DNA from: Eledone cirrhosa
Lineage: Eukaryota
Length of the DNA stretch: 64,000 bases
Direction of reading: 5' to 3'
NCBI GenBank assembly: GCA_964016885.1
Contig: OZ024747.1
Location: forward strand, 41,912,001 to 41,976,000
The notes beneath the pieces are model-generated. The model was not told where the DNA came from, did no database searches, and saw only the letters and a list, made by a program, of their open reading frames with translations. Shown piece by piece: positions 1 to 64,000 of this stretch. Each line of letters opens with the position of its first letter. The first letter of the stretch is position 1. A program made the position numbers and the translations under genes.

Positions 1-94
1 TAGCTGGCTTAATAGGGATAGTTGCTTAAGATAATTACAGTCTCCAGTGGAGAAGGACACAGGTTAGTCACTGACATAGCTAATCAGGTAGTAC

Positions 95-376
95 TATGTC
101 TAAAGTCTGTATTAAACCAGAATGCTCATTTGGCCAGTGCTTATCCCGGTTTCATGGCATGAAGTGAATGAAAGTGACAAAATTCCCTACTGGACAGGAC
201 GCCAGTCCATCGCAGAGTTAAACCCCCAGCTATGGCTGGTACTGATTTCCAGCTGAGTGTACTGGAGCAACGTAAAATTAAGTGTTTTGCTCAAGAACAC
301 AACACAGCCCAGAAATCAAACCCATGACATTATGATCGTAAATTCAACACCCTTACCACTAGACCACATACCTCCA
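95..376 (-). mobile_element. tRNA-derived SINE inserted in a decayed RTE fragment
   Basis: Similar to SINE copies at 11145-11560 and 52040-52325. Flanked by the 14-bp TSD taatcaggtagtac (81-94 and 377-390). Confidence 0.75.
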
Positions 377-690
377 TAATCAGGTAGTACAGGAAGGTGT
401 TATTCCCAATGAATGGCAAAGAAGCATCATTGTTCACTGCTACAAGGGTTAAGGTGATGCATTACAGAGAGACAATTACAGAGGCATCAAATTATTGGAC
501 CGGGTTATAATGATCACAGAAAGTGTAATAGCACAACGGATAGAGGACAGAATTAATCTTGAGATGCAGTTTGGTTTTTTACCAAGAATAAGCACTATAG
601 AGTTCCATGCTCCATAATTTGGTAATTGCTAGGGAAGCTAGTGATAAATGAAGGCTTGTGAGGGCTGTAAAAGAAATCTACAGCGGTATA
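377..690 (+). mobile_element. Degenerate RTE LINE reverse-transcriptase fragment
   Basis: Remnants NQVVQEGVIPNEW...CYKG.GDAL.R.NYRGIKLLD and EMQFGFLP, similar to the minus-strand LINE at 1981-2904. Confidence 0.7.
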
Positions 691-764
691 TGTGCAAGAA
701 TGTATATGTGTGAATACATGTGTGTATGCATGTGAATTAATGGCTGTATGTGTATGAATTGATG

Positions 765-2990
765 TCCGTTTTACGTCCGTTCTTCCACGCTGGCATGGGT
801 TGTCCTGTTGTGGGCAGTGTCCGGTCGGCTGACCATGCCTTGCTCATACAGGAACTGATTCTGGCTTGATTTCTACAGCTGGATGCCCTTCCTAACACCA
901 ACCCCATTTACAGTGAGTGCTGGGTGCTTTTTTGCCGTGGCGCCTACACGTCCACTTTACAGTGGGCTGGGTGCTTTTTTGCATGGCACCTACGTGACCA
1001 CTTTGCAGTGGGAGAGTGTGGGGGCATATTATCTATATGCTTCAGCTGGTACCCATGGGAGGTCGGATCTTTTGTATCATTGCATGACGCCAGAGGTCAC
1101 GGTCGTGTGTCATCGCCTTTGAGAGGTGCAGTTGGGTAAGCTCAGCTTTTATCACCTCATCCCAGGTCTTCTTGGGTCTCCCCACTCCACGGTTTCCATC
1201 GACTTCTAGTGCTCTGCACCTTTTTATGCTGCTGTCATCCTTCATACGCATCACATGTCCATACCAATGCAACCGCCTCTCCTGCACACAGCATTTGATT
1301 CCTCTTATGCCCAGTCTCTCTCAATTCGTTTATACTTTGCTGTTCGCATAAATTACTATTACACATCCATCGGAGCATGCAAGCTTCGTTTCTTTCTAAT
1401 CTACGCAAGTCTTCTACAAACAGCGCCCAGGTCTCACTACCATGTAACATTGCTGTTCGTATACACGCATCATACAGTCTGGCTTACATTTTGAGGGAAA
1501 AGCCTTTTGCAGTTAGCAGTGGCAGTAGCTCCCTGAACTTCTTCCATCCCATTCTTACCCTAGTTATTGTACTTTCCGAAGACCCACCTCCACTGCTAAT
1601 TCGGTCACCTAGATAGCAGAAGCTGTCTACTGTTTCTGCAGAGCCCTCCCAGAGTTTGGTGGTACTTGTTTCCTGTGGCTGTTTGCTGCTTGCTGTCCCA
1701 GCACAGCTGTTACATGTGAAGCCTACATTCTTAGTTAAGCTTCCTGAGATCCCACTCCATCTCTTGTGTACCCATTGTTTGCATTTGGGGCAGAGAATGG
1801 AGTTCCTACCTACACCTTTCCTACATACTGAGCAAGGCCATTTCCCTGAGGGGATCTGGGTTCTGTTTTCTCGTCTACTTACAAAGACCTTAGTCTTTGT
1901 CAGGTTGACTTTGAGACCCTTTCTTTCTAGTCCCTGCTTCCAAGTTTGGAATTTCTTCTCTAGTTCTACCATAGATTCAGCTATAAGTGCAAGGTCATCT
2001 GCATACAGGAGTTCCCATGGGTCTTAAACTCCTCCGTTATTGCCTGCAGGTCTATGATGAACAGGAGAGGGCTAAGAACAGAGCCCTGGTGGACACCGAC
2101 CTGTATGCTAAATTCCTCGCTATAGTCATTGCTAATCCTAACTTTGCTGACTGTTCCCTTATACATGGCTTGTACAGCTTTCGCAAGCCATTCATCTACT
2201 CCTAGTTTTCTAAGAGCCCACCAGATTATAGCACGTGGAACTCTGTTAAAGGCTTTCTCAAGATCAACGAATGCCAGGCAGAGCAGCTTACTCTTAGCTA
2301 GGTACTTTTCCTGTAACTGCCTCACAAGGAAGAGGGCATCAGTGGTGCCTCTTCCTGGCACAATTCCAAATTGCATCTCATCTAGTTTCACCCGGTCCCT
2401 AATCAACTGTGCTATAACTCTTTGCGTTACTTTCATGACCTGGTCCATCAGCTTTATACCTCTATAGTTTCCTCTATCTAGTGCATTACCTTTACCTTTG
2501 TAGCAGTTGACAATGATGCTACTGCACTAATCTTTTGGTATGACACCTTCTAGTATTACCTGGTTAACAATACGTGTGGTTATAGTGTGACCTACCGACC
2601 CAGATGCCTTCAGCATCTCGGCAGCTATACCTGATGGAGCGGTTGCCTTCCCCATCTTCATATCTTTGATTGCCTTACTTACTACGCTGCTGCTGACATG
2701 TACTGCTGGCCCCTCTATAGGGTCTACTTGGGGTAGGGTCTCTTCTTCCCATGCATTCTCCTCATTTAGTAATCTATCATAATAGCTCTTCCACACATCT
2801 TTCTTCTCAGCACTTGTGAGGGCAAGCTCACCTTTATCATTCCGGATACACTTCTCTCCAATGACATCAATTCTCTCTGACACACTGCCTCGCAATCTTG
2901 ACACCTAGTATTACCTGGTTAACATACGTGTGGTTATAGTGTGACCTAGCGACCCAGATGCCTTCAGCATCTCGGCAGCTATACTCAATG
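765..2990 (-). mobile_element. 5'-truncated, frameshifted RTE-clade non-LTR retrotransposon in an NPRL3 intron
   Basis: RT motifs QFGIVPGRGTTDA, VDLEKAF, GVHQGSVLSPLLF and YADD (near 2000). Cys-rich finger CSVC...CPKCKQWVH...CNSC. C-terminal LHGSETW and LHWYGHVMRM, followed by the 3' UTR tail. Confidence 0.9.
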
Positions 2991-2999
2991 GACCAATGT

Positions 3000-4325
3000 G
3001 TATGAATAGATGTGTATGTATGTATGAATAGATGTATGCGTGTGAATAGATGTATGCGTATGAATAGATGCATGCGTGTGAATAGATGTGTGTTTGAATA
3101 GATGTATGCGTGTGAATAGATGTATGCGTGTGAATAGATGTATGCGTGTGAATAGATGTATGCGTGTGAATAGATGTGTGTTTGAATAGATGTATGCGTA
3201 TGAATAGATGTATGCGTGTGAATAGATGTATGCGTGTGAATAGATGTATGCGTGTGAATAGATGAATAGATGTATGCGTATGAATAGATGTATGCGTATG
3301 AATAGATGTATGCGTGTGAATAGATGTATGCGTGTGAATAGATGTATGCGTGTGAATAGATGTATGCGTGTGAATAGATGTATGCGTATGAATAGATGTA
3401 TGCGTGTGAATAGATGAATAGATGTATGCGTGTGAATAGATGTATGCGTGTGAATAGATGAATAGATGTATGCGTATGAATAGATGTATGCGTATGAATA
3501 GATGTATGCGTGTGAATAGATGTATGCGTGTGAATAGATGTATGCGTGTGAATAGATGTATGCGTGTGAATAGATGTATGCGTGTGAATAGATGTATGCG
3601 TGTGAATAGATGTATGCGTGTGAATAGATGTATGCGTGTGAATAGATGTATGCGTGTGAATAGATGTATGCGTGTGAATAGATGTATGCGTGTGAATAGA
3701 TGTATGCGTGTGAATAGATGTATGCGTGTGAATAGATGTATGCGTGTGAATAGATGTATGCGTGTGAATAGATGTATGCGTGTGAATAGATGTATGCGTG
3801 TGAATAGATGTATGCGTGTGAATAGATGTATGCGTGTGAATAGATGTATGCGTGTGAATAGATGTATGCGTGTGAATAGATGTATGCGTGTGAATAGATG
3901 TATGCGTGTGAATAGATGTATGCGTATGAATAGATGTATGCGTGTGAATAGATGTATGCGTGTGAATAGATGTATGCGTGTGAATAGATGTATGCGTGTG
4001 AATAGATGTATGCGTGTGAATAGATGTATGCGTGTGAATAGATGTATGCGTGTGAATAGATGTATGCGTGTGAATAGATGTATGCGTATGAATAGATGTA
4101 TGCGTATGAATAGATGTATGCGTATGAATAGATGTATGCGTATGAATAGATGTATGCGTGTGAATAGATGTATGCGTGTGAATAGATGCATGCGTATGAA
4201 TAGATGCATGCGTATGAATAGATGCATGCGTATGAATAGATGCATGCGTATGAATAGATGTATGCGTGTGAATAGATGTGTGTTTGAATAGATGTATGCG
4301 TGTGAATAGATGTATGCGTGTGAAT
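3000..4325. repeat. 18-bp minisatellite (TGAATAGATGTATGCGTG)n
   Basis: About 70 near-perfect tandem units. They generate spurious repetitive ORFs in several frames. Confidence 0.97.
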
Positions 4326-4519
4326 GCATGTATATCTGAAAGAATGTATATGTGGGGATGTATGTGTGAATGGCTATACTCATGTGAATGTATGTTTGTC
4401 AGAACGGATGTATATATGTAGGAATGCATTTATGCCTGAATGGATGTATGAGTGTATGTGTGTGTGTGTGTGAATGCATACATATAAGCACATTCCAGTG
4501 ATAGCCCAACAGTTCATAC

Positions 4520-4754
4520 CTGATGCAATATCTGAAGAACTTTGCGTCCTCTCTAGCACACAATTCTCATCAATGGTGACATCAGGGATACTCCTGCCAA
4601 GGAGGCACTGCGACAATGGCGTGGATGACAGTAGGGAGTCTGTCAGTTTCTTCTTTTTGCTCTTTTGTGTGGGGACAGACAGGAAGATGTAAGTATGGAG
4701 CTGGATTAATATCTGGTGTTGTAACATCCACACAACCAGTTTACACTTCTGACT
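4520..4754 (-). CDS. NPRL3: NPRL3 coding exon 12 (last one found; the gene continues left of the window)
   Basis: Encodes SQKCKLVVWMLQHQILIQLHTYIFL..., cf. human VVWMLQRRLLIQLHTY. attacAG acceptor and GTATGA donor. Confidence 0.88.
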
Positions 4755-5879
4755 CTGTAATGACATAATAGTAAAGAAACTGAGAAAGGGAAAGAAGGGA
4801 TAAAACATGAACTTCATTATCATCAAGATCATTTAATGTCTGCTTTCCTACTAGCAAGAGTTGGACAGGTCTACATAGACCAAGTCAGTACTGTTGCAGG
4901 TCTACTGACCTCTCAGACAGGCCAAGGAGTCTGCATCCTGCTTATGTATGGTCATATGTTCTATTAAGTGCAGAAGAGAAGTTGAGTCTTTTGACACAAA
5001 CTGAAGGATTCGCCTAACCCCTTCTTTGGCAAAGTTTCTGCAGCTAGATGCCCTTCCTAACATCAACCACTTTACAGTGTGTAATGGGTGCCTTTAGTGT
5101 ATAGATCACCAGCACTAGGGGGCTGTTATGTCCTTGACACAACTAAAAGGTCCTCCCAACCCCTTCTTTGGCAAGTGTTCTACAGCTGGATGCCTTTCCT
5201 ATCACCAACCACATTACTCTTACAATAACAAACCGAGCTAATGAGAGATCTTCTACTAAGTTTATCAATCTGTTAGAAATATCAGCCGAATCTCACCATA
5301 CCACCTTGAAAAAAAGGAAGGAGGGTATAAGGAACATTGTAGTCCTTGATATTAAAAAAAAAAGATGTTATGCTCATGGTTGGAAAGATTTTGATCATAG
5401 TACTAACCTGTGGCTAAATAACTCTTTCTAATATTGGAACAAGGCCATTTCGGGGAAGGAGAAAGTTAATTAAATTAACCCCAGTACTTGAATGATATTT
5501 TATTTTATCAACCCTGGAAGGATGAAAGCAAAGCTAACCTTGAAAGGATGTAGAAATTACAACTACCGTATTTCCCATTGCCAAAGATGCTTCGTCCTTG
5601 AGGATGCACCCTAATTTTGACAACCAAAAATTTTAAAATAAATAATAAACCTTCGGTCTCCAGGACGCATGGTAGATTTTTTAGACTTATTTTAGGAAAA
5701 AAATAGCGTCCTCAACACTGGCAAATATTATATATGCCACAAAGTAGCGTCCTCAACACTGGGAAATATTATATATGCCACAAAGTATTTTGTTCAATGC
5801 TCTAACAATTCCACCAATCCTCTGCTCTTCCAGCAGTGAAATAATAATTTCTTTATTATTCATTATTTATTTATCTAAT

Positions 5880-6845
5880 AATTGTTTCTATTTTAGGCAC
5901 AAGGCCAGCAAATACCCAGTACATTACTGGTACTTTATTTTATCGACCCCGTAAGGATGAAAGGCAAAGTTAACCTTGGCGGGATTTGAACTTAGATCAT
6001 AAAGAGACGTAACTCTATGCTTCAAAGCATGGTGTCCAACTCTCTATCGATACTGCCAATTCACCGCCATTTATTTATCTAATAATAACAATTTATAGGC
6101 TAAATAATAACAAATGTTTTTCAGGTTTACCTTTTATCTTGCAGAAATTATTTTCATCCCTCCTGGTTCAGAGTTGAAACCCTGCAAGACTTGATTTGTT
6201 TTTCATCAACTTCAGGGACAATTAAATCTATTATATAACAATCCTCCATATTTTAGCATAGAACTAATGTAATCTAGAAAGTCTAATCAAAAATCCCTTT
6301 AACTCTAGATGATAATAATTTTCTTCCTTCTTTTCCTCCTGAGGGAGTCGCGGGGGTAAAGTCCTCAGACACTCATGATAATAAGTGAAAATAATGATTT
6401 CTTACATAGGCACAAGGCCAACAAATTTAGGGGAGAGGAAAGTCGATTAAATCAACCCCAGTACATGATTGGTACTTTATTTTATTGACCCCGTAAGGAT
6501 GAAAGGCAAAGCTAACCTCGGCAGGATTTGAACTCAGAACATAAAGGACCGTAATTCTACCACAAAACATATTGTCCAACACTATCGATACTGTCAATCC
6601 ACCACCCTTAATAACAGTTAGAATAATGGTTTTTGATTTAGGCACAAGAACAATAATTTTTGAGGAGGGGAAAGTCGATTAAATCGACCCCAGTGTATTA
6701 CTGGTACTTTATTCTATGAACCCCACAAGGATGAAAGGCAAAGCTAACCTCGGCAGGACTTGAACTCAGATTGTAAAGGACCATAACTCTGTGCTACAAA
6801 GCATGGTGTCCGACGCTCCACAAATAGTGCAATCCATCACCCTTA
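5880..6845 (-). mobile_element. Cluster of three tRNA-derived SINE copies (family ending TAGAAACAAT)
   Basis: Copies at about 5880-6069, 6395-6607 and 6625-6843 share the core GACCCCGTAAGGATGAAAGGCAAAGTTAACC and a B-box (reverse complement of GAGTTCAAATC). Confidence 0.8.
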
Positions 6846-6973
6846 TAACACATCTTATTATTTTAATAACAGTTAAAATAATAAGATGTTTTATATATAA
6901 CTTTCTTCAGAAGAAAATATATTTTTAATTACAGACATAAAAAAAAAAAAAATGATTTTGATAATAAATTTAC

Positions 6974-7103
6974 CTGTTTCTGTGATGTGTCCAGAGCATC
7001 TCTATATTCATTCATTCTAATTGGTAGGGAATATTTTGAAAGAACTACTGGTAAACTTTCATTCGGAAAATCTCTTTCAAACAGCTCAACCAAATGTACA
7101 TTG
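6974..7103 (-). CDS. NPRL3: NPRL3 coding exon 11
   Basis: Encodes NVHLVELFERDFPNESLPVVLSKYSLPIRMNEY.... tctcttttctcAG acceptor and GTAAAT donor. In frame. Confidence 0.9.
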
Positions 7104-7722
7104 CTGAGAAAAGAGAAACCATTTCAGAGTATAAACAGATGTTAAGATGGGAATGGAATACATCAAATGAAGGATTTATATTTCTAAAATAAGAAACCAT
7201 ATCAAGTGCACAGCCATAAGTGCAAGTTTAAGGAGTGCAAGTTTCAACTGCACATTTTTAAGACTGATTCTGCTGCATGACACCAAAGCAAGTGTTTTCC
7301 ATCATAGCTTTGGGTTGACTAACCACTCCTTTTGAGTTGAATTTGGTAGATAGAAACTATGCAAAACCCCATCTTGTGTATATGTATCATCATTTAATGC
7401 CCATCTTTCCTGGCAGAAAGACCAACATGAAATAAAGTGTCTTGCTCAAGGACATAAGGCATTGCTTGGCCTGGGAATCAAACTCGCAACCTCACAATTG
7501 TGAATTTAATTCTCTAACCACTAAGCCATGTGCCTTCACCCCAACACAACCACTGAAACTACTACCACATAACAGGCTGGATTAGGTATATTTTATTTTG
7601 ACACCAGCATTACAACTTCAGTGTGGGTTGTGCAGGTTTTATTTTAATGATAGCATTGATTAATTAATTAATGTGGCCAATGAAATAAATATATATTCTA
7701 AAATACAAAATAAAATACTTAC

Positions 7723-7829
7723 CTAATCGGGTTTGCATGGGGAGACAAGACATACATATTATTCTCACATAAAGGATAAATAATCATGGCTTTAGCCCAG
7801 TAAACTAAGTGGCTGACCAAACGAAAAAC
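7723..7829 (-). CDS. NPRL3: NPRL3 coding exon 10
   Basis: Encodes [35 protein letters not shown], a highly conserved NPRL3 block. AG acceptor and GTAAGT donor. Confidence 0.95.
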
Positions 7830-9041
7830 CTAGGGAAGAAATAAAGCAACATTAAATATTAACCTACATGTATGTATTTTATCAATCAATTTATATAAAA
7901 AAAACCAGTGATATAGACAGTAGCAATGTAGCGGCAATGTAGTTAGAATGACTGCTATACTACAGTTGTTTCAGAGTCAACATAGTGCCTCAGATCAGAT
8001 CATTTGCTACTAAATAAAAATAAAAATTTTAACATTTCATGTTTATTCAGAGAAAATCCCAAAGTTATTCCCCTATCCCAATAATGAACAAGAGAGGAAA
8101 AAGACAGGAATTATTTCAGTGTACAGATGCATCACCATGCTCCAAATAAGGGGCAGTTAACTCTATGATGGAGTTATAGGTGAGCCAGAGTGACATATGA
8201 CATGCTTTGGGTATTTAAACATAACATAGCCCATCTATTCTCTGGGTCTGAACACAACCGATTTCTTGCAGTGAGGGAGAGACAGGGACGAAATGAGAAA
8301 GAGATATAGAGGAAGAATGGATCTCAGTACAGGACTGGTACTTTTTATATTGACCTTGAAAGGATGAAATGCAAACTAGACCATGATAAGATTTGAACTC
8401 AGAAAACAGAGAACCAGAATAAATACTGCAAAGCATTTTATTTGATTTTCTAATAATTCTGCCAATTTTCCACCTTTCCATCACCATGTTACAGCAGCAA
8501 TAGTTCAAAAGAGACCATTATAGAGCTTCTGTGTTGTCATCAGAATCAAACTGGTGAGAACAATAAAAACCAAAGCAAGATCTACGTACTGGCACTACCA
8601 ACTGTATTCTGTAATATCTGCAAAAGTGACTGGCTCATTGCTGTTGGTCTATAGTCTTATGAATGAGCAAAGCATTGTTGATGGAATTGCTTCATCATCG
8701 TTTAACATCTATTTTCCATGCTTCCATGGGTTAAATGAGTTGTCACGTTATGAGGCCCAACAGGTCAATTGATTATGTCTTTCTTATATATGGTGGATGT
8801 TCTTCCAAACACCAACTATCTTACAAGGTGGGCTGGGTGCTCTTTGTCATGGCACCAGTACAACCACCTTATAATTTGCGGAAAAAAAAATGTCTAACAA
8901 CAATTCATACCCGATTATAAGTGACTTCTGAGCAGGATGTGGTCATTGAATGAGCAAGCATGAATAAATGAATGTAAAACAGTCAAAATAAATATTTAAA
9001 TAGAAAAAAGTTCTTAATTTAAAAAATTCACAAAGTATTAC

Positions 9042-9198
9042 CTGAGACAAACTAAGGTCAGCATCTAAAGAGAGGGTTTGAAGGTTTTTTGTGGGGTTTA
9101 CACAGCTGATAAGTCTAACTAAAGTTGGTGAACAATCAATAGGTAAAGATTTCAAAAGAGTGTCACAATCTACAAGAAGTAGTATTCCATGATAGGGC
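9042..9198 (-). CDS. NPRL3: NPRL3 coding exon 9
   Basis: Encodes [30 protein letters not shown]...[16 protein letters not shown], containing the LPIDCSP motif. Canonical splice sites. Confidence 0.93.
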
Positions 9199-9458
9199 CT
9201 ACAATAAAGAGAAGAATAGTAAATAAAACTGAATACTTTAACATATCAAACAGTATAACTACTCTCAGGTCCTAAATAATAGGGGTTGGAATAAGCAGGG
9301 GTGGTGGAAAATCGGAAATTTTTCTAAGTTGTCTCCATTGATTTAAAAAACAAAACAATAAACAATCAGAGGTGGTTTCAAGGGGCTTGGTATTAAAAAG
9401 GTTAAAGAATGACTAACTATGAAGATATTTAATAGTAACTGGGTAGTAGAATATTTAC

Positions 9459-9493
9459 CTTAAGGATTCTAAACATTTGTCAATTGCTTCAGG
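9459..9493 (-). CDS. NPRL3: NPRL3 coding exon 8 (35-nt microexon)
   Basis: Encodes PEAIDKCLESL(R), cf. human PEAIERSLKAIR. tttctaatttcAG acceptor and GTAAAT donor. Needed to keep the frame (phase 0 to 2). Confidence 0.88.
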
Positions 9494-9739
9494 CTGAAAT
9501 TAGAAAGAAATGCCAACTATATAATTAACATCATTTAACATCTGTTCTCCCTGCTAGAAAGGGTTGTATACTGGGTGTGTTTATTGTATAGATCACCAAA
9601 ATTATAGAAGTTGTCATGTCTTTGACACAGCTGAAGAGTCACCTTGACCTGTTGTTTGACAGATTTTCTGTAGCTGGTTGCCCTTTCTATTACCAGTCAC
9701 TTTACAGAGTGTTACACATATATATATATATATACATAT

Positions 9740-10262
9740 GACTAAGCATAAGAGGTATCAAATGTTGTGTTCTGGAGAGAAGATTGTGTTAGTATGGACA
9801 TGTGATTCGTATGAAGGACGATAGCTGTATAAAAAAGTGCAGGGCAATGAAAATTGATGGAAGCTAAAAACCTGGGACGAGGTGATAAACACTGACCTTG
9901 CTCACTTACACCTCTTTAAGACAATGACACTGGATCGAGATCTTTGGCGCCATGCAGTTGTACAGAAGACCCGACTGCCATTGCATACAAACCTACAGTC
10001 AGTAGGCACCTCTTAACCCAATATACACCCCACCCCATCCTTTCCATCCACACTGTAAGGTGGTCTTGTAGGAGACACGGTAAAAAGGCTTCCAGTCCAC
10101 ACTGTTAATGTGGTTGGTGTTAGGGAGGGCATCCAGCTGTCAAAAAAACCTGCCAGGACACTTCTGTACAAGCGAGAAACAGTCTCCCGACCATTCCCGC
10201 ATCAAATGGAACAAAACCGTCTAACCCCTGCTAGCGTGGAAGATGGACATTAAATGATGATA
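9740..10262 (+). mobile_element. RTE LINE 3' end fragment
   Basis: Similar to 1042-1310 (YGHVIRMKDDSCIKKCRA, TWDEVI). Ends in the GGTGTTAGG.AGGGCATCCAGCTGT...ATGATGAT tail. Confidence 0.8.
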
Positions 10263-10804
10263 TGACAAATTTAACTCTTAATATCCTGCAATAATTTAGA
10301 AGAAAATATGTAAAAATAGAGCTGTTAATTCAAATCTTTATAGTACTTCTATTTGTGACAGATTATTATGAAGATTTGCAATAGACTAAAAGACTTTAAT
10401 TTTTAAAGTGATGCAACCACAGTGCTGTTTTGAACTTTTCAAGAATGTCTTGCCAATGTGGTTTCACCATGGTACAGAATTTTAAGAATTAATATCAATA
10501 TAAAATTAATGAAGTAAACTGATTTAATTTCAATATAGATATAGCAGCTACATCTCCCGCAAATCTTTTAAAAAAAGATAGGATGGTCATGAGTGGATCA
10601 TCTTTGACCATAGAGCTACTCAATCCAGGTGTTACTGGTACTTGATTTTATCGACACTGTAAGGCTGAAAGGCAAAGCTAACCTCAGCGGGATATGAGCT
10701 TAGAGAGTGCAGAGCCAGAACAAATACCACAAAGTATTCTATCTGACATTTTAACGACTCCCAATTTGCTACCTATACAAGAATACAAGAATATAAAAAT
10801 ATAC

Positions 10805-10913
10805 CTTCAAAGCTTTGTTGTTGAGGGAATTCAAGTGGACTCTGTGTGGTAAACAGAAATTGACCATCACCCAGTGGTTCACATACAAATGAACTATTCC
10901 ATTTTTGCATAGG
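10805..10913 (-). CDS. NPRL3: NPRL3 coding exon 7
   Basis: Encodes LCKNGIVHLYVNHWVMVNFCLPHRVH..., cf. human [26 protein letters not shown]. Canonical AG/GT sites. Confidence 0.92.
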
Positions 10914-11832
10914 CTGCAAGAAAATAAGTTTAAATAATCATCACCATCTTCATGAATAGGTGTGTTAATTCATTTAGGCATGTGTGTGTATGTATGTAAC
11001 ACATGTACGTATGTTTGTGTATGTAACATGTATTTATGTATGCATGTGTCTCATGTAAGTATGTTTGTGTATGTATGTATGTAATAATCCACAACAAAGC
11101 TTAATAAAAACTAATAATTTTGCCTTTCTTTTCTACTATATGGAGATATGTAGCCTAGTGGTAAGGGTGTTGGACTTAAGATCATAATGTTGTGGGTTCA
11201 ATTCCTAGACTGGGTTGTGTTCTTGAGCAAAACATTTCATTTTATGTCGCTCCAGTATAATCAGCTGAAAATAAGTACCAGCAGTAGCTGGGGGTTTTAC
11301 CCTGTGATGGGCTGGTGTCCTGTCCAGCAGGGAGTCTTGTACTCTGTCACTCAATGAAATGGAAACTGGGATAAGCATCGGCCTCACATTGTTCCAGTAT
11401 ACCCAGCTAAAAATGAGTACCAGCAGTAGCTGGGGAGTTTACCCTGTGATGGGCTGGTGTCCTGTCCAGGGAAAGTCTTGTATTCTCAGACACTTAACAC
11501 CACGGAAATTGAGATAAGCACCGGCTTGATGAGCCTCTAGACTAAAGACAGACTTTAGAATGTAAAAATGTGCCTCCAAAAACCTCAGGGGAAGAGGTAC
11601 GTTTTAAAAAATGAGTCTCAGCTCAAGTTTCACAATATGAAGCAGATGAGATAAATCTTTCCTCCCCCATCTTCAATCACTGAGTTTTCTTCTTTCTCCC
11701 TTTTCAATCCTCTCTGTATCTTTTTCTTCCTTCTTTCTCTATTATAATAGAATCAGTATACAGTTCCATTGATCAAACAACTGGAATACACACCTTTACA
11801 ACTGACCTGAAAACCATCATCATTACACGTAC

Positions 11833-11905
11833 CTATCATAAACATATTTCAGTTCCCGTGCCAACTGGCTGTGTCTTAAAATCATCTTATAAGGACATTC
11901 TGTAA
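11833..11905 (-). CDS. NPRL3: NPRL3 coding exon 6
   Basis: Encodes (V)TECPYKMILRHSQLARELKYVYD(S), cf. human LARDLKEAYDS. T-rich acceptor and GTACGT donor. Confidence 0.9.
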
Positions 11906-11970
11906 CTGAAACAAAAAAAAAAAAAAAATTTAATTGTTCTAATTGAAAATGTTTTATGTAAGATATTAAA

Positions 11971-12310
11971 GGAGGCACATGGCTTGGTGGTTAGAGCATT
12001 GGCCTTGCAATCGAAAGGTTGTGAGTTCAATTCTCAGACCGGGTGATGTGTTGTTTCCTTGAGCAAGACACTTTATTTCACGTTGCTCCAGTTAACTCAG
12101 CTGTAGAAATGAGATGATAGGGACTGGGGTCCATATCATTCAACTGTAAAGTGGCCGTGTAGGCGCCACGGGAAAAAAAACACCCAGCACTCACAGTAAA
12201 TGAGGTTGGTGTTAGGAAGGGCATCCAGTTGGAAAAAATCAAGCCAGAATCAGTTCCCGTCCCACCCTTGCAAGCAGGGAAAAGCGGACGTAAAATGATG
12301 ATGATGACGA
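11971..12310 (+). mobile_element. tRNA-derived SINE with RTE-derived 3' tail
   Basis: A-box TGGCTTGGTGG and B-box GAGTTCAATTC. The 3' end matches the RTE LINE tail and ends in (ATG)n. Confidence 0.85.
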
Positions 12311-12526
12311 TTAAAATTGTTGTACCTTTAAGAATATCTATTAGAGTGACCTCTGCTTGAGGTTCTTTTCGTGCTTCATTTGCATCAAGAGGTTATTAGT
12401 CAACAAGTTGATATATTTATGTATTTATACTAACATTATTTATTTACATACAGTAAGGTTTGGGGGCTTAACTTGTATTACTACACTAACATACAATAAG
12501 GTTTATGTTAAGAAAAAAACTGTTAC

Positions 12527-12677
12527 CTTCACTGAAAGGTGATTCATCATGGACCTGTTGCATTGCTTTGGCTTGCTGAGCCAAGTAATTACAGCGGCAT
12601 TCCTCATGACGAATAGCAACGGTGATTTGCTTTGCAAGATCCTGGTAGTAGTTCACCACTGTGCTATCAACACAAGC
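12527..12677 (-). CDS. NPRL3: NPRL3 coding exon 5
   Basis: Encodes ACVDSTVVNYYQDLAKQITVAIRHEECRCNYLAQQAKAM, containing the HEE.RC.YL motif. AG acceptor and GTAACA donor. Confidence 0.92.
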
Positions 12678-13279
12678 CTTTAAAAACAAATATGAATTGC
12701 CATAACAACAAAAATACGGGAAACATCAAAGGGACATAACTATTGCCTTTAATATTTAAAAGAATACATTTATAATGTATACATGCATGGTTCAGTAACT
12801 CCTGAAGAAGACCTGAAAAATTCTGTAAAAAGTGCCCTTTAAGAATTGATATTATTGACTGAGCACTCTCTCCTAAATTAAGCTTTGCGCTTATGCCAGA
12901 AATCATTATTAATAATATAAAGGGCTGTGGATTGGCAGAAGCAGTGAAGCATCGGATAACATACTTTGTGGCATAGCTATTCTAGCTGACATTCTAATAA
13001 TTCTGCCAATTCACCACCTATTAATTGTTTCTACTTTTGGCACAAAGCCAGCAATTATCCAAGTGCATTACTGGTACTTTATTTTATCCTGCAAGGATGA
13101 AAGGCAAAGTTAACCTCAGTGGGATTTGAACTCATACCGTAAAGGGACGTAACTCTACGCTGCAAAGCATGACGTCCGACCCTCTACCGATACTGCCAAT
13201 TCACCGACATTTACACCACCTAATAATACAAAGTAGCCACATTAAAAAATATATTAAGATGAAGGAAGAAAATATTTAC

Positions 13280-13472
13280 TTTTAAAACAATAACCACATT
13301 AAAGGATTGAATAGTCTGTACATGTTTACTGTTTGGGTTGTTGAGATGGAGTGGGTAACCAACAAAACGGACATCTTTAATTTTAACATCAAACCGTTTC
13401 CCGCACAGGATGGTATCAGCAGCCAGTAAAGTACCAAGGTTCTGAAAATTGAAACCCACAATATTGTGGCTT
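13280..13472 (-). CDS. NPRL3: NPRL3 coding exon 4
   Basis: Encodes SHNIVGFNFQNLGTLLAADTILCGKRFDVKIKDVRFVGYP..., cf. human CGQKFELKIDNVRFVGHP. ttctttccAG acceptor and GTAAAT donor. Confidence 0.92.
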
Positions 13473-14029
13473 CTGGAAAGAAGACAAAGAGAGAGAGAAA
13501 AGGAAAATTAAGAGAACATATGAAGAAACAGCAATAAAAAACACTATAAAAAGTCAACTTTGCCTTTCATCCATTCAAGATCGATAAAAAAAATACCAGT
13601 ATAGTACTAGGGTCTACACTTCTATATCTCTTTCTCACTTCCATTCTCTCCCTCTCTGCAAGGAGAGGAGACGGGCTCCGCCAGGTTTTTAAAAAATTCC
13701 CTAGAAACGCTGTATATCAATGCAGCACTCCAACGACTCCGTTAAGAGTTACGGATCCATACATATATACTTATATTAAAGCCTTCCATCATAATTTCAT
13801 GCAAACATTTTTGTCAACTATATTCCAGTTTTGACACAGGGATGTAACTCAATCTTAGACTTATATGAAATATTTCTTCAAGTTCCAAGAGATTCACCTT
13901 TACAGACATATTTTCTTTAGCTTTCATACTTTCATCTCAATAAAAATAAATCTCTTAATTTTTTTAATTTTTATCATTAGTGTTCTGTTGTTGCAACAGC
14001 AAAGCATCACAGTTAAGCACCTCCACCCA

Positions 14030-14265
14030 CCCCATCATATCTGGGCCATCACATCACAGCCTCTCACATCTGGGTCATCCCATCACAGCTAAGCCTGTCA
14101 TATCTGGGTCATCCCACTACAGCTAAGCCCCTGTCATATTTGGGCCATCACATCACAGCTAAGCCTGTCATATCTGGGTCATCCCACTATAGCTAAGCCT
14201 GTCATATCTGGGTCATCCCACTACAGCTAAGCCTCTGTCTTATGTGGGTCATCACATCACAGCTA
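14030..14265. repeat. ~34-bp minisatellite
   Basis: About 7 units of CATATCTGGGTCATCCCA(C/T)CACAGCTAAGCCTGT. Confidence 0.85.
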
Positions 14266-14378
14266 AAATTGATATTAGTCTATCTTGACCAAGAGAAGGC
14301 AGTATTCAGACTAACCACAGCATATAGTCACCAAACACATTAAAAGTAAAACAAATGCAACAAACCTTTCAAACTTAC

Positions 14379-14420
14379 CCTAGTAAGGTTTCATTTTCTT
14401 TATTTGAATCAGTTTCTTCC
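14379..14420 (-). CDS. NPRL3: NPRL3 coding exon 3 (42-nt microexon)
   Basis: Strong polypyrimidine tract ttttcttttctctttAG and GTAAGT donor. Open frame (V)EETDSNKENETLL(G). Symmetric phase 2-2. Confidence 0.7.
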
Positions 14421-15479
14421 CTAAAGAGAAAAGAAAAACATTTTCTAATTTGTTCAGACAAAAACATTTTTTCCATGCTTGCATGGATCTTCACTAGCAC
14501 AACCAACTTTCGAGATCCACTCTCATCACTTCTACTCAAGCCTTCCTCTCTCTCTTTCTACACACCCACCACACATACCATCATCATCATTGTTTAATGT
14601 CTATGTGCTGAGGTTAGACTGGCCAGGTGACTAGATCCTGCTCATATGCCTTGTTTTGGCTTGGTTTCTATGGCTGGATGCCCTTCCTAATGCCAACCAC
14701 TTTACAGTGTGTTCTCAGAGCATGGTTTCTACAGCTGGATGTCCTACCTAATACCAACCACTTTACAGAGTGTACTGTGAGCATTTTGTCGTAACTTCAA
14801 CACTGCCACCTTACAGAGTGGACTGAGTGCTTTTGTTGTGGCACCAACACTATTTCATTACAGCACTAGAGTGCTTAGTCTACATAGTCATGCTGGGGGA
14901 GGAGGGAATGATGCTGAAACCCATGTTTATTGCTGGAGAGAGAGGGGGGGGTGTAAAAGGAGGGCATATATATATATATACTGCTTGGGTGCAAAGGCTC
15001 AGCAGAGAAAGGTGAATTAGTCATGGTTCAGATAACCATAAAGTCCGAGTGGTGTCTATGGCATGTGCCATACTTGCCGTACCCTAGTTACATCTCCAGT
15101 TGTAACCTTTTTAATACCCACCCCACTTGGTTCTACAATATTAAGATGTTTGTATTAACACATTTATATTTATCTAAAAATCTTCCATCAGAAATTTAGG
15201 TAAGAACCTGTAAGTTTTTTTTCCAAATACCAACTTAACATTGAGAAAGTTAGTTACATTACTTAAATCTCTCTAATTTTTAAAAAAATTATTTTCCAAA
15301 TAATTTGAAAATCATAGGCACTGTCTTTCATTAGAAATATGATAACGAAAGTGTTAATGCCATTTCCCTTCTCTTATACTGTTCATGACATTTAGTAAGG
15401 CATTATTTTCGCAGCGTCCATTCTTTCTCTCTCTCATTAATCTTCATGCATACATGAGATTTCCTCATGTAAAACTTAC

Positions 15480-15537
15480 ACTTTTGCACAACAGTCATCA
15501 GTAGGAACAACAGCATAAGGGTTCGTCAAAACATTGG
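15480..15537 (-). CDS. NPRL3: NPRL3 coding exon 2
   Basis: ttcattgtAG acceptor and GTAAGT donor. Encodes (S)NVLTNPYAVVPTDDCCAK. Phases 1 to 2 fit both neighbours. Confidence 0.8.
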
Positions 15538-16946
15538 CTACAATGAAAAATAGAAATGTGAATACTCCTTTTTTATTATTGATTATATATACACACCACA
15601 AAAAAAAAAAAAACAGAATCAAAACGAAGTGACACGGAGGAGCAGGAATAGTTATTGAGAAGGTCACAGAATGTGACAAAAGATCTTAGATTAGTTATCT
15701 GATACTGCTACTTTATTTTCTCGACTTCGAAAGGATGAAAGACAGTTCAATTGGGGAGGGGGGGGGGGTAAACTCAAAACATACAGAGTTGGAACAAATA
15801 ATGCAAAGTATTTGTCCGACATTGAGCGATTCTGCCAGTCCACCGCCTTCACCAGACATATGCACATTTTTATGGAGAGGGAAAGTCGATTATATCAATC
15901 TCAGTATTTGACTGGTATTTTATTTTTATCGACCTGGGAAGTGTGAAAGGCAAAGTTGACCTCGGCAGGATAAAGGGCCGTAACTATATGCCTTTCGCCC
16001 TTTCAAAGTCGATAAAATAAAGTACCAATACTGCCAATCCACTGCCCCTGACTCGACTAACAATAAAACTGAAGTGAATGAAGATCAACTTGTGCGTGTT
16101 TTTATTAGTAGCATTTGATTACAGAAAAAAAAACCCTCAACTCTTCAGGATAAATATAATCAATTTATTTTTCAAATATAAAAATACAATTTTCAAGTGA
16201 AGAACAGGCTATACTGAACAATAACAGATTTTAGATGATATATAGTTAAACGTTTGTTAATGCTATCAAAAAGAAACCTGTTAGATATTTTTTGGAAAAA
16301 GGTATAAAATCATTGAAAATTATGTTCGGTGTTAATATAAACAATAAACTAGCAGATATTAGAGCGAATATATATTTATGAAATAATCTATTAATGTTTA
16401 TGACCAAAGATTCCCAGATTCAACGATAAATCTTCTTTCATCTATAAATTTTATTTTATTTTTCGATGAAGGGACCATGTTTGAAACATCAGAACTCACC
16501 CCCGCCCCCCATAGTATACGGACTTTTATCATAACTGCAATCTAATGCAGTATTTTCCAACAGAAAGCAAGCAGTCGGTGTTTGTGGGTGTCGCAAGATT
16601 GTCAGTTAAGCATATATGTCACAAGCACCGGTTATTTCTTTTCATTAAAGCCACGATTTCTTCATCGTTTAAAACATAACCACGAAAGTTATTTATTCTT
16701 TACCCTCCAAATTTATTTTTATACATTATCGTAAAATTTTAAGTAAATTTCATTTTTTTTTAAAGACGAAGCTTATTCGAAACGGAGAAAAAATAAAACT
16801 TCTGAAATGTGCTTAAAAAATATTTACTAACATTGTACAGGTTAAAATATATAATTTGGGAATGCCATAATTAAGAGGAAAATTGAAAAACAAGACAAAA
16901 AACATTGACAGAGTAGGGGGAGGGCTCAATAATCTAAACGACTTAC

Positions 16947-17061
16947 ATCGAGAGGCAACTGCATTCTTCTTGATTGTTTCGTGAGGGTATCGAAATAAAA
17001 TTCGGTTTCCTTTAGAGCCTGATGTGGCTAAAATGATAACGATCGGATCCAAGTCAGCCAT
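16947..17061 (-). CDS. NPRL3: NPRL3 (GATOR1 subunit) coding exon 1
   Basis: MADLDPIVIILATSGSKGNRILFRYP resembles the NPRL3 N-terminus (human [21 protein letters not shown]). GTAAGT donor at 16946-16941. 115 nt, phase 1. Confidence 0.93.
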
Positions 17062-17368
17062 TTATATGAAATATATATACAAAATTAAGAATATAAATGT
17101 CACGAAGACACTTGGATATATAATTTGACGAAGTGACACTGAAGGGAGCTCATTCATAAGGAATTTTTAAGCCCTTAAAAGAAAAACAAAATAACATTCT
17201 TGCTTAACGATTTGGAGTCTCTACACAAGTCCGACTCGATGTTTTCTCCTGTATAACGGATAAAATATATTAATCTTATTCATAATGGTATAGTAGTGCC
17301 AGGATTTAAGAAAAAGTTCTTAATGATAACTGGCAGAAGTTACAACTCCCTCACATGATAATGTTAAA

Positions 17369-17382
17369 ACCGGAACCGGAAA
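17369..17382. promoter_or_regulatory. Tandem ETS/GABP-like motifs (ACCGGAACCGGAA), putative NPRL3 promoter element
   Basis: Two adjacent CCGGAA cores about 310 bp upstream of the NPRL3 ATG in CpG-poor DNA. The motif is typical of housekeeping promoters. Confidence 0.4.
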
Positions 17383-17649
17383 CGAATGTTAATTTACAAA
17401 CGGTGAATCTTTTCAACTCATAATATTTATCTCGCTAGGGGGAAAAACAGTGTATAGAATAGAAACGTGTTTAATCTTTTCTTCTCTATCAATTTTGTAT
17501 TTCATCCCTCTGGAGTTGATAAAATAAATACTGCTAATACACGAATGACTATTCAACAAACTGGATTTCTTCTGTATAAAAATATGTCTTGCACCAAAAA
17601 CTAACATGTATTTCTTGAATGTGGAGAGGTTTAGAGAATTAGAGATAAT

Positions 17650-18905
17650 TCTCTATTTTATTACCTAAAGAATCTATATAGATGAATGGAACCATGGTTT
17701 AGTTCCAGAGGTTAGCGTGTTAAGGACGAAAGTACTGGTTAGTGAGAGAGAGTGCACAAAATCTCCTATACCTATACCTTTTGGAAAGCTCTACAGTATA
17801 CAAGAATTAAGTCCATGCTATAAAATTGTTGGCAATTGGAAGGTTATCCCGCCACAAAAAACAAACACAAACATGATATATGCAATAACAAAGATTAGCA
17901 ATCTTCTCATGGCCTCAACACTGGTGACCTCCATCCGTTCAAGGACTTCAACATTAGTGACAAAGTCTCCAGTCGATGTGCAGAGGCAGCACTTGAGGAG
18001 TCGAAGGTGATGGTGATAAGTGATCCATGACTCTGAGCCATACAGGAGGGTGGTAAGGACTATGGTTCTACACTCTGATCTTGGTACATTTCTTCAGATG
18101 TTTATTGTTCCGCACGCGTTTGTTTAATCTGCCAAATGCACTGCTCGCTTTTGCCAGTCTGTTGCTGATTTCTCTGTCAATCTTGGCATCTGATGTGATG
18201 GTTCACCCCAGGTAGACGAACTGATGGACTATTTACAGTTCAGTCTCACCAATGGTGATATGGGAGAGCATTACACTTCCCAAGGTGCAGTCTGATGGAG
18301 TACTGCCATCAAGACGATATGTGATGTAGACTCCGTCCTCCTCATCATCAAGGTCTTCTGTGGCTTGCTTGAGCGTCATGCTGAACAAGATGGTGAAGAG
18401 AGTTGGTGCCAGGACGTAACCCTGCTTCCCTATGTTGCTGATCGGGAAGACCTCTGAGTGGTCACTGCTGAGTCCAACTTGGCCACGCTGGTCTTCATGT
18501 AGTTAGGAACTTTGTGGGGCAGCCAAGTCGTTCTATGATCTGGCACATTCCTTTTCTGCTCACTGTATTGAAAGCTTTAGTCAAGTAAACAAAGACCACA
18601 TACAGCCCTTTATTTTGCTCTTGGAGCTGCCTAAGAAACAAAAACCATGTCTGTGGTGCTCATGTTGACTTTGAAGCCACACTGGCTCTCTGGGGGGATG
18701 TTCTTCTTTGATGGTAGGTACCAGCCTGCTTAGTAACATCCTTGCGAGGATTTTTTCCTTTGGTAGTGGACAGAATAATTCCCCGGTTTTTTCCACTTTG
18801 TTTTGTGGAGATCTTGTGGCAGATTGCAACAAGCAGCATATGAAGAGTTTGTGGAGTTTTGTGTGTAGTGCTGGGCCCCCATGCATCCAAATTTCAGGTG
18901 GAATT
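17650..18905 (-). mobile_element. Degenerate RTE (BovB-like) LINE fragment
   Basis: Minus-strand remnants KILARMLLSRL, QGYVLAPTLFTILFSM, VYITYRLDG, LTTLLYGSESW and DFVTNVEVL. Multiple frameshifts. Confidence 0.8.
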
Positions 18906-19012
18906 CCATATATATATATATAAACATACACACATAATCGCCATTTAACATCTATTTTCCATGCTTGCATGGGTTTTATATATATATATAACATATCTCA
19001 GTGTTCAGAATA

Positions 19013-19684
19013 TATATATATATATACTATCCGAATTACACGCGCCTTGCTGCGTTTCACATTTTTTTTTGTAAGAAAATGATGATTGATTTTAAATCAG
19101 TGATATAATTTATGGAGAAAAACTTTGCATTTCAATATTACTCAATGTAAAATGTAATGCATGAAAAATTGGAAAACATTATTTTTTGTAATATATCAAA
19201 TCAAAATTACATTATTAAATCTTATTCTTATTTTGTTTCTTGTAAATAATTTTTTTCAAAATATCAATTCAAAACTTTTGTGAATAGGCATCATATCTTG
19301 TCATTTACCTATGGTTTAAATTTCATATAAATCAAAGGGAAAACATTTTCTGTGGGGGTTTGTGCTTCCGGGGAACCCTAATAGGGGGTTTAACCCCCAT
19401 TAGGGTGTCTTAATATTATTGAAATTTGCTGAAATTTTGTGAATAGGCATCATATCTTGTCATTTACCTATGGTTTAAATTTCATATAAATCGAAGGGAA
19501 AACATTTTCAGCGGGGGTTTTGTGCCCCCGGGGAACCTTTTGATTAAAATGAAATATACTTATCCAAGTACCCTGGGCAATGTAGTTTCAGAATATATAT
19601 GGTTATGGGGGGTCTATCTCCAAAACCATAGGAGTAGTTCGTGAACAAACAAACAGACAGGAATACAACTTTATATATATAGAT
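19013..19684 (+). mobile_element. Non-autonomous Helentron/DINE-1 (HINE)-like element
   Basis: Begins TATACTATCCGAATTACACGCGCCTTGCTGCG and ends GAACAAACAAACAGACAGG...ACTTTATATATATAGAT, resembling DINE-1/HINE termini. Contains an internal ~105-bp direct repeat (19276-19378 and 19435-19538). Confidence 0.6.
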
Positions 19685-19859
19685 ATATAACATATCTCAG
19701 TGTTCAGAATAGGTACACTGTATCCCTTGCATATAGTAAAAGGTGATTGAAAAGGTTTGTGTCTGGGAAAACATCTTGCTGTAAAAGATTGTCTTAAACT
19801 ATCCCATTTAAACCCATGTCAGCATGGAACTGGTCATAAAATCAATGATGATATTTACA

Positions 19860-20800
19860 GAGTGGGTAGTATATTTGAGGAAATATTTGATTATTTAATA
19901 AAACAACTATATCTGACTAAAAACTAAATATATTTTCAAGAAAATCTGTATACATGTTTTAAAATAGTTTTATTATAGATTTATTCCACATAATCTCCAT
20001 CAGTATCAATGCCTGCTTCAAAGGGAGAGGCAGAAGTGTTGACAAGCACAAATCAAATGGTCCTCATTTATTTCACACATTATCTTGACAATAGCAGCCT
20101 TTGGTAAATCTTTTCTATTATTACTCTCCCTATCAACAATCTTCTATAAGTAGTACTCCAGGGGTTTTAAATCTGGTGAGCTTGGAACCCACTTGATTGC
20201 GAGGTCTGCCATCCATTCTTGGGTGAGCTGAGCTTTGTGAGAAGGTGCTAAATCATGTTGAAAAACGACCTTCATTGCTTATTCATATTCAAAGGTGTTT
20301 GAAACATCTCAGTATAGCCAGCAGCATGAAATCTAAGACTGTGGAAAGAAGCAGATTGGTTTCCTTCACTACTCACTATAATTAAAACTATTACAGTAGC
20401 TGGAAACTTGGTGTGCATAACCCTAGGATCTGTACAACAGCTTTCTCATCAGAGAAAAACCAGAACATATCAAACTCTTCAGGGTTTTTTAACCTTGTTG
20501 AGTAACTGTTTCGTATGGATCAGCTGATTTTTCTGTCTTTGAAGCCATGAACAGATTTCAACTAATCACATACGACTTGTATCAAATGACCTCATGACAC
20601 TACCCACCAGCACTTGATTTTTAACAATGGCCCTCATTGACCTTCCAGGGTTATCATCAATAATATTCTGAACTTGAATAAACTGTGGTGTTCTGATGGT
20701 GTGAGAGCGTTGAGAATGCCTTTTGTGCAATCTCAAATCCGCAGTGTTTTGCACATAAAACAACAATAACAACAGGCATTTTCATCTCCTGAGTCACCTT
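19860..20800 (-). mobile_element. Decayed Tc1/mariner transposase (maT/DD37D-like)
   Basis: WVPSSPDLKPLEYY at about 20150-20191 (SPDLNP.D motif). N-terminal RSHTIRTPQFIQVQNIIDDNPGRSMRAI at 20566-20772. Confidence 0.75.
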
Positions 20801-21609
20801 GTAGCGGCATTATTTCGTAGCTTGTAACAACAATCTTTCATGTGCGATTTGGTTAGGTTGACCAATCATGTAAGTCGCGCATGAATATAAACTACTTCCG
20901 CCCAGCTAGAAGAAATTCACGCTTTATTCTGTTGACTAGAACTAGTTGCTGCTTTCACATCAAGAAGATAACATTTATTTTCCTTTGCGTGTCAACACTA
21001 GCAAAATGTAAAAGTAATTAAGAAACTTTGGCCCTATCGGCGAGGGAGCACTTTCTTACATCAACACACCTTTCCCCTCTATCACAACTAACTAAACATC
21101 TCTTTTCCTGCTACAATTTAATAACATATTCTTTTATTGCTAAAAGCTTATAATCTGCTATAGGTTATATGAAAAAAATAAACGCCCGTAAATTAGTTTG
21201 AAGGAAACAATAGATTAATAATAAAATTCCTTCAATAGTATACACAAACTGTATGTGTGTGTATAAAACAGTAAAAAGATGTTCAGTAATTTGCAGAATA
21301 AATCCAAATGAATTAAAATTATCCACGTAAGTGTTGATAGATGCAATACATCTTAGTATTTCTTTACGTCGATGGAATTCGTCGTATTAAAGAGTATACA
21401 TGGGGGGTAACTCTAAAGATATACCTGCTAAATGCTATAAAATGGATAGCCGACGAAGTACTGGATTGATATATATATATACACTTTGATTAGAATGTTG
21501 TGGAAGTGAGTATACATTTTAGGTTGATGCAAAAGTAACGACGGTTTTTATTGATTCTAAATTTATTCTACAATACAACACCAAACAACAATAAAAAAAA
21601 AAATTTAAA

Positions 21610-21835
21610 TGATCATCACTGCTTCCCAAACACTGAGTCGCCTAACAATGGTTGACTGGTCAACATCGAATTGCTGGGCCAAATTCCGTGTTGTCAAACC
21701 TTCTTCCACCGTTTGATCATTAAAATCAGACGGACGCCTTTTTCTGTCCTAGTCTTCTAAGCTTGTGTTGCCGGATTTGAAATGTCCAAACAATCGTCTC
21801 ACTAGTCTTTCATCGATTGTTCCTGGTCGAGTCCA
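21610..21835 (-). mobile_element. Mariner transposase N-terminal (HTH) remnant
   Basis: Minus-strand translation GTIDERLVRRLFGHFKSGNTSLED*DRKRRPSDFND resembles the mariner motif WF.RFKSG..SLED..RSGRP. Confidence 0.7.
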
Positions 21836-24800
21836 TCTTTTTCCAGGTCTAAACACAGCCGATTTCTTCCAGAGAGATATAGATAAATAAATGATCCCAG
21901 TACGGAACTGGTACTTTATTTATCGACTTCGAAAAAATGAAAGTTGACTTCAGTGAGATTTGAACTGGGAGAGCGAAACGACCGACGGTGTAACGACTCT
22001 GTCATATGCATTTCTTTATACCGGTGGAAAGTGTTAATGAATATAAAAGGGAAGTAACTATCTAGAGCCATAGCTGCTAAATTTAACTAATCTAAAATGG
22101 GTAAAAGGGCAAAGTACTGGATGGATGTAGTATGATTTTAAGATACTAATTACAGCAAGTACCTATTTAGTTATATAACAGTAATTGAATATCAGCGTAG
22201 CTTATATAAGAACGAATAGCAGTTATTTTTTTACTGTTGTGATTCTTTTTTTTATGTTACTCCCAACAGGGTTACAAGTAATCAGCAGTATAACAGGCAT
22301 TAACACAGTAAAAAGTAACCAGCAATACTGTAGACCTCGAGCAACCCCTTACTTTGTTTTGATTCATAAAAAAAAAAAAAATAGTATGAGAAACTGCTTT
22401 TAAAATCAGAAAACAATCAGCAGAATAAACAAAATTAATTACCACAGGGAGTCTGATGTTCTGCTACCAGTTTTGGCCTGATAGCATCAACGCCTTACTC
22501 CTACTTTGCTTATATGTATTCTTTCTCAGAAGTTTTATTGCTGGTTATTTACTGACTTGTTGAAGCTTGTAATCGAATATGACTTGAAGTTTTTTTTTTT
22601 CTATTTTGATTAAACATTGATGTAACTCAATCAATGATGTGTTCTTTCACAGGACTGCTGACCCAAAGCACTGGTTCAACCACACCTGAATATATTGCTG
22701 AATACAGCTGCTAATATGGTAGATTTATGTTGTAATTTTGCAGTTGAAATAAACGGAATTTTGATACCATTCTTGGTTGAAATTATATAACTTTACTTAC
22801 ATAAGAAATAACCTAAACTTCTCAGGCTTTGTCAAAAAAAAAGAATTATCACTTCCTACCTTCACACACCCCTCCCATGCTATTTTGACAATGTCTCGGT
22901 TGTGATATAAAAACTAAGTTGTCAAAAATTCATGGGAGAAGTAAAGATAGTACAATTTCCGAAAATTGATGGGATGATCAAATCTGTTCATCCAGAGTTG
23001 ACCTGGGGTCAAAACAATATCAACAATTAACTGTACTTATTATTTATTAATATAATCAATTTAAACGTCCGTATAGAGCTAGTAAGCCCTGACAGACTAG
23101 GGGAAGCATCTAGTACTTCTTACAGTTGGGAAACAAAAAAAAACAAGATATACATGCTGCAAAATGGTTGGCATTATGAAGAGCATCCAACCATAGAAAC
23201 CAAGACAAAATAGAGAGTAAGATGTAACCACCTGACCTTGTCTAGCCTCAGTATGTGACAACCCAACTAACTGGGAAATAGACAAAGGTGATGATGAATA
23301 ATCTGAATTAGTAGCAGCCACTTTAAACAAAGACACCATATAAATTGAACATCACTGCTATTATGTTGATGAACTAGCTCCAAATGCTATGAGGGGGGAG
23401 GGGCTCAATAAATTCAACAAATGTATAAATAATCCTCAGCTCTTGTGTATTCAAACCCCAACAATGAATGTAACTAGATATTACAGAACTTCTTATATGG
23501 AACTCTACACAATCGGCCAAACATTGCCTTAATAATTATTTCTAATTTAGACAAAGCCAGCAATTTGTGGGAAGAGCAATAATGATCAAATCAACACAGT
23601 ATTTGACTGGTACTTTATTTTACGACTCCGGAAGGATGAAAGGCAAAGTTGATTTTGACATGTAATGAGCTAGAACAAATACCGCAATGTCATTTCATCT
23701 GACTCTAATAATTCTGCCAATCCACTACCCTACATTGCCCTAATAATAATAATAATAATAATGATGATCTTAAATCACGGAAAGCTACACATTTTGTAGG
23801 AAACAGACAGTCTCAGTATTTTATTATAATTCCATTCATATCCAGTGTAATTTAGATATATATAATTGATCTCAATACTTGATTGGCACTTTATATTATC
23901 TATCCAAGAGGATGGCCATAGAAGAATTTATATTCAGCACCTATCAACTTCAAATAATATTTTTGTCGATTGAACAAAAAAAAACAAAAACAAAAATTTG
24001 ATCTAAAGGGAGGTAACTATGCATCAAAAGTCAACTTATAATAAAATGAATTTTACATGGTAAATAACGTGCCGTACAATGTTTTTTTTTTTTAGAGATG
24101 TTAAAAAAAATTACGATAATGAAATGTCGAAAAACAGTATCAATACATTTATAGCAAGCTGTTGTTGAATTCCATGTCGATTTGATCTAGTAGAAGACTA
24201 TCATGAGAGGCATTCTAACGTAACAGGAGGATTGGAAGAACTGTTTGACAAATACCTACTGGTATTTAGTTATGGCCCTTTACCTTCCGAGATCAACTTG
24301 GTTTTTCGTCCTTCCAGAGTCAATAAAATAATTGTTTCTACTTTTGGCACAAGGCCAGCAATTATCCAGTGTATTACTGGTACTTTATTTTATTCAATAA
24401 AATAATTGTTTCTTCTTTTGGAACAAGGCCAGCAAATACTCAGTGCATTACTGGTACTTTATTTTATCGACCCCGTAAGGATGAAAAGCAAAGTTAACCT
24501 CGGCGGGATTTGAACTCAGAATGGCAAGGGCCGTAACTCTATGCGTCAAAGCATGGCGCCTGACCCTCTACTGATACTGCCAATCCACAAATAATGAAGT
24601 CAATGCATATATGCCTATCGTACATCCTAGGTATGAAAAGAATTTTAACAGAAGACGAGACAATCTCTAATATTCAGGTATAGTTTATTCCAGGTGACAT
24701 AATCCAACACGTTCTTTTTATGACAGTAGTAGGGTGTGATTCGAGAGATATTTGGTTTCTATTTCTAGCAGGTTGAACGACCAACAGTGGCGCTGAGTAA

Positions 24801-25529
24801 ACGAAAGATATATGGCTCACATCCCATTGCTCTTTTCTCTATGAAAGGACTGAAACAGTCAACACCAATAAATGGTGTGTATTACATTGTAAAAACAATA
24901 CAAGCAGACAGAATCTGAATGCAATTCTACATATTTATTTTGTTCTAACAATAAACTGCGATATAAAAGTTTGGTTAATACTCAGCTATCAGTAATGAAA
25001 TTTTATAGAAAATGTACCAAGACATCATCATTTAACTTCAGTTTTTCCCTGCTAGCAAGGACAGGACGGGTTGTCATAGACAACCAGAGGTACTAACTTT
25101 TCAGAAGGGCTGGGGTCCCCACATCTTCAGTTACTTATGTTCCCGCATTCTACAGAGGGCACCGGATGCATTTTATGGTAGCACCGCCACAAGGGAGGTT
25201 GTCATATCTTTGTTTGGCAAGTATTTTTACAGCTGGATGCCCTCCTTATCACACTACACATTAATCAGGGTAAACCTAGGGCTAAACAGCACCACTACAC
25301 ATATGGGTAAATAAATATTACCAAAGATACAGAAATCCGTGTAGTTTCGAGTAGCAATAATAGTAACACCAAGTTGTACAGCTTAACTTTCATATCGAAC
25401 ATTTTCGCTTGAAAAGACGAGCTTAGGAAAGTTTTCCAAAATTTAGATAAAAATCGAAAAAAAAAAAAGAAAAATGTGATTTGGTTAAATCCTATTTTAC
25501 GCCCCCCCCCCCCCCCCCCCCAAAAAAAA

Positions 25530-25762
25530 ACCTAAAGATGTCTCGATGTCGCCGATCGTTTTCGGGGAAACTATTTGGACCTTTAATAATCGCTGTATTC
25601 TATCTGGTACACGTTTAATTTCAAATGATAGGGTTTTATATGTGGGATATAGGAGAATGAGATTAAAGGTGTGTCTGTTAGATTATAGAGATTGATAACG
25701 GGCAACAGTGTTTTTCGGAGAACAATCGGCGACATAAGACACTAACAAGACATCTCTAAGTT
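25530..25762. mobile_element. MITE-like element with ~28-bp imperfect inverted repeats
   Basis: ATGTCGCCGATCGTTTTCGGGGAAACTA (about 25546-25572) matches the reverse complement of GTGTTTTTCGGAGAACAATCGGCGACAT (about 25708-25735). Outer AGATGTCT/AGACATCT pair. Confidence 0.55.
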
Positions 25763-26752
25763 ATTTCCACAGTTTTTGTTTTTTTGAGACGTAAAATAAG
25801 ATTCAACCCCTCTTCGTGTTACTTTTAAGTGATTCAAATGTTATATTTACGTCACGTAACTGTTGTTGAAAAGCATATGGATTTCAGTTCTTATAATAGA
25901 TATTTGCCATTCATTTCGTTTGTTAGTGTGCATCTCTCTCTCTCTCTCTATATAGGGTATCTATAGATGCATGTATATGTACATATAATCAGACATGTGT
26001 GCAAGAAGTAGCAAAGAAAAAGTTGAAATGAGATGAAAAACTCATGAAAGAGGAATATTTAAACATATAAATATGACTACAACCTTTCTACATCAACTGA
26101 TAGAGCAGACACAGCCGAAAGACATATTGGCATGAAGAAAAATGAATTTTGTCTTGTATTTTTTTGTTCAAGAAAGCTAGTAAAGAAATGAACGACACTG
26201 TAAAGTAAGTGGCAACTGTCAGAAATAGTAATAAGGTCAAGGACAACTGCCGCTTAGGTAATTGTTGAATAAGAAGAGTAGCATCATGTGGATTGAGAGA
26301 AAGAGGGATTACAAGAGATATAGAGAGAGTAGAATCGGAGAGAGAGAGAAAAAGGAAGCAAAGGAAGACGAGAAAAATAGATTTAGTATTAAAAAAAAAG
26401 AAAGAAAAAGGATGAGGAGAATAAGTAATAGAATAGAATATTAATAATAATAATATATATATAGTTATATATAATTGCAATATAAGTTTATGAAATTATA
26501 TTTCAGTAAAATATTTATTTTCAGGTGAGAAATTTTTCGAAAAATAAAAAAGAAATTGGTTATATGAATTAATCAGTGAAAAATTAAATAAAAACAAAAA
26601 TATAATAATAATGGAAATGGCATGCTTCTCATTTTGGTATATTTATCGCTGATGCAAGGGATCCGTGGTGGGTAGTGTCACGTGCTGATATGATTGCTGC
26701 TGCCGGAGTAGGAGTAGTCGGAGGAGGAGGAGAAGAGAGAGAATGAGCGAAG

Positions 26753-26890
26753 ATGTCACGACCAGGCAAGTCGGAGGAGAAATTCAAAGACAAATTCAAG
26801 AATCTGTTCAAATTTCGGAACAGCTCACCCCCTGCCGCTCAGAAATCTGAAGTGAAAAAAGAATTTGTCTTTACTTCTGACATTCTGCAG
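26753..26890 (+). CDS. TSC2: TSC2 (tuberin) first coding exon
   Basis: Encodes MSRPGKSEEKFKDKFKNLF...KKEFVFTSDILQ, cf. human MAKPTSKDSGLKEKFKILL...TEFIITAEILR. CAG|GTAAGA donor. 138 coding nt. Confidence 0.85.
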
Positions 26891-27022
26891 GTAAGATCTT
26901 CATACCCTCATCATACCGACATCACCACTACTACATGTACATTCATACATACTTACATGTATGTATGTATATATATATATCAATGTGTGTGTGTGAGTAT
27001 TATATAGATATGTATAATGTGT

Positions 27023-27063
<41 letters not shown>

Positions 27064-27191
27064 CTTGATTTCCTCGCGTATTTTTGTCTTATATAAATCG
27101 AGATTTTTGTTTTAAACACTGATTTATTTAAAGTTTGTTTTATATCAATGACTCCTTTCTTCATTTGCTAAGCAATAAGTATATATGTGTG

Positions 27192-27251
<60 letters not shown>

Positions 27252-27575
27252 GTAATTTGCATCATCCGTCTAACCGAGTAAGCTCTCATCTTCCCCGACA
27301 CGTACTTGTTCTCTCTGTCATTCTCAATGTCTAGTACTCGATTTATTGAATCCTTGAGTTGCTCTAGTTTATTAGGTGTTCCCGTACTTCTCGTTAGCAT
27401 CAGCATTTCTTCTCTACCTCATCAACATCTAGAGATGTGTACTTCTCTCTTTGTTTGCTTCGGCAGCTTTGTATACTATATATCTAATTGGTAAGGAACT
27501 CTCGGCAGACTCTCCTTCATCATTCCACTCTCTCTTTCTCCCTCCCTCTTACATACATAGATACTGTCACGTACG

Positions 27576-27669
<94 letters not shown>

Positions 27670-29449
27670 CATACATACACACACAAACACATATGTGTAC
27701 ATGTATAACAGCATAAACTGTTTTGAATTGTTTAGATGCCCAACAGCTGCACAAAGAATACCATTCCTACTTAATTCTTTCCTGATTGTCTTTGACCGTT
27801 TACAAAGTTAATAATATTTATTTGCCGCTCATTCATTCTGACAGGTGGCTGCATTGGTCACAAAGTGACGTATCAATTATTTTCCTGTGTAGCTATGTGA
27901 GGCAGAATGTTTGGCCCCATCAACAGCCTGTCTTTGTAGACGATCTTCAATGCTTACCTTTAATTTTTCTCATATGTAGTTCCTCTAATTTTATTTATTT
28001 ATCTCTCAACAACTCTAGCTTTCTATTTTAACCATTTTCTACACATTTGTACACACCCACTCATGATAGAAACGAGACAAGATACTTTAGTTGTATTTAT
28101 CAATTTTTTTCCCCGTGATTTTATTTTAATTGTAAGCCGTTCTTGCTATGATGGTTATCGCTTGACATTTGTTCTTGTCTAGAAATTCTTGGATATACTT
28201 CCACTCTTTTAGAGAATTGCATAATAACGAAACAAAAACGAAATTCTTAAGCTTCTTTACCACTTATATATTTCTGTTAACACAAAAAAAATAATGTTTT
28301 TATTTTTAAATTATTTCTCATATTACTTCAATTATCAGCAAATCCTGGAATAAACTTTCTAAGCCGGTCAGATCAGTATGAGTAGTGCTAAACTCCAGCA
28401 TTATAACATTTCATTAAGTACTTGTCTTCAAACGAGATAAACCTAACCTCTAGCCATATCAGCTGATCAAACTCAGTGAAATTGTCGGTAAATCTATATA
28501 TCAACATTGTTTTCACTTCATCTATGGATTAATTACTACTGCTTTATTAGAGAAATCTGAAAATTATATATCACTGGAGAAAGTTATCGTTATTATTACT
28601 TTTCGATTTCTACAGTGTTTTAATTACCATTTTATTATATAAAACTCTTATCAAGTGATGATATGGATGATGGCAATCTGATCTGTTTTGATTTCATTTA
28701 TTGTCTCCTGGTTGTATATTTAGAGGTGTTTTCAACTCTCGTCAAGAACTGAGTTTATTTTCATCTTAAAATTACAGATTATATATAAATAAATAAATAA
28801 ATAAAAAACAAGAAGAAAGTTTGAAAACCATAATTGCTGTTAATGGAAATACGTTGAGTTTTATAGTAATATCTATTAGTAACTTGCAGCATTTTGTAGT
28901 CCATATTCTCATCAACTGTATTATATTTTTACTTTTTAAGGGTACATCTATAACATTCAGGTTAGGTTCCCTAGTGAAGTGTAGTTTATTAATGTCAGGG
29001 ACTTATACTGTCTCAAAGGACATAACAACCTCCCTCATGCTTGTGTCATGATAAAATACACCCAGTGTACTCTGTAAAATGGTTAGTATTATGAAGGGCA
29101 TCCAGTTGCTGAAACCATGCCCAAACTGGAAGTTATGTAAGAAAAATGCCCTTGTCCTGTCTAGGAGGACAGTAGCTTCAACTAAGTACTGATTTTGTCT
29201 GTAGCAACCTGTCCAAACCATACCTGCATGGAAAAACGAATGTAAAGTTATGGTGATGATGTGAAAATAAGATGGATCTGTTCTGCAAAAATACCAATCA
29301 GAAAAACTATTGCCAGAATTAAAAACAAAACATTGTGCTTAGTTTGATATTGTCAGGTGTGGTCACCTGTAATACATGAATATAGATATGTTACCAAATA
29401 TATTGGTTATTTCTGAGGTGTGAGATGGCCCAAGGAAATATTGGACAGA

Positions 29450-30260
29450 CATCACAATAGTGATCTGAATGAAATATTTAAATCATGATGTTGGGTCACT
29501 AGATGATAGGGAGATGTGTCCAAAGTACCTTAGACAGACAGCAATAGTGATGTAAGGTGTTTCAGTCATGATGTTGGGTCACTAGATGATAGAGAAGGGA
29601 GGTGTCTGAAGGTACCTTAGACAGACAGACAGCAATAGTGATCTGAATGATGTTGGGTCACTAGATGATAGAGAAGGGCGGTGTCTGAAGGTACCTTAGA
29701 CAGACAGACAGACAGCAATAGTGATCTGAATGATGTTGGGTCACTAGATGATAGAGAAGGGAGGTGTCTGAAGGTACCTTAGACAGACAGCAATAGTCAT
29801 CTGAATGATGTTGGGTCACTAGATGATAGAGAAGGGAGGTGTCTGAAGGTACCTTAGACAGACAGCAATAGTCATCTGAATGATGTTGGGTCACTAGATG
29901 ATAGAGAAGGGAGGTGTCTGAAGGTACCTTAGACAGACAGACAGCAATAGTCATCTGAACGATGTTGGGTCACTAGATGATAGAGAAGGGAGGTGTCTGA
30001 AGGTACCTTAGACAGACAGACAGACAGCAATAGTGATCTGAATGATGTTGGGTCACTAGATGATAGAGAAGGGAGGAGTCTGAAGGTACCTTAGACAGAC
30101 AGACAGCAATAGTGATCTGAATGATGTTGGGTCACTAGATGATAGAGAAGGGAGGTGTCTGAAGGTACCTTAGACAGACAGACAGACAGCAATAGTGATC
30201 TGAATGATGTTGGGTCACTAGATGATAGAGAAGGGAGGTGTCTGAAGGTACCTTAGACAG
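29450..30260. repeat. ~62-70-bp minisatellite with variable (AGAC)n
   Basis: About 12 units of ATCTGAATGATGTTGGGTCACTAGATGATAGAGAAGGGAGGTGTCTGAAGGTACCTT(AGAC)nAGCAATAGT. Confidence 0.95.
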
Positions 30261-33200
30261 CAATGTTGACATCAATATTGATGTTTATCTGGTGGAAGAT
30301 ATAGAAAAATAGAGAAGGAAGATAAGACCATGTTGATTTGATCTCATTTATGCCTGGCCTTTATATATATAAAGCACTATCAATGAAACACTGTATTAGT
30401 AATAGTATGGAAGGATAGTTATTGGAAATGACATTCCTTCATCATTACCCTTTCACGTCTATTTTCCATTCTTGTATGGGTTAGACGAGCTGTTAGGTTC
30501 TGAAGCTAGATTGGTCAGGTGACTACGTCTAACTCATATATTCCATTTTTGACATGGTTTTTATGGCTAGATGCCTTTCCTAAAGTCAAACACTTTACAG
30601 TGTGTACTGGGAGCATTTAATTGTGGCACTGGCATTACCACCCTGCAGGGTGGACTGCATGCTTTTTATTGTGGTACTAGTACTACCACTTTATAGTGTG
30701 GGCTGAGAGCGTTTTATTGTGGCACCACTGCTGCTACTTTACAAAGTGGGTTGGGTGCATTTTATCATGACATCAGCATTTCAGTAAATTAATTTCCCAT
30801 TATTTAACTCTATCATTTAGATTAACTAATTATCAACTTCTTTATTAGTCACAAGATAAATTTTCAGGGGTTAACTCTTTCATGGTTGCATTTCTAATGG
30901 AATACACCTTAATTAATGAAGAATTTTGAGTGATTTACTAAAATTATTAATTATTTCATTACTAAGATAGTAACTTAATATAAGGTTCTTATATAAAATT
31001 ATGTAGGAAGATGTTAATTTAAATTGGAAGCCTTTAAAATGGGTGGTTTTATTTCATAGAACCAGAGCCAGTTTTGGTCGGGTTAGTAATTAAAGGGTTA
31101 TGGGTATGGTTAATTAAATCACCCCTTTACTGGTATTTATACTATTGACACTGGACTGGTTTAAAATCAAAATGTTGGGTGATATGATTAAACACTGTAA
31201 AGTATTATTCTGGCATCTCATTTCACATTTCTGCAATCGTATTGTCCTTAGTTTTTAGATCAAGTCATTGTTATTGATAACATCTGCTTATAGAGACCTC
31301 AATAAGGGAATTTATACCTAAGCTGTTTAATATAGTAATTCAACACTTAAATCTTTTATGTCATAATCTAATAGCTATCACAGTATGCTGAACAGATGGT
31401 ATGGATAGATGCTAATAATAGTATTGATGAAACTTCAGATTTATGAACTAAACAAGGGTTAAGGGGTGAATATCAGTGTTGACTGAACAGATATTAATTG
31501 TATAATAGGGAGTTTAAGAAACTGAACATCAGATTTAGGAACTTAACAAAAGTCTACTGGTTGAATGTCAGTGTTGACTGAACCAACAATTAACTGAAGT
31601 TTATAATTTTCAGTTTGAATCATGCTTAGGTCTTTCAGTCGACTGAAAATCAGCCAAATAAATGTCTACCCTTCCATGCTAGTGTGGAAGATGGATGTTA
31701 AATGATGACAACAGGACAACTCGTCTATCCCATACTAGCATGGAAAAATGGACATAGTGATGATGATTAGAGGATTTTAAAGAAATCAACATTTGTCTGT
31801 TCCTTGCTGTTTTGTAGGATCACCTGTGTCATAGTTTTTTTTCAGGGTTAACTAATAATAATTTCTTGTACTCATATAAATCTACAGTTGACTGTATTAA
31901 CCCCCAATATATGCCTGATACTTATTTTATCAGTTAGTAGTGGATCAGCTAATTGTTTCCAGAAAATTTTGGGTGATCAGTCATACTTAAGGATATTATC
32001 TGATGTCAGTTTGTTCTTGCTTATCTAGAGGAGCAAGAGAAGCATTTATACCTATGACCCTTTTTTAATGTGGAGGAGGGGGCGTGTATTTAAATTGTAG
32101 ATTTGATCTGAATCCTTACAGCAAAGTAGGTTCCATTAAAAGCACCTTTGGGCCAGGGAGTTATGTTAAACTGGTCGATAAATTATGTTAACCATTCTCC
32201 TAAAACAAACAGTTCCTCTGATGGGCTTCCATACAGTTTTTGCCTGTCACATTTAAACTAAAAAAAAACTTTGGTTGACCTGGGGTTGTAGTAGAAGACA
32301 CTTTTCAAAGGTCCCATGCATTGAAATTGAACCTGATGCCATGTAGTTTTGAAGCAAACTTCTTAACCACAGAGTCATGCTTATATCTATACACCTGAGC
32401 CCCTGGTTAGGCAAGAATAGTTTTTTTTTAAAGCATTGAAAAGAAGGGCTAATAGGTAATGAATAAAACATATTTTAGATGAAAATATTGAATGAAAACT
32501 AGAAAGTTTTATTCTTTTTACCATATTTAGACAGTTTGTTTTCTGTTTGTATTAATGGGCTAATAATTGGTCTACCCCTTTCATTTTTGTAGCAAATCTC
32601 ATTTAATGACTTTTTATTTAATCATTCCCATAATGTTCACTTTAATATCCGTATCACTTTTTATTGTCTCTCTCTTTTACAGCAATTTCATTGATATTAG
32701 TTTTGTGTGCCAAAGTACCAGTTGAGCACTAGGGTCAATATAATCAATATTCCCCTTCCCCCAGATTACTGGCCTTGTGTCTAAGTTACATTATACATCA
32801 TCAGGGTTGGGGATTGGCAGTGTCAGAAAAATGCTAGCAATATTTGTTCTGGCTCTTTACATTTTGAGTTCAAATCTTGCCGAGATCAATTTTACTATTT
32901 GTTCCTGGCTTTTCAGTACTGATTTCGTCCATGTAGACCTGTATAAACCTTGCTGGCAGGGAAAATGGATGTTAAAACAATTATGATCCTCCCTGAGTCA
33001 ATAAAATAAAGAACCATCTAGTACTGCAGTTTTTTTTTTTAATCCACTTTGCTCTTCCCCAGAATTTGCTGGCCTTATACCTAAATTAGAAACCAATATT
33101 ATTATAAATGGGAAGGTAGAGGAGAAGGTGATGGTTAGCAATAAAGAAGTGGGAGATTTAACAGAGAGATATATATAATGCCCTGCCATTCCTCACATTG

Positions 33201-33488
33201 TAGAGAGTATGAGAGGAGAGAGAGATAGTAATAAATGAGATTAACTAAAAAAGGTGTAATAGCATTATAGGAAGACATATGAACATAATGGTCAGGATAG
33301 ACCCGGCCCTTATATAAATATTATATCTCCATCGTCTTCACTGTTATTTATCAGTCCATTTTTTAAAAATTTATGTTTATATGGCAGCAAATTAGCATTC
33401 ATTAGAACCTCATCATTTCGAGTTCAATAAATAAAATACCAGCCTAGTTCTGGGGTTAATTATTTCTCTCTCTCTCTCTCTCTCATCT

Positions 33489-33529
<41 letters not shown>

Positions 33530-33763
33530 TTCTCACTTCCTCTCTCTTTGTCCTTCCCTGAAAAAAATTGGCTGTGTTCAAACCTTGCGCAGAGATAGGC
33601 TCTACCAGGTTTAAAATGCTCAAGATATGCCGTATTTCATGATGGGTTCATTGCAGCTCATCATTTTGCCAAAGATTGTGTGTGATTGTATGTATTATAA
33701 CTTTCAGTTCTTGTTTGTTAATAACACATCTATTTTAACATGTTTATTTTGTTAACATTTCAG

Positions 33764-33850
33764 GATATTGGACCAAAAACTGAGAAGAGTAAACGTGTTA
33801 ATCTGATCAAAAATCTTAGTGATGTAGTTGTAAGGAAATCACTAGAAGAG
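33764..33850 (+). CDS. TSC2: TSC2 second coding exon
   Basis: Encodes DIGPKTEKSKRVNLIKNLSDVVVRKSLEE, cf. human [29 protein letters not shown]. tttcAG acceptor and GTTTGT donor. 87 nt, phase 0. Confidence 0.82.
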
Positions 33851-33899
33851 GTTTGTGTTTCTTCATTTATCTTAATATTTAATGTAAAACTCTCTTCAA

Positions 33900-34390
33900 T
33901 TGATAGTGTTGGTGCCATGATAAAATGCACCCAGTCCACTCTGTAAAGTGTTAGTGTTGGTACCATGATAAAATGTACCCAATAGAACCTGTAAAGTGAT
34001 AGTGTCGGTACCATGATAAAATGCACCCTGTCCAATCTGTAAAATGCTAGTTTCGGTACCATGATAAAATGTACTCAATGCAACCTGTAAAACGATAGTG
34101 TCGGTGCCATGATAAAATGCCCCCAATATAACCTGTAAAGTGATAAAATGCACTCTGTTCACTTTGCAAAGTGGTAGTACTGGTGCTGTGAAAATGTGCT
34201 TTGTACAACCTATGAAGTAGTAGTGTTAGTACCATGAGAAAGGCACCCAGCACACTCTGTAAGGTTGTTGGCATTAGGAAGGTGATCCAGTTGTGATCTT
34301 GCCAATATGGAATGTAACAAGCGAGATTAGCTGTTCCAAGCTGCCTGGTCTTGGACCATGACAACCCACCAAATCCATGCCTGTGTGGAA
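33900..34390 (+). repeat. ~48-bp tandem repeat running into an RTE/SINE tail
   Basis: Units GGTACCATGATAAAATGCACCCAGT..ACCTGTAAAGTG are followed by the GGCATTAGGAAGG tail. Confidence 0.75.
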
Positions 34391-34599
34391 AGAGGACATA
34401 AAATGAAGATGTTGACCCCTATTCACAATCCCTTCTGGTTCATAAATAAATGATTATTTCATAATACTTGACTATGGAGTAAAGCAGGGCTTGGACAAGA
34501 GTTAATAAATGCTATTACCAAGAGCGTAGATGAAGTAAATTCAAATAAATTCCTAGTTTTTTCACCACTCTCGATAATAATAATAATAATGTGGATGAT

Positions 34600-34825
34600 G
34601 AAAACATACAATCCCTAAAATAATAGCTGCTCTAGGAATGATAAAACATACACAGTTACATAACCAAAACCTCAGGACTTACAAATGTCTGTAACATACC
34701 GAAAACAGCATTATTAGACACTGCACACATATTACGAAGGTCACTTTCAGTACAGTAGAAACAACACTGCACATACCTAAGGCACACAGAGCTGTGCTCT
34801 GTAGTGTAGTGACAACACATAATAA
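34600..34825 (+). mobile_element. 3' end remnant of an R4/Dong-like non-LTR element
   Basis: NIPKTALLDTAHILRRSLS resembles the IQK..LLGTA.ILRR.L C-terminus. Confidence 0.55.
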
Positions 34826-34840
34826 AAATAAGACTAATAA

Positions 34841-35022
34841 TTGTTTCTACTTTAGGCACAAGGCCAGCAATTATCCAGTGCATTACTGGTACTTTATTTT
34901 ATCGACCCCGTAAGGATGAAAGGCAAAGTCAACCTCGGCGGGATTTGAACTCAGATCGTAAAGGGACGTAACTATGCTGGAAAGCATGGCGTCCGACCCT
35001 CTACTGATACTGCCAATCCACC
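34841..35022 (-). mobile_element. tRNA-derived SINE (young copy)
   Basis: Nearly identical to the copies at 58520-58705 and 52974-53160. Confidence 0.85.
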
Positions 35023-35429
35023 AATACTAATAATAATGATATTTCTGACATAGGCACATGGCCTCAAATTTTAGGTGAATGAGTATTGTTGATTACATCA
35101 ACTGTGCACAACTGATACGTTATTTTATTGACCCCAGAAGAACAATAGCCAAAGTTGACCTCTGCTGAATTTGAATTCAGAATGTAAAGAGCTGGAACAA
35201 ATACCACAAGGCATTTTTCATGCTCTTTAATGTTCTGCCAATCTAATAATAATGTTTTCTAACATTGGCTCAAGGCCAGCAACTGTGGGCGAAGGGAAGG
35301 TTTATTTTGTTGACCCCCAACAACCGTGGAAAGATGAAAGACAAAGTTGACTTTTGGTGGGATGTAAACTCACAACAGTTCATAACTAAACAACGGTTTC
35401 TGATTTAGGCACAATGTAAGATCTGATCA

Positions 35430-35905
35430 TCTAACAATACTGACAACCCACCACCACCGTCACTAACAATTCTGACAACCCACCACCACCGTCACTAACA
35501 ATTCTGACAACCCACCACCACCGTCACCAACAATTCTGACAACCCACCACCACCGTCACCAACAATTCTGACATCCCACCACCACCGTCACTAACAATTC
35601 TGACATCCCACCACCACCATCACTAACAATTCTGACAACCCACCACCACCACCACCACCGTCACTAACAATTCTGACATCCCACCACCACCATCACTAAC
35701 AATTCTGACAACCCACCACCACCACCACCGTCACTAACAATTCTGACAACCAACTACTACCATCACTAACAATTCTGACAACCCACCACCACCACCACCA
35801 CCGTCACTAACAATTCTGAAAACCCACCACCACCGTCACTAACAATTCTGACAACACACCACCACCGTCACTAACAATTCTGACAACCCACCACTACCAT
35901 CACTC
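35430..35905. repeat. ~32-bp minisatellite CACTAACAATTCTGACAACC(CAC)nCGT
   Basis: About 14 tandem units at the 5' end of a minus-strand SINE. Confidence 0.93.
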
Positions 35906-36429
35906 CATTAATTCAGACATCCTGCTGTCCAATAGTAATATTTAATAGTTGTAAACCTGAATGAGTGGATGATCAAGTGAATAGGATAATGGTGAGCTAA
36001 CCAAGGTGATGATGTTTCATATTTGGTCACTACACTGTCATATTCAGATGGACTTGTATCAAGTACATACTTGTATCCTGGTTTAACACTGCCATTAGGC
36101 CTTTGTTTGTCTTTAGTGGTGTTCAATCTGCTGTAAGCATTGGACCAGGTTTCCCACAAATCTCAAGAGGTCCTGAAAAAGCTCATAGACATTGTCTTTC
36201 CACTTATAAGTTGCTAAAATGACTCAATCAATGTTGTTGGAAATAAGTTGAACTTACCTAATGGGTTTGATTCCTGGACTGGGTTGTATGTTGTGTTCTT
36301 GAGCAAAACACTTCATTTTGCTTTGCTCCAGTATACTCAGCTGAAAATGAGTACCAGCAATAGCTGAGGGTTTAACCCTATGATGGACTGGCATCATGTC
36401 CAGGGTGAGGGGACTTGTACTCTGTCACT

Positions 36430-37370
36430 TCATGCCATGGAAACCAGGATAACCTCCAATGGACTGGTGTCCTGACCAGTGGGAGAGACCTGTACTCTCA
36501 CATGCCATGGAAACCAGGATAACCTCCAATGGACTGGTGTCCTGACCAGTGGGAGAGACCTGTACTCTCACATGCCATGGAAACCAGGATAACCTCCAAT
36601 GGACTGGTGTCCTGACCAGTGGGAGAGACCTGTACTCTCACATGCCATGGAAACCAGGATAACCTCCAATGGACTGGTGTCCTGACCAGTGGGAGAGACC
36701 TGTACTCTCACATGCCATGGAAACCAGGATAACCTCCAATGGACTGGTGTCCTGACCAGTGGGAGAGACCTGTACTCTCACATGCCATGGAAACCAGGAT
36801 AACCTCCAATGGACTGGTGTCCTGACCAGTGGGAGAGACCTGTACTCTCACATGCCATGGAAACCAGGATAACCTCCAATGGACTGGTGTCCTGACCAGT
36901 GGGAGAGACCTGTACTCTCACATGCCATGGAAACCAGGATAACCTCCAATGGACTGGTGTCCTGACCAGTGGGAGAGACCTGTACTCTCACATGCCATGG
37001 AAACCAGGATAACCTCCAATGGACTGGTGTCCTGACCAGTGGGAGAGACCTGTACTCTCACATGCCATGGAAACCAGGATAACCTCCAATGGACTGGTGT
37101 CCTGACCAGTTGGAGAGACTTGTACTCTGTCACTTCATGCCATGGAAACCAGGATAACCTCCAATGGACTGGTGTCCTGACCAGTGGGAGAGATCTGTAC
37201 TCTCACATGCCATGGAAACCAGGATAACCTCCAATGGACTGGTGTCCTGACCAGTTGGAGAGACTTGTACTCTGTCACTTCATGCCATGGAAACCAGGTT
37301 AACCTCCAATGGACTGGTGTCCTGACCAGTGAGAGAGACTTGTACTCTCACATGCCATGGAAACCAGGAC
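36430..37370. repeat. 60-bp satellite inside a SINE 3' region
   Basis: About 15 units of CATGCCATGGAAACCAGGATAACCTCCAATGGACTGGTGTCCTGACCAGTGGGAGAGACCTGTACTCTCA. The first ten or so are essentially identical. The SINE body lies upstream at 36260-36450. Confidence 0.97.
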
Positions 37371-37762
37371 AAGCACTGAGCTTGAGACAGACTTTAAACT
37401 TTTGTTTTACTCTATGGTGTAGGTACAACTTCCTGCTGTTAGCAATGACAATAATCTGACTTGGATAACCAGTTATTTAATTAGCTTGCACTGCGAAGTT
37501 AAGTCATAACATTCTGTAATTTTGTTTCTGAATTTGTTTAGCAAGATTCTTTATCTGAAATCGTGTGTTGAAACCGATATTGTTATACTTTGGGAGGGTC
37601 ATGTTGCCAATAAGAAACACACACACCAGTTGCTTTCACTTCAATTTATTATATATTTATAAATTTATAAATTTACAAATCTACAAACTTATAAATTTCT
37701 GGTTGGTTGGTTGGTTCCACAACCAGATAGTTGTTTATATATAGTCATATCCTTTCGTCACA

Positions 37763-38761
37763 TACCCAAGTAGACACCCCAACCATCGATTACCTGTACT
37801 AGACACAGAGCTCTGGTTAGATACCATTAACAATCAAAAACAAATCCTCCATTCCCATTATGCCAAACCCATGACTTCCAAACATCTGATCCACCGAAAC
37901 TCGGCCATTTCGGACCATACCAAAATCAACATACTGATTGCGGATTTGGTACAGGTGATGAGAAATGTGTCCCGCATGTGCAACCCCGAAGAACTAGAGA
38001 GACACATACAACACTTCATCCACCGTATGCAGTTCTCTGGCTACAATCAGAGAGATAGAATCAGAGTGTATAGAGGAGCCAGAACCAAATGGGAAAAAAT
38101 GGTAAATAATGACATAAATGGGACCTGCCCCTTGTATAGGAGCAAATTTTGGAATAGAATAGAAAGAACTAGGAACAAGGCCAATAGAATAAACTCATGG
38201 TATTATAGCAATAAATACCAGAGTGTAATGTTCATCAATACAACCCCTAGAGGCGAACTAGCCTACAAATTTAGAAGGGCCCTAAATAAACATAAACTCA
38301 ATATTAAGATAGTAGAAAGACCAAGTACCTCCGTAAAAACACTTATTAGCAAGACATACCCGTTCCAAAGACCCTCATGTATAGATAAGAAATGTATAAC
38401 CTGTAAAATAAGCCCCCATATTAACTGTAAAACTAGAAATGTAGTGTATAGCATAAGATGTACTGAAGGACAATGTAGAAACAAAAATATAGTGTACATA
38501 GGTGAGACAGCTCGTAGTATAGGGGAACGGATAAATGAACACTGGTGAGACCTTCAAGATAATAAAGAATCATCTGTACTCTACCAACATGCTAAGATAG
38601 AACACAAGGGTAAATTAGAGAACATAGAAATAAAAATAGAATCCACACACAGAAAAGATGCAATGTTTAGGCAAATTACAGAGGCAGTAAGCATAAAAGA
38701 ATTACAACCAAAATTAAATAGAAAATATGAGTGGAACAGCAACATCACAACTTACAATTAA
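37763..38761 (+). pseudogene. Penelope RT-thumb/GIY-YIG ORF remnant with a single in-frame stop
   Basis: The frame is continuous except for TGA at 38546-38548. It resumes as DLQDNKESSVLYQHAKIEH...RQITEAVSIKELQPKLN to TAA at 38759-38761. Confidence 0.85.
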
Positions 38762-38965
38762 GGACAAAATGAAAACACACACACACATAGAACAAACAAC
38801 CAACCAACAACATGTAAATAAATAAACAAATAGATAAATGAACACAAACACACACAGACACCCGGATGTGGCGCATGCGCAAACTGAGCACACAACACAC
38901 ATACAGAAACAAAATGGCGTAGGACAGAAGAAAGGAAAGGCACAGAAACAAAGAAAGGAATCCCC

Positions 38966-39010
38966 AGTCACTGAAGAGGTCACAGAGTGTGTGACGAAAG
39001 GACTATGACT
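38966..39010 (+). ncRNA. Minimal type I hammerhead ribozyme motif in the Penelope pLTR
   Basis: AGTCA-CTGAAGA-g-GTCACA gagtg TGTGAC-GAAA-GGAC-TA-TGACT. Stem I is AGTCA/TGACT, with core boxes CUGANGA and GAAA and a UH site. Confidence 0.7.
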
Positions 39011-39359
39011 ATATATAAACAACTATCTGGTTGTGGAACCAACCAACCAACCAGAAATTTATAAGTTTGTAGATTTGTAAATTTATAAATTTATAAATAT
39101 ATAATAAATTGAAGTGAAAGCAACTGGTGCATGTGTTTCTTATTGGCAACATGACCCTCCCAAAGTATAACAATTCTGTAATTGTTTAGCAGAAAATATC
39201 TAAAAACATGTTTGTTAACTCAAATGTCTGTAATATTTTTACTACTTGACAGATTGTTGTGAAAATTTGTAGCATCAATTTTTAATGTGATGCAATCAGA
39301 GTCCAGCTTTGTACTTTTCGAGAATGTATTGCTAATGTAGTTTCATATGGTACAAGATA

Positions 39360-39577
39360 TTAACCCTTTAGCATTTACATTACTCTATATTTACTATTGT
39401 ATTTTCATGGTAAACGCTTTATTTCACATAATTAGCTCACATAATATCGAATCAACACGAGATTTTGATATTACTTATTTCGAGAACAACACCTTAACAT
39501 AAGTATGAGCAGCCGGTTTGACCAGAAAGAGGTGAGATTCTGGCCGGATACTGCTGGTTTAAATGCTAAATGGTTAA
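39360..39577 (+). mobile_element. TTAA-flanked (piggyBac-like) MITE
   Basis: Termini TTAA-CCCTTTAGCATTTA ... TAAATGCTAAATGG-TTAA. Related copies at about 44508-44745 (minus), 45046-46356 and about 55025-55220. Confidence 0.7.
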
Positions 39578-39813
39578 GAGCTAACTATTGCTGTTGATGT
39601 AACCAGATGGTCTCATAAGTCAATAGAGTAACGTGGATATCTAGTTAAACTATAGCTGTGGATGTAGTGTGAAATTCTCAGAGTGTGTTGTCCATTGATG
39701 GTTATTTCTGATTATAACAAGTCCACTTTATAACTCTGTTCTTTGACAATAGATATGGGTCAAAGACAGATGGATCTAGTTAGTGGACAGACTGACAGTT
39801 ATTTATATATATA

Positions 39814-39862
<49 letters not shown>

Positions 39863-39919
39863 CTCTGATTTTGCGTTTCGTTTCGCTTTATCTACCCGCC
39901 GAAATGCGATTCTCACTGA

Positions 39920-39969
<50 letters not shown>

Positions 39970-40879
39970 ATCTAGGTAGTGAATAGACAGGCAGAGGGAG
40001 AGAGAGAGAGAGAGGGGATAGCTAGGTAGGGGACAGAGAGAGAGAGAGAGAGTGAGTGGACAGACTGACTGACACATGTTGGTATTAAAAAAGGTGGGGA
40101 ATGGAAAGTTGGTTTTCAACATTGTTTTGAAGTACATAAATAATAAAGGGAAGTTTTGTCAGATTTAGTTTTGTGATAATGGGAAGAGAATGAGATAGGA
40201 AATAGAGGGAGAATGAGAGAATGTGAAAAAGAGAAAGAGAAGCAGTTAGTAAGAGAGAGGGGGAGAGAGATAGAGAGAAGACAAGAAACTGGTGTAAGGC
40301 ATCACTATTTCATGTAGCTTATCTGGGGTATTACTTACTGGAAGTGTCCTTGTGTATATGAGTCATGTTGTGTATGTGGGTGATAACAAACTGGAAGAGC
40401 CCAACCTTCAAGTCTTGTTGTATTGCTGGGTCAGCATAACCTGGTAAAGCTCATATATACACTATAGGCACTCAGTGGAAGATTTGACTTCAGTAGTGCA
40501 GGCCAAGTAAATATTTGTCAATTACATATTACATTACTAGAGGATGTCTACTTATAACAGTAGAAGTGGCCTGTTACGATCAGTAGCATGCATGCCACTT
40601 GAACACAGACAGGCTTGATCAACCTCAGTTGAGTCACCCGGATGAGGATGTATGTTGTAAGACCTGCAACATCCAGTGATCACAGGATACAACACTGATG
40701 ATGTGTCCTGTAGTTGGGTCAGCTGGATGAGGGTGTATGATATAAGACCTGAAACACCCAGTAACTCCAGGATACATCAGTGACAATGTGTCCAAGGTCT
40801 TGTATCCGTGGATATATGAAGAAGTATTTACAGTTAGTTGGAGTGAGATATTTGAGTGTAAAGAACTCAGTCAAATATC

Positions 40880-41315
40880 AGCATCAAGATGTCAACTCAG
40901 TCCAATGCCAGTGTCAAGACATCAACCCAGTCCAATGCCAGTGTCAAGACATCAACTCAGTCCAATACTAGCACCAAAACGGAAACCCAGTTCAATACCA
41001 GCACCAAAATGTCAACCCATTCCAATACAATACCAGCACCAAAATGTCAACCCAGTCCAATACCAGCACCAAAACATCAACCCAGTCCAATGCCAGCTCC
41101 AAAATGTCAACCCAGTCCAATGCCAGCACCAAAATGTCAACCCAGTCCAATGCCAGCACCAAAATGTCAACCCAGTCCAATGCCAGCACCAAAATGTCAA
41201 CCCAGTCCAATGCCAGCACCAAAACGTCAACCCAGTCCAATGCCAGCTCCAAAACGTCAACCTAGTCCAATGCCAGCTCCAAAATGTCAACCCAGTCCAA
41301 TACCAGCACCAAAAC
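40880..41315. repeat. 30-bp minisatellite (CCAGCACCAAAATGTCAACCCAGTCCAATG)n
   Basis: About 14 tandem units. They cause the repetitive ORFs between 40788 and 41458. Confidence 0.95.
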
Positions 41316-44300
41316 TCTGGACATTTTCTTGGCAGTTCAAATGTATTGACTTGGCCAGAGACTTGTATGTGGAATAGAGAAAATGGAAAGAGGCCAAGTG
41401 TAGTCATTTGTGACATTTCCAGCTTTTTATTGCTTCTGTAAAAGTTGTGAGGTCCCATTCACTTGAATGCCAGAAAAAACAAAAAGATGGGTGGTGTTTC
41501 TTTTCCTTCTTTTTTTTATAGCAGTAAATATTTTATAGCTATATTGTGAAACAACTGAGAAGAGCCTGTAATATCGTCATCTATGTGTGAGTGGGTAAAA
41601 TATTGTTGTTAGCCCAAATACAACCTGGGTCAAGCAAATTTATTAACAAACACATTTCAGCCATTGGTGATTATGTCTTTATGTCAAGTACAGTGTTATC
41701 TATGACTACGTTATTTAATATGTCTTTCTGTATCTTAGATAGTCAACAGAGTTGGCCCAAAAGTTAGGATCCATAGCATATTTAACAGTGTCCTGGTTAA
41801 AATCCCTTTTAGACTATATACCTTTCTTTGTCCAGAGTGTTTAACCCTTTTGTTACTAAATTTCTAATGAAATAGACAAAAAATAATCAAAATTTACTTT
41901 CATATTATTAAGCTGATGTAGGACAATGAATTGGCAGTATTAGTCAAACATTGCACAAAATGATTTGTGGTATTTATTTATGGCCCTTTATGTTCTAGTT
42001 GTAACTAGAAATTGAAGTTAGGCGCTTACATCTACTCAAGTTAGATAATTAGTCACTTGTATTTGTTGGTATCCAGTTTTCTGTGTGTATCCACTTTAGA
42101 ATAGATATATTGTATCCCTGCCTGTTGTAATAGGTAACTAAAAGGGTTAGTGCCAGGAAGGGCATCTGGTTATAAAACATTGATTCCATGATGAGTATGA
42201 AGTTTGTCATGGACGTAGAAAGCTAACCTCTGCTTTAGGAGGGAAAATGTCAAATGATTGTAAAAATTTGCAGTATTAAAGTGTTGTTGATCTACATGAT
42301 AAATACACCTGTTACAGTCTGTAAAGTAGTTGATGATAGAAAGGGCATCCAACCATTGAAAACTTGCCAGACAGGGGTTAAGAGGACACTTCAGTTGTGT
42401 CATAGACATGACAACCTCCCTAGTGTTGGTGATCTGCATGATAAACACACCCAGTACACTTTGTAGAGTGGTTGATAATCAGAAGGGCATCCAGCTGTAG
42501 AAAACCTGCCAAACAAAGGATCTTGAGGATTCTTCACCTATACATGACAACTTCCTTAGTGTTGGTACCATGATAAACTGCACTTGGTAGAGCACAGGAT
42601 CATATGCCAGGCCACTGGCCCACAATGGCTCTGCTTGAATACTAATCGACACACCCAACCCTTGTTAGCAGGGAAAACGGTTGCTAACTGATGATAATGA
42701 TGATGAAGCAGTCATAGTGCTGTTTTATATTTTTCAAGAATTATTTGCTAATGGTGTTTCACTACCCAGCCTCACATTTTTCACTTTCTCTGTTGACTCT
42801 GTGATGTTGTTCACCCTTTTTGGTTGTTGTCCTCTACCTTTATATCATTTTAACAATACCCCTTTTTGTTAACCTGGTGTCATCTCATATTTGAGGCCCG
42901 GCATCATCCTCTCTACTTCATTTTGTTTTCCTTGATCATTTCCATACTACTGCAAACATCTCTCATGCACACCCTAATGATCTATTCTTTAATGACCTAT
43001 TCTCTCATCTTATTTGTCATCTGCTTTTTATCAATGTTTATGTTGTTCATCTTACAGATGAACTTATTTCTCTTTAGCCTCCTCATATCTTTCACTTTTA
43101 ATGCCTAGATCTCACCTCCATTTAGTTGCTCACCCTGCTAGAATTTGCAGTCAAATTCGCTAAAGCTACACCTATTGTCTTAAAAAAATGAAGCATTTGA
43201 TAATCTGGTCCTTTCCCATGATTAGTGGTCTCCTTGGTCTCAGCACTGCAGACTCTCTCTCTCTCTCCTTGTATATATATGTTATGTATGTATCTGTCGT
43301 TCATAGTGAACTCAGATAATATATTAGTCGATCAAATTTCAACATAGCTGGATTTTCACATTTTATTTCATATCTTTACAAGTACTTTCATGTCTTTTGG
43401 GTCATTCTTCAGGTGAATATTAACATCGCTACATTATCTATCATATATAGTGATATACAGCATGTCATGCACATTTTAAACCTGCTGAGGTTAGCAAACT
43501 ATGAGTAATTCAAAATCCAGGGCCTTCTCACACCTGTTGGAGGAACCCTTCCTGTTTGACCCCCACCACTTCCTATTTCTGGCCATATTGGGCCAAGGTA
43601 TTGAGTCAAATCATTGTACCATCTCGCCTTTCACTGCCCTTTGGTTCTTCTCCACTTCCTTTGTGTCCACTCTGTCACTCTAATAGTCCACCTGTTGTCT
43701 CTGAAATGAGAGACATGGCCAGCCCATCTATCTTTACCCTTCGTTAGTAAGAAATGGCTTAGATTTTATCTCTATTGTTACTGCTTCCAAGTTCTTTTCC
43801 CTGTTGATTTCCTAGGGATCCTGGCACACTTTTACATACCTCTTGCTTGAACTGAGTACAAAGTACAAGTTCTTATCTACTTCCTTACTACACACCAAGT
43901 AATGCCATTTTCTATGTGACACTGGTATTTTGTACTCTTTCTTATCAATTAGTATTTTAGTCTTTGTTATGTTGACCTTCATATTATTCCTTTAGATTAT
44001 TACCACTCTTTGAGGTTTGTAGCTTTTCAAGAGATTCATGTATAAGAATTGGATCAGCAACATTTACAACATTTTTAGTGGTTTGCTATGACAGTCTTGA
44101 TGTGAAGTGTGAAGCCTATGTTTTCATAGGCTCATACAAGCTTGATAAAATGGATATCTTAGGACGACATGCTTTAAAATACACACAGAATGTTGGTAAC
44201 TAGAAATACATTTCAAATGCTTTATTTGATTAGCCACTCTGTGCCTGAATAGGTGTGCTCAAGTATGACAGAAAATATTCAATAACAACACATTTTATAA

Positions 44301-45045
44301 AAAAAAAGCCACATTTTAATTTAAATGAAAATAGGCATTACTTCTACTTTTGAATAGTTAAAATTTGGTGAAGCAGTCATCTGGAAAAAAAGCAAGTTAA
44401 TGCTGTTTATGCAACCAATTGTAGAACTAATCAGATTATTATTACCATGTTTAGAAAACTGTTTACTAAAATGAGTATTATAATTCATATTTTGATAAAA
44501 GGTATTTTAACCTCTCAAATAACTCTTTATTATTTAAACCGACCTTACCCAGCCAGAAATCTCTCACCTCTTTATGTTCTAACCAGCCGTAATCGGCCGC
44601 TCATACTAATATTAAAGTATTGTTCTCAAAATAAATAACCTCAAAATCTCAGATTCGATATTATGTGAGATAATTATGTGAAGTAAAGCCTTTATCATGA
44701 AAATACAATAGTAAATATAGAGTAATGTAAATGCTAAAGAGTTAATCATTTAGGCATAATGCTGTCAATAAAGTTGTTTTATTATTATCTCATGAAATAT
44801 TTCTGGTGGAAAGTAGATAAAGAGATGCTGAATGGTGTAATCCTACAGTACAGGTTTAGTGTTTTGTGGGTTTCTAAATCAAATCCCGTTCTAAGCATTA
44901 CACTACTACTAAATTCATCCACTTCTTTGTGATGACATGATAAAACTTTTCCATCATTAACTGCATCAGTTCTTCACACAATTCTGTATCTTCCCCAATG
45001 ACTCTCTTTAACGTCTTGAAAGGTCTTCCATGTTTGTGTTTCACA

Positions 45046-46356
45046 TTAACCCTTTACCATTCACATTACTCTATATATACTATTGTATTTTCATGGTAAA
45101 GGCTTTACCTCACACATTAACCCTTTACCATTCACATTACTCTATATATACTATTGTATTTTCATGGAAAAGGCTTTACCTCACATTAACCCTTTACCAT
45201 TCACATTACTCTATATATACTATTGTATGTTCATGGTAAAGGCTTTACCTCACACATTAACCCTTTACCATTCACATTACTCTATATATACTATTGTATT
45301 TTCATGGTAAAGGCTTTACCTCACATTAACCCTTTACCATTCACATTACTCTATATATACTATTGTATTTTCATGGTAAAGGCTTTACCTCACACATTAA
45401 CCCTTTACCATTCACATTACTCTATATATACTATTGTATTTTCATGGTAAAGGCTTTACCTCACACTTTAACCCTTTAACATTCACATTACTCTATATAT
45501 ACTATTGTATTTACATGGTAAAGGCTTTACCTCACACCGTAACCCTTTAACATTCACATTACTCTATATATACTATTGTATTTTCATGGTAAGGGCTTTA
45601 ACCCTTTAACATTCACATTACTCTATATATACTATTGTATTTTCATGGTAAAGGCTTTATCTCACATAACATTCACATTGGTGTTAGGAAGGGTATCCAG
45701 CTGTAGAAATCAAGCCAGAATCAGTTCCCGTCCCACCCTTGCAAGCAGGGAAAAGTGGACGTAAAATGAAATGATGATGATGATGATGATTACTCTATAT
45801 ATACTATTGTATTTTCATGGTAAAGGCTTTACCTCACACATTAACCCTTTACCATTCACATTACTCTATATATACTATTGTATTTTCATGGTAAAGGCTT
45901 TACCTCACACTTTAACCCTTTACCATTCACATTACTCTATATATACTATTGTATTTTCATGGTAAAGGCTTTACCTCACACTTTAACCCTTTAACATTCA
46001 CATTACTCTATATATACTATTGTATTTTCATGGTAAAGGCTTTATCTCACATAACATTCACATTGGTGTTAGGAAGGGCATCCAGCTGTAGAAATCAAGC
46101 CAGAATCAGTTCCCGTCCCACCCTTGCAAGCAGGGAAAAGTGGATGTAAAATGAAATGATGATGATGATGATTACTCTATATATACTATTGTATTTTCAT
46201 GGTAAAGGCTTTACCTCACATAATATTGAATCTATAAGATTTTGAAAGTATTTATTTTGAGAACAATACCTTAACATCAGTTTCAGTGACCAGTTACAGC
46301 CAGTGTCAACAGAAAGAGGTAGAGAATTCTGGCCGGTTTGAACATTAAAGGGTTAA
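45046..46356 (+). repeat. ~70-bp tandem array built from the left end of the TTAA MITE, with two embedded RTE/SINE tails
   Basis: Units TTAACCCTTTACCATTCACATTACTCTATATATACTATTGTATTTTCATGGTAAAGGCTTTACCTCACAC. Tails at about 45678-45790 and 46065-46172. The MITE right end AAAGGGTTAA closes the array at 46356. Confidence 0.9.
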
Positions 46357-47699
46357 TAGGCTCTTATAGAAAAGTTGGAGATGCCTGATACTGATGGTGT
46401 GGCGAATGGATGGGAGGTTGCCATAGAGAATTTTGTTTGTAATGGTCAAGAGGTTTTTTTTATCCTTCTTAGCATTCAGGTGTAGCAACCTTCTAAAGCT
46501 TTGGTGATAGGTATTGTCACCGACCATGATTCACAGGAATTCAGTAAGATTGATTCCACTATAGCATTGAATAATCTTATTTTTGTTTTTGTGGTTATGT
46601 TAGATTTCCACACCCTATTGAATGAGTTTACAGCAGACCATTATATTTGTTTGGAAACATTTATACAGATATATTAGTACTTTTACTAATATATCTATGG
46701 GGTTATAATTGTTACAAGAAAACCAGTGACTATATTATTAGTCCATAATCCTATGAGGAACCTTGATAGAAGTTAGTGGTCTTCGACTGACATCTTTCAA
46801 AGTTTTTATTTCTGAAGATCTTCATTGGGAATTGATAGTGGGTATATGATTATGTTGCAACTGATAGGAAATCCATGGGTTCATTGTTAGTTCAAACAAG
46901 TCAGTGGTACTCTCAGAGAGCAGTGCATTAAGAGTTTAGGTTGTCATTTCACAAAGTGTTTGCAGTAATGTAGACACCTTTAAGGGGCCAGAATCTGATT
47001 TTTCAATAGCCTGTTCATCATTACCATCATTTAGCATTCACTTTCTCTGCTAGGAAGAGTTGGACAGGATATCAACAGATCAAGCAGATCAAGCTGGTAC
47101 TGAAGCAGAGATATTGACCCCATTGATGGGCCAGGAGCCTGCACTCTGCTGAGTATTCAGATGGGCCAGTGACCTGCAACATACATATATTCTCATGCAC
47201 TACTGGGTGCATTTTATTGTGACACCAGCACTAGTAGATTGTCATATCTTTGGTACAGCTGAAAAGTCCTCCCAACCCTTTGTTTGGCAAGTTTTCTAAG
47301 CTAGATGCCCCCCCCCCCCCCTCTCCCTTTACCACCAACCATTTTACAAGGTCTGTTGTATTTCAACTTTGCACTGTTGGCAATGTTATGTCGCTGAAAA
47401 CTAGGTCATTGGATTCAATTATATTGTGTTCCTGGCTACACCTTTGGTTGATGTCTCTTCAGGTCATCTTTTAACTATTGTTAAGCCTAATAGTTTTTTT
47501 TTTTCTTTAACCATCATGATCAAGGACATCCTAGATCACTGCTCTCAATGAATACAAAGGATGTTTTTTTTTTTAATGGCAATATGAAAAAAATACACTG
47601 TAATTGCTGTCAGCTGTCTACTCAGACTAAGGAAAAATGTTTGATTTTAACAAAAGCTATCAGCTACTTCTAGGGTAGTGTTCCAAGCATTTGAAAAAG

Positions 47700-48310
47700 T
47701 TTATTTCATGGGTGTTCTTACTGCTAATGTACACAGTCCTTGTCTACAATTTACGGAATTCCTAACTAATTCTTTTCTATATATTGAGCATAGCCACTTC
47801 CCTGATCCGAGCAGATCAGTCTTTTCTATAAACTGAGCATAGCCAGCAGACCTTTCAGCTTTCTTGCTAACTAAAATGTTTGTCTTTTTTAGGTTTCTTT
47901 GAGACCCTTTGAAATTCAGTTTTGCTTCCAGGTCATTAGTACACAAGAATACACATAGAGAGTTGGTCTTAAGCTTCTTTGTTATCTGTATGCTAAATTT
48001 CTCACTGAGCTCATTGCCGACGATCTCTCTGTACATGGTTTGCTCCGCTCCCATAAGCTATTCATCTGCACCTAGTTTTCTTGGTAACAACCAAACTACA
48101 TTGTGTAGTCGAAAGCCATATCCAGGTCAACAAATGCTTAGTATAGATTGTTCTTTGATTAGAAATTCTCTACCAGTCATTAAAAAAAAAAAAATCACTG
48201 TTGGTATTCTCTCCTCACAAACCCAAACAGCATCTCATCTAAGCTAATTCTCTTTTTTATCAGTTGTGCTCTAACTTCTGTTACTTTCATAATCCAGTCT
48301 ACTGAATATG
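47700..48310 (-). mobile_element. Degenerate RTE LINE RT fragment
   Basis: Remnants IMKVTEVRAQLIKKRISLDEMLFGFV, SEKFSIQ and GSGKWLCSIYRKELVRNSVNC, similar to 1484-2448. Confidence 0.7.
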
Positions 48311-50580
48311 AACAGATCAAATGCCATCCCTTGTTATGTGATGACATGGTACAGTGATTAGGATAGAGGGAGATAGATGAGAGGGTGAGGATATAACAGC
48401 GGGGATAGGGACTTAACTGGAGTATACTATGTAAGAGACCCACCAATATTATTCTAATGTCTGGTTTGTCTTGCTGGCATCGGCGAGTGGGTTTTCTCTG
48501 CAGTCTTTTGTCATTTCTATTGTGAGGTTCAGTGTCTTTATTACATATTCCATATCTTCTCAGTTCTCCCTCTTCTACAAGTTCCATCCACTTCAAATTC
48601 TCGACACTCCTTTACTTAACAGATATCCTCATTAGACAAATCATTTAATGTCCATTTTTTTCATGCTAGCATTGTCTTAAGGTCCCCCCAAATTAGCAAC
48701 TCCATAACACTTCTCTGTATTTTGTCACTAAAGGAACTAGTAGCACACAAGTTTCTCACTTGAAACCAATGAGATTTAAATATGAAACATGTTTTCCCTA
48801 GTCTGCTATTTCATGTGATGTGATGTTACACAGGATTTTTTTATCAAGCAATCTGTAAAGATTTGACACATTTTAAAAACTGCTGGTTTAGATATAAAAA
48901 CAAACACGAGACTAACCATTAACAGTTTTTGAATACTGACTGTTTTGTTACAAAATTGAACAAACCTTTTTGATACTAGCTTGCTTAAAACCACCCTGGT
49001 TTTATGATATCTGACTGCTCGTTTTATAATGCTTATACTTGTCTCATCTTTGCTAACTGGGAAAGTAGATGTTAAATGACGACAATGGTTATGATGATGA
49101 GGAGGATGATACTTATATTAAAACCTTCCATCATAATTTTATTTAAGAAATTTTTGATAAGTAATGTTTCAAACATCAACCTACTATTGAAAAGGTTATC
49201 TCATTAAATTTTTCAAATCTTCAAAATTAATTTATATCCACACTGGCAGTGTATTTCATTAAGAATATGGTAAAAAATGGCTGTGTGCACACTGCATGCA
49301 AATTATTTTCACTATTATTTTCACTATTATTAATCTGAGCTTCAGTGGTGGGAGTAGTCATCTGTCTCAAAAGGTGTATTTTTGGGGGAGTTGACAAGGC
49401 TTTAGCAGAAAAATAATATTATGCCTTGTTAAGAAAGTTTATTTATGCCGTGTTGGCACAATAAGAATAAGAGGCTGCGTGTTGTAGATGATAGTATACG
49501 AGGTATTGAAGTATCAATAGATGTAGTTGTTGCGGGTTGTTTTTAGAACACGAGGAGTTGTTAGGCTATTTGTTATGGCTAGAAATGTAACGTATATTAT
49601 GTGTGAGAGAAGTGAATGTTTGTTGAAGAAGTTGTAAGTCCTTGATAACATTTTTACATGTTTTTATTTACAACTAAATTACAAAAGTAAGCAGGCATGT
49701 CGTTCAAAAAGATACAAACAAAATTAAGAACCAAGAAATAAGAAAGGCGCTGTGCCTGGTCTAAGGAGGCCAAGAGGCCAAAGTGAAAATCTCACTTTAC
49801 ATGATAGTGTGTTTTCCTTTCAGAGTTCAAGCAGCAAAAAAGAGTATATACGAAAGAAGCGGGAAAATCTTTGTTTGGGCGGAAATTGAGATATATACCC
49901 GCGTGCAGCTTACGATTGGCCTAATTTAGCCAAATCACGCAGGAATAGCTTATTAATATGCTACAAGGCTCTTTGCTCTTTAATTGTATAGGTTTGTAAG
50001 AGTCAAGTTCCCATATGTTTGTCTATACCTGCTTGCTCAATGATTTATACTATTAAAAGCTTTTTTGGATTCTATTACTAACTAGTACCTCAGTCTTTGC
50101 TATGTTCATCTTCAGATACCTTTTAATACATATCTGTATTCAAAATCTATTACTGAGCAGACTGCTAATTCTGATCTCAATTTAATACCTTCATACATAA
50201 CTTTATCATCCCTCACAAACTACCTGTCTTGGCTTTCTTATTTCCTATGTATATCTAGATTTGTAAAATAGGTACACCATATCCTTGCAAGTCCTAAGAG
50301 GCAACTAAAACAGTTGGTGTCAAGAAGGGCATCCAGGCATAAAGCATTGTCTCAAAATATGCTGCTCAACTCATGCCAGCGGGGAATAATGGGCATACAA
50401 ATGAGGAGGCTTTATCTCTGCAATTAGTTCATCTATTAGCTTCACCAGGAGACTCTCCTTATATTATTTACAATCCTTATTCAATATCCCCTTCTAATGC
50501 TATCCACATGCATATTTTCACTATCACCGAGAGCTTATATAATTTCATCAAGTTCATATAATTATATAGTATAAATATAT

Positions 50581-50915
50581 GAGGGCACATGGCTTAGTGG
50601 TTAGAGCATTGGCCTTGCAATCGAAAGGTTGTGAGTTCAATTCTCAGACCGGGTGATGTGTTGTTTCCTTGAGTAAGACACTTTATTTCACATTGCTCCA
50701 GTTCACTCTGCTGTAGAAATGATGACTGGGGTCCCTATCATTCCACTGTAAAGTGGACGTGTAGGCGCCACAGAAAAAAAGCACCCAGCACTCACTGTAA
50801 AGTGGTTGGTGTTAGGAAGGACATCCAGCTGTAGAAATCAAGCCAGAATCAGTTCCCATCCCACCCTTACAAGCAGGAAAAGGCAGACATAAAATGATGA
50901 TGATGATGATGATGA
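50581..50915 (+). mobile_element. tRNA-derived SINE with RTE-derived tail
   Basis: Near-identical to 11971-12310 and 59074-59411. Confidence 0.88.
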
Positions 50916-52973
50916 TATATGGCCTCAGCCAGATGGCTGGAACAGGTAAAAGTGTAAATGAGTACATATAAAATAATTTCAGATACACTTTTCCCTGATG
51001 TCATCAGAATTTACTCAAACACATTCACTCAATTCCCATTAAAATACTTGCTTCTAGTTTTCAAAGTTTAGCACATTGCCAAATTTTCTACTTACTGATT
51101 CTCTCGTATTTAGTTAAACTCAACATCTTTTTTTCTGACTAGCCTCTAAATATAATTTCTTGCTATTTGTTATTTTCACAACTCTTTCCAAACCTGTTGT
51201 TTATCTCTTGTCAAATACACTCTTCTATAATTGTTTGGTTAGGTCACTGACCACCCACAGAACTTGTTGGTGTTGTATATTGTTGATTGTTCTGCAGCAA
51301 AGCTTTTTAACTTCTATATTTTTATTTTGTTTATAGAATAAATAATTCAACGACAACATCGACATAAAAAAAAAAAAACAATAGTCAAGTTAATATTAAT
51401 ATTTTTAATACAGAGGGCAATAAATATCTAACTGGAAATAATGCAGTGGAGAAAAAACAGTATTAGTCAATAACTAATACCATTTTCATTTCCTTGAATA
51501 TCATTTTTATAAGTTCAGAATAAGACTAAAACATGTACAGAGTGTCTACTAATTTACCAGAAAAATGAAAATAATATTGGTCATTAACTTATTCTTTCCT
51601 AATTGTATTATTTCTGTAAGTAATGGATTGGCAGTATTGCTAGGGTGTGGATTGGGAATGCTTTGTCAAGGTAAACTATGCCTTTTATCCTTTCGAAGTC
51701 GATAAAAAAAGTATCAGTCCAGTACTGGGGTTGATTCTTCCTCTATAGTTCTTTCTCACTTTCTATCACTTTCTCTTTCATTCTGTGGAAGACCTGAAAA
51801 AGGAATGGGCTCCGCCAGGATTAAAAAGTTTTGACTATTTCTGTTTATCTAATACTGTATTAACCAAGAAGAGATAATTTTCAAGTCACAAGACTGGTTG
51901 GTAACCAGATGTTAAATTTGTTGCCATCACAGAACTCTTTCCTTGATAGTACTGTTGCCCCAGCTTGAATTTACACCTTGTCTATGATTTTCCAATATAG
52001 CCATTAAATGATAATAATCTATGTTTTTAAGCCTAAGTCTAGTCTAAAGTCTGTTTCAAGTCTAGAAGCTCATCGGGCCGGTGCTTATTCCGGGTTTCTG
52101 TGGCATGAAGTGACTGAGAGTACAAGACTCCTCCCTGGACAGGACACCAGTCCATCGCAGAGTTAAACCCCCAGCTATGGCTGGTACTCATTTTCAGTTG
52201 AATATACTGGAGCAACGTGAAATAGTGTTTTGCTCAAGAACACAACACAACACAGCCCAGAAATTAAACCCATGACATTATGATCGTAAATCCTACACCC
52301 TTATCACTAGACGACGTGCCTCCATGTCATCTATATTTGAATGCAGTGAATTGGCAGTCATTAAAACTTTGGATAGAAAGCTTTTCGGTATTTGTTCTGG
52401 CTCTCAGCTCTCAAATTCTGCTGTGGTCAACTTTGCCTTTCATCCATTCAAAGTCAATTAAAAATAGTATCAGTCATGTACTGAGGTTGATCCTTCTTCT
52501 ATAGCTTTTTCTCACTTCCTGTCTTTCTTTTAATTTCCTTCTCTGGAAGAAATCAACTATGCTCACACCTGGAAAGGGGATGGGCTCTGCCAAGTTTAAA
52601 GTGTCCAAATATGTCATGGCAGTGCTCCTACAACTCAATCAGGATTTACAGAGTCTATACATATGTACATTTGTTGGAACTAACTCTGTTTAGGGCCTTG
52701 TAAAACTGACCATCTCTCTTAACTTGTAGTTTTAAAACTCTGGGTGTTTCTAGAAATTGTGTTAGCTATATGCCAAGATTTGCGATCAGTGGATGTTATC
52801 AGCAATGGAAAGACCAATGCAAACATTGACCCGATTTGGCGAGTTCGACTCCACTCCGTAAGCGAAGGAGGTCTGGGATCTTGTCAAATGTTAAGAAAAA
52901 ACAATCTTTGTGTTTTCTCTCATCATAATTACTAACACTATTTATTATCTACCTACTTGGTAGATAATAAATA

Positions 52974-53160
52974 GGGCGGTGAATTGGCAGTATCGGTAGA
53001 GGGTCGGACGCCATGCTTTCCAGCACAGTTACGTCCCTTTACGGTCTGAGTTCAAATCCCATCGAGGTTAACTTTTCTTTTCATCCTTACGGGGTTGATA
53101 AAATAAAGTACCAGTAATGTACTGGGATAATTGCTGGCCTTGTGCCAAAAGTAGAAACAA
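52974..53160 (+). mobile_element. tRNA-derived SINE with a 22-bp TSD
   Basis: A-box TGGCAGTATCGG and B-box GAGTTCAAATC. TSD actatttattatctacctactt at 52937-52958 and 53160-53181. Confidence 0.9.
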
Positions 53161-55827
53161 CTATTTATTATCTACCTACTTAAAGTGACTTATTTTATTG
53201 CCTCCCTCACCCCCTTTCTGTAGACAGTCTGGCTGTAACCCCTCTCCACCTCACTTTACTTTGTAGTTGTTTTGTGTTTGTTTTTGTTTAGTGTCTCATA
53301 TTAGGTGAACTGGAGAAGTCCTGATTATCAGTTTAGGCTCTCTAATCAACTTAATCTTCTCGGAGCAATGAATATGAAACAGAAGGAATTTGAGACTTGC
53401 CATAAAACATGTGAAGGAAATCAAACCAGAGAAAGTAGACACAAGATGGTTGCTCAACCTGCTAGAAATAACCAATGGGGGAGGGTACATCGGATAATGT
53501 AGTCTTACATATACTATGCCTAAGATATAAAAAAAAAAAAGAGGGTGATCATAGCTGAGAATACTTTCAATCATAGTTGACAGCAACATGTGGAGGATCA
53601 ATTAAATCCAAGCTGTGTTGTATTGAAATGAATTTATAATGCAAACATGTAGGAAATGTTCAGTAGAAGGGAAGATATTCTCCCCAGGGAACTACAGAGA
53701 TTTCTGTGAGACTGGCTATGAAATGATATTGTTTGTGATGGGAAGAATCTTGATGGTGATAGATGAGAAGATGGGGACGGTAATATGGAGCCCCTGTTTT
53801 CTAGATTGGAATTAAAATTTAGGTAAGGATGGTGCACTTGATATTTTGGGGATATTTTTTTCCTTAAGCTTTTTGATACAAACCTTCAAAATTCTTCTTT
53901 GTTTTGAAAATTAATTGAAAAGTTTTACTATTATCATTAGAAATGTGGTAATGAAAGGGTTAAATTAATTAGTGAAAAAGTCACATATTTCACTAAATCC
54001 CTCTAGATTTTTGAATATTAACTGAAATTTCGAGGTGTGAATTTCTTGAGAAATATGGCCAGGGAAGTGTAAAGAATGATTTGATTGATTGATATCTTTG
54101 AACTTGATTTAGCAACTCATTTTTATTTTTTCTGTACTTTTAATTTGTCCTCATTTGAAAGTAAAAATTTAATGAAAAATTCCACTGGCAAATTTTTAGA
54201 ATTTTTCTGTACATTTACCAGGAAGCTGTTTAACCTTTATGTCATGTTGTAAATTTCATTTGACACATATATAAGTAATTACATCATCATTTTAGCCATT
54301 AACCCCCTCCCCCTGACAAAAACCTGTTAAATTCACTTTACATTTATCATTTATGTAGTAAAATTGTGTCAGTAACCAGCTTACAAAGAGCAAAGGTTTG
54401 ACACCACAAAATAAAAGATAAAACTAACTGCAAAGTTAATTTAACAGTTTGTGTGTGTGTCTGTTTGTATGTTAATGGCTAAAATGACTTTTGCACAATA
54501 TAATTACTTTATTTTCAATACCCTGTCACAAATGAAGTCGCTTACCAAACAAGTACAGCTCTGAAATTTCTTATAATTTCTTATATAATAAATAGGGGTT
54601 TTATAAACAAAGGGAATGTCATGTTGCATCATCATCATCATCTTTATTGTTTTTGATAATCAATATTATCACCACCATCAAAATTATCTTAATGTTTGCC
54701 ACCATCTCCTTGTTTTTTTCCTGCTGGCATGATTTAGAAACATAGCTCTCTCTGTGTGGAGTTTTCTTCATCTTGTCTTGGCATCTCAGACCCTCCTAAC
54801 ATTATTAGATCTATCATGATCTCTTCTTCCCCAACCCAAGGTTAGTATATATATATCAGATACATTCCATCACCATCCAATTAGAGAGCACATCTATAAT
54901 ATATAAACAGAATATAATGTTTCTATGCAGTTACCTATACTGCTTAAATTCTCTCAACAAACACTATACTGTTATGAAGCTCTTTAATAAAGATAGTATA
55001 AATCTCACCTAAACTATGAAAAGACCTTAGCATTTATATTATATTTACTATTGTATTTTCATGGTAAATACTCAATCACATAATATTGAATCTACGAGAT
55101 TTTGATATTATTTATTTTGAGAACAATACCTTAACATTAGGATGAGCAGCCAGTTATGGCCAGTTTGAACAGAAAGAGGTGAGAGAATTCTGACCAAATA
55201 CAATCGGTTTAAATACCAAACTGCCTGAAACTGTCCTGGATTTATAATACAAAACTGCTCATTTTAAAATGTTTATCCATATATTAAATCCTTCCACCAT
55301 AATTTTATTTAAGAGATGTTTGATAAGTAATATTCTAAATACCAGCTTATTAATGAAATAATTAATTATTTTACTAAATCACTCCCTCTAGATATTTGGT
55401 TAATTATATTTTCAAAATTAATAGGAACACAGTCAGTGATTATTTCATTAGAAATATGGAAAAAAAGGGTTGAGGGTTGGTGCATATCTTCATTTTTAGA
55501 ATCGGTGCAAGGTAACATTTCTAAGAGATCAGCCATGTGAGGTGATTCAATGGAGGATAAGGTGTTTTGTTGAGAGACGCAATGAAATACTAGCAATAGG
55601 TTTAATCTCTTGTTTTATGATCAGGCTGTCTAATAATCATCAAGCATGATCATAAACTAGAAATATTTAGTTCAGTCTGTACCTTAGATATGATCAAACA
55701 TGGTCATAACTAGACATACCAACTGAACATTTAGTTCATAGTTCAGTCATACATCTCTGTACTTTAGATATGATCAAATATAGTCATAACGAGAAATGTC
55801 AATTGAACATTTAGTTCAGTTATATAC

Positions 55828-56465
55828 CCTCTATCAGACACCTACCATACTCTGAACGCCTTGCTTCCCTGGGCATGGATTCATTGAAGCTCCGACGTCT
55901 GGCAATGGACTTGGTGAATACCCACAAAGTTTTTAACCATCTCGCCAATTGCAACCCTGAGCGCCTCTTTGATCTCCATGTGTCTAACACACGTGGACAT
56001 GCCTACAAGATCAGAAAACAGCACAGCTCCCATGACTTTCCTAGACATTTTTTCACGCTCAGAGTTGCTGAAGCATGGAACAAACTGCCTGCGTCAGTTG
56101 TTAGCTGCCGAGACACTGCATCCTTTAAGACACTCATGCTTCCCGAAATACGCCAAAACTACACCTGATGTACCCCTTCCATACACATGCACACATGTGT
56201 GTATCATGACTCGTGCACTGTTCATTTTACTGATGTTTGTGCATTGCCCTATGTACTGTACATGCACTTTTTTGATGAGTTGTGGTGCACCTGGGCACTG
56301 TACACAATATTTCATTATTGTTATTATTATTATATCATGACTCATACACTGTTCATTTTCCTGACATTTGTACATTATTCTATGTACTATACATGCACCT
56401 TTGATGAGTTGTAGTGCACCTGAGCACTGTACACAATAATTTCATTATTATTATTATTATTATTA
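55828..56465 (+). mobile_element. 3' end of a CR1-group LINE with duplicated 3' UTR segment and (ATT)n tail
   Basis: Encodes LPYSERLASLGMDSLKLRRLAMDL...SNTRGHAYKI...RHFFTLRVAEAWNKLP, the typical TRGH..K / FF..RV...WN.LP C-terminus. 3' UTR repeated at about 56205-56330 and 56335-56465. Confidence 0.8.
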
Positions 56466-57512
56466 TATCTGTATACCTTAGATATGATCAAACATGATTA
56501 TAACTAGATATACCAATTGAACATTTTGTTCAGTCATATATTTCTGTACTATTAAAGTTGGTTGGAGTTGACAAACAACCATTTACTCAGACATGGACAA
56601 AAACTGGGACAAGGTGGCAAGCAGGGTGACCTCTCTTACCCTGAAATGGGCTGAGAGAAAGGGAAGGTCGGGCAGAGTTCCAATCTTTATCAACTGTCTC
56701 AGGCACTTCACGTATGAATTGCCCATACATATTTTTTTCTTCCATCTATTCAATGTGTCATGCCTTCTGTCTTGTTTAAATTCTCCCTTTAGGACCTTTA
56801 TCGTTGTTACTCCTGCCATCAATCTTTCCTTTAAATTCTTTACATACCAGCTAAAAAATTGTTCCTTAATCAAGAGCAACACTTCATGTGATTATAGTTG
56901 TTGGCTCTGTCTTAAGGCTTTAAGATAACATAGAATTTAGAAATAAACTACATCAAATATACAACCTTCATCATGTAAATATTGTACATTAGCTATTTTT
57001 ATAGAAAACAAAACCAAAAAAAAACCTTCCCTTGTTTCTTGTATTTATGCTCTTTCTTTCCTATGTAAGAATGCAGAGATTTCTTATTGTAAGCTGATAG
57101 TTTTAGACAGTTTAGTAGCAAATAATATATTTTATGATACATACGTATGTGATGTGTGTGTGTGCATATGAATATATATGTGATTGCACATGTATGAATG
57201 TGTTTGTGTATGTATCTGTGTGAATATATATATATATATAAATGAAAATAGAGAAACTAATGTGAGCAAGAAGCCAACAGTATTTCATAATATATAAATA
57301 TATAAAAAGAAGAAAAGAAAGAAGAAAAAGAAAGAAAAAGAAAATTTTGCTCTACATGGCTGAATACAATAAATGTAATCTGAGTTTTTCGAATATTAAT
57401 AACATGTTCATTCTACTGACATGGCTATAAAATTGAGGCTTGTTTGTATAATTACAAACGTATTGAATGTTATTATTAATATTCGGAAAACTCAGATTAT
57501 ATATATATATAT

Positions 57513-57642
57513 ATAGGAATGAGTGGGACCCCGACGGCTGAGCTCAAGCCGTTTCGATGGCTAATTCTGGACTCAATTCTGGAGTCCAGAATTAGCCGTC
57601 GAAACGGTTTGAGCTCAGCCGTCGGGTCCCACTCGTTCCTAT
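57513..57642. repeat. GC-rich near-perfect palindrome (~61-bp arms, 7-nt loop)
   Basis: ATAGGAATGAGTGGGACCCCGACGG...TCTGGACTC aattctg GAGTCCAGA...CCGTCGGGTCCCACTCGTTCCTAT. Confidence 0.95.
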
Positions 57643-57717
57643 TACCCACTCTACTACCCTAAGTATTGAGTACTTTGGTGCGTTATGGTCCACCTGGTTC
57701 CTTACCACATTTCCTTC

Positions 57718-57754
<37 letters not shown>

Positions 57755-57948
57755 AGACACCAAGCAGGCTTTGTTTATAAACAGCTAGCGAATTTGAAAA
57801 TTAGGTAGTAACATATGCTTACGCCGTATTTGACTAAATAGAATTAGTCTGTTAGTTGGGATTTAAAAAAAAAACCCTCTGAATGGAAAAAATGATGAGT
57901 ATTGATGTATATAAGAAGAAATTAAAAGATGGTTAAAAAAGTCCCATG

Positions 57949-58017
57949 TATTTTATTATGCGCATTTCAAAAACAAATCATCCTGGGACGATATTTGCGT
58001 TCTCATCAGATAAAATA
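57949..58017 (-). ncRNA. Minimal type I hammerhead ribozyme motif (left arm, antisense copy)
   Basis: Exact reverse complement of 58103-58171. Confidence 0.75.
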
Positions 58018-58102
58018 GGGAGACATGATATGAATCAACATATGTTGATTAGACACTACCTTGCTCACAAGTGTCTTTTTTAAGCTTCATATCATGTCTC
58101 CC

Positions 58103-58171
58103 TATTTTATCTGATGAGAACGCAAATATCGTCCCAGGATGATTTGTTTTTGAAATGCGCATAATAAAATA
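58103..58171 (+). ncRNA. Minimal type I hammerhead ribozyme motif (right arm, TSC2 sense strand)
   Basis: TATTTTAT-CTGATGA-[stem II gaacgcaaat...atttgttttt]-GAAA-TGCGCA-TA-ATAAAATA. 8-bp stem I, perfect core boxes and a palindromic stem III. Confidence 0.78.
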
Positions 58172-58296
58172 CATGGAACTTTTTTTAACCATCTTTTAAT
58201 TTCTTCTTATATATACTCCAGTCCAATAAATTGTTGAGTGCTACTTATCCAATATTTGCATTGCTTTATTGTTCTACAATAAAACTCACCTCCTAC

Positions 58297-58352
<56 letters not shown>

Positions 58353-58519
58353 GGTGAGGTTGGTTTATCATTTTAATTTATACTTTTAATTTTAATGTTT
58401 TACCTATGCCTCTAGTAGCTTATATTCTCTTCATGCTGGTGGTTTGAAATTCCTGTAAAGAAAAACACACTCTTCTGTGTCTTTCGCCTCTATATATTGA
58501 ATATATATATATATAATAA

Positions 58520-58705
58520 TTGTTTCTACTTTTGGCACAAGGCCACCAATTACCCAGTTCATTACTGGTACTTTATTTTATCGACCTGGTAAGGATGAAA
58601 GGCAAAGTTAACCTTGACGGGATTTGAACTCAGACCGTAAAGGGACGTAACTATGCTGAAAAGCATGGCGTCTGACTCTCTACCGATACTGCCAATTCAC
58701 CGCCC
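58520..58705 (-). mobile_element. tRNA-derived SINE (young copy)
   Basis: Same family as 52974-53160. Flanked by tatataataat direct repeats. Confidence 0.88.
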
Positions 58706-59015
58706 TTATATAATAATAATAGGTATAAATAGAAGTTGTAGCCATAGTGTAGCAGATATAAATCAAATTGTTTAAGGCAGCCACAAAGCACTCATTGGCG
58801 TGTGAAAGGTTAATACATTTTCATCCAGAGTAAACACAAAAAGTTAAAGTGTGATACCAAGAATAAAGTGGCCATACTTAATACCACAACATCTATAAAT
58901 ACAAACAGGTCGACATGTTTGTATTTATAGATGTGATATTAATTATGGCCACATACATTTGGTTGCTTTATTTTTGGTGTCACAATTTCTTAACTTTTTG
59001 TTTTTACTCTGGATG

Positions 59016-59073
<58 letters not shown>

Positions 59074-59411
59074 GGAGGCACATGGCTTAGTGGTTAGAGC
59101 ATTGGCCTTGCAATCGAAAGGTTGTGAGTTCAATTCTCAGACCGGGTAATGTGTTGTGTCCTTGAGCAAGACACTTTATTTCACATTGCTCCAGTTTACT
59201 CAGCTGTAGAAATGAGATGATAGGGACTGGGGTCCCTATCATTCCACTGCAAAGTGGTCGTGGAGGTGCCACGGCAAAAAAGCACCCAGCACCCACTGTA
59301 AATAAGGTTGGTGTTAGGAAGGGCATCCAGCTGTAGAAATCAAGCCAGAATCAGTTCCCGTCCCACCCTTGCAAGCAGGGAAAAGTGGACGTAAAATGAT
59401 GATGATGATGA
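59074..59411 (+). mobile_element. tRNA-derived SINE with RTE-derived tail
   Basis: A and B boxes, a tail matching the LINE 3' UTR at about 770-990, and an (ATG)n end. Confidence 0.88.
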
Positions 59412-60986
59412 TTATATATATGTCTCCTAACCTCTTTATCATCTATTGCACCATTTAAGTGATAAATTTTTGGTGTCATTTTTTAATTTTTTATGTAATT
59501 TTTAAAGACATTTTATGACATTATGTGCATCATGTATTCTGTCTTTTTCCATATAGCGCTGGCCTCAGGGACCCCCCTGCTGGTCCTTTAACCTTGTTCT
59601 GGTGACGCAGCTCGATGGAGCATGCAACTTTGATATACTCTTGTTTATAGGCTCTGATGATTCCTGCCATAGGGTATGGATGAAACACTGTTAGCTAATA
59701 AAACAATGTATTTCTAAGCACTCTTTGGTTATTCCTATAACTATAACGGCTCTGTAGTATACTAGTTATCCTACATTGAGCTAAAACCACACTGTCATAC
59801 CAAGGGCAATATATCTGCGTGTCTGGGCATATTGATATATTTGTCAACGAAACTATATATATATGTCATCATTTAACATCCATTTTCCACACTAGCTTAA
59901 GTTAGACGGGTTGCCCTGTTGTGAGATAAGCCATGTTCAATGACCATCACTTCCTCATACAGGACTGGTTTGGGCTTGGCTTCTATGGCTGGATGCCCTT
60001 CCTAACACCAACCACATTTACAGTGTGTGCTGGGTACTTTTTATCGTGACACCTACACGACCACTTTACAGTGTGGGCTAGGCGCTATGTCGCCATCACA
60101 ACTACTTTACAGGGGGGTAGGGGAGGTAGATCTAGGGGTATGTGTGAGGGGGTGTTGTGTTTAGGCATGGGAGGTGCAAGAGGGAGAATGTTGTTTGAGT
60201 GTGTGTGAGGGGTGATTTGTTAATTCAAATGTTCATAGTATCATTACTAGTGGACAAATCTCTGAAAATTTGCAATATTAAAGTAAAGGTTTTCTCTCAC
60301 CAACCAATATGGACTGAGTACCTTTTTTGTCACCAACTGATATTGACTGGTTACCCTTTCTGTCACCAATCAGTATGGAATGGGTCCCCTTTCTATCACC
60401 AACCAGTATAGATTGGCTACCTTTTTTATCACTAACCACTATGGACTTGGTACCATCATCATCATCATCCTCATTTAACATCCATTTTTCCTGCTGTGTT
60501 TGATGAGTCTTCACAGACCACGTTAGTTCTCAAGTGGGGCTACTGACCTCTGAAATGTCCTAGGGGCCTGCATCTCGCTTACATACAGTCATGCACTCTA
60601 TCGAGTACATTTTATTGTGACACCAGCACTAGAGAAGTTTTTATGACTTTGACACAACTGTATGAACCCACCAACCCTTTGTTTGACTGGATGCCTTTCC
60701 TATCACCCACCTCTCTACAGTGTGTACTTGGTGTAATCATTGTATATATTACCAACACTAAGGAAATTGTCATGTCTTGGACACAACTGAAGGGTCCAAC
60801 AAGCCCTTTATTTGGCAAGTTTTCTATGACTGGATGCCCTTTCTATCACCAACCACTTTACAGTGTGTACTTGGTATGATTATCATATTTATCACCAACA
60901 CTAAGGAAATTGTCATGTCTTTGATACAACTGAAAGGCCCTAATATAGAACTAAAGATCTCTAATTTATCCATTTTCTAATTCCAG

Positions 60987-61094
60987 AATGCTGTGGCTGC
61001 CATATGGCAAGCTATCAAAGATTTGGTTGATTCTCCTGTTACAGAAGACAGGCACGTTGCATTGACTTTCCTGTTACATCTTATCAAGGGGCAG
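60987..61094 (+). CDS. TSC2: TSC2 third coding exon
   Basis: Encodes NAVAAIWQAIKDLVDSPVTEDRHVALTFLLHLIKGQ, cf. human [37 protein letters not shown]. ttttctaattccAG acceptor and GTAAGA donor. Confidence 0.88.
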
Positions 61095-64000
61095 GTAAGA
61101 AACTGTTCTTCTTTTGAATTAAGGTTTTATGTGTTGTTCAAAATTGTCATATTTCAAGTAAAAAAAATGTAAAAAAAAATATTCAGGTAAGTTTGATTGG
61201 GTACATGGCAATTTTTTCTTGAAGTGTCAAGAGTGAGACCACTGTAGTTAAGATTTGTTGTTATAGGTAATGAAAAGATAAACATTTCACAAATTAATGA
61301 TGATATAATTTGATGCAGTATTAGCTTAAATGAAACTGCTAATATTACCAAATCTAAAGTTTGCTTTGAACCCAGAAGCTCATCATGCTAGTGCTTATCC
61401 TGGTTTTCAGGGTTTGAAGTGACTGGGAGTACAAGACTTCTTCTGGACAGGACACCAATCCATTGCATGGTTAAACCCCCAGCTATTGCTGGTACTCATT
61501 TTCAGCTGAGCAACATGAAATGAAGTGTTTAGCTCAAGAACACAACACACAACCTGGTCCAGGAATCGAAGCCACAATATTTTAATCTTACCATCGATGG
61601 GGCACCAATTGTGGATTGGCCAGTGCTGAATATGTACTTGCTAGTTGAGAGGAGCAGGAGATGGCGTTGTCAAGTGTAAAAGCAGATTGATTCGTCATTT
61701 AGAATGGAAATAATAAAGGGGATGTTGTTTATGACCAAGATACTGGAAATAGGGCTGATAATAAATTGTTGGTTGTCTCAGATAAATAACCTGTTTTGAT
61801 GATACAGGATCCTCACATATTTACAGTAATTGGGATAGATACAGAGAGAGAGAGTACTATTTATGGGAATAGTGTTATCAGGGCCAATTGCTTTTTTGTG
61901 ATGGAAAAGTTTTTACATTTGGTACTGATGTGTAAGACATGCAAAATGGAAAAAAAAAGTTTGGGAAGGAATTTTGTTGTGGTCAGTGTGAAATAAAAAA
62001 AATAAATGGACAGCCAAAGATGTTCTGTTGGTACAAGATCTACTTACAGAAGCCATCTTAATTGAGATGTTATAAGTAAGAAGCTTCTGCAAAGTTTATG
62101 GCAAAGGACCAGAAGACTCGGCTATAATTTGATTTCACAAGTGAGCTTCAAGCTATTTGATGTATGAAGATATCCTTTGCTCCCCCGATAGTTGTCGTGC
62201 AGGTGTTGCTGTCATAAATAAACAACTTCTAGCTGATGGTAGTGGGTAAAATTATCTAGGTATTGTAGGCAGTACACTTTGCCTAAGGTGGTCCATTTAG
62301 GAGAGTTGTTAGAGCATTGGATATGTGTTCCTTGTCTCTGCATTCTAAGTTCAAATCCTGCCAAAGTCCACTTTACCTTTCATCCTTTTGAGGTTGATAA
62401 TGAAAGTACCAGTCCAGTGCAGATGTAGCTTTCTCTCACCTTCCAGCTTGTCGCATCTTGGTTGTTCTGCTGGATCAAGCGAGCAAGAGCCAATAGTTGT
62501 AGTACCATTTGCCTACACTGTTATAGAGCAGCTCTGAGTGAATCATTCATTGGTAGTACATAAAAACACATGAGATAAGTGTTATTCCATTTAAAATAAG
62601 TATTATTAACACAAACCATCAGTAGTTTCAGTTTAGTTTTCTTTGGCTACTATCATCATTTTATGTGTTTTCCTTACTACGATGGGTTCGATTGGCTATC
62701 ATAATCGGAGTCAGTTCTTATTTGAAGTTACTGCCTTCCTAGACAAGTTGAAGGACCTCACCTCTCTTCTATATTTCATTTTTGGCTGGATGTCTTTCCT
62801 AAAAACTAACACGAGATGGGTGTGTGATATTATCTTAAATTTCTGAATTAGCTTAAGATGCAACAAATAATTCAGATATTCCATTGTTGTAGCAAAAAGC
62901 ACCCAGTACACACTGTAAATGGGATTGGTGTTAGGAAGGGCATCCAGCCATAGAAACCAAGCCAAAATCAGATGTGTGCATTCAGTTTAGAATAGGTACA
63001 CCATATCCCTGCATGTTGTAAGAAGCAGTTAAAACGGTTTGTAGCAGGGAGAGCATCTGGCTGTAAAACAATACTCCCAAAAGTCACATCCAACCCATGT
63101 CAACATGGAAAAGTTGATGAAAAAATGATGATAAACACTTCAAAATACATAGCTTTGTATCATAGAAGCAGGTACATTTTCAAGCAGTTTGGTATCAAAA
63201 GTGTTAAGCTCTAAAATTGGGAAACAAGAGAAAATATTCAGTGCTAAAAAATGCATCTCACTTAATCCACTGATTTGATGGTGCAACAATAGAAATAGCA
63301 GAATGAACCATGGAATCATCATCATCATCATCATACGTCCATTTTCTACCCCATGCTAGCATGGGTTAGATGAGCTGTTCCATTGTGTGACAAGCCAGAT
63401 TGGATGACTGTGTCTTGCTCATGCAGAACATAACTTTATGTAAGAACCTTTGTTATATTCCAAACAGCAGCTTAATAATGAAAATGTTGATTATTTTAGA
63501 TATTATTTGAATATCATAAATAATGTCTTTCATTAGAAATATAGTGATGAAAGGGTTTAGGTGTTTGTATTTATCTAAAAAATCTTCTATCCTAGTCAAT
63601 TATATTATTGGTGGATTGGTAGAGTGCCAGACACTATACTTTGCGACACAGAGTTATGGCTCTTTGCATTCTGAGTTCAAATCCTGCTGAAGTTAGCTTT
63701 GCCTTTCATCCTTAGGGGGTCGATAAAATAAAGCACCAGTAATGCACTGGGGTCAATTTGATCGGCTTTCCCTGTCACCCACAAAATTGCTGGCCTTGTG
63801 CCTTTAGTAGAAATCATTATTAAATCCTTTCAAATTCTTGATCAAAGTTATTTGAAAATCGTAGACTGTTTTTCAATAAGAAATATGGCAATGAAATGGT
63901 TAATGTTGTATCTTGTTAGAAATCTTATTATAGTCAATGAGTTAATAGAAAAATCTTAGCTGTTGATGCCACTACTGTGTAATAGATACTGTACTTATCT

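Follow-up and report, generated by a model that had tools for sequence, protein, structure and literature searches.

Mirror-image hammerhead motifs in a probable TSC2 intron of Eledone cirrhosa belong to a doubly truncated insertion of a Penelope-like retrotransposon

Introduction

Why should a protein-free palindrome in the genome of Eledone cirrhosa carry a complete hammerhead ribozyme motif on each strand, apparently within an intron of TSC2? The palindrome lies in a window of 64,000 nucleotides (assembly GCA_964016885.1, contig OZ024747.1, positions 41,912,001 to 41,976,000), which is the whole stretch of DNA analysed here. A sequence-only reading of this window had proposed a non-autonomous hammerhead mini-element, probably derived from an inverted Penelope pLTR, whose long RNA duplex could silence or switch self-cleavage and so protect the TSC2 pre-mRNA. 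We asked what the element is, how its two arms came to face each other and whether they matter to the host gene. Coordinates are those of the window, and signed positions are counted from the predicted ribozyme cut site.

Results

The palindrome and its borders

The two arms (57908-58034 and 58086-58213) aligned over 128 columns with one mismatch and one gap, and a motif scan of both strands placed one hammerhead layout in each near-perfect arm. The palindrome and both of its motifs are real. The span first given, 57908..58212, was correct for the palindrome but not for its right border, since the element extends about 85 nt further, to approximately 58298. The whole feature is a 390-base, two-armed, doubly 5'-truncated insertion of a Penelope-like retrotransposon (PLE), whose assignment to the Hydra clade is considered below. 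Its left part is an inverted, 5'-truncated pLTR arm without tail (57908..58034, minus strand), which runs from -79 to about +50 and ends at a family site that we call S1. A segment centred on the palindrome CATATG (58033..58044) is interpreted as the head-to-head joint, and from 58039 to 58215 there follows a sense pLTR arm (plus strand) starting at -124, a hotspot of 5' ends in the family. The PLE tail (58216..58298, plus strand, +52 to +134), delimited by comparison with loci L052, L044, L049 and L105, ends at the second family site, S2; in full units this sequence forms the beginning of the next unit's 5' UTR and continues towards the ORF within that UTR. A (TA)n run (58299..58349) closes the right end of the insertion, and the left flank of this copy has only a short TA stretch. 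As had been noted, no protein is encoded, the longest ATG-started frame having 47 codons.

The two hairpins described in a spacer between the arms exist, but there is no separate spacer, since this segment is element sequence: the first hairpin is the inversion joint at CATATG and the second (58051..58076, plus strand) is ordinary upstream pLTR sequence, also found at 27 other loci examined when overlapping loci are counted too. At the joint about 33 nt (-112 to -80) are missing from the left arm; we infer that they were deleted later or skipped by a jump at insertion. Because the tail arm starts from -124 and the tail-less arm from -79 plus a 6-nt fold-back, this copy may be a perfect palindrome minus 33 nt at its centre.

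Several other repeats were seen in the window. The left flank (57778-57885) is itself a multicopy repeat, judged by contig depth. A second palindrome (57513-57720), with a one-sided extension and no hammerhead core seen, lies between (TA)n runs; its family, with 4,297 candidates, has a near-fixed structure that varies in the centre only and could be a true non-autonomous PLE-like stub family. A third, older palindrome (58817-59020) showed a 76% self-match. Broken LINE-type reverse transcriptase fragments with a YADD motif were recognised by eye at 1045-2904 (minus strand), the tRNA-like head of a probable SINE at 59075-59200 (Rfam tRNA 28.1 bits, cut-off 29), and an array of ~70-nt repeats at 44676-45536, inverted relative to the copy at 44677-44746. 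Rfam miRNA matches were rejected, all being far under their gathering scores.

Hammerhead motifs and their predicted folding

When both strands of the entire 64-kb window were scanned, only two hammerhead motifs were found, one per arm. Both are of type I: one on the minus strand (57949..58017), with a predicted cut after 57957, and one in the TSC2 sense (58103..58171, plus strand), where the scan placed the cut after A58163, exactly as read from the sequence before. In the latter, stem I pairs 58103-58110 with 58164-58171, CUGAUGA occupies 58111-58117 and GAAA 58152-58155, and stem III is palindromic, so that CUGANGA, GAAA, NUH and the three helices of a type I hammerhead were all present. 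The motif had been called a minimal type I hammerhead; the type I layout stands but the motif is not minimal, as stem I has 8 bp and stem II 34 nt closed by G10.1-U11.1. The usual G10.1-C11.1 pair is absent: family A, to which this copy belongs, has G.U, with U in 145 of 149 arms, and U was also found at L014, a locus of family B, while in the other rows of families B and C the U was preset by the search pattern. Family B (L014, 1095-1388, and L147-L176) is a sister hammerhead family with 5,159 exact-pattern matches and the same two-end architecture, and L150 represents a third variant, family C. Rfam gave no hammerhead family at E<=10 for the locus.

The active fold was predicted to lie 5.2 kcal/mol above the minimum in the monomer, 0.6 kcal/mol in a direct dimer and 112 kcal/mol inside the palindrome. 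These values agree with two earlier expectations, namely that the palindromic stem III suits a dimer and that the long duplex would outcompete the ribozyme fold. The hammerhead of the parent element is thus predicted by the folding model to cleave mainly as a dimer via stem III.

Among family arms, the proportion of variable cells was 1.8% in GAAA, 3.8% in stem III and 1.4% in the 3' strand of stem I, whereas the flanks reached 9.4-9.7% and the tail 4.5%. Variation was lower in the 5' strand of stem I and in CUGAUGA, but there it is biased by the search pattern. Covariation was detected in 7 of 20 pairs over 10 rows from 3 families, a score matched by 0 of 500 shuffles, the rows being hand-picked and related and so representing few independent events. 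Across these 10 rows of the three families the pairing of stem II was maintained by compensatory changes. Because core positions vary less and stem II shows compensatory changes, the hammerhead fold has been under selection in the mobile lineage. Stem II of this copy carries a private 2-nt deletion, and the exact 34-mer spanning it had two matches in 3 Gb, both in its own arms.

The parent element

A first look at the genome with the arm gave 1,359 candidates, and an exact 25-mer of the ribozyme had 1,724 matches (control, 0). In longer copies the arm is continuous with a 3' UTR and, beyond it, an ORF in which YRDD, CxCX5C, CxxC and CxH occur together with a GIY-YIG-like motif; the arm is therefore of high copy number and linked to a Penelope ORF with reverse transcriptase (RT), GIY-YIG and Hydra motifs, which bears out the proposed origin from an inverted Penelope pLTR. 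At the locus itself a pLTR with hammerhead, an inverted 5'-truncated copy and a tail at one end were all found, as in a PLE insertion. At L052 we recognised a natural unit of 3,673 nt (pLTR-ORF-pLTR) that contains RRLRW and DKT. On inspection of L034, L052 and L061 the single ORF has RT followed by a C-terminal GIY-YIG, with YRDD preceding a VYECK...YFGST region. The N-terminal RWK position reads RRLRWI, with K replaced by I, DKG has become DKT (HSDKTNNLY in L053, L055, L060 and L061), and the linker motifs are CNCPNRTKC, CNLC and CIH/CLH. A Pfam search with a 459-aa piece of the parent gave no family match; in a protein search with the parent RT, identities were 31-41% among the best 120 of 126 relatives. 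A pure TA run followed 104 of 159 S1/S2 ends, and most of the others were followed by near-TA or CA runs.

According to the accessible text of PMC8557442, these motifs and (TA)n targets define the Hydra clade. We assign the parent to Hydra-clade PLEs on its motifs, its targets and a comparison by eye. The copy under study is ~95-97% identical to other family members, and therefore young.

Two further observations concern coding sequences. The L052 ORF linker and L056 contain an Asn-rich segment between the RT thumb and the CxCX5C linker, internally duplicated in some copies. ORF pieces of other divergent Hydra-like PLE families lie beside family A copies (L033, 422-2194, minus strand; L030, 46-720, plus strand).

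Arm ends, pairing and the 5' hotspot

Loci L001-L132 were mapped on a natural copy, L019. We excluded L031-L038, eight stretches that were large or neighbouring, a further 17 loci that overlapped or duplicated others, and one that gave no match, and kept 106 loci; these are a non-random set composed of 30 top BLAST hits, 24 loci reached via the ORF, 20 chosen mostly because they were paired, and the first matches by position.

The 3' ends of the arms fell at ~+51 (S1) or ~+134 (S2). Divergent pairs combined one S1 with one S2 end in 57 of 61 cases, some of the counted pairs being 1-6 kb apart; in the other 45 of the 106 loci there was no divergent pair within the stretch examined. When both arms contained the core, S1 was paired with S2 in 29 of 32 (p 2.6e-6). 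Family B, after removal of four overlapping loci and one family C locus, showed the same combination in all 15 pairs from 26 loci, two of them with wide gaps. Among the first 100 of the 1,724 ribozyme matches, 38 were paired within 10 kb (18 divergent pairs, one convergent pair and no direct pair) and 62 had no close inverted exact partner.

The two arms of one locus diverged by 3.7% and arms of different loci by 8.6%, and 22 rare alleles were common to both arms in 16 of 32 loci (1.3 in shuffles), which favours a single RNA source for both arms of each insertion; gene conversion, or two RNAs of one master copy, could give the same signal. In the 57 pairs the tail-less arm reached further 5' in 34, the tail arm in 13, and both equally in 10, and 17 tail arms ended downstream of the cut site. 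Joints lay within 6 nt of flush in 33 of 57, with 17 overlaps, and were perfect palindromes at CATATG in L004, L108 and L117. Junctions differed from copy to copy, no combination occurring more than twice among the 57, and the -79/-124 junction of this copy was absent from the other pairs examined.

At the 5' side, 35 of 136 arms began at -126..-118, in several subfamilies and many without fold-back. In family B, 13 of 33 such ends fell at -116..-102; its hotspot is at TCACT, whose A lies 31 nt below a TATA box, and family A has a weak TATA-like signal upstream of -123. Penelope transcription is described as starting inside the pLTR in the accessible part of PMC2377424. The hotspot near -123 is likely to represent the RNA 5' end, that is, the transcription start.

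The TSC2 context

The placement in a TSC2 intron was upheld, but by weak matches. Upstream, an exon running from ATG to a GT donor (26753..26890, plus strand, by eye) is probably the first coding exon of TSC2, which we take to be the start of the gene from its resemblance to the human N-terminus. Downstream of the element, an exon at 60987..61094 (plus strand) corresponds weakly to the DUF3384 region (E 0.0096, below cut-off; human tuberin E 0.37), and on the same strand, 30-40 kb downstream, there are exons whose tuberin-domain matches exceed the Pfam cut-off. A genome search with DUF3384 gave only two weak matches, downstream of the window, and an exon expected between 26890 and 60987 was looked for and not found. 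Among the sequencing runs listed with matching sequence, none was of RNA.

The sense ribozyme has the orientation of TSC2 and lies downstream of its antisense copy. Transcription of the pre-mRNA would yield the antisense arm before the sense arm and the two would pair, and this ribozyme copy is accordingly predicted never to fold. The 112 kcal/mol bias would mean a permanent off state, not a switch. That the duplex was selected as a switch or silencer to keep the ribozyme from cutting TSC2 pre-mRNA, as had been suggested, seems highly improbable to us, even though the orientation and the folding cost would suit it: integration of the family routinely yields the head-to-head form, which arises genome-wide, close inverted exact partners are lacking for 62 of the first 100 matches, the copy is young, and the monomer is predicted to be weak anyway. 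Moreover, the metazoan PLE hammerheads tested in the accessible parts of PMC4209133 and PMC11167929 were inactive as monomers or needed the PLE protein. The mirror-image ribozymes are likely to be a by-product of the insertion rather than a host-gene switch. The locus is one of well over a thousand stubs, and beyond forming a ~128-bp intronic RNA duplex it probably does nothing. Such a duplex is a possible substrate of ADAR or Dicer.

Discussion

Origin of the inverted arms

The data together make it very probable that the palindrome consists of two 5'-truncated, ribozyme-bearing pLTR ends of a high-copy Hydra-clade PLE, joined head to head, likely in one integration with two reverse-transcription starts, and probably inert for TSC2. 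Two known kinds of element were rejected: a TIR DNA transposon or MITE, as the arms represent the 3' end of a retroelement and do not end at the same point, and a retrozyme, as the first 100 of the 1,724 matches included no direct tandems within 10 kb.

An inverted arm might also be made if a single cDNA or antisense RNA snapped back and primed its own copying (self-priming), the published hypothesis for rotifer Penelope (PMC3846280, in its accessible part). The perfect CATATG palindromes at several joints and the variants common to both arms fit this explanation, and this copy taken alone is compatible with self-priming as well as with dual priming. A fold-back copy, however, can neither exceed the 5' end of its template nor add a tail absent from it, whereas the tail-less arm most often reaches further 5', many tail arms end short of the cut site, and the -123 hotspot is also seen without fold-back. 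Dual priming is favoured over self-priming because the ends are one of each, rare variants are shared and 5' ends are piled at one point, and we consider self-priming unlikely. An assembly artefact would be barely credible: the private deletion is common to both arms, and none of three contig sets of one sample (0.61-0.72 of words) spans the joint at 58038-58046, a hole that proves nothing, but the arms differ at two places, the tail is confined to one of them, there is no mirroring of the flanks, and 56 other loci show this asymmetric form too.

The self-standing mini-element of the sequence-only reading, retrozyme- or MITE-like and copied as a unit by PLE enzymes, is very unlikely. It could draw on the neighbouring palindrome at 57513-57720, whose 4,297 candidates keep a near-fixed arm-arm-tail form, on the reported ability of pLTRs to act in trans (PMC3846280, accessible part), and on two loci 5.6 Mb apart, L064 and L068, that have the same odd 48-nt centre and a rare allele in common. 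Against it, junctions vary among copies, the private stem II deletion has left no daughters elsewhere, the -79/-124 junction recurs in no other pair examined, and direct tandem pairs of the kind that characterise retrozymes are missing within 10 kb among the first 100 exact matches. L064 and L068 (C1:21.33 Mb and 26.96 Mb; one S2/S1, one S2/S2) can be explained by a palindromic copy re-copied as a unit, or duplicated, and form a possible exception to the variable centres.

Under dual priming, the PLE endonuclease would nick both strands of a TA-rich target, and the two target ends would prime cDNA synthesis at different sites, one at +134 and one at +51, using a single RNA or sister RNAs of one source copy. 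Each cDNA would halt early or run off the RNA 5' end near -123, the likely transcription start, and the two cDNA ends would then be joined through microhomology. A PLE protein studied in vitro nicks and extends each of the two strands, with reverse transcription beginning at two sites on either side of the tail (PMC11167929, accessible part); two primings, one per site, would fit both these data and the arms described here. For the stronger proposition, that dual priming is obligatory in Hydra-clade PLEs, we see about even chances. Every insertion would then use both RT sites with one RNA source, each site serving a different target strand, and cDNAs would frequently run off the capped 5' end just upstream of the hammerhead. 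If true, a single mechanism would account for inverted pLTRs, one-sided tails and palindromic stubs alike, it would replace the self-priming hypothesis, and the thousands of copies in this genome would be a direct test set.

The making of inverted pLTRs and one-sided tails in PLEs is described as unresolved in the accessible text of PMC8557442. Dual priming and self-priming can be told apart by a genomic test based on the one-of-each end rule, the unequal reach of the arms and the hotspot of 5' ends, and we regard the family as more important than the locus and the end rule as the part worth following. The genome contains at least 1,724 plus 5,159 exact-pattern hammerhead copies, of a kind missed by Rfam at this locus. 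Literature searches, which left most subscription papers outside, found none on twin priming or template switching in inverted or tailed Penelope elements and nothing on this PLE family among papers on octopus hammerhead ribozymes; the accessible part of PMC13282606 mentions neither Hydra nor hammerheads.

Comparison with known systems

Earlier publications describe head-to-head pLTRs of which one arm has a tail, as well as hammerheads lying on opposite strands, and what is added here is the counts. The comparisons that follow refer to the accessible parts of the papers cited. In Penelope-13_HM an inverted, 5'-truncated copy likewise places a hammerhead on each strand, and a G.U pair closes stem II both there and in Penelope-17_HM (PMC8557442, Craig et al. 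2021). The parent shares with the Hydra clade (C-terminal EN+) DKT, CxCX5C, CxxC, CxH, (TA)n targets and a hammerhead near the 3' end, and its protein is colinear by eye with the N-terminal part of Hydra-1_Obim. It departs from the clade in its length (3.67 kb, whereas the clade is "generally <3 kb", stated as a tendency), in having RW[I] instead of RWK, and in its Asn-rich linker; its hammerhead sequence does not resemble the one given for Hydra-1_oBim, stem II being longer here and stem III a perfect 8-nt palindrome. The Asn-rich segment of L052 and L056 recalls the N-rich inserts reported in rotifer Penelope (PMC3846280).

Penelope insertions with an inverted pLTR and an optional tail (Arkhipova et al. 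2013, PMC3846280; Schostak et al. 2008, PMC2377424) resemble those described here in their head-to-head pLTRs, one-arm tail, palindromic joints, and TATA plus TCACT initiator in the pLTR. The tail, however, has ~83 nt here versus 31-40 in those insertions, and the published explanation is self-priming, whereas our arm-length data favour two priming events. PLE min-hammerheads are dimer-dependent and of low activity, and dual motifs, one on each strand and separated by ~100-700 bp, are reported among them (Cervera and de la Pena 2014, PMC4209133). The motifs of this family are like them in the type I fold within the pLTR, the long helix II, the palindromic helix III and the dimer dependence, predicted in our case, and unlike them in an 8-bp helix I (vs 4-5), G10.1-U11.1 (vs G10.1-C11.1) and the presence of helix III.

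Non-LTR retrozymes (PMC7229834; bioRxiv 10.64898/2026.07.22.740005) are likewise protein-free type I hammerhead repeats related to PLE pLTRs, but they form direct tandem arrays, while this element is inverted and continuous with a coding parent. A parallel to dual priming is Poseidon PAc of Anolis (Frangieh et al. 2024, PMC11167929), which cleaves and extends both strands and has two internal RT starts, one on either side of the tail. PAc belongs to another clade and was studied in vitro, and the one-of-each pairing of sites in genomic inverted insertions, not reported in the accessible part of that paper, is what the Eledone copies show.
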